Positions 1-64,000 of a DNA stretch of 64,000 bases are shown here, one piece after another. The translations under genes and the position numbers were made by a program. The notes beneath the pieces were generated by a model. It did not search any database and was not told the origin of the DNA. It saw only the letters and a program-made list of their open reading frames with translations. The stretch is taken from the NCBI GenBank assembly GCA_002189035.1, contig NEEC01000008.1:1240001-1304000 (forward strand), in the 5' to 3' direction. Every line of letters starts with the position of its first letter. Within the stretch, counting starts at the first letter, position 1. Origin of the DNA: Utricularia gibba. Taxonomy: Eukaryota > Plantae > Magnoliophyta.

Positions 1-3000
1 AAGTTCACGGTTATGAGTCCTTCCACTGTTTCTCGATTTACGTCTACTATTTCTCCGTCTCCGCCTCAGTTTCTGAGCAGATTGAGCGATTGCAAGAAAA
101 GTAAACTTACCCATAATTTCCCCTTTTTACTAGAAGATGGTGATGGGAAAGCTGGTGGGAATACAAAAAGAATCAAGGAGGTTCTCTGTAAACCAACACG
201 GAGAAATCCTTTGCTTATTGGGGCGTGCGCGGGTGATGCATATACCCATTTTCTTGATTCCATGAAGATTGGTGGAAATGGAATCCTCCCTGATGAAGTT
301 AAAAGCATGAATTTGGTGTCTCTGGAACATGAAATTTCAGAATTCTTAAGTGGGCGTTTAAGTGATGTAGCGATGGAACTGAAGTTAAAGCAATTTGATG
401 ACAGTCTCCCGGGACGTGGAATTCTTGCGCATTGTGGTGACTTAATCGCACTTGTGAATGCTCAATCTGCCGATCTTGTTTCGTGCGTGGTTACTAAACT
501 GAAGAAATCAATGGTGAACCCATGCCGGAAGCTTTGGCTGATTGGATTCTTGGTTGGTGATGATGTCTATAAGAAATTGCTAGAGCGTGTTCCTTCTCTA
601 GAAACGGATTGGGATTTGAATCTGCTTCCCATTACATCCTCCGCTATTGGAGAAAAGTGCCTAAACCCCAGGTCTGTGATCCATTTTGTTATCCTTTTTC
701 TCCTTTCGTTCTTGTGAACTGTTTGATTTTGGAACTTCATTTTGAGGTCCTCGGAATATTAGGATAGCAAGGATGGGTTTTGCTGCCTTCAGCATTTTGA
801 AACATACGACTTGGGATTGCAAATAGACTTGCATGAGAGCTTAAAAATGAAAACGCTTTGACCCTTGTTCGCTGGTTATGGTTTGAACATGAAACTTAAG
901 AATAGTGATATAGGGCCTGCTGGGGTGAACCCGTATCCTGCATTTTAGTATTTGCATCTTTGACTTCCTAACTTTCCCTTCTACTCTCTGCATTTGTGCG
1001 TGACTCTTACCCATTTTGTGATAATCCTTGCAGCTTAATGACGACATTTGTTCCCTTTGGGGATTCTTTTCTGCCAGGTCTGAGCGTGGAACCATGCGCC
1101 CCAATGCAAATATACTGTTGGAACTATGTGAGTGGTGCAATGAGCAGTACAAGCAAGAAGTTTCGGCAGTTTATAAAGGAGAACTTATGGACACTGCTGT
1201 TAAGCAGCCAGAAAACCAGTATTCATCTTTGCAAATAGGTAAGATATCCAGTGCTTTGGTGGTTAGTCAATCATTTGAAGCATGAATGGCTTATGCTGTG
1301 AATTTTCAGTTGGAAGATGCATCATAAATACAGCCTCTGTCTTTTTCAGTGCAGATCAAAGAAGGGAATTTAGAATTGAGTACTAGGGTCGCTGCGCTGC
1401 AAAGAAAGTGGAGTGATGTTTGCCGGAGGCTTCATGCTTTTAAAAAATCTGGTGGGTGTTTTTCCCTCAATGGATCCGTGGTTCCTAGTGAGAAGAAGCT
1501 CCCATTTTCTAAAGATTGTGAGCGAGGGGATGTATCACATCAAATCATTGCAGCACAAAATATAGATTTGAATGACATCCACCAAAGCACACAAATGCCA
1601 ATGGCCTCTAAGTGCTCCAATCTTGTGGGCATAGATTTGAGGCTTGGAACACATCTTGGATTTCTAGATGAATCTCCAAGAAAGCGAAAAGCAAGAGAGG
1701 ACGATGGTGGGAAGTCTGTTGATCATGCAACCCATTTATCATTTCTTTCTGGTCATCTTCGCAAACAGGCGTTTGGAAAGGAATTAGAAGTTCCTTGGAA
1801 TGCTTTGGCCGAGATGGTTTACTGGCAAGTGGATGCAATTCAGGCTGTCCATAGAGCCGTGACACGTTGGAGGCACGAGGAAAACAAGGGCTGCCTTTGG
1901 TTCACTTTTCTAGGACCTGATAAAGTTGGAAAGCTGAAAACTGCTGCATTGCTATCTGAGATTGTTTTTGGACCAACTGGGAACTTTGTGTGTCTTGATC
2001 TTAGCATGGAGATTGCGATTCAGACATCCAAGTCTATTGTTGATTGTTACCACTCCAAGGTGTTGAGCCTGAAACCTGGAAGGAAACTAGTAGTTGATTG
2101 CATTGCTGAAGAGTTAAGAAAGCACCCTAACTCGGTTGTGTTCCTTGAGAATGTCGACAAGGCAGATATCTTGATTCAGGAAAGCTTATCCCTGGCTATC
2201 AAAACGAGGAAATTTCGAGATTCCTGTGGCAGGAACATCAGCATCGAGGGCACCATCTTTGTTCTTGAATCTACCATCTTAAGGATGAGTACAGAAAAAG
2301 ACACCATTGAGGAAGATGCACCCGAGTTTCCCATGGAAAAAGTCTTTCAATCCAGGAATCTACCGATGCAACTTTCAGTTGGAGCTACCACCCACAGTAT
2401 GTCAAACAAAAACTACCCAGCCCGTGTTCTGATAACTGGGCATGATAGTCAAAGAAGCTTGGCAAATAAAACGAAGATGTTAGCTAGCAATGGGCTCTGT
2501 AGATCCCTCATCGACTTAAACTCACCAGTTGTTGAAACTGAAGTGGACATGGATGCAGCAGGTAGTAGAGAAGAGATTGATGCTCGTGAAAAGGGCAGCC
2601 CGACGGATTCTGAGCCGTCATCGTCGTCCTCCTCCTCATCAATTCTGTGGTTGCAACAACTGCTACCGCATGTGCAAGAGAACGTTGTGTTCAAGCCTTT
2701 CAATTTTGATTCTGCTGCACTAGAAGTAGTGAGGGAGATTGATCTTCTGCTACGCGAGGATGGAGTTTCTCTAGAAATCAACGAGCAGGTAATGTGCCAA
2801 CTGCTTGCAGCTGGATGGTTAGCTGAGCACAAGAGGGCGTTCAGGGGTTGGCTTGAGGAAGTCTTGCGCCAGAGCGTCGTGGAAATGAGAAGGTGCATCT
2901 GGTCTGCTTCTTCGAGCACCCAACTGGTGATGAAATTGGAACATCATCTTCAGGGATCCGCCGCAGAAGAGCAGGCAGGGGGGTTATGCCTCCCCGCCCG

Positions 3001-3019
3001 GATACATCTCATCGGTTAA
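1..3019 (+). CDS. SMXL7: SMAX1-LIKE 6/7/8 (D53-like) ClpB-related strigolactone-signalling repressor, 5' end outside the window
   Basis: Exons <1..671, 1034..1238 and 1350..3019 with GT-AG ends. Motifs: DWDLNLLPITS, SLMTTFVPFG/GFFS, CEWCNEQYKQEV, LQRKWSDVCRRLH, FLGPDKVGK, VVFLENVDKAD, and C-terminal LCLPARI. Exon 2 needs one extra base (G run at 1059-1062) to keep frame. The exact paralog among 6/7/8 is unresolved. Confidence 0.9.
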
Positions 3020-3812
3020 AGCGTATACTTCTGATCGGCGGAGGAGCTACGGGGTCTGCTTTGCGGTGTAGATTCGATATTTATGTCTTCGTTGTCTAAA
3101 TAGAAGAGCTTGTGTGTGAAGGGGAGGAGAGAACGCGTCTGTGCTCGTAATGCTGTTGGACAAGACGTTTTTTTGCATCCTGTGTAGGTACGGCGTCGCT
3201 GGTTCTCAACCGCCGTTCATTTCTGTAACAGAGTCTTGACTCCGGTGGGCGGTCGTTGAATGGCGAAATTTTGATTTCAAAATTTTTCTATTTTTTTTTC
3301 AGTGTAGTCTTCGAAATTTTAAAGAATTCCAAATAATACAAAAAATTTCCAAATAATATAATTGATTTTTAAAGAATTGATGTTCATTTCCACTAATAAA
3401 TCATTTAGAGGAAATTCCCATAATTTTAAAATCAGGTGAAATTATTTTCGGGCTTGGGCTTTAGGGAAGAGTTGGTACTGGGCTTTCGATGGTGTGCAGG
3501 CCCAAATTGAAACCTTCGGTATTCTTCTTTCCAGTTTGAGTTGTACGTTGAGCGGGTGCTGGTCTTTGGCTGCGCCATTCACTCACGGTTTCTGTTGTTG
3601 GATCTTCAGTCAGGTACTTGCTTTCTTGTACTCTACTTATTTTGCAGTTTGTGGTTATTTTTTCTCTGTTGATTTTGATTCAGCGGTTTCAGGTTTGTGA
3701 AAGTAAATTAGCTGCTGGTTCTCGTTAAACTATTTTACAACCAATTTAGCAAAAGGGTTTGCCATTCAGGGAATGCTGTGATTTTTGTCTCTGTGGTTTC
3801 GTGGATGTTGAA

Positions 3813-6107
3813 ATGAAAGCAGTTAGGACATTGAAGAAATTGACCGAGCTTACAAATTTTTTCACGACAACTCCACCTTCTGTTTGCCGTTTCTACGCTG
3901 CACAGCCTCAGTCCATATACCCTTATCCACCTAATTCTGAAGAAGACAGTTCCGTATTTGATAGCTCCCACTATGATGATGGTCATTGTGACTTCGATAA
4001 TGATTCCAAGGGAACTCCAAACTGGGATCCCAAGTATAGAGATCGAGTGAGCAAAAAAGTTTTGGGTGAGGATACTTCTCTTTCTAAAATTTTGATCAAA
4101 GAAAAAGAGAAGAAAAATAAGGCCGCCGTTCTTGCCAAGGCTTTGCTTGGTGATGATGTGGATGAGCACGTGAGCGAGGAAATAGATGTGGGAGAGGTGA
4201 AGGTGGAGGATCAGAAATCCCTTTCTGTTGGCATTATTGGAGCTCCTAATGCTGGAAAGTCTTCGCTTACTAATCAGATGGTTTGTTTCTCCCTCTTTAG
4301 AAGTAAAGAGTTGTATTTGATGACTATCACTATTCTGTAATGATTTTAAGCGAAATAGCTGGTGCCTATGTCGTTAGTGATAAGTTGTGCATTGGTCATT
4401 GAATGTCGTTGTTCTGGCACTGCATCACTGCTGTATTGGTTGAGAAGTCTTCCATTTATTGATGATGTCGATGATGGTCTCATTTCTACATCAAATCTGT
4501 TTTCCCCTTTGGTGCCTTGTATCAGGAGATACATGGAAAATCCATACAATTGGTATTCTGCAATTGATCTTTTTGATGATAATCTATGTCTATTGTAGGT
4601 TGGGACTAAAGTCTCTGGAGTTTCAAGGAAAACAAACACGACACTTCATGAGATGCTGGGTGTCTTGACTAGGGGAGACACCCAAATAGTATGTACTTTA
4701 CCATGGTTGTTCATGAACGCTCTTCCAGAAAATAAGTTTTGGTTGCGCTTCAAGATTAGGACAGTATCCTGTAGATTTAATTAGTGCATATCTGTTTGAT
4801 CCGTTTCTGCTTTTGCTTTTTTGAATGCAGTGCCTCTTTGACACACCTGGACTCATGCTAAAGAAAAGTGGATTTGCGTACAATGATATCAAAATTCGAA
4901 ATGAAAGTGCATGGAGTTCAGTTAACCTATATGATTTGCTCGTAGTTATGTTCGATGTTCATAGACATCTTACCAGGTCACGATTTGTTTTAAGAAATGT
5001 GTTTTTGTTCCTGGTTTGTTCTATCTACTTGATCGCTGTCTGCTTTCTGTTTCTTTCATTTATAGTCCTTTAGGCTATACATTTTACTTTATAACTCCTT
5101 TTTGTTATATTTTATATATCCCTGTGCACTCTTCATCCTCCCACTGGATTTCTCATCAGAATTTTTTTGAACCAGACCTGATTCCCGGGTGGTGAGATTG
5201 ATAGAAAGAATGGGTTCAGATAACACTACTCAGAAGCGTGTCTTGTGTCTAAATAAAATTGACATGGTTCCTGAAAAGAAGAAATTACGTAAAGTTGTTG
5301 AGGAGTTTCAAGACTTGCCTGGTTATGATAGGTAATGCCTTTTTTTTTATCTGCTAGCGACTACTACTCTTCACCACCTGCATCTGTCATGCCTATTCAA
5401 TTCTGTAGGCACTTCCTGGTCTCAGGGCTGAAAGGCACTGGAGTAAAGGATCTTAGTCAATACTTGTTCAAGCAGGTAGTTCATGTATGGCAACTTTTTC
5501 GTTTGGATTCACAATCTGAAGCTGGCCTGTTGATCTTCATGCGTAGGCTGTTGTAAGGCCATGGGACGAAGACCCAGTTGCCATGAGCGAAGAAATCATG
5601 AAAAACATATCATTAGAAGTCGTAAGAGAGAAACTGCTGGACCATGTCCATCAGGTCAGCCTTCTAAGGCTTCATTATGCACTCGGATCATCAATGCTAG
5701 GTATAGATGTAAAGATAATGGATGCCATTTCTTTTCTGGGAATCAGGAAATCCCTTACAGCATCCAGCACCGGTTGATGAACTGGAAAGAGTTGCAAGAT
5801 GGCTCCCTCAGAATCGAGCAGCATTTTGTCACTGACAAGCTTAGCCAACGCAAGATCTTAATAGGCAAGAATGGCTCCAAAATAGGGTCAGTATGTTTCC
5901 TCCTCTTAGCACCAACTGCAGCGTGGCTGAAGAATCTATGTAGCCCTGGGATCACTATGGCCACATAGACATCGTTGTTGAGGTACTTGCAGAGATGCTG
6001 ATGTGTTGTTGTGTGGATACAGGAGGATAGGCATTGAAGCAAATGAGGAGCTGAGGTCTATTTTCAAGAGGAATGTCCACCTTGTTCTTATGGTTACACC
6101 CAAGTGA
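3813..6107 (+). CDS. ERG: Mitochondrial Era-like GTPase with KH domain
   Basis: Eight GT-AG exons: 3813..4280, 4599..4688, 4831..4976, 5176..5331, 5409..5475, 5547..5654, 5747..5886, 6023..6107. G1 GAPNAGKS, G3 DTPG, G4 NKID, and the KH region EIPYSIQHRLMNWKEL...ILIGKNGSKIG. Confidence 0.93.
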
Positions 6108-6771
6108 TGCTCGGGAAACTGAAGAAGAATCGAATGGCAGGCACCTTATGTTAGTTTCCCGTTGCCAGAAACATCAATTTTCGACGCTATCATAGAAGAA
6201 AGTGTTGCGGTCCGTGCTGTATAAATTAACATTAGAATTTGAATATTTAATTGATTAATTATGTTTTTTATACCACATATTGCATGCTGCGGCAAAGAAA
6301 ACTGTATTTCCATTCATACTTCGATTTGTACATGTTACAAAAAGATAACCTCTAATATACCCGTTATTTATAAAATACTTGTATAACAAATTTGTATTAT
6401 TTTAATTATAAATAGAAAGTATTTTAATATTATGATATTATTATTACATTATCTATTTTTTTAAATATGAATAATTTAAATACTTCAGAGGTCGTTGAAA
6501 AGGACTGATTTTATTTAACAACTATCTAATGTAATTGCTTAGGAAAAAATATTCCCAAAAATTCCATAATCGGGCGGCAGCAACGCTGATTGTTGATCTC
6601 CAGGAATGTCGGTGGGCGTCGGTCTACGCACGGTGTCGCCCTGTCCGTGGACGGATGCTGCTTTGTGAATTGTATCTACTGCGGTCGGTAAGACGTCGAG
6701 CAAAACTGAGAAACCACTAGAAAATCCTGGCACATTTTTCTCAGCAAGAACAGAAATCATGTATGTATACA

Positions 6772-6861
6772 GGCCTCAGAGATCTTGGTGGATAAAAGTC
6801 ATCAGATGGGCAACAGTGTTTCCCATCAAGAGTAGCAAATATCATACTCGCATCATCGGCC
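6772..6861 (-). ncRNA. U24: Box C/D snoRNA U24
   Basis: Minus strand reads GGCC-GATGATG(C box)...ATATTTGCTACT-C-TTGA(D')...TGATGA(C')...CCACCAAGATCT-CTGA(D)-GGCC. The two guides are complementary to adjacent 25S segments AGUAGCAAAUAU and AGAUCUUGGUGG, the known U24 targets. GGCC/GGCC terminal stem. Confidence 0.9.
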
Positions 6862-6999
6862 AAAAAGAGACTCTGTTTGCCTACAGAAGCGCACTCCTCA
6901 GAAAACACTGACTCGCGTAAAATTTTCGGAACTTGACTAGAAGATGAAATTGATTTAAGTCACACACAGCAATCGAAGTTGAAAAAAGGAAACAGATTC

Positions 7000-7071
7000 G
7001 GGTCAGAAGTAGCTGGTTGAAATATCACAGAGTGAACTCATTGGGAATCCGTCTGATTTGTTCCTCATCCC
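7000..7071 (-). ncRNA. Box C/D snoRNA with two 25S guides, probably plant snoR12
   Basis: Minus strand reads GGG-ATGAGGA(C box)-ACAAATCAGACGGATTCCCA-ATGA(D')...GTGATA(C')...AACCAGCTACT-T-CTGA(D)-CCC. Guides match 25S AGUAGCUGGUU (11 bp) and GGGAAUCCG(A)CUG (one mismatch). The name rests on recall of the plant snoR12-U24 cluster. Confidence 0.82.
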
Positions 7072-7400
7072 CGAAAATCCTTCACCGAAAAACGAGAACC
7101 GCATAAAATTTAGAAATGTATCTACCTTGTCACCGAAAATCCTAAAACAAAAAAGAGGATGAATTCGGAGCTAAAGGCAGATTCGAAATCGTAAACATCG
7201 AGTTCGAAAACTTTCATATCGCCTGACGATAGATCCATCGGTCCACTCGCAATGCACCAACGGATTGCAATATCAGGCTCCTCTCCATCCTCAACAGAAA
7301 CAAAGACGAGAGAAGGCGCAGAAGCAATAAGCGCGACACAGAAGAACGACCTAGGGTTATCAGCAGAATTGCTTCCTCGCTTGATAGTTAACCGATACAT

Positions 7401-7464
7401 TTATATATATATAGACGATTTTAGGGTTTCTCATCAATAAAATGTAAGCCCATGAAACGGCCCA
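7401..7464 (-). promoter_or_regulatory. Telo-box plus site II promoter of the snoRNA cluster
   Basis: TAGGGTTT at 7422-7429, AGCCCA at 7447, GGCCCA at 7459, and a TATA-like (TA)n at 7401-7413. This combination is typical of plant ribosome-biogenesis and snoRNA promoters. Confidence 0.7.
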
Positions 7465-8238
7465 ATCGACAAGCCTGTCAATGCCATTATTCCATGATTC
7501 TCTTAATCATTTCTCAAATTATTATATATATAATTTTTTAAGTTTATTAAAATTTCGAATTTATTTAGTTGTATGTATTAATTTTTTATTAATAAATTAT
7601 AAATTTATAAAAATACTTTATTATTTAACTATATTATTTACATATTAATTGTTCATTCTTTATTATTATTATCATAATACTACAATAATGTATATTGATT
7701 CTGATGCAGGGTAACTAAAAAACGATAAACCTTGCCTTTGCACCATATGTGGAATGTGGTGCACAACTAAATTATTTACAATATTTATATTTTACATGAA
7801 GTACATATTTTTTATTTTATACTTAAATATTCAAACCCATTTTTATATTTGAAAATGGAATATTTGACTATAAGTTAGCAATGTGGGATTGTCCTCAGAT
7901 GCTGGTGCTTAATCATTTGGGGAAATTTTATCGAAATTTAAAAGATTGATTCAAGCTTGAAAGGATTGATAAGGGATAACCTTGAAGGGAACCACCAGGG
8001 AAAACCGTATCAAGCTGAGACTGCCAACCAGGAAGAACATGAAAACAACACAAAGGTGATGGAAGAACTAGGAACTTGCAAAGCAAAACAAAAAAGACTA
8101 CAGATGATATGCATTGCAGAGCCATCGGGGATTTTCTCTGTCGGCACCATGTTGTGTCACTTGGGCAGAGTTGGGGCGGGGAACTGCTGTTTTTCTTGGG
8201 CATTCCGGTGAGCACTCAGGCCGCCCTCCATGTCGAAG

Positions 8239-11200
8239 CTAGAAACCATTGGCCACTCTACTATGGGCAACATGCTTCTTCTCTACAACCGATGCTACTG
8301 CTTTTGTAGGCTTCACATCGTCCCCGGAGGTTGCAAGCGATGAGTTATCAGTCGCCTTGCAGTCACCGTTTGACACAAGAAACTGCGATTCAACTGAATC
8401 AGAGACCAATTCTTGTGAGTTTTTATTCTTATCCTGAGTATTCTCATCTGCCGGTTTACCATCCCATACTTGAGCCTGGATTGATGCACATGGAGATTAA
8501 AATGGCAAGTCCAAGGCAATCTAAGGAAGGCTACAGAAAATTATAGTAATGCCAGTAGAACCTGTTTTTGGAACTGCCGCAGCTTCCCTTTCTTTTCCTG
8601 AATTCTCTTCTGGCGTTCCTCATAAAAGTCAAAATCATCAAGTACACATTGCTTACAAGGGTGGTCTTTGAATATCTTGAGAATCTTGAGCCCCTGCTCC
8701 AATTTCACCTGCGCAACCAAACGAAATTACGTCAGACGTATTTCATTGCAACATAAAAAGACTTTCAGTGAATAAACTGGGAAGCAAGAAAATCATATGC
8801 TGCAATACTACCTCTTGGGTATCCCTACTATTGGTGACGGGCTTGTTCTCATTGTTTTCAAGGATGATATGCTTCAACACACTGTTGGATACATCCTTGA
8901 CAATATGCCACTTCACCGGGAAGCAACCACTCCACTTGTCTTGCTGCCAGTATTCTACACTCTTGTTGAAATCAACAGCGCCAACCATCTCTGCAACCCC
9001 AACAAATTGACCGCTGGTATTGACCTGGAAGAAAAAAATTTCTTTGTGTACGCATTAAAAACATATAAGCAAGTGGCTGCTGTTGACACAGTTTGTTCTT
9101 AAGCTCACCGAAAAGAAGAGAAAAACTGGGCAATCTCCAGTCTTCTGTTGAGCTTCCTGGAATGCAGCATTGAGCTTTTTGTTACCATTTTCAGTGCTCG
9201 ACCACATATTATACTTGATACTCTTATGAATATCATCCTCGCTGTATGACTTAATAACAAAAAACTTCGCATCAGAGTATTCTTCAGGGAAATCCTGTCT
9301 GTTGTATTGCTCGCGATCAGGAGTTGTAGCTGATTTTTCACTGTCCACACCTCCAGATAATGGTATGCTTTGTCCCTTGACAGCCAAAGCAACTTGAGTA
9401 ATGCCCTTGGTATTCTTGGAGCTTTTGGTTCTAGGTCCCCTGTTCAATTCATTCAGGCCATCCATGCTCTCACCTCCATACACATACAGGGCGTTAGCTC
9501 TTCCTCTGGGCTTGTATTTGCCATCAACTGCCATCCAGCCACGCCCATTAGCTCTTGAAGCATAATCATTTGATCCATAACCCACTCCAGATCGGTAAGT
9601 ACTTCCATACTGGCTATATAACCTGTTTGGGTACATCCTATTCATATATCCGCTTGCAGGGTTCAAGCTGGCAAGCGGCCTTGGGTGGTGCAAGCCCTAA
9701 ATATGTAGAGGAAAAAAAAACACATTAAAATGCTTATTTGATGGGATCATTACACTGGTATCGAGTGTAAATGATAAGATGTCAAATGACATGAATAAAA
9801 AGTAAAACGAGTGGCATCCCCAGAACATACCACCGAGGCACGTAAACCTTGATTCCTAAATGGAGGAATTGTATTCGCGTTTGGAATGGTAGTAGCCATG
9901 GACGAACTAGTCACCAGCCTTGGCTGTCCATCCGAATAATATGTGCTCTCCAGCCAGGGGATTGGAGAATGTAGGCCATCAAATGCATATCTTGGATCCT
10001 GAAAACTGGAAGCAAGTATCCCTCCAGGCATTGATGCTCTTCCATAAGAGTTGTTTGGACTATAAGACGAGTTGGGATATCCTGGTTTGGAATGCATGGT
10101 ACCATTATTACTCTTCGCACCACCAGCAGACACAACACCACTAGATTTGGGATTAGCAGAATCCACTGGCAAAGGAGCTTGATCACTTGGTGAAGAAGCA
10201 GCCAACTCGCCTTTCGTGGGGCTGCAGGGTTAGTGAATGCGCCACTGGTTGGTACCATCGACTGAAAGTATGGACTGGGGTACTGATACTGCTGCGCTCC
10301 ATAGAGCTGACCATCATGTGCCAGTGTCGGGACCATAGAAGCAGCACCAGGTGAATATGGAGGATAATGACTGTAGCTATAGCCGGGGTGGTACATAAGA
10401 GAAGCTCCTTCCCCATAGGCCGTCACCCCATCAGGACTCATGAATCTTACCATATCCCATTCAGAACCATCATATGCTGGATCATACAAATTAATTAAGT
10501 TCCGTGTGAATTCTTGAAAACATGAATATGAAGCATGAAGTATATAGGACTGAAATTTACCTCCGTAGTAGCACCCAGCTGGGGTGTAGCTATTTGGATG
10601 GTAGCACACCGTCGGATCTGTAATATCAGGTAAAAGGGTGTAGTTGATTGATCTGGCCGAACCCCACCAGCGATATTATTGGAATCAACTGATATCTAGT
10701 TAAAAAAATATCAAATCTAGTAAGTCAGACACACTAGAAAGAAATGCGGACCAATCAAACACGAAACTCCAAAATACAGACCTTTGTCGAACCTGGAACC
10801 TCTATAGCATTTGCCCTTGAATCCAATGATATTTTCTGCAGCATGTCTGCTGCTTCTGAGTCACTCAGTAAAGGAAATTCGATAAATCAATTGTAGAAGC
10901 ATGGAAAATAATGACACAGACCAGAAATTACAATCATGATACTATCAATCTCAAATATTTTGCACCAGGAAACACAAATCTAGGTGCATCCCCGTTTACT
11001 CTCACTCCCAGTAATGCGCTGAGCGAAGACATCATATAGGTATCGTCCACATACGTCAGCAGTTAAAACAAGCTGAAAAAATATTCTCTTGCAATAGTAA
11101 ACTCCAAATTAAACCAAATCTAAAACCCCTCTCCCCTACCCAAAAAGATCCAGATGCGGGAAAAGAAACACAGAAGTTGTCAATAAGCAATAACACAAGC

Positions 11201-11366
11201 GCCAACTAGGCATCATATTCATGGTGCTAGATCTGCCAGTACGAAACACGCAAGAAAAAAAAGCCGAAAAGCAAGAAACGAATCGAAACCTAGAAAGGAG
11301 CTAAAAAGAAAAAAATAAATAAATACAAAAAAGGATACGATCTGCAGTAGGAGCGACAGTCGCCAT
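8239..11366 (-). CDS. ECT2: YTH-domain m6A reader, ECT2/ECT4-like
   Basis: Start MATVAPTAD|[12 protein letters not shown]. Tyr/Pro/Gln-rich IDR. YTH domain [31 protein letters not shown]...[22 protein letters not shown]...NSRDTQE. Ends VANGF* at 8239. Intron 1 is U12-type. Two single-base frameshifts at ~10635 and ~10220. Confidence 0.92.
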
Positions 11367-13695
11367 GATAACGGAGGTGTACTTCAACGCCGGCGAGTGA
11401 GAGGCAGCGAAGATTGATCCCAGACCAGAAGAGAGATGGACAGCGGAGAAGATAGAGATACACGCAAACAGCCGCCACGAAAGGACCTAAGGGCAAAAGT
11501 CTCTCGAGGGTTTGGGGTTTGCAAATGGAAAAAAGAAAAAAAAAAAGGAAAAAGGGTTTACAAGTTTTTTCTTTTATACAACTCGAGTGGTTCAAATTCC
11601 ACCACGCCTTTTTGCATCTCAGCCCCTTAACTAGTCCATTCTCACAAAATGCCCTCGAAAGAATGTACTATTTGCAGACAGCATCCCAAGACGTGGCTGC
11701 CTTTCATTGGTTAGTCCACGTCACCGTTCCGTGAAATATTTGCACATAAGAATATATATCTGCAACTTTTTCTATTCTACATATTTTCCATGATCCATAA
11801 AATCAAATGAATAAATTTGTTAACCTTTTTCTAGAAAAAAAAACATTAATATATGTCATTCGACTTTTACAAATTAAATTAAAGATATTAATATAATTAA
11901 ATGAAAATATATATAATATATTTTACAAGTATTTAAATCTAATTTTTAATTTATTAAGTATTCAAAATAATAATCCATGATCCTTTTAGCAAAGTATAGA
12001 CCATGAAATTAAAGAATTAGGAATAAGACATAATGCATAAAACAAAAAATATATTAGAATAAAATTCTGTTTATTGATTTCAAAATTAATTTTTTAAGTG
12101 ATATTTTTACTACAAAAAAAAAGTTTTCTTAATCAAATTTCCTATTGTCATATCATGTTTTTAGCATCTGATTTACCAAACAAGAAGGTCCATTGGTCCG
12201 CCGCTGCTAGGCTATTGGGCCGACGCTTGTGAGCCCATTAGTATTGGGCTTTGGATGGGTAATTCCACAGGCCCAGTAAGTTGTGTGAAATTAGGTCATT
12301 GAAGGTGAATTCATTCCCCTACTGGATTATTGAAATTGTAATAATTACATATAATTCCGCAATTATTTGTTTTCAAAGATGATGCTGCTGCTCTTTGTGC
12401 TGCAACAATCAAATGGTTGTAACGAAAAGTTGGAAAATGTAATTATTTTTCAAATTAAAATTTGAAATGATTTGGAACTTATGCGGGCCCCACGATATTA
12501 TCATAACCGGTTAAGTCAAGGAAAGGCGTCCGTCCACATCGAGGTGGTCATTGCCAGGCCCATGTGCCCAACCTATTTATTTATTTTTCAAAATTCGGAA
12601 AACCACCAATATAACGAATTTCCTTCTCCCAGATTGGATGTGGGATGGACATTGCATGGCATGTCGCGGCGTCATCATCGCTTGTCATCCATGATGTATG
12701 GTGGCATATCCCAAATCAATTTTAAAAAAAATTCTCGAAAAAAAGGACAATAATGAGATGATGGTTCATAATCAAAATTATTATTTTTATTCATAAATTA
12801 ATAATAATTAATTGTTAATATCTTTACTCAAAATTATTGAACATTAGAACATCAGATATATTCAAGAAAAAAATTGGATCGGATATTCTAGAATTTGAAA
12901 CAACATGCAATAGAATGATTCCAATATTTAATTTTTGGAAATAATTTTGAACCATAGACAATGGTACCATGTTAGCACAATGAGTAAGGCTAAGATTCCA
13001 TCCATAATTTACAATAGAATTAACTTGTAATGAACAAGGCTATGATTCCTTGAGGCCTTAATTAATTAATTAATTAATCAAACTTAGGGAAAGGATACTA
13101 GAGTATAATGTTTTGAAATCATGAATTTAATTTGAGATTAACTTTGATTCAATTCAAATTCATTATTAGAAATAATTATTTAAATAGTATTTTTAAATAA
13201 ATGATTAAATAAAAATGGGGTTTAAAAGCAATGTGAGTAGGTTAAAAAGGAGGAGTAACACCTGCATTGCATGTGATCAGATTCCGAGAATGAGATAGGG
13301 GAGGGGTAGAATAGGTATTTAGATTGACATTGGGCTGGCCCATCTTCGCTGCTTTCTCGCTTTCCTCTTGTTCCATTTCTGCCCCTCATCGCTTCCAGTT
13401 GTTTTGAATAAATCATCTTCGTTTGTACTTTAGCAATCACTAAGGCCAGATCCACCACCACACCGGAGAGAGGGAGAGTGTGTAAAAGGGGGGAGTGGGT
13501 TAACAGTGACACTCTTGAAACTGGGAGGGCGCTTGGAGAAGTGGGTGCCGTGATAAGCGGGGCGAGTCAATAGAAGGGGAGTTGGTTTGGTTCTGCTGTT
13601 AGTTTCGTCGGTTGCATTGGAAATCGTGTTTCCCGGTGCAGGGGGGAGTTCTTCGTTTGGCAAGGACGAGTTTTGTAGGGGGAGTTACTACTGCA

Positions 13696-15821
13696 ATGGT
13701 TGGGCCGGACCCAGAAGATGGCCGCCGGAGGAGAATGGCGGTGCTGTTATTTTTTTGCTTATGGTGTTCGTTCTCTGTATCTTCCGGCGCTAGGATTTCA
13801 GGTTCCAGGCAGAAACTTGAAGTTCGTAAACACTTGAAAAGACTGAATAAGCGTCCTATTAAGACGATTCAGGTCCACACTTCCGTGATGCGCAGTTAAT
13901 GGCATGTTTCTGTTTACTTGAATGCCGAATCTGTCTACTGGGTTTCACTCTATTGCTGGAATACCAGAGAATGTGTGTTTCAACTCCTGCATTTTTTGCT
14001 TCTCAAAATGTGCTAGTGACGAAAGTCGACGTTTTCTCCTCCTTTTTCGGTTTTTTTGTGAGGCCAAGGTTGTTGGGTTTCTTGTAAAGCTAATTTATGA
14101 GTTTGATGAGCTGACCTTCTCCTTTGAGGTTCTCAATTTTCCTAATTTAACAGTTTTGCTTTTGGAACTTCGCTTTATTCCTCCGTTTGCAGAATGCTTC
14201 TTCATCCTTTTGTACCGCCTTTTTTTTCTGGGTTCTTCGTAGTACAAAGCGCTTTATACTTTCCTTTCTTTCTCAAGGATTTGCACTTACAGAACCTTAT
14301 TAATTTTGACAGAGCCCAGACGGGGATATTATAGACTGCGTTCACATCTCCCATCAGCCGGCTTTTGACCACCCGTTTCTTAAAGATCACAAAATTCAGG
14401 TACATTTCGTCATCGCGTTTGCACTTGCTTTAATGTTACTTGTTGGTCGGAAAATTGTTCATTCAGAAGATTTTGGTGTTTTCTCTTCACCCCCAGATGA
14501 GGCCTAGTTACCACCCAGAAGGCCTTTTTCTTGAAGACATGAAGACTGTTGCATCTACAGAGGCAACAAATCCAATCACCCAGTTATGGCACACCAACGG
14601 CAAATGCCCCGAAGATACAGTTCCTATTAGAAGAACTAAGGAAGATGATGTTCTAAGAGCAAGCTCTGTCAAAAGGTATGGCAAGAAGAAGCACAAGAGT
14701 GTCCCCAAGCCCAGGTCTGCTGATCCCGACCTTGTGAACGAAAGCGGCCATCAGGTACTTGTGATGCACCTGGTTTTGTTCACCAAATTCTGAAGCTTTC
14801 TCATTCGCTTGCTCTGTTGTTTCACAGCATGCTATAGTGTACGTCGAAGGAGACAAGTATTACGGAGCGAAAGCTACGATCAATGTCTGGGAACCTTCGA
14901 TACAGCAGGCTAATGAATTCAGTTTGTCGCAGATTTGGGTGTTGGGTGGCTCTTTTGGTGAAGATCTCAACAGCATTGAAGCAGGTTGGCAGGTGAGATG
15001 CTCTTAGCATATTTTCTAGGATGAAAAAAGCTTCCTTTTTGACGATGCTTGTGTTCTGTGTCGTTGTCTATGGTTTCAGGTGAGTCCAGATCTTTACGGA
15101 GACAACAACACCAGGCTTTTCACTTATTGGACAGTAAGTTGCTCCCAGCTTCATGAACAGAAATGCACAAAATTTCATACTTCATATTCTGCATTGTGTT
15201 GGTAAACAGAGCGATGCGTACCAAGCCACAGGCTGCTACAATCTTCTCTGCTCAGGATTCGTTCAAGTAAACAATGAGATCGCGATGGGTGCGAGCATCT
15301 CCCCGATTTCAGCGTACAGGAACTCGCAGTATGATATCAGTATTCTTATCTGGAAGGTTGGTTTATCCCACCCAACTGGTGGCACATTCGAAGCTCAAAA
15401 ACCCATTTGCAAGTCATGATCAGTGAAGTTTGCGATGCTGCAGGATCCCAAGGAGGGGCACTGGTGGATGCAGTTCGGCAACAACTACGTTCTTGGCTAC
15501 TGGCCGTCGTTCTTGTTTTCGTACTTGGGCGACAGCGCGTCGATGGTTGAATGGGGCGGAGAGGTGGTGAACTCAGAGCCGGACGGCGAGCACACGTCGA
15601 CTCAGATGGGGAGTGGGCATTTCCCAGAAGAAGGTTTCGGCAAGTCAAGCTACTTCAGAAACATTCAGATTGTGGATGGCTCCAACAACCTGAGATCCCC
15701 GAAAGACCTGGGCACATTCACAGAGCAATCCAACTGCTACGACGTCCAGACCGGAAGCAACAGCGATTGGGGTCACTACTTCTACTACGGCGGTCCGGGA
15801 CAGAACCCCAACTGCCCATGA
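13696..15821 (+). CDS. Neprosin-domain (DUF4409 + DUF239) secreted glutamic peptidase-like protein
   Basis: Seven exons. Signal peptide [19 protein letters not shown] (start at 13696 or 13735), [72 protein letters not shown], and [10 protein letters not shown]...[12 protein letters not shown]. Confidence 0.92.
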
Positions 15822-16801
15822 TCGATTTGAACGAAGCGTGTCACCGGTGTTTGTATGAATTACGAATGAAACAGCCAATCTGACCCGCAAAATGTGTGTG
15901 TTCTGTCAAGAATCATCAGCAGTTCACCCCCATCTGTAACTTTTTGATGAGTGAAACATGTCTTAACGTAACGAAACAAAAAGCTATGAATGGAGGAGAA
16001 GCAACAGCAGTGCAGAGCGGCGCCATTTCCGATGCATTCCTACCACCTTGTCCATTTCCCTTCTGCGATCACGTGATCCAACTCAGTGATCGCCAAAAGA
16101 AGAGCAACAACTCACAAGAGAATCTTTCGAGTGGTCAAAGCGTCGTACGCCATAAATCACAAAATGGATATTTCTCAAAGCCCTCCCGTGACTCTTTCTG
16201 CTGCGCACATCTTTAAAATTATCATCAAAACAACCGCCGGGTTCAAATGGTCATAAAGGTGCCATTTTGAATCGGGAATTTGGAGTGTGTTTGCAAGAGA
16301 AAGAAGCCCAGTCAACCTTCTGTGTTTGCAACTTCGGCTGAGGACTTGCGTCAATGGCGGGCGAATCCAGTCTGAGCCATTGGGCTTCCGTGCGACAGAG
16401 ACAGATGTCTCTTACAACCAGCCACCTCCATCACTCTGCTCGCCCGTGTTGGATCTTCCGTGTGGTGCAGTGGATTCCTCTCCTGTGAAGCAATCACTGC
16501 TTGCTAAGAGCTAGTTGCCATTTGACTTTCAGAAGGAAACAACCCTGACAGACTTCCCGACAAGACAGCAACGTGTGGAATTGCTGGATTGGGCTGGAGC
16601 AAGATTTTTTGGGCCGGAGGAAGTTGGGTCACGTGGGTGGGGCCTACAGAAAGCTGGCTTTCCTCGTGGTGGGCCTTCACGGACGCCACCCAATTTATCA
16701 ATTCTCGTGTTTGAAGTTTTCACGTCCACGCGAGGACAAGGGAATCGTTCCAGTCCCTCCGTTTCTCCATCTTCCATCGTCGATCGTGTGCTGTAGGGAA
16801 G

Positions 16802-18634
<1,833 letters not shown>

Positions 18635-18864
18635 GATAATCCTCTCCATTTGTCTGATGATACAATCAGTGTACTCTTTTTGTGAACTCTCCTTCCTCAC
18701 CCCCTTCATTTGCTGTGACTGTTGGTTTAAAAATGTGGAGCTACGTCCAAATGGTTCCATCGGAGAATAGACTTTAAAATACTAGTTCTCAATTCTCTCA
18801 TCCAAAAGTTCATATGCTGCATTTCGATATCAAAATCAATGAAATATAATGCTATATTCCAATG

Positions 18865-18966
18865 TTTGATAGATTTATTTACATCTCCAAATGTATGCAT
18901 TTTAACAATTACACCTTATTTGATAAATTTATTTACGTCTCCAAATAGATGTATTTTAACAATTAC
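18865..18966. repeat. Imperfect tandem duplication, 2 x ~48-54 bp
   Basis: tttgata(g/a)atttatttac(a/g)tctccaaat....ttttaacaattac at 18865-18912 and again at 18919-18966. Confidence 0.8.
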
Positions 18967-19057
18967 GTTTGTTTGTGTTGATAGACGTGTTTTTCAAATA
19001 TAATTATCTTATATTTATTTGATAAATTTGGTTTTCAATAAATATGTGATTTATAAA

Positions 19058-19063
<6 letters not shown>

Positions 19064-19098
<35 letters not shown>
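19064..19098. repeat. (AT)n microsatellite
   Basis: About 17 consecutive AT units. Confidence 0.95.
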
Positions 19099-19103
<5 letters not shown>

Positions 19104-19500
19104 TTATCAAAACATTCGTATGAATTTTTTTTAATCAAATAAATTTTTATTTTTTTATTAAATATAAATAGCAAGCATAATAATATTTTAAATATATATG
19201 TATGAAACTTATTTATCAAACATAATTTTAATTATAGTCATATTATATTTATTTAAATATGAATAATTTAATTCATTTTATTTAGTTGGGGGCTATATTT
19301 GAATTCAATCTAACCTAAACAATGGCATCCACTCAATATTTTAAGCTTTTAAAATGAATTGATTTACTAGTTTTCTGATTATTATTTAAATTGATATTTT
19401 GGAATAAGCTAAATTTCATATTTCTTGGAAATGGGGAGTGCACAGGCAAAAATCAAAGAATGCTTGTCAGCTCCTATGGAAGAACTCTTAGATTAGATGG

Positions 19501-20842
19501 TTAGCTGCTTGGATGGTCGTCCGGCGTGGTCCTTTCATTGGATTCCGGCGGCCACCAGTCTCCCTTCTCTGGCAGCATATCCTCTGAGGAATCGTTTCTG
19601 AAATGCGCTCCTTCCTCCTCCTCCTCTTCAGCTGCGTCAAGCTTAACGTCACTGAGATTCACTCCCCTCTTCGCGAGAAACGCCAGGAAGTCCTTGAAGT
19701 TCTCCGGCGTCGGTCGGTAGTGGCCGCTGTGAGGCCACGCGGCCTGTTCCACATTCCAACAAAGGGTGTTAGTTCATTAACTGATATACGAAAGAATGGA
19801 AAAGAAAGATGTGGGGTGTTAGAGGGTGCCTTCAGAGTCCCCTTTTCTGCTACTATTCTTCCTGCAGCCAGAGCAGCGCCTCCTGCCAGGAAGCTTGAGT
19901 GCTGAAACGAACCCTTGTCTTTCTTGCCTACGTACAGAGTATTGGATGTGCTGAGCACGAAGATCCATTTGCACTTAGAGCCCTTTTCTCCTGTGTCCAG
20001 GAACTCCCCTGTCTGGGCGTACACGAGCTTCCCCTCCTCGAACTTCACCTCGTACGCCCTCCGCTCCATCTGAAAGATTAGCAGTCGGGTTAGTGAGAAG
20101 AGTCTCAGAGATCTACCAAACATTTTATCGAATTCTGTAGTAGAAAACCCACGGGGCCGAGGTACTTAATGCATTGCTGTTGAAGCTTTGACCGAGGGCA
20201 TCTGTCAACGAGATTGACTTCTTTGCCTTCTCCAATGTCCAGCCTGGGTGATTCAGAGATCCACTCTGAGAAAAAAAGAAGAAGAAGAAGAAGAAAAGAA
20301 GAAGTTCGAACGACAGATTACCAGTAGAAGAAGGGCTGTCTGCTCTCTGAACTCAGCCATCTATGGTAATAGAAGGCTAGATTGTGCCCATATCTGTGCC
20401 TGGGATCAATCTACACGAAAAACAGAAAGATTAAGTAAAATGAAGGTGGGTATGGTGAAATACACACAATTGGTGACTAATCAGCACTCACTGCCTCGAG
20501 CCAATGCTGGAGAGCAAGCTTGCGAGCTCCGCCGTTCTTGGACAACCCTTTTCCCACTTTAGCGGCTCTGGTCCTGGCTCTCGCCCATCTCGACACCGCC
20601 GTCTCGCGTTTATCCACCTCGAAGAAGGAAACCGAGCTCTGCTTCAGCTGCGCGAAGTCGAGAGCCTTCCACCACCGCTGCTCCGCGCAATCCCGTACCA
20701 TTCCCTTCGTTCTGAAGCTCCTGTAGACTTTCATGGCGGCCTCACGTTGAACCTCCTCATAATCGGGTTCCGGAAAGATGGACTCGCACTTGGTCTCCGT
20801 ATCGAAGTAGATCGACAAGGGGCATGAAAATGCGACACCCAT
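19501..20842 (-). CDS. IQ-motif-containing (IQM2/3/6-like) protein, shortened
   Basis: Five exons, first 20492..20842. [75 protein letters not shown]. The last intron is GC-AG (19744..19829). Confidence 0.88.
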
Positions 20843-21203
20843 GCAAACGGAAATGCGGCCGGAGAAGAAGAATGAACGAGTTGAAGACGAAAAGCGTGTC
20901 CTGGAAGCGGGGATGATGAGTTCGCACTTAACAGGAATACTTATATAGAGATACAACATCAGAAGCCTCCAAAGAGATGACAAGGCGGTGACACGTGGAA
21001 TTCCAATTATGCGACCATGGAAATTCACTTCCCCCTGTCCGTATTTCACCATGTACGGTTCCATTATTTTATATTTCATTTTTTTATCTCGTATATTGAA
21101 TCTCCAATTATATTATTAAATTTAACTATATTTTGTATTTTGAATGAATTTTCCATATCCAATTTTTATTTTATTAGAACTACTTAGAAAAAAACACGTT
21201 TTC

Positions 21204-21410
21204 AAAAAGTAATCAAATGAGATGTGCTTCATTTATGAGATTATATGTATTTAAAATTAGGATTATAAATTTTAAGATACTTAATTGATAAATTTAAATA
21301 AATCTTAGAAAAAGTAATCAAAGAGTGTGTTTAATTTATGGGACTATGTAAGTTTAAAGTAATATTATAAATGATAAGATATTTAGTTGATAAATTTAAA
21401 TAAACTTGAG
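21204..21410. repeat. Degenerate tandem duplication, 2 x ~105 bp
   Basis: Both units begin aaaagtaatcaaa and end ttgataaatttaaataaa. Units lie at ~21204-21308 and ~21309-21410. Confidence 0.7.
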
Positions 21411-22990
21411 ATTACATATGTTTTTCTAATCATATGTACGTGAGTTTATTAAATTTATTTAAAACCACACCCTCACTTACCTTACTTAAAACCACTGAAT
21501 TTCATTTATAATACCAATAACTAAACAATACTTAAAAATTTATCACATTCCCATCAACCAAAAACCATCCTATAGTATAGTTTATTTTTTTTATTTATTC
21601 TAAATATGTTTATTAGAATATCTTTTTTAAAAAATATATATGAATTTGTATCTGTATTTTTTTTTTTTTTTGAAAAACATTGCTTTTATTTTAAAAAAAG
21701 AGAGAGATAAACTTTTTATATTATTAATTTGGGCAGGTAACGTCAATGAACTTTAGAGATTGAGAACCCGACAGATCGGGTATGCAGGTTGACGTTCATC
21801 CGCAGCGGACAGCTCAGAGAATTTATCCAACGCGGAAAATAATTTTTTTCAATGGCGACGCGGAAAATAATCATAATTGAGCCTGAAAAACTAATTAATA
21901 AATTTAAAATATATGTTTGTTAGTCGATTATTTTAATTTTATTGGACATAAATTCGTTATTCCTCTATTTTGTTAAAAGGATGTTCATTGCTCATCCGGG
22001 TTTTTATTTTACGAAAATGGAGCCGGATCCGAACCCGCATACCAAATCCATGTAGATTTGAGACTCGAAATGGAGCACATATGATATGCCACCATGCCGA
22101 AGTCAATCCGTTGACATTTCATGGCGTTTTTCTGTTGCATTGTGTTTTCAAATTGACAAAATCGATATTTGCGATCGTTTAATATCAATCCATTATACAT
22201 ATTAATTAATCTCAAATCCATTATATAAACTAACAATAACACATTATTTATATATTATATGCTAACATTTTCTCCCGAATTTTATTTTGATTTTGATTCA
22301 ATGTTTTAAAAACGGGTTAATCCAATGTTTGATATCATTATGATTTAGATTAAATATTTTTATAATAGATTGAATCGAATTCAATTATTATTTTTTGTAT
22401 TTGATGAACCGAATTTAACTTCAAATTAAACACAAGATTTTAACATCAAGAGTATCAGAGAATTTGAAAAAAAAATTTAAAAAGACAAGTTCTGATAATG
22501 TGTACAGGTGAGGCAGCGACGGTGGGGGGATGCATTGCATGAAGTCAATAATGTAATAAAAACTGCGACGGTGCCGGCGAGGGAGATGTGAATAGACATG
22601 GACATGTCGCCGAGCCCTTTGCTATAACAAGGAATATTTGACTTTTCCGTCTTTGACTTTTTCTTCTTCATCGTTACAATAATAGCAGTGGTAATATAAT
22701 GCGTTTCGCCATGTCAGAGACTGCAGACCAAGTCGCCCATGGTCAACAACAAACAACGCTCTCCTGCCCAATTCACACTACTGAACTAACTGAACAATAA
22801 CGCCTCTTCTCTTCTCTTCCCTTCTCTTCCTCTGTGGTCAAGCGCCACAGAACTAGCACATAACTGCACGTGGTCCTTGAGTGTCACCAACAAGTTGGAC
22901 TGCGAGCAAGGAAGCAGCTCAGGATCTTGTTCTACAAGCAACAATGGTGTGACCACGACTAGTAAGACTCAGAACGCCACGCTCACCTTC

Positions 22991-23982
22991 TTATATTGAT
23001 TCATCGGTCTCATCAGAATCACTGCCGCCGGCAGCTGCTCCGCCCTTGGAAACAGTGGTTTTGGATGGAGTCTGGAAAGCCACCTTCTTGTCGGAGTTGC
23101 GGGCATGATCGTCTCCGTATTCGTCTGCCTCAGTATGTAAATTGGGCAGTCAAGGAATGAACATTCTTGGTTCATCACTCTAGGGATGTAGTTAGCGTTG
23201 ATTAATAAACACAAAAAGGATATTGATGTTCTCTGCTGTTCCACCAGCCATGATGTTCTGTAAATCTCTCTCTACACGGCCGACGACCTCCGGCTGCATA
23301 TCAAGAACAAAGACAAGAATACGGATTAAGGAATGCTATTTAAGCCTTTTCATCGGAAAAAGATGGCCATGCCATGTTAACAATTGAAAAGAAATGCATA
23401 TTACGTTTAAATCTGGTTCCCTGCGGAATCTTCTCCTACGAGCGTCCCTCATTGGTGGAGTAAGTCCATGCTTATACTCTACGGGTTCAGGGATGCTGTC
23501 ACCATCCTCCCGCACCATTATTATCTGCCAGAAAAGAAGTCATCAGAAACAAGGCATCTCCCAAATACCATAAATATGTTTCACTCATAGGAATCACCAT
23601 ACTTGACCAATATCTGCTGTTTTGATCAAAACATTATCATCATATGTCTTGTATGATTCCACCACTGTGGGAAGATCCAAAAGGGATGCAGAGAAACGAT
23701 CATTTCCGATAACAAAAGTTCCAGTTCTTCCATCCTCTGGAACAAATGAATACAAACACTGAATCAGACAAACCGATAGTGCACCCAACAATTGGAACAT
23801 CTCCAGATAATAATGCAGCACCTAGCAATTATCTATGGTCACGAAAAGAGTCTCAGTCAAAAGTTACCTGAAAATGACAAATCCAAGTTCTTGTCCTCAG
23901 AAGATGAGGCAGATTCATTTAAGAGCAGCTCTATTCTTTCGGCAACAGCTGGTGGCACTCTCAGTATGAACTGCTCTTCCAT
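22991..23982 (-). CDS. TAF7: TFIID subunit TAF7
   Basis: MEEQFILRVPP, SLLDLPTVVESYKTYDD, HGLTPPMRDARRRRFRREPDLN, PEVVGRVERDLQNIMAGG. The last coding intron is AT-AC (23137..23223). Ends SDSDETDESI*. Confidence 0.95.
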
Positions 23983-24669
23983 AATTGGCACCTAAAACTA
24001 TGACCAAATTCATGTGCACCAAATATCCGGAAGATTATACAGCATTCCATACGTTTTCACACTATACATGCTGAGGTAAAGAAGCTTTATCTCAGTCTAC
24101 ACAGTGCACATTAATAATTTTCAAAGTATGCCCTCAAATCGGCCCCGAAAACCGACCTCTCCCGTGTGATCGCATTTGTTGCCCACCAATTCATTCCCAT
24201 TCAAAAATCACCACGAGATTCTGTCAACGACTTTAAAAAGAACAGGAAATCCTTGCTCTACGGAGATTTTCATTGCACGGACCAGCCACAGTCAACATCA
24301 ATATGAAACGCGAAATGTAGTACTCCAAGAATCGAAAATGGAAACCCAAAAATTCAGAAACAGCTTCAAAAGGTAATCATCCTCCAGTATCGATAGTAAC
24401 AAAAAGGTTGACAACATTTGCAAACGACAAATGACTTGCTCCACGATAACGAAACCTTTCCACACGCACACATTCATCAACTCCAAACACAAACACATAC
24501 CTGAATTGAAAGTCCTAGGGCGTGAATTCAAGACTGGAACAACAACCTAACAGCACTCTATCATCGATTCTGGCTGAGTGATGGCCGAAATCGGAGGCGC
24601 CTTGCAGTTCCCTGCAACTGGGTTTTCCACGGTTTTTCCCTCTTTCCCTTGTACAATTTCCTGAAGATT

Positions 24670-24800
24670 TGTCAGTATTGGGCTTGGAATATCAATTTAT
24701 CTTTATATTGGGCCGGCTCTTCTTCCGCTAGGCCCATTTAGAAAGAAGATATTTTCGTCTTCTTCTTTAGAGCCTAGCCTTCGATTCAAAAAGCTTGGGC
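24670..24800. promoter_or_regulatory. Site II cluster in the short divergent promoter between TAF7 and the PLAT-like gene
   Basis: Several TGGGCY/RGCCCA motifs between two head-to-head genes. Confidence 0.6.
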
Positions 24801-24890
24801 TTTTGTTCCATGCCGATTCCACATCCCGGTGCCTGAGAGGCTGATATTTCTTCCGATCCAGGACTCAGACTATCTTTTCGATTCTGTGAC

Positions 24891-26469
24891 ATGAAACATC
24901 TGGAGATGGAGTTGATGCCGTCAAGATTGTTGTCACCTTCGCTTGCGCATGCTACTTTCTCTGCAACGAGCAAGATGAGAGCAGTTATTTTTCCAGCGAA
25001 AACGTGGAGTTTCCGTAAGCTCTCCGTCGTCGTCCAGTGGAAGAAAGATAGGTACCAAGGTATCCTACGCGGAGTTCCTTCTCATCTGCAGCATTTAAGG
25101 GCTTTGGTTTTAATCTAGTTCTTATTTTCTATTCTTGAAATAGTCACTGTTGATCGATCATTTGATGTTGCGGCATCTCTTTGAGCGTGTGTGTGTTTGC
25201 GCGCGTTTCTGGTGGATGAATAGAAACTTTAAATGCTGAAGAAATTGCAGAAGGTCTAGGTTTGTGATTCTTAATTTTAGAATCGGTGTTTGGCTGAAGT
25301 CTTCCGTGTTCACATCAGATTTTCAAGGATATGCGAAACCCGTGCAGCTTTTACCAGCTGATGTAGCAAAGGCCTGCACAAGTAGTTCGTCTGAGAAGCT
25401 GGTCGAACTCTTTCCATTTGAACACGATGAAGCTTTGTATAGACTTGAGCTGAAAACTAGCAGAACCTTCGGGTCGGACCTTACTGACCTAAATTCAGGA
25501 ATTCTATTATGTTTTATTGGTGAGAAGGGGTCATCCGTGTTGCAAAGATTACCTGCAGCCATTTCTGAAATAGAAAAATCTCTAGGAACCATGGAAACGC
25601 ATGATAGTTTGCACTTCCAAAGAGGCTCTATCGATGAATTTGTTTTCAAGGGACCTAATCTTGGAGGATTGCTGCCGTTTGGGTTGGCTTGGAATCAGGT
25701 GATTTGATTTTTATTTCATATTGCTGCCTGAGAGATGTTTATGATGAGCATATCCCATTTTCACTATTCTGTGGCAGGCCAGTGGAGAATTGGTGGAATC
25801 AACTTGACAGTTTTTTCTCATCTTCCACACGAAGATGGCCACCCCCCTGCAACTAACACCTTGGAAAACAAACTTCCAGCCAGTTTACGTTACCATTTTG
25901 AGATCGATGATGATATCTTGATTGGTGGAAAAAGTGATACTTCTATGATGGAATTTAGACCACAGTCTGTCACAGTATTTTCTGGCACTTCTGCCTTGTT
26001 GGATGAGAACCCTTCAAGTGCTTCAAGTGAAGAAAGCATGGAAGAATATGCAGACCTTAAGTTCTCATTACTACTCTACGATGCAGCGCTTGTCCTTTCT
26101 GGCGCTTCCATTCTGTCATTCGCATCTGGGAACAATGCCCAATATCCATTTTTGGCTGGCGGACTAGTAGGCTTCCTATACCTGTGTATCCTGCAAAGAT
26201 CAGTTGATGAATTACCTGCCTTGAATCTCATTCAAGGTGACAATCGAACAAACTTCATTCAAGCTGTTGAAAGATTAAAAATTCCCATAGCAGCTCTCGC
26301 ATTGGCAATCTTGTCCACAAGATTTGGCCCAACTGAAGATGGTATTAAGCTGACACCAGCAGATCTCATTTTTGGAATGCTTGGATTTCTGATGTGTAAA
26401 GTGGCAGCTGTGCTGGCTGCATTCAAAACCATTCAACTGAGCCGTAAACATGGCAGCCGAAGTTCATAG
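24891..26469 (+). CDS. Plastid-targeted PLAT/LH2-like membrane protein (At1g55280-like)
   Basis: Exons 24891..25059, 25319..25698, 25778..26469. Transit-peptide-like N-terminus, YQ|DFQGYAKP, LYRLELKTSRTFGSDLTDLNSGILLC, FQRGSIDEFVFKGP, GQWRIGG, EYADLKFSLLLYD, and C-terminal TM helices. One base is missing at ~25665. Confidence 0.8.
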
Positions 26470-27234
26470 CGCCTGCCAACATGACTGTGTCTTGGTACAC
26501 ATCAAATTAGAAGCCTGCCTGCAAAAGCGCATATGGATTTTACTTGGCAGTGTAAGCTCTCCGTTATCAATCTCTTATCTTCTCCACAATGCCACAAAGC
26601 CACATAAATTATCTTGATTTCATTCCTGTTCCTCAGCTAGCCTTTCACCATATGCTTCGATTATGTAGTGGAATGCAATACAGACTAGATCTTCGATGAA
26701 TCAGTTGTTGTGATTGCCAGTATTGCGTGTTTCATGAGTTTGTTGTGTCTTGTGTCTGAGTTGTGTAGCTAAGATATTATAATTAATAATAAAAATTATT
26801 CATGTCATTTCTTTTCATTCATATCCTATGATTTTTTATGGGGAACTAAATCCTATGCTTTTTTTGGTTTTTGTTTTTCACTGAACAAATTAAATGTCAT
26901 GTTTTTATTTTTTCATAGATTTAATAAACTTTTGTACCAAACATATGAAATATAGTGTCTAACATGATCTTAGTTTTTTCATTCAAAAATCTCATATTTC
27001 CATTTTTCATCCTACTCTCGTGATGTAGAGAAATTTCTAATTTGACCACCAATCAACATTTCCAAAACTGTTATTATGACCTCTGAGGCACAAAAACAGG
27101 GCAGGATCTGGCGGAAGCAAGAGTGGGTCTCCAGGAAGCATCCGGTGCTATAACAAAGAAAACAAGTCAATGGAAGGCGAAAGGACAACAAGCTGAACTG
27201 CTGATTCCCAGCACAGCTCTTGCTGTGAGCTGCT

Positions 27235-28120
27235 TCATGCAGACGATTTCGAGTAAAAGTGGATGGTAGCAGCTAAACCCAAGATGATGATCGGCAGCAA
27301 GAACTGAACTGTCTTGAATATGAACTCCCATGTTTTGTCTTGGTTGTAGTAAGGCTGCTTTGGAGGGGTGTACTTGGTTTCAGCAGGGATGGATGATGAG
27401 TTGATTTCACCAACGTAGAACTCCTCCATCATCGCCTTAGCCGAAGCGCTGTGCCCGATGTCTTCGAAGTCATCCGTAGCATCCTTTCCTGGAACACAGG
27501 AGAGGGAACTCGTGAACCATAAGAGATGCTGCTCTCCCTGCTCATCTCAACACCCTTGCCCTTGTCTATTCCAAAGATCAGAAGTCAAAAGAGTAACAAA
27601 ATCTATGCTGGTTATGGGTTTCTCAGAGACAATAGTCTCAGTTTTTCATTAATACTTCGCAATGGAAAGAGTTCTAAGCTACTGTTGAAGGGGAAGAACA
27701 AGAATAGTCAGGCTCATCGAAGATCTGGTTACCTGTTGAAGAAATCAGCACATCATCCCCACCGGGGTGATCTTCCAGGAATTTAGTGACATCGTAGACC
27801 TATCATCACCGCAGTCAATCGCATTGCAGAAGAAAGACACTCGGGGAATCTAAGAGAAAAACGCTTGTTTTTCACAAAGAACTAAGTTTCAGATCGTTGT
27901 TTACATCAATTCTTTTGTAGCTGGTAAATAGCAGTTGGAAGATCGGATTTTCTCAGGCCATCAAATGAATATACGAGCAAAGAAGCCGCCCAGAAAGAAA
28001 CAACAGCATTTTTCATCAACTACAAAGGGAGAAACGCAGTACCTTGCCACCAATTACAAGCCAACAATCCTTGCTGCTGTTGTGCTCTGAAACCTCCGCC
28101 AAGGTGTAAACTTTCGCCAT
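27235..28120 (-). CDS. CB5: Tail-anchored cytochrome b5
   Basis: Exons 28043..28120, 27733..27799, 27235..27488. [40 protein letters not shown], and a C-terminal TM segment QFLLPIIILGLA. Confidence 0.96.
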
Positions 28121-29275
28121 TCCGAAAACACCCAATTAAGGAAAGAAGCAATTAAGATGGTGGTTGGGGGAATACTTATAGAGCCGAGGGGAGGGAAGTA
28201 GTTGGATTGGGGAACTGGAGACTGTAAAGAATAGCGGCTGGCGACGCGACAGATGATCGAGCAGGTTTGGTGAGAAGACCGTGGTGGGTAAGGTTAGAGT
28301 ACCCACAGAAAAAAAAGAGGAAAACTAGCGGCTTGGGAAGTTTCTCTTTCATTTGTATAGCAGGTTGGCTGATGTAATCGCAATCCAGGAGAATTTAACT
28401 CCTCCTGAGTTGAATTGCATCACATTCCAATGTGGTTCCTCGCCTCAAACAACTATCCTAGATCATGGAGTCATCGTTGAGCTTTGAAGGGCTACCCTCC
28501 CACCAAACCTTCCACTGACCTTAGATCTATCCTACAGAAATGGATCGTGATTACGGGCTCCTTCAACTGCCACAAAAGAATTCACCTTCAGAAGCAGGAT
28601 GCTAATGACCCATGGAAACAGCAGGGATTGAGATGCATGGTTTGAACTTGTGGGATCGATCCCATACGAGATGATGACCACTAAATTGCAGCTACACAAA
28701 AGTTCTATGGCCAATGTGACAGCTCCCAAAACAGCTGCAGGTACCGTTCCACCTTCCAATAAAGAGAGGAACATTTGAGAAGCTGATTAACTTGGGAATG
28801 ATGTATGATCAAAGCTTTTATCCAAGTGCTCCATCATCAATTATTCATTCGATTCAATAAAATGATCATTCAGATTTAATAGATTCGTTAGTCTTGACTT
28901 GGATGTTGATAAAAATAAGTATAAATGTTATATGACAAAGAACAGGCACGGGTGCATCATCAATATAGAGATGTGTACGTAGATACGGACATGATAAATT
29001 TTTTAAAAAATCCTATTAGAATATAATTATGATACATTTATTTAAATTTATTATTGTTGTTGATAATTAATAATAATTCAAAAGTTATTGCTAAAAAAAT
29101 AGCAATCCAATTGTAAAAGGAGGATAAAACGAAGGGATGGATGATAATTAATGAAGTCGATAGAAAATATTTATTATTTTTTTAATTTTTTTAATAATAA
29201 CATTGTATCTAAATGCACCCATATACCCAAGTATAAGCGAAAAATACACGTATTGCTGATTTGCACCTATTAGTT

Positions 29276-29790
29276 AATATTTTAATTTTATCCATATTAA
29301 TTTACTTATATTCATAATTCATATATATTATTATATTAAAATTTCAGTTTTGATCATTACGTTTAATCGATTCGATAAAATGAATATGATAATTTTGAAT
29401 GTAAGCATTGATCATTTTAGTCATTTGACTAATCTAATTATAATTAATTATTAATTTTTAAAACAAATACATTAGATCTTTATTAGTTTATAAGTTAATA
29501 AAATTTATTCTCATATTTTAGATAACCACTATCTGCCATCTACCATGGTGCCACCAGTTGACTCCCGCCGCCACCAATGCATGGAAATCTGCTCGTAAAT
29601 ATAAAAATCAATTTTATTAAATTATAAAATAATGATGATTAAATGTAATCAATTTTTAAATACAAATGATTAATTGGAATTAAAAGAAGTTAATCAAATG
29701 ACTAAAATGACCTTGTTTACATTTTAATATAACAATAGATACAAATTATGAATATATAATAAATTAATATGATTAAAACTTAAATATTAG
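29276..29790. mobile_element. Foldback / MULE-MITE-like element with long imperfect inverted arms and a GC-richer core
   Basis: Left arm ~29276-29519 aligns with the reverse complement of ~29597-29790. For example, gatcattttagtcatttgactaa pairs with ttaatcaaatgactaaaatgacc (21/23), and catattaattta/atattcataatt/ttatattaaaat blocks are shared. No target-site duplication identified. Confidence 0.6.
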
Positions 29791-30211
29791 TATAACAGTT
29801 TTAATTACTATGAGTTTCTCAAAGTTAAATGGCATACGAAAATGATAAAATGACACAAGAAAAATTGCACGCCTTTGCGTAAATGGGGTGTATCAGAAAT
29901 TTGATCATCGTTTCATCAATGTGATAAAAATTACCAAATTTTTAAAGTTACTGTATAAATACTATTATCCATTTTTAAATGATCCTGTATAAATATTCAA
30001 TATTATATTTCCAAGCCCATCATAGTTGACTTGTTGAAGTTTACCCAAGTTGTCGTATTGTATTCTATATTATTGGAAGGGGAAGAAAACAAAAGTGGGA
30101 GTTTTCGGCACATGTTCCAGTCCTGATCTCCCTCGTCCTTTATGTTTCTGGGTGAGGCTTTGAAGCTGTGGGCAAACGCTGTTTCTGGGCTTCGACTTCG
30201 GTGAACGAAGC

Positions 30212-31088
30212 ATGGCTGTGAGATTTTTTTCTGTTCCCTTTCTTGTTAAAGACGAGATTTTGTTGAATTACTTTTTCTGGGCTCTTTCCTAGTAGATTTC
30301 ATTGCTTATATGCTGATTTTCAGTGTTTTTGCTCAAGTACTGACTGCTAGAACATCTTGCTCTCTCGCTCACCATTGTTTCAGCTGTGTAATTGCGCTTA
30401 GAAGAGTGATTCTGTGCAGTTTATTTTGTGGTTCGAAACTACGGAAGTGTTACATTACGATTTATGCAATAGGAATCACAAGGAAGCCATGGCCAAAAGC
30501 ATGGTCATAGCTTTCCCATTCATTCAGAGCATCGTCAGCCCAGACGCCGAGGAGGCAAAGATCCTGGTACCAATAGAGCTTCAAACACCAGACAAGGCAA
30601 AGGAGACACGAGTGTAAGTGTCAGCAGCTACCCTTTTTCTTCTGTTTCTTGGAGCATTTTCAACTATGGTTTTGTAGTCGGATGAGGAGGCAGCTGTTCC
30701 TCCATTCGACACACTGAATGAGGATCCTCCGGAAGACATATCCGGCATCTTCGCAAAACTTCGAGAGAAAAGGGAAACGCCTGGAAACACTGCAAAGCAT
30801 CGCTCTGGCAACACACTCCACACCCATGGAGCTTCAAAACCCAGCCAACGTAAGGTCAGTTCTTCTTCAAGTTGTATCATGGAAAAATCAACACACTTTT
30901 GCTTGCATCCAGCAAGAAACTAAGAAGAAGTTACAACTGCAAAAGATCTGAGCTTTGCTCTTGCGTCGGTATCCCAAATTTCTAGTGACTTTCAGTTCAG
31001 TGGGCTGTTCCACAACTCTAGGAAAGTAACTGGTGTTGAATCCTTCTGGTTGTAGCAGATATCCAGATGCTGCTGCTTCCCTTGGTGA
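30212..31088 (+). CDS. RIN4: RIN4/NOI-family protein, ~118 aa, lacking N-NOI and with a degenerate C-NOI
   Basis: In-phase exons 30212..30217 (MA|GTGAGA), 30473..30613 (|GTAAGT), 30678..30854 and 31059..31088 (NAGNAG acceptor). Contains KGDTS|SDEEAAVPPFDTLNEDPPEDISGIFAKLREKRETPG and the C-terminal palmitoylation motif SRCCCFPW*. Absent from the ORF track. Confidence 0.85.
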
Positions 31089-31829
31089 CACATCTGCTCG
31101 AAGCTGTGAAAGAAAGATGGAGTGTTTAAAACCACATCGGATTCCAAGTTTAATGTTTTATGGTTTCTGTATACATTGTCGATTTGTTTCCTATTTTTTT
31201 GATGGTTATTAATAATAATTGATGAATTTTTTGGAAAAATGATTTTTATCATATTATATATAGATCTTTGAATGAAACTTATATCGTTATATTTGATATC
31301 TGTTAGATATCAGAGTTAAATTAAGATATAATAAAACAAATATAAGTGATTACATTGAATTTCTAAGGGACGGAAGTTACTTGTCCAAGAAAAAGTGTAA
31401 GGATGTTAGACAAATTACATATCTGTTATAAACAAAATAAATAAAAAAATTTATATAGAAATATCTTATTTAACATTACATAAGGTTTTTTTCTGAAAAT
31501 TTGGAATATAGAATTAACGATTAGATATGTTAAGTATCAATATCGTGTAAAAAGAGAATATATCGTTGCATTGGATATTCTAAAATAAGCTATAATAAAC
31601 AATATGCTATATTTAGAATCAAATATATTATGCAATATTTGAAAATTTATGAAGTAATAAATAGAAAAAAAGTTGATCAAGTGATCAAATTGGGCGCGGG
31701 CCCCACGTGGCGTTAACTGCTTTTGTTGTGTGAGGAAGTGGAGGTATGTGATCAAATTGGTGGCGGGGTGATCGCGTTCTGAATCACCCATGTTCTTGGA
31801 GCACGATTCCTGATCGAGTGCGCGGATTG

Positions 31830-32480
31830 ATGGGTAGCGATATGGAGGCTGGGTTTGCGAAGCTTCAGGGTGAGGATTTCGAGTATTTCATGCAGACATA
31901 TTCGATTGTTCTGGGCCGAAACTCCAAGAAATCAATGGTGGATGTGGACCTTTCGTCTCTGGGGGGAGGCATGAACATTAGCCGCAATCATGCTCGCATC
32001 TTCTACGACTTTGCACACAGTCGTTTTGCCCTCGAGGTTCTTGGGAAGAACGGGTGCTTCGTGGAGGGCGTGCACCACTTGCCCGGAAACCCGCCGGTGA
32101 AGCTTGAATCTCAGGATCTATTGCAGATTGGGTATAAAGAGTTTTACTTTTTGTTGCCGGTGAAGAGCATTTTTGATGGGCAGATGGTTTCCGCGCATCA
32201 TGGGACCGATTCTCGTATGGGTTCTGCAAACCGAAATATGACGCAGCAGCGGAATTCGGGAGTGATGGTGCCCTGTGGCGGCGCGGGGTCTGGTTATCGG
32301 AAGAGCAGGAGGAGTTGGGCTGAATTTTGTGAGGGAGGGATCGAGGAAAACGGTGCCGGTGATGTTGGTGATGAATCATCGGGAGGAAAAAGAATCAGGA
32401 GCGGTGATGGGGCTGATGATAATGGTGGCGGTGGTGTTTGGGGATATGGCTCAGGAGGGATGGAGGACTCATCAGATTAG
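31830..32480 (+). CDS. Forkhead-associated domain protein (FHA1/FHA2-like), short form
   Basis: MGSDMEAGFAKLQGEDFEYFMQTYSIVLGRNSKK...NISRNHARIFYDF...LGKNGCFVEG...LLQIG, followed by a Gly/acidic tail. Single exon. Confidence 0.9.
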   Translation: MGSDMEAGFAKLQGEDFEYFMQTYSIVLGRNSKKSMVDVDLSSLGGGMNISRNHARIFYDFAHSRFALEVLGKNGCFVEGVHHLPGNPPVKLESQDLLQIGYKEFYFLLPVKSIFDGQMVSAHHGTDSRMGSANRNMTQQRNSGVMVPCGGAGSGYRKSRRSWAEFCEGGIEENGAGDVGDESSGGKRIRSGDGADDNGGGGVWGYGSGGMEDSSD

Positions 32481-33007
32481 ATCATTTTGTTCCTGCACTG
32501 CTTCTGTTTATACTCATTTACTCGTCCTCTTTTCGCAGCACCTTTTTTTACTCTTTGGTCGGAACGCTAGAAGTATTGGGTTCATGAGGATGTTGATTTT
32601 ACATTCTTCCCAAATGAATTTGCCTTCATGATCCGCATCCTATCTATTTCCAGAGCTTTTCAAACAACCTGAACGTGGGACGTCACAGGCAATGAATCCA
32701 TTTTTGTGAACCATTATATTAGTAAGAATGCAGTTATAGGATCTAGTGAAAGTAACTCTATTGTTCACTAACGTTCAGAAGAATCTTTCTTCCGACCTGT
32801 TGAAAACTCTGTCGTGCGTAGTTGGGGAAGAGTTCCCATCAATACAGAGCAAAGTATTCTGCAGGCTACCTGTATCTGAAACTAATCATGGCGACGGCCT
32901 GAACCGTGCGATTGTAAGGAGAACCAAAACTATGATATCATGCTGTGAGAGATGTTTGATGTTTCTGTAGCGAAGTACTGGGGTTCCAAAAACCATAGAA
33001 AAGCTGT

Positions 33008-33893
33008 TCATCCGTTAGCTCCTAGCTCCGTCTTCTCAAAGGGAAGAATCATGTTCCTTGACTCTGTCTCAGGTAAACTTTTGGCAGCAGGCGTACCTGT
33101 TCTTCTTTGGCTTTCTGTAAAATCAGAGGAAACTTGGTCATATTCAGCCTATTTGGTTTTGAAACTTGCTAGACATCTCACTCTTGTTGTTGATTGCTAC
33201 GCGAGTCAGTTCTAGAAACTCGTCCCAGCTGAATTTGCTTAGTTCTTGCTTCTCCTCTTCGGGAAGTTCAAAATTGGGTTCTCTTCCACACATGAACGCA
33301 GCCCTGAAGTGCAAACTGTCATGAAGTGGATCTGCTTTGATGTAGCGGATGTCACAGTACCTGTCGTACAAGCGGGCAGCCTCTTCTTGGGACGCAACAG
33401 TCCCCAAATGGATCTGTTTCTTGTCGACTTTGATGGCGGCTTGCCATTTCAGGTTCTTGAAATATACACCTCTCATGATGCAAGGTTCCTGGTTTTCAAC
33501 CCGCTTTCTGCGGTGCTGCTTTCTCCTTCTAATCTCTGGAACCATAGATGCATGCTGCAGCTGCGCTTTTGATGAAGAATAGACAGAAACATATGATGTA
33601 TAGATCCCATTTCCTGAAGTAGTTTCCTACCCAATACAACATATCACAGTCTCAGATGCTGCATTCGTGACAGGACAAAAAAAGAATGGATCTTGAGACC
33701 GTAATCTTACTTCTTTTGCCTTGAAAGCATCGTGATTAGAAGGCAGATGATTTGTGCTCGATTTATGTTCTACGCCATTTTTCAGAAACGCAACAGTTAG
33801 CAGACATATTTAGGCTCCAAGTCATAACAAAAAACAGAGAAGAAGAATACCAGTGGGCAATGCTAACAGTCTTCGTCTTCTGATGCTCACCAT
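33008..33893 (-). CDS. AP2/ERF-like transcription factor (At4g13040/APD1-like)
   Basis: MVSIRRRRLLAL start. RRRKQHRRKRVENQEPCIMRGVYFKNLKWQAAIKVDKKQIHLGTVASQEEAARLYDR|AAFMCGREPNFEL. Stop at 33008. 5'UTR introns extend to ~34600. Confidence 0.9.
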
Positions 33894-36697
33894 TTCTGCT
33901 GCTGCTGGTTATCAGTCACCTGAATGACGACATCAAAAGCCAAAAAATGATGATGAGGGCGGAGGAAGAGTTCAGAAACTGAGGCATAGAAGAAGCTTTG
34001 GAATCGGCAGCCAACTTTTCTATCCAAGGGGAAGAAACCACATCCAGAACTGGTAAGAAGGCTACAGACAGTATCTACAGAAACAATTCGTGCGTATTGA
34101 ACTCAAAATAGCAGCAAAACAAGCTCATTTCTTCAGAAACAAGAAAAAATCATCATTCCTTTCCAGGATTACGCCCAAAGAAACCACCTTTTCAGAAGTC
34201 AACCGAGTTTCGGGAAGAAGCGAAACGCGAAAACAAAACCAGGGTAGGAAAGAATTCATTCGTCCATTCAATCAGCAACCACCCCAATAAAGTGGAAGCA
34301 ACTACTTAATAGCTGGAATCCTCCACCAATAATCGTCAAGTCAACAACAAACGCCGACACAGTTAAAAACCAAAAACCTCAGAACCACAACCTGTGTTTT
34401 CGAAAGTTGATGAGAATGTGAAGTAGACTACAGTCACATATTGACGCAAAGAAGGGTGATTTGCAAATGCCCACCAAGCAAGTCTACTGAAATCGTGGAT
34501 GCGTGGAAACCAGGCAAGCTAGAGGCGTAGTTTGGTTTGAAACGAGCGGAGGGAACCGCAAACTAGCTCCTGATTGTCTGCAGGAAATGGGCAGAAAAGG
34601 AGACAAAGGAAGAAGGTGTGGAAAGGCTTTTGCGGGGTGTTTCCTTTACTCATTCATCTACTTCTTCATTACTAGCGTTTGGTTTTCCCTTTCTTTTTTG
34701 TTTGCTGGGGATTTACTTTACTCCCATTATCATTGTCTGTTGAGTTGAATGGAAGTGGGAGATACACATTTACTTACAGACAGGAGCCGTCGATGGCTGC
34801 GCAGCTAACAAAAGTACAAAACCATAGACGATTCAATTCATCGCATGTGAATGGACGGAGTTGCCCCCACCAAGAATATCCCGATTCTAGTGCCGAGAAA
34901 TTACCACACTACCCCTAAATTACGACACTACCCTTGATCCCAAAAATTGTGAAAATACTTGAACTTCAGATAATTATGTAGTAATAAGTTTTATTTAAAA
35001 TAACTTGTTTAATTTCAGATAATTTTAAACTTTTTACATATAAAAAACTGAACCTTTGTTTGGAACATGTTTTGTAGTAGAACATTATTAAATATAAATA
35101 AGTTTTTCTTTAAAAATTCTAAAATTTAGGAATTTTTTTTATTTTTAAGAAATTGTAGAATCTCAACTTATTTTTTTAAGAAAATATTTCTCAAGAATTT
35201 TTTTTCAAAAAATTATATTAATTGATTTAATTAAATAGTATCCAATATAACTAAATTCATTTAACAAACACATTCAAATTTAATTCTACAAAGTCCATTT
35301 ACTATACATCATGTAATTTAAATTTTATACAGAACTACCAAATATTATTTAATAATACTCATTTCCTTCTTCTCACCAAAGGTAAATTACCATACTACCC
35401 TCTCGTTTATCTATTTGTGGAGTGATGACGTTTGTGCTTATTTGAATTGGTAGATTTATTTATATTACCATCTAAATAAAGTTGAGTTGACCGGGTACGG
35501 GTAGAGGGGCCTTTTCGACTTTTCACAATTTAAACGCCGTCGGTTTACCGTGTACCGGTTGGTAACCTGAAAATGTACAAAACAGCGCCGACCAACCCTC
35601 CTGCCACCTGCCCTACTGCCTCATTTTTTTGAACTTCCTTTCCCAAACTGCCCCCTAACTTGGGATTCATTATTCACCCAAATTTAATTAATGGATATTA
35701 TAAAATAGATGTCAAGGTAACAATCAATGTGGAATGGACTAGTAATACAATTAGCATTCATATATTATATATAGTTGATGGAACTTAACAAAAATTACAA
35801 TTTAAAGCATATAGAGGGAACATCAATGAGTTAATGTTCATCATTATTTAACACCTACCATGGCGTTTAGTAGTTAGCTTCTAGATTAAGTTTATAAAAA
35901 TTTGATTGTTGTGTATGTGGATATATTTATACTAGGTGCACGTAAAACCTAAGTAGTGTGTTTGATTGATGTTGTCATGATCTACGATATACTTATATGA
36001 TATTATCTAATTCGAATATTTAATTTCATAGTTTTACATTATCTCCTTTTTGAAAAAAAGATTTAAATAATTCATCTATATAAACATATTTTTATTTTCT
36101 ATCTGTAACCAATCTAAAATACTGTTACCAGCTCATAACTTTACCTTCAATTTAAATTAAGGTAGTATAGAGGGATTAAATTTGAGTAGTGTTGAGTTGG
36201 TGAGATTAGAATTGAAATGAAATGGTATTAATTAAATCGAAATGAGAATGTGATTTTAAATAAACTCATGCACATGATATTAAAATATTTTATATAATTC
36301 CAGATTTATTTAAAAGTATAGAGGTATTTTTATGCTCACTTTTAAAAGACATATTCGTATTTATTTTTTAATTTATCTAATTTTCGTCTACTCTGTGAAT
36401 TCAAAAGTAAATTATTGATAACTAATGATGCAATCTTTGTATAGTAAAAATTAACACACAATCAACAAAAAATCTGAAAATTTTTGGATATGCTTCAATA
36501 TTGAGATAATTGATGTGCTTTTTAATTAAAAAAAAAAGAACTTGTGTACACGGGCCATTGGCCCAAAATAAGAGTGGTGTGCGAACCTCGGTAGTTGTTT
36601 ACTTTTATGCAACTTATTTATTTGGGGGGTCGGAGGTAGGCATCCGATTAGGGCTTGAAGAAAGGCGGCGGCGAGGACGAGATTTGTGCATATCATA

Positions 36698-37153
36698 ATG
36701 ATTTACGACGTGAATTCTCCGCTTTTCCGGTCGTTCCTGAGCCAGAAGGGAGGCCCTTCGGATAAGAAGTACGTCTCGCGCTTCGATTTTCGAGTTGTGT
36801 TATTTTCCTCTTGACTGTGTGCGTCGGTGAGGGTTAATCGAATTTTACTGCTTCATCCTTTTCGAAAATGGGTTTCTGTCAGACTGCATTTTTTTTATTG
36901 GATTTTCCTCTTGGGTCTTTGGTTGTGGAAGAAGGTTTTAGGCATCATCGTATTAAGCCGTTTTTTGTTGGTTCGACGCTGCTTTCTTGCCAAAGTGAAC
37001 TTCTGTTAGTCTAAAGCACAATTTTGGAGGGATATAAATAATGGTTTCGCTTTATTCAGTTAATTGTTTCTTGCTAGCAGGAAAACTGAAGAACAAAGGC
37101 CGAAGGAGCAGAAGCCGAAAGCTAGCGAGAATAAGCCTGTTATGACGGAATAA
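36698..37153 (+). CDS. Wound-induced basic protein (PvPR4-like), 47 aa
   Basis: join(36698..36768,37081..37153) gives MIYDVNSPLFRSFLSQKGGPSDKKKTEEQRPKEQKPKASENKPVMTE*, a conserved plant microprotein. Below the ORF-track size cutoff. Confidence 0.95.
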
Positions 37154-38303
37154 TGGAGGCCTTGGCTTCAGTGGGTTTCTGTGAATCTTACATGCGGTGT
37201 CACCAAGAGGCTACTTTTTCTTGTAACTGTGTAGTGCCTGTGACATAGAGATTTTTCATCGATGCTGTCTCCGTACGCCGTCTGCCCGGTTTTCCTTTGG
37301 TATCATGAATTGTCTATCAGAATTATCTCTGTCAATGATGCAAAAGAATTTCTGGTTGTTTGGTCAAGCCATTACTTACCACTGTATCTATGCTTTGCAT
37401 GGTTCGGTTCTATATCTAGGGTAGGACATATATGTTGAGTTGGGGGTAAAATGGTTGCTGAATTCCGTGATTAATGCTTTCTTATTGTGGGATCTAACCT
37501 CTTCGCTAGCATGGTCCATGTCATGAATCACTTAGCCTTGCTTCTTTTCCTCTACCCAGAATAGCTTTTCCACCTTCACCATGTGGTGCTGCCTATAAAA
37601 GTGAATAATTGTTACCGACAGGCTACACGGACCAGCAGACAATTGGGGTCCCTAGAGTTGAAAAGCTTTGTGAGTAGAAGCTATAAGGTGTGAAACACGG
37701 TTCGGTCCATATGCAAAGGAGTTTCTTCCCATGTGATATCCTTTTACCTTTTAATCGTTTAAAACCCTTTCAAATTCTCCATCAATCAACCTCATGATTT
37801 AGCTGCTTTTTTTGTCACCGGATTATGCTCCATCCATCAATCACCAGAAGGCTTCCAGGTCAGTTCCTGTGGGGTTTCTTAGCACATCTGTTCATTAGGT
37901 TCCTTTTCACGTTTTTTGAACCAGTATCATGAATATGGTTGTAAGCTTAATTAATATGATCGATCCTTCAATTTGGCATGAGCCCTGGACACTTCCTTTT
38001 CTTATTAAGTGCATGAATTTAACGTGTCATGACACCCTCCAGAGGTGTTGATTAGAATGGCTGTCTGTTATGGGGAGTCAATACTCTTAACACCTTTCTC
38101 ATATCCTACCAATGTTTTCATGATCCATGGACCGGTAGTTCGATCCTTATCACCCTCCTGGTGGAACTCTTCGAGCCTGGTTGGTTTTTAAAACACAACT
38201 CATGAAGAAGGGTCTTTCCTTGGCAGTTGCCACTGTTCACGGCGTGGTCTTCTTCTCCCAAGTTCTGCACAAACTCTTGAAGATTTTGGATTTCTCTGCA
38301 GAA

Positions 38304-39305
38304 ATGGAGCTGCGGAGCCGTGAGGCCAAATTTTCAGCTCTCGTGTTGTTTGACTTGTTATCTGCCCTGCTCTCCTTCATGATCTCCCATCCTCTCTATT
38401 TGTTCTACTTGATTTTGTTTACCCCCTGCCTTCTCAAACTCGTCTCTTTTTTCTGCCCTCTGTTCTTGGCCATGTGCCTCCTCTCCGCCGCACTATTGAC
38501 CTCCCAACAAAGTTTCCGTTCCCCTGAGTTAGTGGGTAAAAGCAGGGGTTTCCCTGGATCTTCCATTGCTGCCGCTGTGAACTTGAGTTCCGAGGAAGAA
38601 GAGTTTATGGGTTTTTGGGATCTTGGAATTGGAGAATTCCTTTTTGGATCATCTGTGATGGAGATCGAAAGCGCCGATGATGTTAGTGGGAAGGAGGAAG
38701 GAAAATCAGCTCAGACGCAGGACTGTGCGGTGGTGCTCTCTGAAGAAGTAAAGCAAGACAAAGTGGAGGTGGTTTTCAATCCCGTGACTGTAAACCCATG
38801 TGATGATTCCGAGGAACCAGAGAGAACGAGTGTGGATCGTTCGTTGAACGGGGAAGATGAAGCAGCACCTGAAAACATAAGCCAGGCTGGAGCTCCGACC
38901 CGGATCAGCAGCAACAAATTTCAACGCAGCAGTGGCCTCAACGTGTCCAAGGAGTGGAGGAAGACGTTGGGATGCCAGCTGTTGGAGGAGCGGCAAGGAG
39001 GCGGATGCGCCGCCGCCGACGGGATGGACTCGTTGTGGGAGGTGCAGGAGGTGGAGGTGAATATTCCGGACAGAACGAAGTCCAAACTCTCCGCGAAAGA
39101 CGATGAGGAAGAGAGCGGCGGCGAGGAAGTGGCGGTGGTGTGCTGCCTGCAGGGCCTGAAGTTGTCGGCCGGAAAAATGAGTCTCGGAGTCGGGCGGCGG
39201 AAGCTGCGGAATATTACCAAGGCCATTAAAAGGTACGGTTGGCTGCAGCGCCATGTTCAGGTGAACCAGAAGGTCCATGACAATGGCGACAGTTACAACC
39301 ACTAA
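38304..39305 (+). CDS. Uncharacterised acidic membrane protein (At3g25130-like)
   Basis: Single exon. N-terminal TM region ISHPLYLFYLILFTPCLLKLVSFFCPLF, acidic middle, GMDSLWE, and C-terminal CCLQGLKLSAGKMSLG...ITKAIKRYGWL. The ATG follows a tctctgcag acceptor, implying a 5'UTR intron. Confidence 0.8.
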   Translation: MELRSREAKFSALVLFDLLSALLSFMISHPLYLFYLILFTPCLLKLVSFFCPLFLAMCLLSAALLTSQQSFRSPELVGKSRGFPGSSIAAAVNLSSEEEEFMGFWDLGIGEFLFGSSVMEIESADDVSGKEEGKSAQTQDCAVVLSEEVKQDKVEVVFNPVTVNPCDDSEEPERTSVDRSLNGEDEAAPENISQAGAPTRISSNKFQRSSGLNVSKEWRKTLGCQLLEERQGGGCAAADGMDSLWEVQEVEVNIPDRTKSKLSAKDDEEESGGEEVAVVCCLQGLKLSAGKMSLGVGRRKLRNITKAIKRYGWLQRHVQVNQKVHDNGDSYNH

Positions 39306-40458
39306 ACCAAATTGTGATGGTTCTCTCTCTTTTACTTCACCATATAAATCAACAGCTAAATGATAAAATATCTCAATTTTGCTTGAAAACCATTCATTTC
39401 ACTTTACTCATTTTTTTCTAGTGTATTTTACAATTTTGATTTTGATTTTAAAACTATTAATTTATATATTATTTCATAATATATCTATTCCGAATATATT
39501 TTAAATTTATCTTTTTCGCGTACAAACTATGATTTTAATGATTTTGTTTCTAGCACTACATGCATGGATAAGATAACTAGAAATTTAATGATTATTAATT
39601 TTAATATTTCCATGAAACATATCTAAATACTAAAATTTTCCTTCAAATGCATTTAATATAAACAATATTGTAACAATTCCTAAATTTATGATTAAATTGT
39701 ATGCGTATAAGAGGATTTACAAGTTCCTTTTCAAATCAATTAATAATAAAAAAGAATATATTATTTTTATTAAAAAGATTCATTATTTTAAAATTTTAGT
39801 CTTTTTCCTTGGGAAAATTTGTATATTCACTCACCTGGAGGAAAGAAGTTCAACAATTTAGGACCAATATACATAAGCTCGTATGACGTGTTGGGACGAG
39901 TTAGAGAGGTGGTATATCCATTGAAGCTGTCTGAAAATATGAAATAAATGCACAATGTATTCCACGTGTTCCAGTTGCGATGCTACGTGCTCGGATTGAG
40001 ACACTGATATAGCTATATGACTTCATATTGCAAGACAATGATCCCCAAAAAGAGAGTGACACCCTGAGTAATGACACAGTAAACAAACCAAGGCATAGAT
40101 GAGGTGACACGAGAGCAATAAGCTATGGTAAATAAAAACATATATTTAGAATATAGATTGATAATTTTTCATTGATTTTTCAAAAATAGAAATCTATTAT
40201 TGTTAACAGACTGACTAATCACGACGAGTTCACGGGAGTCTGAAAAATGAAGCACCGGAGGAGGCAAACAAATGGCCGGCAAATAAAAATACGAGTAGCA
40301 GCACCTGAAGAAATGAACTACCTTCTAAACTCACAGTAAACAAGGTGTACCCCCCGGCATCAAACAGGGAAAAATGCTACGAACTGATGGCAAAACAACA
40401 CCACTGAAGGCAAAGAGGCTTCGGTTCGATACCGGAGGGGATCGAATGCGTACCATGT

Positions 40459-43090
40459 TCAAGCAGTCGCGGAGACGCGAGGAGTCATGTTTTTCGGGTT
40501 GCCGTTGGCCAGTCCACTGCCGCCTGTTTGGTTGGGACGGCCCACGTTTCCGTTGAAGTTCTCTGGACGATGATGATATCCATCACGGTTCGAGGGACCG
40601 CCGCCACGAGAGCCGTTCCTGTTACTGAAGTCATTCCTGCCATTGAAATCAGATCTGTTGTTGTAGCCCCTTCCACCTACGTAGTTCCCACGCCCTCTGA
40701 TGCCATCATTTCTGAACCCAGAGCCCCTCCCTGGCTGGAATCTTCCTCTGTTGTTCCCTGATGGTAAAAAGAGGAACTCAATGAGGGGAAATCAGGCGAT
40801 GGGACACGCACAATATTGAATTAAGCAAGAGAAGGTCTGTCAAGGAACATGAAAACGAGAACATGGGCTGAGGAGGGAAGAAACCACCTCGAGAGTTTGT
40901 AGACCTTTTCTCCTCTACAAACGCTTGGCGCCCACCGATAACCACAGGGGAAGCCTAAAACATTCAGTAATGATGATTGTTACAGGATATCATGATAAAA
41001 TGTGCACGCCGTACTGATTCAGATCAATGTTATCATGCATCAAACTCCAGGAACAGAGAAAAGAAACCATGGAGGCCTACATAAAATATTGTGCACAAAT
41101 GCCTTCGATTTTAATGACTCAGAGAGGTGATTTTGCATAGGATACATATCATTCGTTGAAACAAATTGAAGAAGTAGGTTCAAAAAATCAAGATTGACTT
41201 TCGAAAATCTGGAAAACAGACTTATTCTAAAAAGGACTACAAGTATTCTCAGAGGTAGTAGAACGGAAAATATACAAAAGCTAATAAATGCATGCGATTC
41301 AGTATGCTCTTGAGATGGGTAGCATATCTCCACATACCTCGAGGGCTTTTTGTACAGAGTTGGCTTCTTCAAACTCAACGAATCCGAAACAGAAACCTTG
41401 ATGCTGCAACACGACAGTCACAAAGAGTCATAATAAAGTACAGTTACCAGGGACTATTGCAAATAAATTCATTCTATAACGTGGGAAAAAAAAGAAACAA
41501 CATACACGATTGCTTCGAACTTGAATGCCACCAGTCTTGATGGATCCAAATTGCTTGAACACTTCCTCAAGCATCGGTGCAGTAGCATTCATTGGAAGTC
41601 CCTTTATATAAATAGAGTGTCCATCCGCTGCATCAATACAAATCACGAAATGAAGTGCCATTTAATATAGAGAGACAAGCTCATCATAGAAAATCAAATT
41701 GCAAGGACTATAATTCCATGCCTTCATCCTCTTGGTTGTTCTCATTCTCAACAGAATCGACAACAGAAGCAGGTCTATCTGTTGGAGAGGCAGGGGCAGC
41801 TGGAGGATTAACTGGCTCAACAGGCTTTGGAAGAACTTTGCGAGCAGGAGGTGGTGGAGAGAAAGTTGCCGCAGTGTCCTTGAGATGCATCACCTGCACA
41901 GTTTAGTGTCATCACATATAGTGGAGGGGAACACTGGAGCGTGTGCATAAGGTAAACAAAAGTTCAATTCCAGATGTTCAGTTGCTTAAACTAAAGTTTG
42001 AAGTAAAGCAATTTGTGTACAAGGGAAGCGCAATGCTACAATAAGCTGTTATATGCACTTACAATAGAGGCATATGACTTCTTAGGGCCTTCCTCTACTT
42101 CGGTGATAGATTTGACCTTTGGCACGTCATCCTGCACTTGATCAACAACCTCAGGCACTGGTACTTCATCTTCAACAATTGTCACATCTCCATTTTGAGA
42201 TGGATTATAAACTTCATCTGCTGCTTCCTCGACAGACTGAGTGCTTTTCTCAGAAGGATTATCCTCCAAAACTGGAACTGTAAATGCAACTGTTCGGAAA
42301 AACGAAAATCGCCTACAAAATGAAAACTACGAAAGAAAAGATTAATGCGCGCCATTTACCAGACTCTTCAGGGACAGGAAGTGCACTATCATTAACCACG
42401 GCTGGGGTCAAATTGGCGTCATCCAAACGGCGAAACATGTCATTCAAAACATAGTATCCATTCTCTTGAGGGGCAAGGAAGAAAGTCTGGGCAAATTTTT
42501 GGAGTGAATTCTTGCCAGTTAAGTAACCAGTTACAAGAACATGAACTCCTCCATTATGGGAGTCTTGTGCATCCACTGACTTAATCTCTGTTCCAAAGTC
42601 ACCATAGTTCAGTGACATGATCTTCTCGTTAATGGCCTACAAGAAAAACGTTTTTTATTTTACGAACAGAACTAGCAATCTTGACTTATTTCCACGAAAA
42701 ATATCACGACGGACGAGTATTTCAAATCGAAAAGTAGAATGTCGCAGCAGCAGAGAATGAGATATATCATCTAGAGCTAAGCAAAAATAGGTTAAACGGA
42801 AATTACTTGCAAAGTGGTGGTGATGCTCATTGAACCGTCTTCCTCTGGACGTCCGAGTTTACTAATTTCCTGATAAAATCGATGGACATGCCCAGGCGAA
42901 TGACGCAGTATATGATAGTACTGCTGCACAAACGCATTCGCAACCTACATCCCACCGAATCCAATCAGCTTCAGATTTCAATTGAAGCCTCCACGAAAAG
43001 ATAACCTAGTCGCTCGAGTTAAAAAAAAAAAAAAGAACATACAGCCTGCGCAGATACTGGAACAGACACCGCCTCCACCGCTGCCGCCAT
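40459..43090 (-). CDS. NTF2 + RRM + RGG protein (G3BP-like)
   Basis: MAAAVEAVSVPVSAQA|VANAFVQQYYHIL (NTF2), KFAQTFFLAPQENGYYVLNDMFR, KKSYASIV, RRM SIYIKGLP/GFCFGFVEFEE, and an RGG-rich tail ending PRVSATA*. Confidence 0.93.
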
Positions 43091-43689
43091 CACCTTCAGT
43101 ACAAGTCCTCCGACTAACCTAAAAAAATAAGATTATCAGTTCCAGCAACGTATATTACAATCTTTTGCCTTCAAAACAGAGTTAATTAACTCGTCGAATT
43201 TCGGAAGCGGAAGAAAGCAAAAATCCTTAGATCGGTTCTCACCAGGAAAGCTATGAGGTTTCTGGATTTTTCCGGAGGTCCGGTGACGGAAGGGCAACAG
43301 GATCTCGAACAAGGAACGGGAGCGACGGATCTTGACAAGTGCGAACTACGAAATGCGCCGAGGGTACGAGGGTTTGGGGTTGCTCTCGCCCAAAAGAAAT
43401 ATTTAATTTTAAATAAATAGCATTCGGTAATTATATATTATATACACCTTTTTACAAGCGCATCCCCGTTAAATCAAAATCATCATTTTTAACCCCTTTT
43501 GTTTCAAAATTACGTATTAAATCCAATTTCTTGATGTTTACCATTAAATTTAATATCCTTTAATTAGAAAATTTCAAGTAAAATCAAAAAGTCTTCTTCT
43601 GCAAATGAGCACTTGTCCTGTCCCATCCCTCTTCCCCCTCACTTTCCGATTAAAGAGCAGAGCCAGACACAGGGGCCGGCGAGGTGGGC

Positions 43690-43903
43690 GAGCCACTCAG
43701 ACGAGCTGAACCGAGCCCGGGTGAGAGGTCGTCCTAATCGTCCTAATCATTGGCCCGGATGCGAGCCCAGTTACTGGTATCTTCGGACCATGTGCTATAT
43801 AGGGTTCAGGGGCCCCATCTTTAAAAAAAAAAAAACAAGGCTGAGCCCAGATGATGTTCAAAATTGTATATAAACAGAAGCCCAATTTTCTTGACTAGGG
43901 TTT
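43690..43903 (+). promoter_or_regulatory. Site II + telo-box promoter of RPS8, shared divergent region with the NTF2 gene
   Basis: Several (A/G)GCCCA/TGGGC motifs and TAGGGTTT at 43896-43903. Confidence 0.75.
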
Positions 43904-43960
43904 CTCAGATTGTTCATCGCCGGCAGGGGGGGCTTGGGTAGAGCCACCGCGACCTCAATC

Positions 43961-45160
43961 ATGGGTATGATTTTCCGAATCGAGTGTTTTAGTATCTTAT
44001 TATCCAAGAGATTCTGCTGGTCGTTATGGATGATGCTTCAACGATGGACCTGCAGGTATCTCTCGCGATTCCATGCACAAGAGGAGAGCCACCGGTGGCA
44101 AGAAGAAGGCATGGAGGAAGAAGCGAAAGTGGGTTTTTCTATGGTTTTATGTTTTTTCGTTTGCTCCTTATTTCTGCGTAGCTTCTATCGTTAATATGAC
44201 TATAATGGTTCTATGTAGCTCTGCCTGTCTGTATCAATTCGTATCTGTTTAATTTTCTTTATTCTGTACGGGCTGAATTCGCTCTGTATCCTGAAAAGTT
44301 TATGGTCCATTTCTGAATTCGCTCGTTGTCAAGGTATGAGCTTGGCCGGCAACCTGCAAACACCAAGCTGGACACGTCTCAGAAAACAGTAAGGAGAATC
44401 CGTGTTCGTGGAGGGAATGTGAAATGGAGGGCTTTAAGGCTGAATACCGGAAACTATTCCTGGGGCAGTGAAGCTGTTACTCGAAAAACCCGTATCCTGG
44501 ATGTTGTTTATAATGCCTCAAACAATGAGCTTGTGAGGACCCAAACACTGGTCAAGAGTGCCATTGTCCAGGTTGATGCTACGCCATTCAAGCAGTGGTA
44601 TTCAACTCATTACGGTGTGGACATTGGTAAGAAGAAGAAGGCTAGTTCGAAGAAAGATGAGCCTGAGGTAACTCAATACTCTTCCTTTCCTTCCACAATT
44701 TTTGTTCGCATAATGCCATTCTGCATATACTTCTCTTTGTTTCCGCAAATCAGTAATCTATCTATATTCATCTTTGTCCATCGATTCTTGTCCTCTTATT
44801 GTACACGCACTTTGTAAACTTGACAGGAAGGAGAGGGCACTGCAGCTGATGCCAAGGTCAGCAATCATGTCGAGAGGAAGAGACAGAAACGCCAGTTGGA
44901 TCGCAAAATCGATCCACATGTTGAGGAGCAGTTCAGTTCCGGAAGATTGCTGGCCTGCATCTCCTCCCGCCCTGGACAATGTGGAAGGGCTGACGGGTAA
45001 GAGCAAATCTTTAACCCGTCATTCATTCTTCTGAAGGATTCCTCTTCTAACATCCCTCTTCCACCCACGCTTCAGATACATTCTGGAAGGGAAGGAACTC
45101 GAGTTCTACACGAAAAAAATCCAGAAGAAAAAAGGAAAAGCTGCTGGTGGCGGTGCTTGA
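43961..45160 (+). CDS. RPS8: 40S ribosomal protein eS8
   Basis: Exons 43961..43964, 44056..44128, 44334..44667, 44827..44996, 45076..45160. [54 protein letters not shown]. Confidence 0.97.
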
Positions 45161-48100
45161 CGACTGTCTGCTCATCACTCTTTGGTTCCCCTAGTTTCTC
45201 CAGAGAATGGCCGAGTTATCTTGTTGTATTTCACGACTCTTGAGCATTTCCATGGATTGTTGTCTCTGGGCTTTAGAGAATGAAACCCAAAAACTGTTCT
45301 GGTCCAGTCAGCTAGCCCATCTATTCGACTGAAGCTTTAGGTTGACATGATTTTAATAGGATTAAAAATTTTAACGTAATGAAAATCGATATATGTTTTT
45401 GTAAATGATTACTATTAAATCAATGTAAAAAGTAAAAAAAAAGGAGAAATGGCTGTTACAATTAAATTATTAATAACCATATTTTTATTAATTTATTATA
45501 AATTATATACATTATAAAGTATTATATAGAATAAGATGAGCTGAGGGAAAGCATCGCTACCCTACATTAAAATTAATATTTAAAAACTACAATATTTTAA
45601 TAGTTTAATTTAAATAAGGATAATGATCATAATTATATATAACAAATAACTACAATCATAAATTTATATTCAAAAATCAAATTTTAAAAAATCAATTCGG
45701 TTAACCTTTCAACTTCTCATAAATTTCATTTATTTTCAAGAATCATTTATTATTAAAAAATTGGAGAAATGTTTAATTTATATTTTCAAATGAATATATT
45801 TATTATAGATTGGTCCATCAGTTTATTTAGTTACATTTAATTGTGGTGTTCGCGGGGGAGCAGAGGTCCTTGTTGGAACCTTAATGTTTGAATTAAGCAT
45901 TATTAATTAAATAAGCTGCCGACGAGGCACCCTAATTAAATTAAGACATAATTAATCACATCCCTTGATTACAACGCCTCAAGTTGCGGGCGAGCACAGT
46001 TTACATTACAACATGGACGGGCTAAATTGACCTGATATTTACTCCTGCATGGCCCCACTTTCATTCATTTTTAATAATATTTATCATGAAAATAAAAGAA
46101 TTATTTACATTGATACTTTAAATTTGTTTATAAAAAAAATATTAAATCGAATTCAAAAAGAAAAATTTGATCTAATTCAAAATGGGCATTCAATTGGAAA
46201 CATTCTTACTATTTAATAAAATTCTCAGAGTAGTCCTTAATATTTAATAAAAATGATATAATATATTTGGTCATCAAATTTTTAACGTATTGGATATATT
46301 TAGTCTTCATTGACAACGACCAATGAGTGCATGGGTGTAGCCGGTAAGGACAATGGTGATCAATGATGGGTTAGATGCGGATCGAAAATAGTAAAATTAA
46401 ATTGAAAAAAAATTTGGATTTTAAATTATGAATCGATTTTGAAACCATTGAAATTAATCGTTGATATTTTTTAAATAGTGACAATTAAAACACTATTTTT
46501 TAAAACTCATTAAAGCAATTTAGTTAAATAATATAGACTATTAGGTTAAAATAGTGTTTTGGAAAAATTTTAAATTTTTTTTTACTTTTTAGAAATAAAA
46601 ATAATTTTAATTGTAAAAATAAATCTATCAAAAATAATTTTAAAATTATACTATAAATTTTAATTTTGAAAAAGTAATGATTTTTTTAATTTTAATTCTT
46701 ACTTTTCTTTTTAAAAAATAAAAACATATTTCAAAAATTTTTCATAACACTGGTTAATTTTTTCATTTTGAAACCAAAGGGATCAAGGATTGGTTCCATC
46801 TTCGAATCCGTTTTAAAAACATAGGTTAAAAGGGGGTGTGGTTATACTACAGCTTTTTGAAGGGATCCAACGGCTTTGCGGCAATCAATTGCATGATTGC
46901 GCAGAATAAGAGACTATAGAAACAAGCACGTAGGGTTGAATAATGGAAAAATTATGCGCTGAGCTCTTTAACCTTTGTAGCAAGAGGATCTTGGCAACCC
47001 AATAATCCCTAACCTCTTTACTCCAATTATGATATATTCCAGTTCCAGTTCCAGTTCCCACCCAACCCCAAACCCAGAGTTTACAACAAGGATATCATAT
47101 CATGTGACAACGAGAGGCATCGTGAGAATGGCTTAAAATGAAAAGGAGTCATTTGCTGGTAATGGGAGACTCTGGGAAGCTGCCAATGATGCAGATACGA
47201 TCAGGAGGGGGTGAGCAGACAAGACTGCAAATGGATTACCTGCTCGGGGGCGTCGCGACAACGCCATCGCCATCATCGTATACTTACCACATCCACTCAA
47301 AGTTTCCATATCACAACAGCCGTAGTCGGTAACGGCGGATCCCCGGCGGAAAAAGGAGGCCGTCGGCCGCGGTTTCGACGTTCTGTAGGGTTAATCCGAG
47401 ATGTATTAGAAATCTGATCACCATCTCACTATTTTATGAAAAATCTAACCATCTTTAGTGTATTAGGAGCAATTTCATTAAGGATTCAGACCGCTTAATC
47501 ATGGTTTTTTGTGAACACTAATGCATCCAATAAGTAAATCGAAATGTAAATGCATGTCCACTTTTGTAAGGTTTGAATTTCGTCACCGTGCAACATTTTC
47601 TTAAAGGGCCAAAATGATTCAGACAAGGTACCTTTCGAATATACAATGGAATTAATTATTCATGGGCATGTCTTATATGTTTATCTTCCACCTACTGGAA
47701 AGCGTATGGAATGGGAAGATGTGATATCATGTAGCTTCCCAATCAGTATCATTTATGTTTCTGTTTCGTTCCCAAACATAAAATTTCTGGAAAATGTATA
47801 AAACAGTATGTTTATTTTCTATATTAGATTTTATTGCTAATTATTTCATTCTCTTCTTTCAAATATCTAATGATACCAGAATAACATAATATAAGATGAT
47901 TTCTATTTTGATGTAAGTATAGTATATATCATTATATACATATATTTTCAATCGTTTTAATATACTATGTAACAAGGAAGGAGAGGGAGGTGATGTCCTA
48001 TGAAAGTAAGAAAGGTTTTATACAAATCTCATATCTATTAAGAATAAGAGAGATGATGAGATTAAGTATAATGATTACGTAAATCTTGTATAATACTTTT

Positions 48101-49813
48101 TCTTGAGTATGACAGAGAATTTTTAGTAGAAACTTTAAAATTAAGCTTTCTTAGCTTGAGATAATTTCTAAAAAAATGACCAATTGAGAAAATCCTGATT
48201 AAAAATGGAAAAAAATCGTTAAAATTAGATATTCATAGATCCAAAATCATTAGAATTGAGTGTTTAAAGTAAATAATATTATACAATAAGAGTATCAGTC
48301 GTGATATTTGGCATTTTGAAAAATGGCTATCCACTCTCTAATAGTTAGAATTATTATTATTATTATGAAATAGATATTAATTTTATAAATGGAGTAGTAA
48401 TAGGGGATGATGGGGGTTTGAGCAACAGGGTGGCCCACAGCTGGGGCTGGTTTGGACATTTTTTTAACTTTATGCTAACCACCGGGGCCCCAATCATCTT
48501 ATGGATTATTAATGGGAACCCCCATCAATCCACCTTCATAATAAGGACAATAATTACCAGATTTCCCGAATTCTAACAAGATCTACCAAATCCCATCCCC
48601 ATCACTTTTACTACACCCCCATCCTACCACTTCTTACAATTTTTTTTTTATTTTTAATTATTCTCGCTTACCCAATTTACATTTATCTCAAAAGGGTAAA
48701 GTAGAGCATCCACCGCGTGGGGCACGTGTTGAGCCAGTGGCGACGCACGTGTCGCTGTTAAAAGCATTTTTTTTACCACGGTAACTTTGTGTTTTAAATA
48801 GGTCCTAATCATAGAAAAATGTTTCATAAATAATTTATTTATTAGAAATACTAGTGATTTTTTATTCCAAATGAATTGAAATTTAGAAGCGTTTTGTATT
48901 TTTAAATAGTAAAAAGCTAAATCTTATTTTATTAAAAGTGTTTTTTGAAAATTATTTTTCGAATATTAGAATTAAATAAAGTCTAAACATGTTTGATACT
49001 AGCGTATTAATATATTTAAATATAGTATAATTAGCTATGTTTATATTCAATTATATATAATGTTTGATATATGATTATTGAAATTTAAGTATGTAAATGA
49101 TATATATATATGTTAGTTAATTAAAGAATGATTTATATGTAAATTTGAGTACAAATGTTATATATTATACTATTGAGCATTCTCTAAATGTAATGTTGGT
49201 AAGATATCTTAATTTCTTGAATATTTGAATTATATTTTTAGATAAATTATATTATGTGATTAATGTTGAAGATGTATTGTTAAATATATATTTAAAATAA
49301 TATTGTATTTAATAAATTTATTTAGAATATATGTAAAAATCAAATTTAGTTTAAAAAAAACTCACATAGAAAAGAAATTTTTAAGATTTAGTAGTGCAAA
49401 TGCGATTTAGAAATAATACATGTATTTAAAAACACGTTATCAAACAAACATAATTATCAACATATGAATGTTGATAATCATGTTTAATTATACTTAATCA
49501 TATCATTTCAACACGGACTTCCATATTCACGTGGTGTTTAAAAAGTAAGTATTGGAGAGATTAATGGGTAGGACTGATGAAGCTCACTAAATAAATTATA
49601 TATTATTTTATACTATATTATATTATATACACACTACATACAGCCTTGAGACATGATGATTATTCAGTTTGATCATCGAGTGATCAACGGAGATGGCAAG
49701 TCTGCAAGTTACTGTCCTAACACCTCCTCGCGCGTGCTTCTTTTGTTTGATCCCGAGGCCTGGAGCTGCTGAAAACTGTCAGAAATCTGAACCAGAGCCG
49801 CTTTGTGTTTTAG

Positions 49814-51640
49814 TTACTGGGGGGGATGGAGGGCGGGGTCCTGAGCAAACCCCATGAGGACGATGCTCTGCAGATCGTCTTCGTTGAAGGATGGGACCTG
49901 CTGTGAAACACGAAAAACCAGAGAGTTCAGTTTTTGGGATTCAAATTGGAATGGGAGTGGTAAGGGAAGAAAGTTTACCGTGGGAGGAAGCGGGTGGGTG
50001 AATGAATCCAAGGGCGGGGGACTGGTCTGATGAAATTGGGGGTGGTGGTGATGATGATGATGATGAAGGGGAGGGGAATTGGAAGGGTAAATCTGCAAGA
50101 CATATGGACCCATGGAAATGATTTCTCAGAAACAAAAAAAAGAGACGTGTGAAGGAAAAATGTTGGCAGGTGAAACATCAAACTTTGGTTCAATTTCTGG
50201 TTACACTCACCACCTCTTTGGCTACGCGGTTTTCAGAATTGAAATCGAGCCCTGGGTTCACCGACGCCAGCTTCATTGACAGGAACTGCAAGCAAAACAG
50301 GGAACACAGAAGCAAAGATTGCATTTTTTCATACATCAGACAGAAGATATCATCAACACAGACACGGGGTGTTACTGTGCTTACTTCAACTTGGCGCTGC
50401 AATGATTGAACATAGTTTATGATTTCATCAAGCATCAGGGCTTTTCCGGTAACCTATGAGGATGGAGTGAAATGAAGTGAAATAGCGACTACAGTTAGGC
50501 CAAGTAGAAGAAGTTTGGTGCACACCTTGTTGCAACCAGGGACCAGATCCTGAAGAAGCTTCATTCTTTCACTGATTTTTTCGCGTCTAACCTGCAGAAC
50601 GCGGAGTTTAAGACAAAATGGGAGACGGGATGTTGCAGGAACACGACTATGCCTGTGCAAGAATGAATGAAGAGTATACCCTTTCTGCAAGAGAGTGGCT
50701 GTCAGTGGCTTGCCCTCTCCTCGCCCTGACATGAATGTAATCTTTGGGTGGTTCAGGGGGTTTCGGGGCTGTCTTCTGCTTCTCGCTACAGTCTCTCTTT
50801 GGTTCCTCTTCCGGTGAGATTTGAGTTTCTTCAGGTTTCAAACGTTTCAAATCTCCACCATCTTGGCACTGAAACAAATGGCTTTACTTCAGTTTAAGAC
50901 ATCCTAAAGTGAGCATCTAGCAATGATTTGCCCTGTAAAATTGGGTACCTTAAATGAAGGGGTCCCATCTTCGTCTCTTTTACAAGCTCTTCTGTCCTTG
51001 GAATTCATCTCGTTGGAGACTTTGGGTCCATTTTCAGCGCTCTGCATTTGCTCGGAGACAGAGGAGACATCGTTCGAAATCAACCTTGGAATTTTTCCTG
51101 ATTTCCCATCAGAAGCGGATACAATCCCGCTCCCACGGCGGATTTGAGTTGAAATGTGTTTTCCCGGTGGAGATCCGCCGTGACCGAGGGCCGGAGTACT
51201 ACAAACTCGAGATAACTTGGCACTCCCCAGCATTGGAATCAGAGATCGTTGCCCTAATTCAACATTGTTCACGCTTCTACCCTTGAAACTCCGGCTACCC
51301 AACAAGGAATACTTCGGCGCCCTCTCTACAAACCCAGAACCCCGCGACGGTGACGGCAACGCGAGAGGCGGCAAATTCATCTTAACGGAATCATCGTTAC
51401 CCCCACAAACTGATTCCCTAACCCCTGCTCCTTCCCCATTATCTCCGGCAACAAGAAAGCATCGTTCCCCAGCGGAGACGGCGAGATCCCCGAGCTAAAC
51501 GACGAATCAAAATGTGAGAACTGTTCTACAACTGACAGGCCCTCATCCAAGTAACTTTCCTCCCCTCCATTCCAAGGACCAGCCTCCAAATGCAGAGGAT
51601 TCGACGAAATCCCACCCTCGGTAAAGTAAGCTTTATCCAT
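49814..51640 (-). CDS. bHLH subfamily XII transcription factor (CIB2/bHLH62/78-like)
   Basis: [23 protein letters not shown]|[22 protein letters not shown]|...[17 protein letters not shown]|[11 protein letters not shown]. Also [29 protein letters not shown] and a His8 tract. One frameshift at ~51430. The 3' end is uncertain. Confidence 0.9.
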
Positions 51641-53339
51641 TTCAGGGGAGTATCAAGGCCGAACCTTTATCCACAACCCAGAATCCCAGACCACGTACTT
51701 CCTCAAGAAATGGGAGTGAATCAACAGAAACGCGGAGAAGAAGAAAAAAGGAGGGGGGGTTGAAAAGGATGAAGGAATATGAAAACGTATACTGGGGCAA
51801 GAAATTGAAAGGGAAGGGCAATGGGGGCCTGGCGATGAAGCTATATAGAAGAAGGAAAGGGAAAGGGGGGTTTTGGGGCTGACAAAATTTCTCTCTTTCT
51901 GTACATCTTTTTACTGCCCAAAAAAAAAAGAAACTGAACTCCGCCTTAGGCAACTGTTCGTGTCTACATGTATCTATAGCTCCGGTAGTCGTTGACGGAG
52001 TTCAACGTGTACCGTACGTCCCTTCCATTTTCCCATTTTTTTTCTGCTGTTTTTTTCAAAAACACAAATATATATTTCCCCCAGTCTTTCAATTTAGTCC
52101 TCTAATTTACGACAAGTTCGATTCACTACCCCCGACATACATCGGTCTAATACAACTAATTATGACGCCATTTTATGATCCTTAAAATGCAGCTAATTAT
52201 CATCATAATTTTAATTTAATGGAATTAGAAAAACGGAGGAGAATATTCTTCAAATTTTATATTTGAATTTGTTACAAGAGAGTAATAATTTCAAATAGAC
52301 AAAATATAGATATCGGTCCTATATAGAATAGATTATCTATGCAGTACAAATGGGGACCAAAGTTTACTATTGGGAGATTCCTTGGTGGACCCCATTTGAT
52401 TTTACAATTCTTCCATTAAAAAAATCTTTTATTCGTACTTTTTTTCCTTTCTATAAAATAATAAATTTAATCCATTAAATTTTTTTTTTAAAACGAGCTC
52501 AGACAATTTGACCAATTATTAATCGCCCACGTCATGCGTTGAACCGAGCATAAAAATTTTTAAAAACACACAAATTATTATTATTTTTTTAAAAAAATGA
52601 CTAGGGGTTGGAATCAGCTATCGGCCCAGTTCTTGAATTGGGCCGGATAGCACAAAATGGGCCAGGGAAATGAAGATGCATTATTCTGTCTAAGAGTGGA
52701 TAAAGTATGGGAAACAATATGTTAACATTTGGAAAAATCACTTCAAAATTAATTTTAACAAAATTGAAAATTCTTATAGAATGAATATTGATATATATTT
52801 GAAAGTGTTTTTTAAAAATGATTATTATAGAATTGATTCATATTTAGGATGAAAAAAATAAGAATTTATTTTTATAAGTAAATTATATATTTACTCATGT
52901 TTATTAATAATCATATTTATAATTTTATTTAAATAAAAAATATAATATAATATGAATATTTATCAAAATTTTAACTAATATTATCAAATTAGTATTTATT
53001 TTAAAAATAATATTAATTGTAATTCTATATTAATAAATGAGTATAATAATAAAATCACTTGTTAAAATCAAATCTTAAAAAATAGTTTATAGGAGAAGCT
53101 ATACATTCATGATTAATTGAATTGATTCTAAAAAATCAATTCTCACAAAGAAAATTTGATGCGTATTTGGAAATATTTAAAAGAAAAAATCAATTCTAAT
53201 ATAATAGAATTGAATTTATTCGAATAGAAGTGATTCCCGAGGATGCATAGTAAATTAGCAATACAATGAAAGGGTTAGTTAAGATCTGTGTCTTCAAAGC
53301 GGAGTGCTGCGGCGGCGATCTTGGTTTGCTGTGATGGAT

Positions 53340-54564
<1,225 letters not shown>

Positions 54565-56722
54565 GGGGAGTACGCCGGAACTACAGCACCTTCAGCCGGC
54601 AACGTCCGATATTTATAACAAATAATTTACCAATGTCCAAATTCAATGCGCCTTCTGGAATAAATGTACCAAGCAAGTAGTAATAATTGTACAGCAGTTG
54701 GTTAAAAGTACGCGCACATTCATGAAATTGATCTGCCACGTGAAATTAAATAGTCAACATGATACATTTGCCCTCAGGTTGCTTACGTGATGGGGCACAT
54801 TGCTTCTGACTTGTCTTATAAATTTAATAAATAAATTGGGAATTTATCGGACTTTATTTAATTAATCGATTTTATTTAAACCTATATATTCCTTCTCCTA
54901 ATTTAATTATAATTTTTATCTATTAACTAGTAAGAATCTAGCGATTATGCTAAATTGCTTAGAGGGTGTTTTACAACTAGTTTTACATTAATATTTTAAT
55001 TTTTTTTATAAATCCTGTTTAATAATAAAAATTACATAGAATATTTCTATTGTAAGTAAAAAAATTGGTTTTGAGGTAGTTTTAGTCAAGGTTATACTAT
55101 ATTTGGTCTTAGAACATAATATTCATAAAGTTGTTATTTAATTACCAATTTTTTATCTACATTATCCAAAAAATACTAATTTTATTTTAAAAGAACTTCT
55201 CAATGAACACCTTAATATTATTATAATAAATAAATTTAGATGCAATACACAGAGGATCATTCAAAGTTGGAAAAATATTTGATAATACATATTTTTTGGT
55301 ATTTTAACCTATAAAATTAGTGTAATATGTTTTTAGTACAGATTCCAATATTTTATAATTTTATCAGCATTATTAACTTGATCTATTTAAGGAAGGTTTT
55401 ACAATAATCAAATCTTACGATCATCCATATAAATCCTAAGTCAAGTGAATCAAAATAGAAATACAAGAAAAGAAGGCCAAACTTTCATGTAAAAATTTTA
55501 CAGCAATAGGAAGAGAGCAAAAACCAAAACCTTATTTCTACTATTAATAGCTAATTTAGAAATGATGTTTTCTGGAGAAAAAAAGGGTATGATTATTTAG
55601 TTTAGGTTCAATTTGATTAACATTTTCATAGCAAATTCTGATAGATTTTAGGGTAGAAAAGATTAATATATAAAGCTAACAAGTCTAACTACCACCTGAA
55701 AAATTGGGTATAGGTTAATAGATAATCTTTTCAAATAAACATCAATGGAATCAGATATAATATATACATGGCTACAGGGTAGATCTTCAAGTAGAGTGAT
55801 CTAGAATATTTAGAAAACTTGAAACCTTAAATTTAAGAAGATGGCACAAGTAAACTCAAATCATTTTGTACTAGTTAGGTTATCGAAAAGGTTAGTACTA
55901 GAATTTGAGTAAGTATACCATTTCATGAATTCTAAAATGTCATATGTGTTATTTGAATTAAAGCTTAAACTATTATGTTTAATTGAATTCTTTCGCTATA
56001 GTTAGTTTTTGCAAAGATTACGTATTATATTTGAACCAAAGCACAATAATTTTTTGGAAAAAATCATTTTTTAAGTCACAATGTTTCGGTTATTTTCATT
56101 TTATAGTCAAATACTTTAACGTGTGCAAAATTCAGTTAACAAGTTTACAAATAAACTCAATTTATGGCATTTCGGCCAAAAAATATTTTAAAATTTTTTA
56201 TAATTTGAGATATATATTTTTAAATAGAACTAAAATTCAATATATATTTTTAAAAATAATTCAAATTTTTAAAAATTATTTTTCTCAATTTTTAATATTT
56301 CTTCTATGATATTTACATCGTCTAATTTTTTTTTTTGAGATTGAAATATCTTAATAGTAATATGTGAACATAGATAATAGTAATTCATCAATATTATTTA
56401 TTACGAAATTTCTTCTATGATATTTCTCAATTTAGATTCGTAGAGTTGTGTATAATAGTAATTCATAATTTTTATTTATTACGAAATTTTGTATTTTCAC
56501 AATGATAGAATTTTTTTAGTTTATCAATATTATTTATCATAAAAAGAAATTATTATGAATTCATTTTAAATAATATTTTATTAATTAAAATAATTTTGTA
56601 GTTGGAATACTAAATTACTATACCAGACACATCTTTAAAAACTAAAGATTATGTTTCATTTTACTGAAATCCTAACTTAATAATTATTCATGCTAACTAC
56701 CAAAAAAACCCCATCAAAATTT

Positions 56723-56728
<6 letters not shown>

Positions 56729-56752
<24 letters not shown>
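56729..56752. repeat. (GA)n microsatellite
   Basis: About 12 GA units. Confidence 0.9.
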
Positions 56753-56753
<1 letters not shown>

Positions 56754-58338
56754 GGGTTAGGGCCCATTTTTAGTTATTTAATTCCCTGGGCCCAGAGCCT
56801 TCTGAAGCCCAATAGTTGATTACTGGGCAGACAGAGGATGGTTCGGCCCATACCAGAGAGTGCGGTTATCAATCCTAGTTTAGGCATGATTCTGGGTCTG
56901 GGTCTGGGTCTGGGACACCGCAGCTGGGGAGACTCCAACGCGATATGGTCGCCCGTGACGTTACCCCGTTTGAGGAAATTGATGGCGACTAGAAAGTAAT
57001 TACGCAAATGACTATCCAAAGCTCTGCTTTCTCAAGGGGGCCCAACTGAAAGTGACCCTAAACCCGACACAATGACCACCAACCCGTCGCTCCGGTTTGA
57101 CTAAACCCAGCCGGTATTCTATTGAGTCCCAACTTTGGTAACAAAAATTACTACCACTTCCCATAATATGCAATTACATAAAAAATCACATAATTATTAC
57201 CGTTTGTATATATGATTCAAATCATGATTGAATTGATTAATTTTTTTTAAAAAAATTATGTTTGTCTTCCTTAGAAAATCATCAAGATATGATTGAATCA
57301 TAATAATTGACCATGATTCAAAATTATTGTTTCATTTTCTATTTCTTTTTTATTTTATTTTTTAAATATGGGATATAATTGATGTTTACTATTTAAAAAT
57401 GATGCATATTTAGTCATCATTATTTAATTATTTGAAAAATACAAAAAATTAGTACTTAAATTAAAGTAGCGATATCCATCTCAATTATTGAGTTTATTAG
57501 CATGAATGATTTGCAAATCAAATTGAAACTCTTCATCTTCACTACCTCATATGCAAACGGCATACGACAGACGAAATAATAGAGATCACTTTTACCGAAA
57601 TTATTTGTCGAAACAATTGAGATTAATTTCATATGAACAAAAAATATTAATTTTTGAAACAGTATATACTGATTTTACCTAATATTAAATAGTAGATGTC
57701 AATTAATTACATATTCTATAATGAGGATTACATATTCTATATTTGAGTACTGGGATGAAAAAGGATGTGAGAGTGAATAGTATTAATTAATTAATAAAAA
57801 GGGAGAATCTAAAGTAGAATCTGGGGGGAAGTCGTTATCCTTTTGAGTACAGTATTATTATATCACGATTTAGCAACAGTAGGGTTTGTCGAAAGCAGAA
57901 CGTGTCGCCGTGTCGGGACTCGGAACCCGTGGTCAAGATACTTGTCGGTAGCAAAGTTGTGCCACCTCACCAAGAGGATAAAATATACGGGAATTTGTGA
58001 CCTACCACGAGGATGCTATGCTGCTCGGGGTATTTATTTTATAAAGTCGATTTAATTCCGAAAATTAGAAACTAAAATCTTTAGAAATTTATTTAATTAT
58101 TTAAAGTAATTCGCCAATTATTGGGACGATTATTGGCATTAGGAGGGAGGGTTTGCCAGCTGTCAGGCGATGGATTTGTATTGTGATCGGTGAGCGCGTG
58201 GGTGTTGGGGGCTTCTACTCTACACTTTTCCTCCTCATTCTCAGCGTGGGGAGAAAGAGGGAAAAGCATGGGGATAAATCCAACCGGCGAAAATGGGGTG
58301 TCTGTGAAGTGATCTTTATGGTATTGGAATCCATTGGT

Positions 58339-60013
58339 ATGGCCAACAGTGGTGTCGGGGGGAGGAGGAGGCGCCGACGGTGGGGAGTTGAGGAGGGACC
58401 TCAAGAAACTGGTGCAGGGGATGCTGGATGAGGATGATGTGAGTGTGGAGGATATTGATGCGGCGCAGATGATTCTGTCTGCGATCAAGGAAATCAAAGT
58501 GAAGAGAGGGGGGGAGTCATTGAAAACTCGTCAGCAGCATCATTCCCGCGATACCCAGATGGCGTCCTCGTCGGTGCCGGAAGTGTTTATCTGCCCTATG
58601 TCCAGGGAAATCATGAGGGATCCTGTGATTATCGCTAGCGGAAAGGTTTCACGTTTCTCTCTCTTTTGTTTTGGATATCGATTTTGAGTGAATTGATGAC
58701 CAATTTTATCGGAGAAATCATCTTCTTGGTTCTCTGATTGCGATTCTGTTTGTTCTTTCGATCGTCTTGAGAGCTTTTAGGGTTCTTTTCTTCGTGGTGT
58801 GTCTACTGTTTATTTGTGTCGACCAGTGCTTCAGTTTTCTTTGTACAGAATAGTGTTCTGTTTTCGGATTTTAATTCCAATTGTTGCTGAGGGTAATGAA
58901 TGATTTTCCTGATACGGATTTTGGTAGACTTTTGACAGGCCCTTCATCCAGAAATGGTTGAAAGATGGAAACCGAACTTGCCCAGAAACGCAGCAAGTGC
59001 TTACGCACACGCTTCTTACTCCAAATCACTTGGTTCGCGAATTGATAACTCAGTGGTGCAAAGAACAGGGGTTTCAGCTACCAGACAATGCTATGTATTT
59101 TGATAAGAATGGATTCACGGAGGGTGAAAGGGATAACTTCCTCTCCTTGCTCGGCAAGATTTCATCTACATTATCTGAACAAAAACAGGCTGCTAGAGAA
59201 TTGCGCCAGCTGACGAAGAAGATGCCTTCTTTTCGTTCCCTTTTCAGCGAATGCCCTGATGCAATAAACATGCTGCTCTTCCCGCTGTCTCAGACGGAGT
59301 GGAATAATGAGATGCATTCAGACCTCCAGGAAGATGTTATAACAACCCTTTTGAACATTTCAATTCATGATAGCAACAAGAAGCCTGTGGCAGAAACACC
59401 TTCTGTGATTCCCCTGCTCATTGATGCATTGAAAGGGGGGACAATAGAAACAAGAAGCAATGCTGCGGCAACCCTTTTCACCTTGTCAGCTCTCGACTCA
59501 AATAAGATTTTGATTGGGAAATCCGGTGCACTGAAACCCCTGATTGATCTGCTGGATGAAGGGAATCCTTTAGCTATGAAAGACGCTGCTTCAGCTATCT
59601 TCAACCTGTGCATCATTCATGAAAACAAGCTGAGAGCTGTTAGAGATGGTGCTGTGAGAGTCATCCTTGATAAGATCAGGAGTCGGATAAATGTCGACGA
59701 GCTAGTTTCGATCCTGGCCATTCTAGCATCCAACCCAAAAGCCATCGAGGAAATGGGAGATCATGGAGCTATTCCTTGCTTATTAAGTATCATCAGGGAA
59801 ACATCATGCCCCCGAAATCAAGAGAACTGCATTGCAATCATTCACTCCATCTGTTTCAGTGATCGGTCAAAGTTGAGGGAACTGAATAACGATGAAAATA
59901 CCCGCAGGACAATCTCCCATCTCGCTCAGAATGGAACATCAAGAGCCAAGAGGAAAGCCAACGGCATTCTAGAGAGACTGAATCGAACCATCAACCTCAC
60001 ACACACCGCATGA
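58339..60013 (+). CDS. PUB9: U-box/ARM E3 ligase (PUB9-like)
   Basis: Exons 58339..58645 and 58928..60013. U-box VPEVFICPMSREIMRDPVIIASGK|TFDRPFIQKWLKDGNRTCP, then ARM repeats (DLQEDVITTLLNISIHDSNK, GTIETRSNAAATLFTLS) and the end TINLTHTA*. G-run frameshift at 58357-58362. Confidence 0.9.
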
Positions 60014-60776
60014 TCATCCCAGGTTCCTTCTTTCCACCCTTCGAGCCTTATTTTGTGCATAAAAGTTTGATCCCTGTAAATACTTACTTACATTGAAAAG
60101 GCTATGATGAAGCACCCCTTGTTGGTTTTGTTGAATAATTGCACATGCCTTTAGGCTTGGTTGCATCTTCTCCATTGCAACTTGGCGTTTTTGTCCATCT
60201 TCCTAAACCAGCCATTCGCTTTTATCATCTCTGCTCATCCTCCAATAAACACACGCACATGGGGTTCCCCATAGACTTATGAATCTCACTCCCCACACTA
60301 ATCCCTCGTTCGCTCTACTACTCATCAAAGCCACCAGCTTTCATTGATTCTCATGTTGATCATTGAGTTGTTCTTGTTGGCTTTCTGGTAGGTATATGCT
60401 CTGCTGGTTGGGACAATTCTTACAAATCTAGCCCACTACTTACATGTGCCGATTAGGGAAACTTGGGCTTCATAGTTTACGCTTGCTGCCTTAGTATCAA
60501 CCATCGACCCAATTTTGCACGTGCTGTTTGGGCCATCCATCCGCCGCATTCGGCTACTAAATGAATCCAGCTGCTTTTATTAAATGTCCGGCTTTTACAA
60601 ATGTCATTTTGTATTCAATTTAATAATTAATTGAATAGCATTTATTAAGGTTTAATTATATTTAGGGTGAAATATTTCTTATAAATAAAAATATATAGAC
60701 ATATATGAACATAAAATTTAATTGATATTTATTTTATAGAATTTATACTAGTTTATATTATAAATATGTTGGTTAC

Positions 60777-61038
60777 TCGCATCCGTATTCATTCATATTT
60801 CATAAACTACATTTTTATAATAATTTAGAAAGTTTATCAGTCTTTTAATTTTTAGTAAATTAAAATACGAGATAAGTTTTATAGCTCTTTTAATTTTGAG
60901 ATATTTTTTCTAATTCGTTTTTAAAAATTAGAAATTGTAAATAATTTAATTCATAGTATTAAAATGATGCTAGTAAATTATTATCAGATTTGTTTAATAA
61001 ATAAAATATAATAATTAATTTAAATAAAGCGGATGCGA
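60777..61038. mobile_element. Possible small MITE remnant
   Basis: Inverted 9-mers TCGCATCCG (60777) and CGGATGCGA (61030) bracket ~250 bp of very AT-rich DNA. No TSD verified. Confidence 0.3.
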
Positions 61039-61334
61039 ATATGGTCATATGTCACAGAAATAACTTGGTGATGATTGCGACAGTAATCTCAACCAAAGCA
61101 TCATTAGATTTGTAAGGCTTAACAAGCACATCACTAAAGCATGTGTCCACGCCATGATCGGACCGAGCCCCTTCTTTGGATCCGCGCTGACCCGCCCCGC
61201 ATACTGAGTTCAAATGACGTGTAGATATAAATACCCCACGGGGAAGATGCTAATTGATTGCAACGTCGAACCACCGAAATCATTCACCGAGTTCTGAGTG
61301 AGTCGGCGGCAGCTGGAGGCCGGTAGCCGCGGCT

Positions 61335-62572
61335 ATGCACGACGAGAATGGAAGGAGTCACCATGAACTCTTGCTTGAAATGGAGAATCTGAAAGTGATC
61401 TGCGCGCTTGGCCGCGGCGCCGAGGGAGTGGTCTTCCTGATCCGAACCGACGACGGGAAACTGCTTGCTCTTAAAGCGATACAGCGATCTTCTTTCGAGA
61501 GGAAGAAGAAGAAGGTACTTAATTCCAGCGCCTTCGATGACTACAGGAGAGTTTTCTTCGATGCAGATGTTCTTGCGTCTTTCGATCATCCGTTGTTGCC
61601 CAAGCTTCACGGAGTTTTAGTAACCGATAAGGTTGTCGGGTATGCCATGGATTACTGTTCTGGAGGCGATCTTAATTCTCTGAGGAAGCAACAGACGGAG
61701 AAAATGTTTTCCGAGGATTCGATTCGGTAAGGGTTTTTTTTTTTCAACCGCAAAGAGAACTTGGACGGGGAAATCGAGGCTAATTGCAGATATTTTTCAG
61801 ATTCTACGCTGCGGAATTGGTTCTCGCATTGGAGTATCTTCACAATTTGGGAATCGTTCACCGCGACCTGAAACCGGAAAATGTGATGGTTCAAGAGAAC
61901 GGGCATTTGATGCTCGTAGATTTCGATCTCTCCACAAAACTCCCCTATAAACCACCGGATCCCCAACCGATCACTCAGCTGAAACCAGAAATTAAGTCGA
62001 GGAAGAGGAAGAAATTCGCCTTCCTGTTCAAGCGGCGCGATTCGGGGATCTCTCCAGAGGATTCCTCCCGCGGAAAATGGACTACGTGCTCGGAGTCCAG
62101 TTCTGTGGCGAAATCGAACTCATTCGTGGGAACGGAGGAGTATCTGGCACCGGAAATCATCCTCGGCGACGGCCACGATTTCGCCGTCGATTGGTGGTGC
62201 CTAGGGGTCGTGCTCTACGAGATGCTCTACGGTACGACGCCGTTTCGAGGAGCTAACCGAAGGGACATCTTCAGTCGAATCCTCAAAAAAGCACCGGATT
62301 TAACGGGGAACGCGACGCCGTTAAGGGACCTCATCGGTAAATTACTGGAGAAGGATCCCAGGAAAAGGATCGACGTTGGGGGAATCAAAAGGCACGAGTT
62401 TTTCGAGGCGGTAGATTGGGGTTCAGTTACTGAAATGCCCAGGCCGCCGTTTATTCCCGAGCTAACAGACGTCGAGGTCATGATGGGAAATAAGGAAATA
62501 AATGTGGAGACTTTCGTCCACGAGGTGTTCACCCTTGACAACATGACGGAATACCAACGACCTATGGGCTAG
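61335..62572 (+). CDS. OXI1: AGCVIII (AGC2) Ser/Thr kinase, OXI1-like
   Basis: join(61335..61726,61801..62572). [39 protein letters not shown]|[18 protein letters not shown], the AGCVIII-type DFD motif, [14 protein letters not shown]. Confidence 0.92.
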
Positions 62573-63619
62573 CAGTGATAATTCAGCCCACCCAAGATAA
62601 CAACGAGGGCCCTCTCCACAAAAAGGGGAAAAAATGATAAAAAAAAAGAGGAATATGCTTTTTTTTAGCATATGTTTGTAATTACTACTATTTTACTGTC
62701 GTTGAACTTTTCCTTCATTCTAACTTCATGCATAGAAGAAGATTTCAGCTTATGCAGTTTCCGCAGTAATGCAACGCACGTGCTTTTAGTAATTAATGAA
62801 GGGTATCTTTGATTTGAAATGATAATTGATTAAATAATAAAATATATTAAATAAGATATTCATACTTTAGCACACATATTTATCAATGTATATGTAAAAC
62901 AATAATATATTTCATTAATTTATTTAAAATAAATATACCAAAACTTGTATAACTAAAAAAATTATATGAAATGATACAAATTTAAAGAATAAATTTACAG
63001 ATTTTTAAAAAATCCCAATTAAAGTGGTAAAAAAAATTACAAATGTGGCTATGGGAGGAGTGCGCATCTTGGGATTTTTGAACAATGTTGGGCATCTGGT
63101 GCAGATAAGTGACGGGAGGGGGGCCATTGAATGGAGAGCATCTATTTCTAGGTGGGCATTAAGTGAGCGCCCACGGGACAATTCCACCTCTGGACTCCCA
63201 TTCTTCAATGCGTCAACGACTCCTCTCTTTCCTCTTAATGTCATCACCTCTTCCTAATAAATGAATCCTGCTGCCACGTCTTTCCATGCACTTACCACTA
63301 ATCTCAAGTTCTAATTTTAATAGTATTTTTTTATATTGTAACGGCCAAGAATCGTCGTCTCCACACACCAAGGATGCGATCGGACTGATCTCCCGTTCCC
63401 TGACCATCTGATAGCATAAACAGAAAAACAGAATTAAAATATAATTGATTAGTAAAATTAATATGAAGAAATAGTTTTGAAATAGAGGATTGAATGAGTT
63501 ATGCAATAGAAATCATGAATATGTCTATGAAATAGGTATTGTTCTTTTTATTCTTTTTTTCTATTTTTTACATATAAATATACATATTTTTTTAAAAAAA
63601 ATGATATTAAAAATATTGT

Positions 63620-64000
63620 GGTATCTAAAGTTAGGCCCACCTGGCTGAGCCCAAACAAACCAGCGGCCTGGGCCCTAGGGCACACTTACGAATGAAGAGG
63701 AAGATCTTTTCGTGCTCCCGGGCTTTTCTATGGGGGTTGTTTCTCGTTGGATTTCTACTGTCCAGATACCTCTGATTCCTGGAATGGCGATAGCCATTGG
63801 TTTCTGCTCTTTCAAGGCTACTCGTCTGTTGCTTTGTCCAGTTAGCTTCGTCAATGCAAGAATTTTTTTGGTATGTTTTGGAGCAGCCGCTCGGTGATGT
63901 TGGTATATTGATACGATTAGCTTATTTTGGGTTGTTTTTGTAGATATGCCTGTTCATATTTGTAGCTGCTTGCTTTTGTTGCTTTGTAGAATATTTAAAA
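63620..64000 (+). other. Site II promoter and probable 5'UTR/first intron of a gene continuing past the window
   Basis: GGCCCA/AGCCCA/TGGGCC cluster at 63634-63675, followed by a T-rich, intron-like sequence. Confidence 0.45.

Follow-up and report, generated by a model that had tools for sequence, protein, structure and literature searches.

The window analysed here, a 64,000-nucleotide stretch of the Utricularia gibba genome, carries a small RIN4-like gene on the plus strand at 30212-31088. The gene comprises four GT-AG exons with an open frame of 357 nt (118 codons), and the spliced frame obtained by joining the exons in a local script contains no internal stop. Exon 1 (30212-30217) is a start micro-exon of two codons, ATGGCT (Met-Ala), with a GT donor directly after it. 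After intron 1 (30218-30472; 255 nt, GT..AG, GC 0.37), exon 2 (30473-30613) contributes 47 codons whose product is basic, rich in His, Gly, Arg and Ser, devoid of a NOI motif and terminated by ..KGDTS. Intron 2 (30614-30677; 64 nt) occupies the same position as in sesame RIN4 and is followed by exon 3 (30678-30854; 59 codons), which starts with SDEEAAVPPFDTL and carries a degenerate C-NOI domain including ..EDISGIF... Intron 3 (30855-31055; 201 nt) separates it from exon 4 (31056-31088), which encodes QISRCCCFPW and then a stop. All three introns are GT..AG and phase 0, as expected from the clean splice sites and frame claimed in a first-pass annotation of this DNA. Intron 1 ends in a TAG (30470-30472) that is in frame with exon 2; this stop fixes the exon 2 acceptor and leaves no upstream extension in that frame. 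GC content is 0.50-0.52 in the exons, 0.37-0.41 in the introns and 0.24-0.31 in the flanks, a difference typical of genuine exons set in AT-rich intergenic DNA.

A candidate core promoter, proposed from sequence only, is provided by two TATAAATA boxes on the plus strand (29954-29961 and 29988-29995), which precede the ATG by 217-258 nt. The open reading frame list also includes a 20-codon upstream ORF (30142-30204, plus strand) that ends 8 nt before the start codon and would lie in the 5' leader if transcription begins near the TATAAATA boxes. An AT-rich spacer, which includes 29163-29202, is found approximately 1 kb upstream of the gene. Within the gene, an out-of-frame ATG in exon 2 opens a 42-codon ORF (MAKS...; 30489-30617, plus strand) whose frame would end within exon 3 after splicing, and an antisense ORF of 99 codons (30581-30880, minus strand) overlaps exon 3; open frames are therefore common and easy to find in the 30212-31088 stretch. 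Nine sequencing runs contain the stretch, eight of them with 45-85% of its sampled words and the ninth with 12%. As this word share is high although 47% of the stretch is intron, the runs may be DNA or unspliced RNA.

The closest comparison is provided by the RIN4 orthologue of sesame (Sesamum indicum; L002:174-2447). Sesame exon 1 (L002:174-179) likewise reads ATGGCT, with the donor GTAAGT; exon 2 spans 178 codons, with the N-NOI (VPKYGSW..YTVYF) at its start and ..RGDES at its end; exon 3 (62 codons) starts with PDEGPTIPRFGEW, contains ..NFSHIFDKVREER.. and carries the C-NOI IPRFGEW..FSHIF; and exon 4 encodes RCCFPWW then stop. Sesame RIN4 and the U. gibba gene have in common the ATGGCT micro-exon, three phase-0 junctions, an RCC(C)FPW-type tail and the residues on either side of the junction between exons 2 and 3, GD[ET]S before it and [PS]DE after it. 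This layout and these junctions uphold the RIN4 ancestry that had been proposed from the arrangement of exons. The two genes differ in exon 2, which in sesame includes the N-NOI and in U. gibba is 131 codons shorter and without a NOI, and in the C-NOI, which is canonical in sesame (65.9 bits for its C-NOI exon against the AvrRpt-cleavage family, Pfam PF05627) and reads VPPFDTL..ISGIF in U. gibba (13.3 bits).

Homology searches, run exon by exon, relate exon 3 to its sesame counterpart. PF05627 matched exon 3 end to end over profile positions 2-37 with an E value of 0.053, its 13.3 bits lying below the gathering threshold of 20.3 bits. BLASTP aligns 36 residues of exon 3 with the C-NOI exon of sesame RIN4 at 39% identity (E = 6e-6), and the Smith-Waterman score between the two third exons is 68, compared to 25.5 +/- 5.1 for shuffled sequences (0 of 2000 shuffles reached 68). 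The same two exons are reciprocal best tblastn matches (E = 0.001 and 0.002) in a search covering the window, with 29101-29299 cut out, and all fetched loci. Wider searches with exon 3 returned no true relative in a word-indexed protein collection at two length settings, two matches among 1.84 billion representative proteins (both spurious tandem-repeat proteins), chance ubiquitin matches only among PDB sequences, and no usable match in the ESM Atlas. Exon 2 gave no Pfam match and no detectable similarity to the 178-codon exon 2 of sesame RIN4. Taken alone, the Pfam score and the wider searches with exon 3 are weak support for RIN4 identity; it was the neighbouring gene that proved decisive.

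An FHA2 orthologue lies 0.7 kb downstream of the RIN4-like gene. Its first large exon or ORF (31830-32480, plus strand; Pfam FHA, 44 bits) serves as the synteny anchor, and its best matches are all FHA2 proteins of Lamiales, at 62-85% identity. From there the window continues with a homologue of a sesame 223-amino-acid gene (33147-33626, minus strand), a Wound_ind gene (approximately 36.6-37.2 kb), an acidic gene (38139-39302) homologous to an Andrographis gene adjoining GT8, and an NTF2-RRM gene on the minus strand (40-43 kb). At the sesame FHA2 locus, the order is the AvrRpt-cleavage gene (plus), FatA (minus), FHA2 (plus), Tim17 (minus) and the 223-amino-acid gene (minus). The window block is collinear with the FHA2 loci of sesame, Andrographis and Thlaspi, and the RIN4-like gene precedes FHA2 in the same orientation, matching RIN4 in sesame. 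A claim that these neighbours match the RIN4 syntenic block is accordingly supported, the RIN4-like gene being collinear with the block in sesame and Andrographis. In Arabidopsis, the neighbours of RIN4 include FatA (At3g25110), GAUT8 (At3g25140) and an NTF2-RRM gene (At3g25150).

Sesame is the sole outgroup in which RIN4 was found at this position: none lies within 10 kb of FHA2 at the loci fetched from Erythranthe, Primulina, Andrographis, Thlaspi, Handroanthus, Buddleja, Striga, Rehmannia and Perilla. A weak match in Handroanthus was considered as a RIN4 candidate and rejected as AT-rich noise. Two genes of the sesame order are missing from the window block, namely FatA, which in sesame lies between RIN4 and FHA2 (31089-31829 in the window), and Tim17, which in sesame follows FHA2 (32481-33146). 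Both absences would be expected of a fractionated duplicate block and fit a loss of genes following duplication in a highly compact genome. In Genlisea aurea, PIG-S and FHA are 218 bp apart at the FHA locus, with no RIN4 between them. Upstream of the RIN4-like gene, the opposite strand carries a cytochrome-b5 homologue (27238-28135, minus), whose counterpart in Genlisea aurea (L003:4882-5409) immediately follows FHA and shares its strand. The arrangement of cytochrome-b5 and PIG-S points to a local rearrangement or to a different duplicate block.

The remainder of the window is densely occupied, with about 20 genes in 64 kb. These include a SMAX1/ClpB-like AAA gene (1-3019, plus), a YTH-domain gene (9055-10609, minus), an alpha-tubulin gene (15400-18650, plus; recognized by eye from one exon), ribosomal protein S8e (44326-44817, plus), a U-box/ARM protein (58958-60013, plus) and a protein kinase that may be an OXI1-like gene (61300-62572, plus). 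A GDP-mannose 4,6-dehydratase gene (53340-54564, minus) is split into two overlapping ORFs in different frames, covering profile positions 1-162 and 162-332, most simply through a short intron of approximately 100 nt, or else through a frameshift.

The most evident changes in the RIN4-like gene concern the motifs by which the family is known. Of the two NOI domains of RIN4, it has only a degenerate C-NOI. PxFGxW is absent from all frames of the 64-kb window, and a search with relaxed variants recovered only the remnant of the C-NOI; no N-NOI remnant was found in 29300-30700, and exon 2 holds no N-NOI, most of the disordered linker of RIN4 having gone as well. The first-pass annotation had described the N-NOI exon as absent. 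Its loss of the N-NOI stands, and its notion of a separate lost exon does not, as the N-NOI of sesame RIN4 sits at the 5' end of exon 2. That annotation had also called the AvrRpt2 consensus broken, with which our reading agrees. The remnant of the cleavage site (30696-30716, plus) reads VPPFDTL, compared to VPxFGxW in the family and IPRFGEW in sesame. Measured against [VIL]P[KRP]FGxWD, the extended site VPPFDTLN keeps V-P-P-F and has exchanged Gly for Asp, Trp for Leu and Asp for Asn. Residues are numbered here as in Arabidopsis RIN4, according to their distance from the exon junction. Gly152, the residue preceding the AvrRpt2 cut, is Gly in the family and in sesame and Asp in U. gibba; Asp153, the residue ADP-ribosylated by AvrRpm1, is Asp in Arabidopsis, Glu in sesame and Thr in U. 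gibba; and Trp154, a Trp in the family and in sesame, is Leu. The loop after the cleavage motif is full length in the family and in sesame, and has lost three residues in U. gibba; the homologous stretches before and after the gap share one frame, so this deletion is in frame.

Further along the C-NOI, the site of the Y/FTxxF motif, which is among the published criteria of the NOI family (PMC3661340; 10.64898/2026.05.19.726385), reads ISGIF in U. gibba and FSHIF in sesame. The Ser and the final Phe are kept, and the aromatic residue before Thr166 (Phe or Tyr in the family) is Ile. The position of Thr166 itself is occupied by Ser in both species, and the criteria used for selecting NOI proteins accept either Thr or Ser there (10.64898/2026.05.19.726385). 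A change from Thr166 to Ser in an altered context had been put forward for the U. gibba gene. The Ser and the altered context (Ile in place of the aromatic) are both present, and the emphasis on Ser was overstated: because the canonical RIN4 of sesame has Ser too, it is not novel in U. gibba and, judged by this alignment, dates back at least as far as the sesame orthologue.

Set against these losses, several features outside the cleavage site were retained. Exon 2 still closes with a Ser that is, by its spacing, the equivalent of RIN4 Ser141, and the next residue is Ser rather than Pro. ISGIF and the AKLREKRE that follows it (30738-30776, plus) align together to sesame FSHIFDKVREER. Single-sequence AlphaFold2 modeling predicted a helix at exon 3 residues 22-33 with a block pLDDT near 80; for sesame exon 3, AlphaFold2 placed a helix at 18-36, the equivalent place, with low confidence. 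According to these models, the helix after the Thr166 position (IF-K-RE-R) is retained in the U. gibba gene. Both introns typical of NOI/RIN4 genes are present, one directly before the C-NOI (30614-30677) and one shortly before the Cys tail (30855-31055); both agree in position with sesame RIN4 and with the published account of the NOI/RIN4 family, which includes a conserved intron 2 before the C-NOI (PMC3661340). At the C-terminus, the cysteines for predicted acylation are present in CCCFPW then stop, as in CCFPWW then stop of sesame, and the three cysteines (31068-31076, plus) constitute the presumed S-acylation anchor. Acylation of RIN4 at Cys203-205 directs the protein to the plasma membrane (PMC13378167). 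The membrane anchor reported as kept is thus there, as a predicted acylation tail.

We consider it fairly probable that the gene is a positional RIN4 orthologue that has been cut to 118 codons and encodes a small membrane-tethered product, which either fulfills a reduced role at the membrane or is drifting. That the locus is the positional orthologue of RIN4, and not a short single-NOI paralogue, follows from the synteny with sesame, from the common micro-exon, junctions and tail, and from the homology of exon 3; its anatomy and its loss of motifs are likewise legible in the DNA itself. The strongest competitor to this reading, less likely yet serious, sees the gene as a relic in decay: a redundant duplicate of RIN4 that is non-functional or unexpressed and in which the frame simply remains unbroken so far. 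Such decay would explain a Pfam score for exon 3 under the family threshold, an exon 2 that is unrecognizable beside that of sesame, the disappearance of the defining NOI motifs and the lack of a similar protein in the collections searched, and the presence of other open frames in the same stretch reduces the weight of an intact one. It is harder to reconcile with 118 codons that are open over four exons with every GT-AG site and phase kept, with a clear difference in GC between exons and introns, with a three-residue deletion that stays in frame, and with the survival of tail, junction residues and helix despite approximately 60% divergence in the best-conserved exon. Purifying selection may therefore have acted on the gene, as suggested by its open four-exon frame, its preserved splice sites and phases and its in-frame deletion, and also by the tail, junction and helix having outlasted that divergence.

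An ordinary short single-NOI family member (NOI1-9-like), rather than a RIN4 orthologue, would also have one NOI-like domain, a length near 118 amino acids and a Cys tail, and proteins with one NOI outnumber those with two in plants (PMC9514647). We nevertheless hold this to be very improbable and rejected it, since synteny, exon layout, junction and tail are all of the RIN4 type: the gene sits at the position and on the strand of sesame RIN4 upstream of FHA2, and has the four-exon layout of RIN4, its GD[ET]S and [PS]DE junction residues and its RCC(C)FPW tail. Furthermore, the cleavage motif of the single-NOI proteins studied in N. benthamiana lies near residue 15 (10.64898/2026.05.19.726385), whereas the NOI here begins after residue 49, and the gene lacks the PxFGxW used to define NOI proteins. 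Equally remote is an incomplete gene model, with a further N-NOI exon upstream or alternatively used, which gains some plausibility from a start resting on a 6-nt micro-exon, a type that is easily mis-assigned, and which was rejected because no frame of the window contains PxFGxW or a relaxed form of it except for the C-NOI remnant, 29300-30700 yields no N-NOI-like match, the micro-exon with its GT (ATGGCT then GT) is identical in sesame RIN4, and an in-frame TAG directly precedes exon 2.

RIN4 is the classic example of a guarded immune hub in plants, with NOI motifs whose conservation extends from mosses to angiosperms. The protease AvrRpt2 recognizes VPxFGxW and cuts after Gly152, unless the F of the motif is changed to A (10.64898/2026.05.19.726385); NOI10, which is without the cleavage site, is not cleaved (10.1101/583054). 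Activation of RPS2 requires the soluble N-NOI fragment ACP2 together with NDR1 (PMC13378167). Suppression of RPS2 persists with the membrane-tethered C-terminal fragment ACP3 (153-211) and with a 142-211 derivative, and ACP3 also acts on PTI as a hyperactive suppressor (PMC13378167). If the truncated RIN4 orthologue of U. gibba is expressed, its product would be a small disordered protein that S-acylation would hold at the plasma membrane. From the published motif requirements, it would probably resist proteases of the AvrRpt2 type, and no N-NOI (ACP2-like) fragment could be set free from it as a trigger. As a protein that would be uncuttable and without an ACP2-like fragment, it would presumably not be a classical guardee of the RPS2/RPM1 type. 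Expression, acylation, cleavage resistance and present function are inferred; the gene may have been kept for a reduced membrane role or may be drifting after loss of the guard pathway.

The biology of the lineage would fit the loss of a guardee. Few NLRs were reported for Utricularia gibba and Genlisea aurea in a survey of the loss of EDS1/PAD4/SAG101 and NDR1 (10.1101/572560), and a reduced EDS1/PAD4 signaling pathway is likewise reported for the plant family; this context agrees with a RIN4 that is no longer guarded. The same survey scored RIN4 as present or "conserved" in 18/18 species (10.1101/572560), a scoring that hides the erosion seen in the U. gibba gene. We tentatively speculate, as a possibility well short of an even chance, that every RIN4 copy in the lineage shed its effector and guard motifs after the loss of NDR1, EDS1/PAD4 and most NLRs. 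If so, U. gibba would show in nature how a guardee decays after the loss of its guards. The conservation of PxFGxW from mosses to angiosperms would then have been maintained by immune signaling and not by a housekeeping role, and the retained 118-amino-acid protein would be a selected, uncleavable, membrane-tethered module resembling ACP3. The gene could serve as a natural dissection of RIN4, separating the parts that serve only the interplay with effectors and guards from those kept for another role. Its practical value is modest, as a candidate for a naturally cleavage-resistant C-terminal module of RIN4 with which NLR suppression, EXO70/AHA binding and the contribution of the NOI core could be studied.

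A degenerate C-NOI is not without precedent, as Arabidopsis NOI10 and NOI11 (At5g48657 and At3g07195), two-NOI relatives of RIN4 that represent a Brassicaceae-specific expansion (PMC9514647), also have a C-NOI without an AvrRpt2 site, and NOI10, in its representative model, is not cleaved. These two nevertheless keep an N-terminal NOI with a cleavage site, whereas the U. gibba gene has lost the N-NOI as well; the literature searched held no precedent for the joint loss of N-NOI and cleavage consensus in a RIN4 orthologue. AtNOI1-9 and the NbNOIs are similar to the U. gibba gene in size, with one NOI-type domain and an acylated tail. Unlike the NbNOIs, the gene has no canonical motif, carries an extra 47-codon exon before its NOI and lies at the syntenic position of RIN4. 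Compared to Arabidopsis RIN4 (At3g25070; 211 amino acids), it is shorter (118 amino acids) and lacks the N-NOI and VPxFGxW, with Thr at the equivalent of Asp153 and Ile at the equivalent of Tyr165, and it belongs to a lineage reported to be without NDR1. The two share the Cys-Cys-Cys tail, the helix after Thr166, the Ser141-type Ser and a disordered composition, and what is retained in U. gibba roughly matches the membrane-tethered C-terminal third of Arabidopsis RIN4, the part represented by the 142-211 derivative and by ACP3 (residues 153-211).
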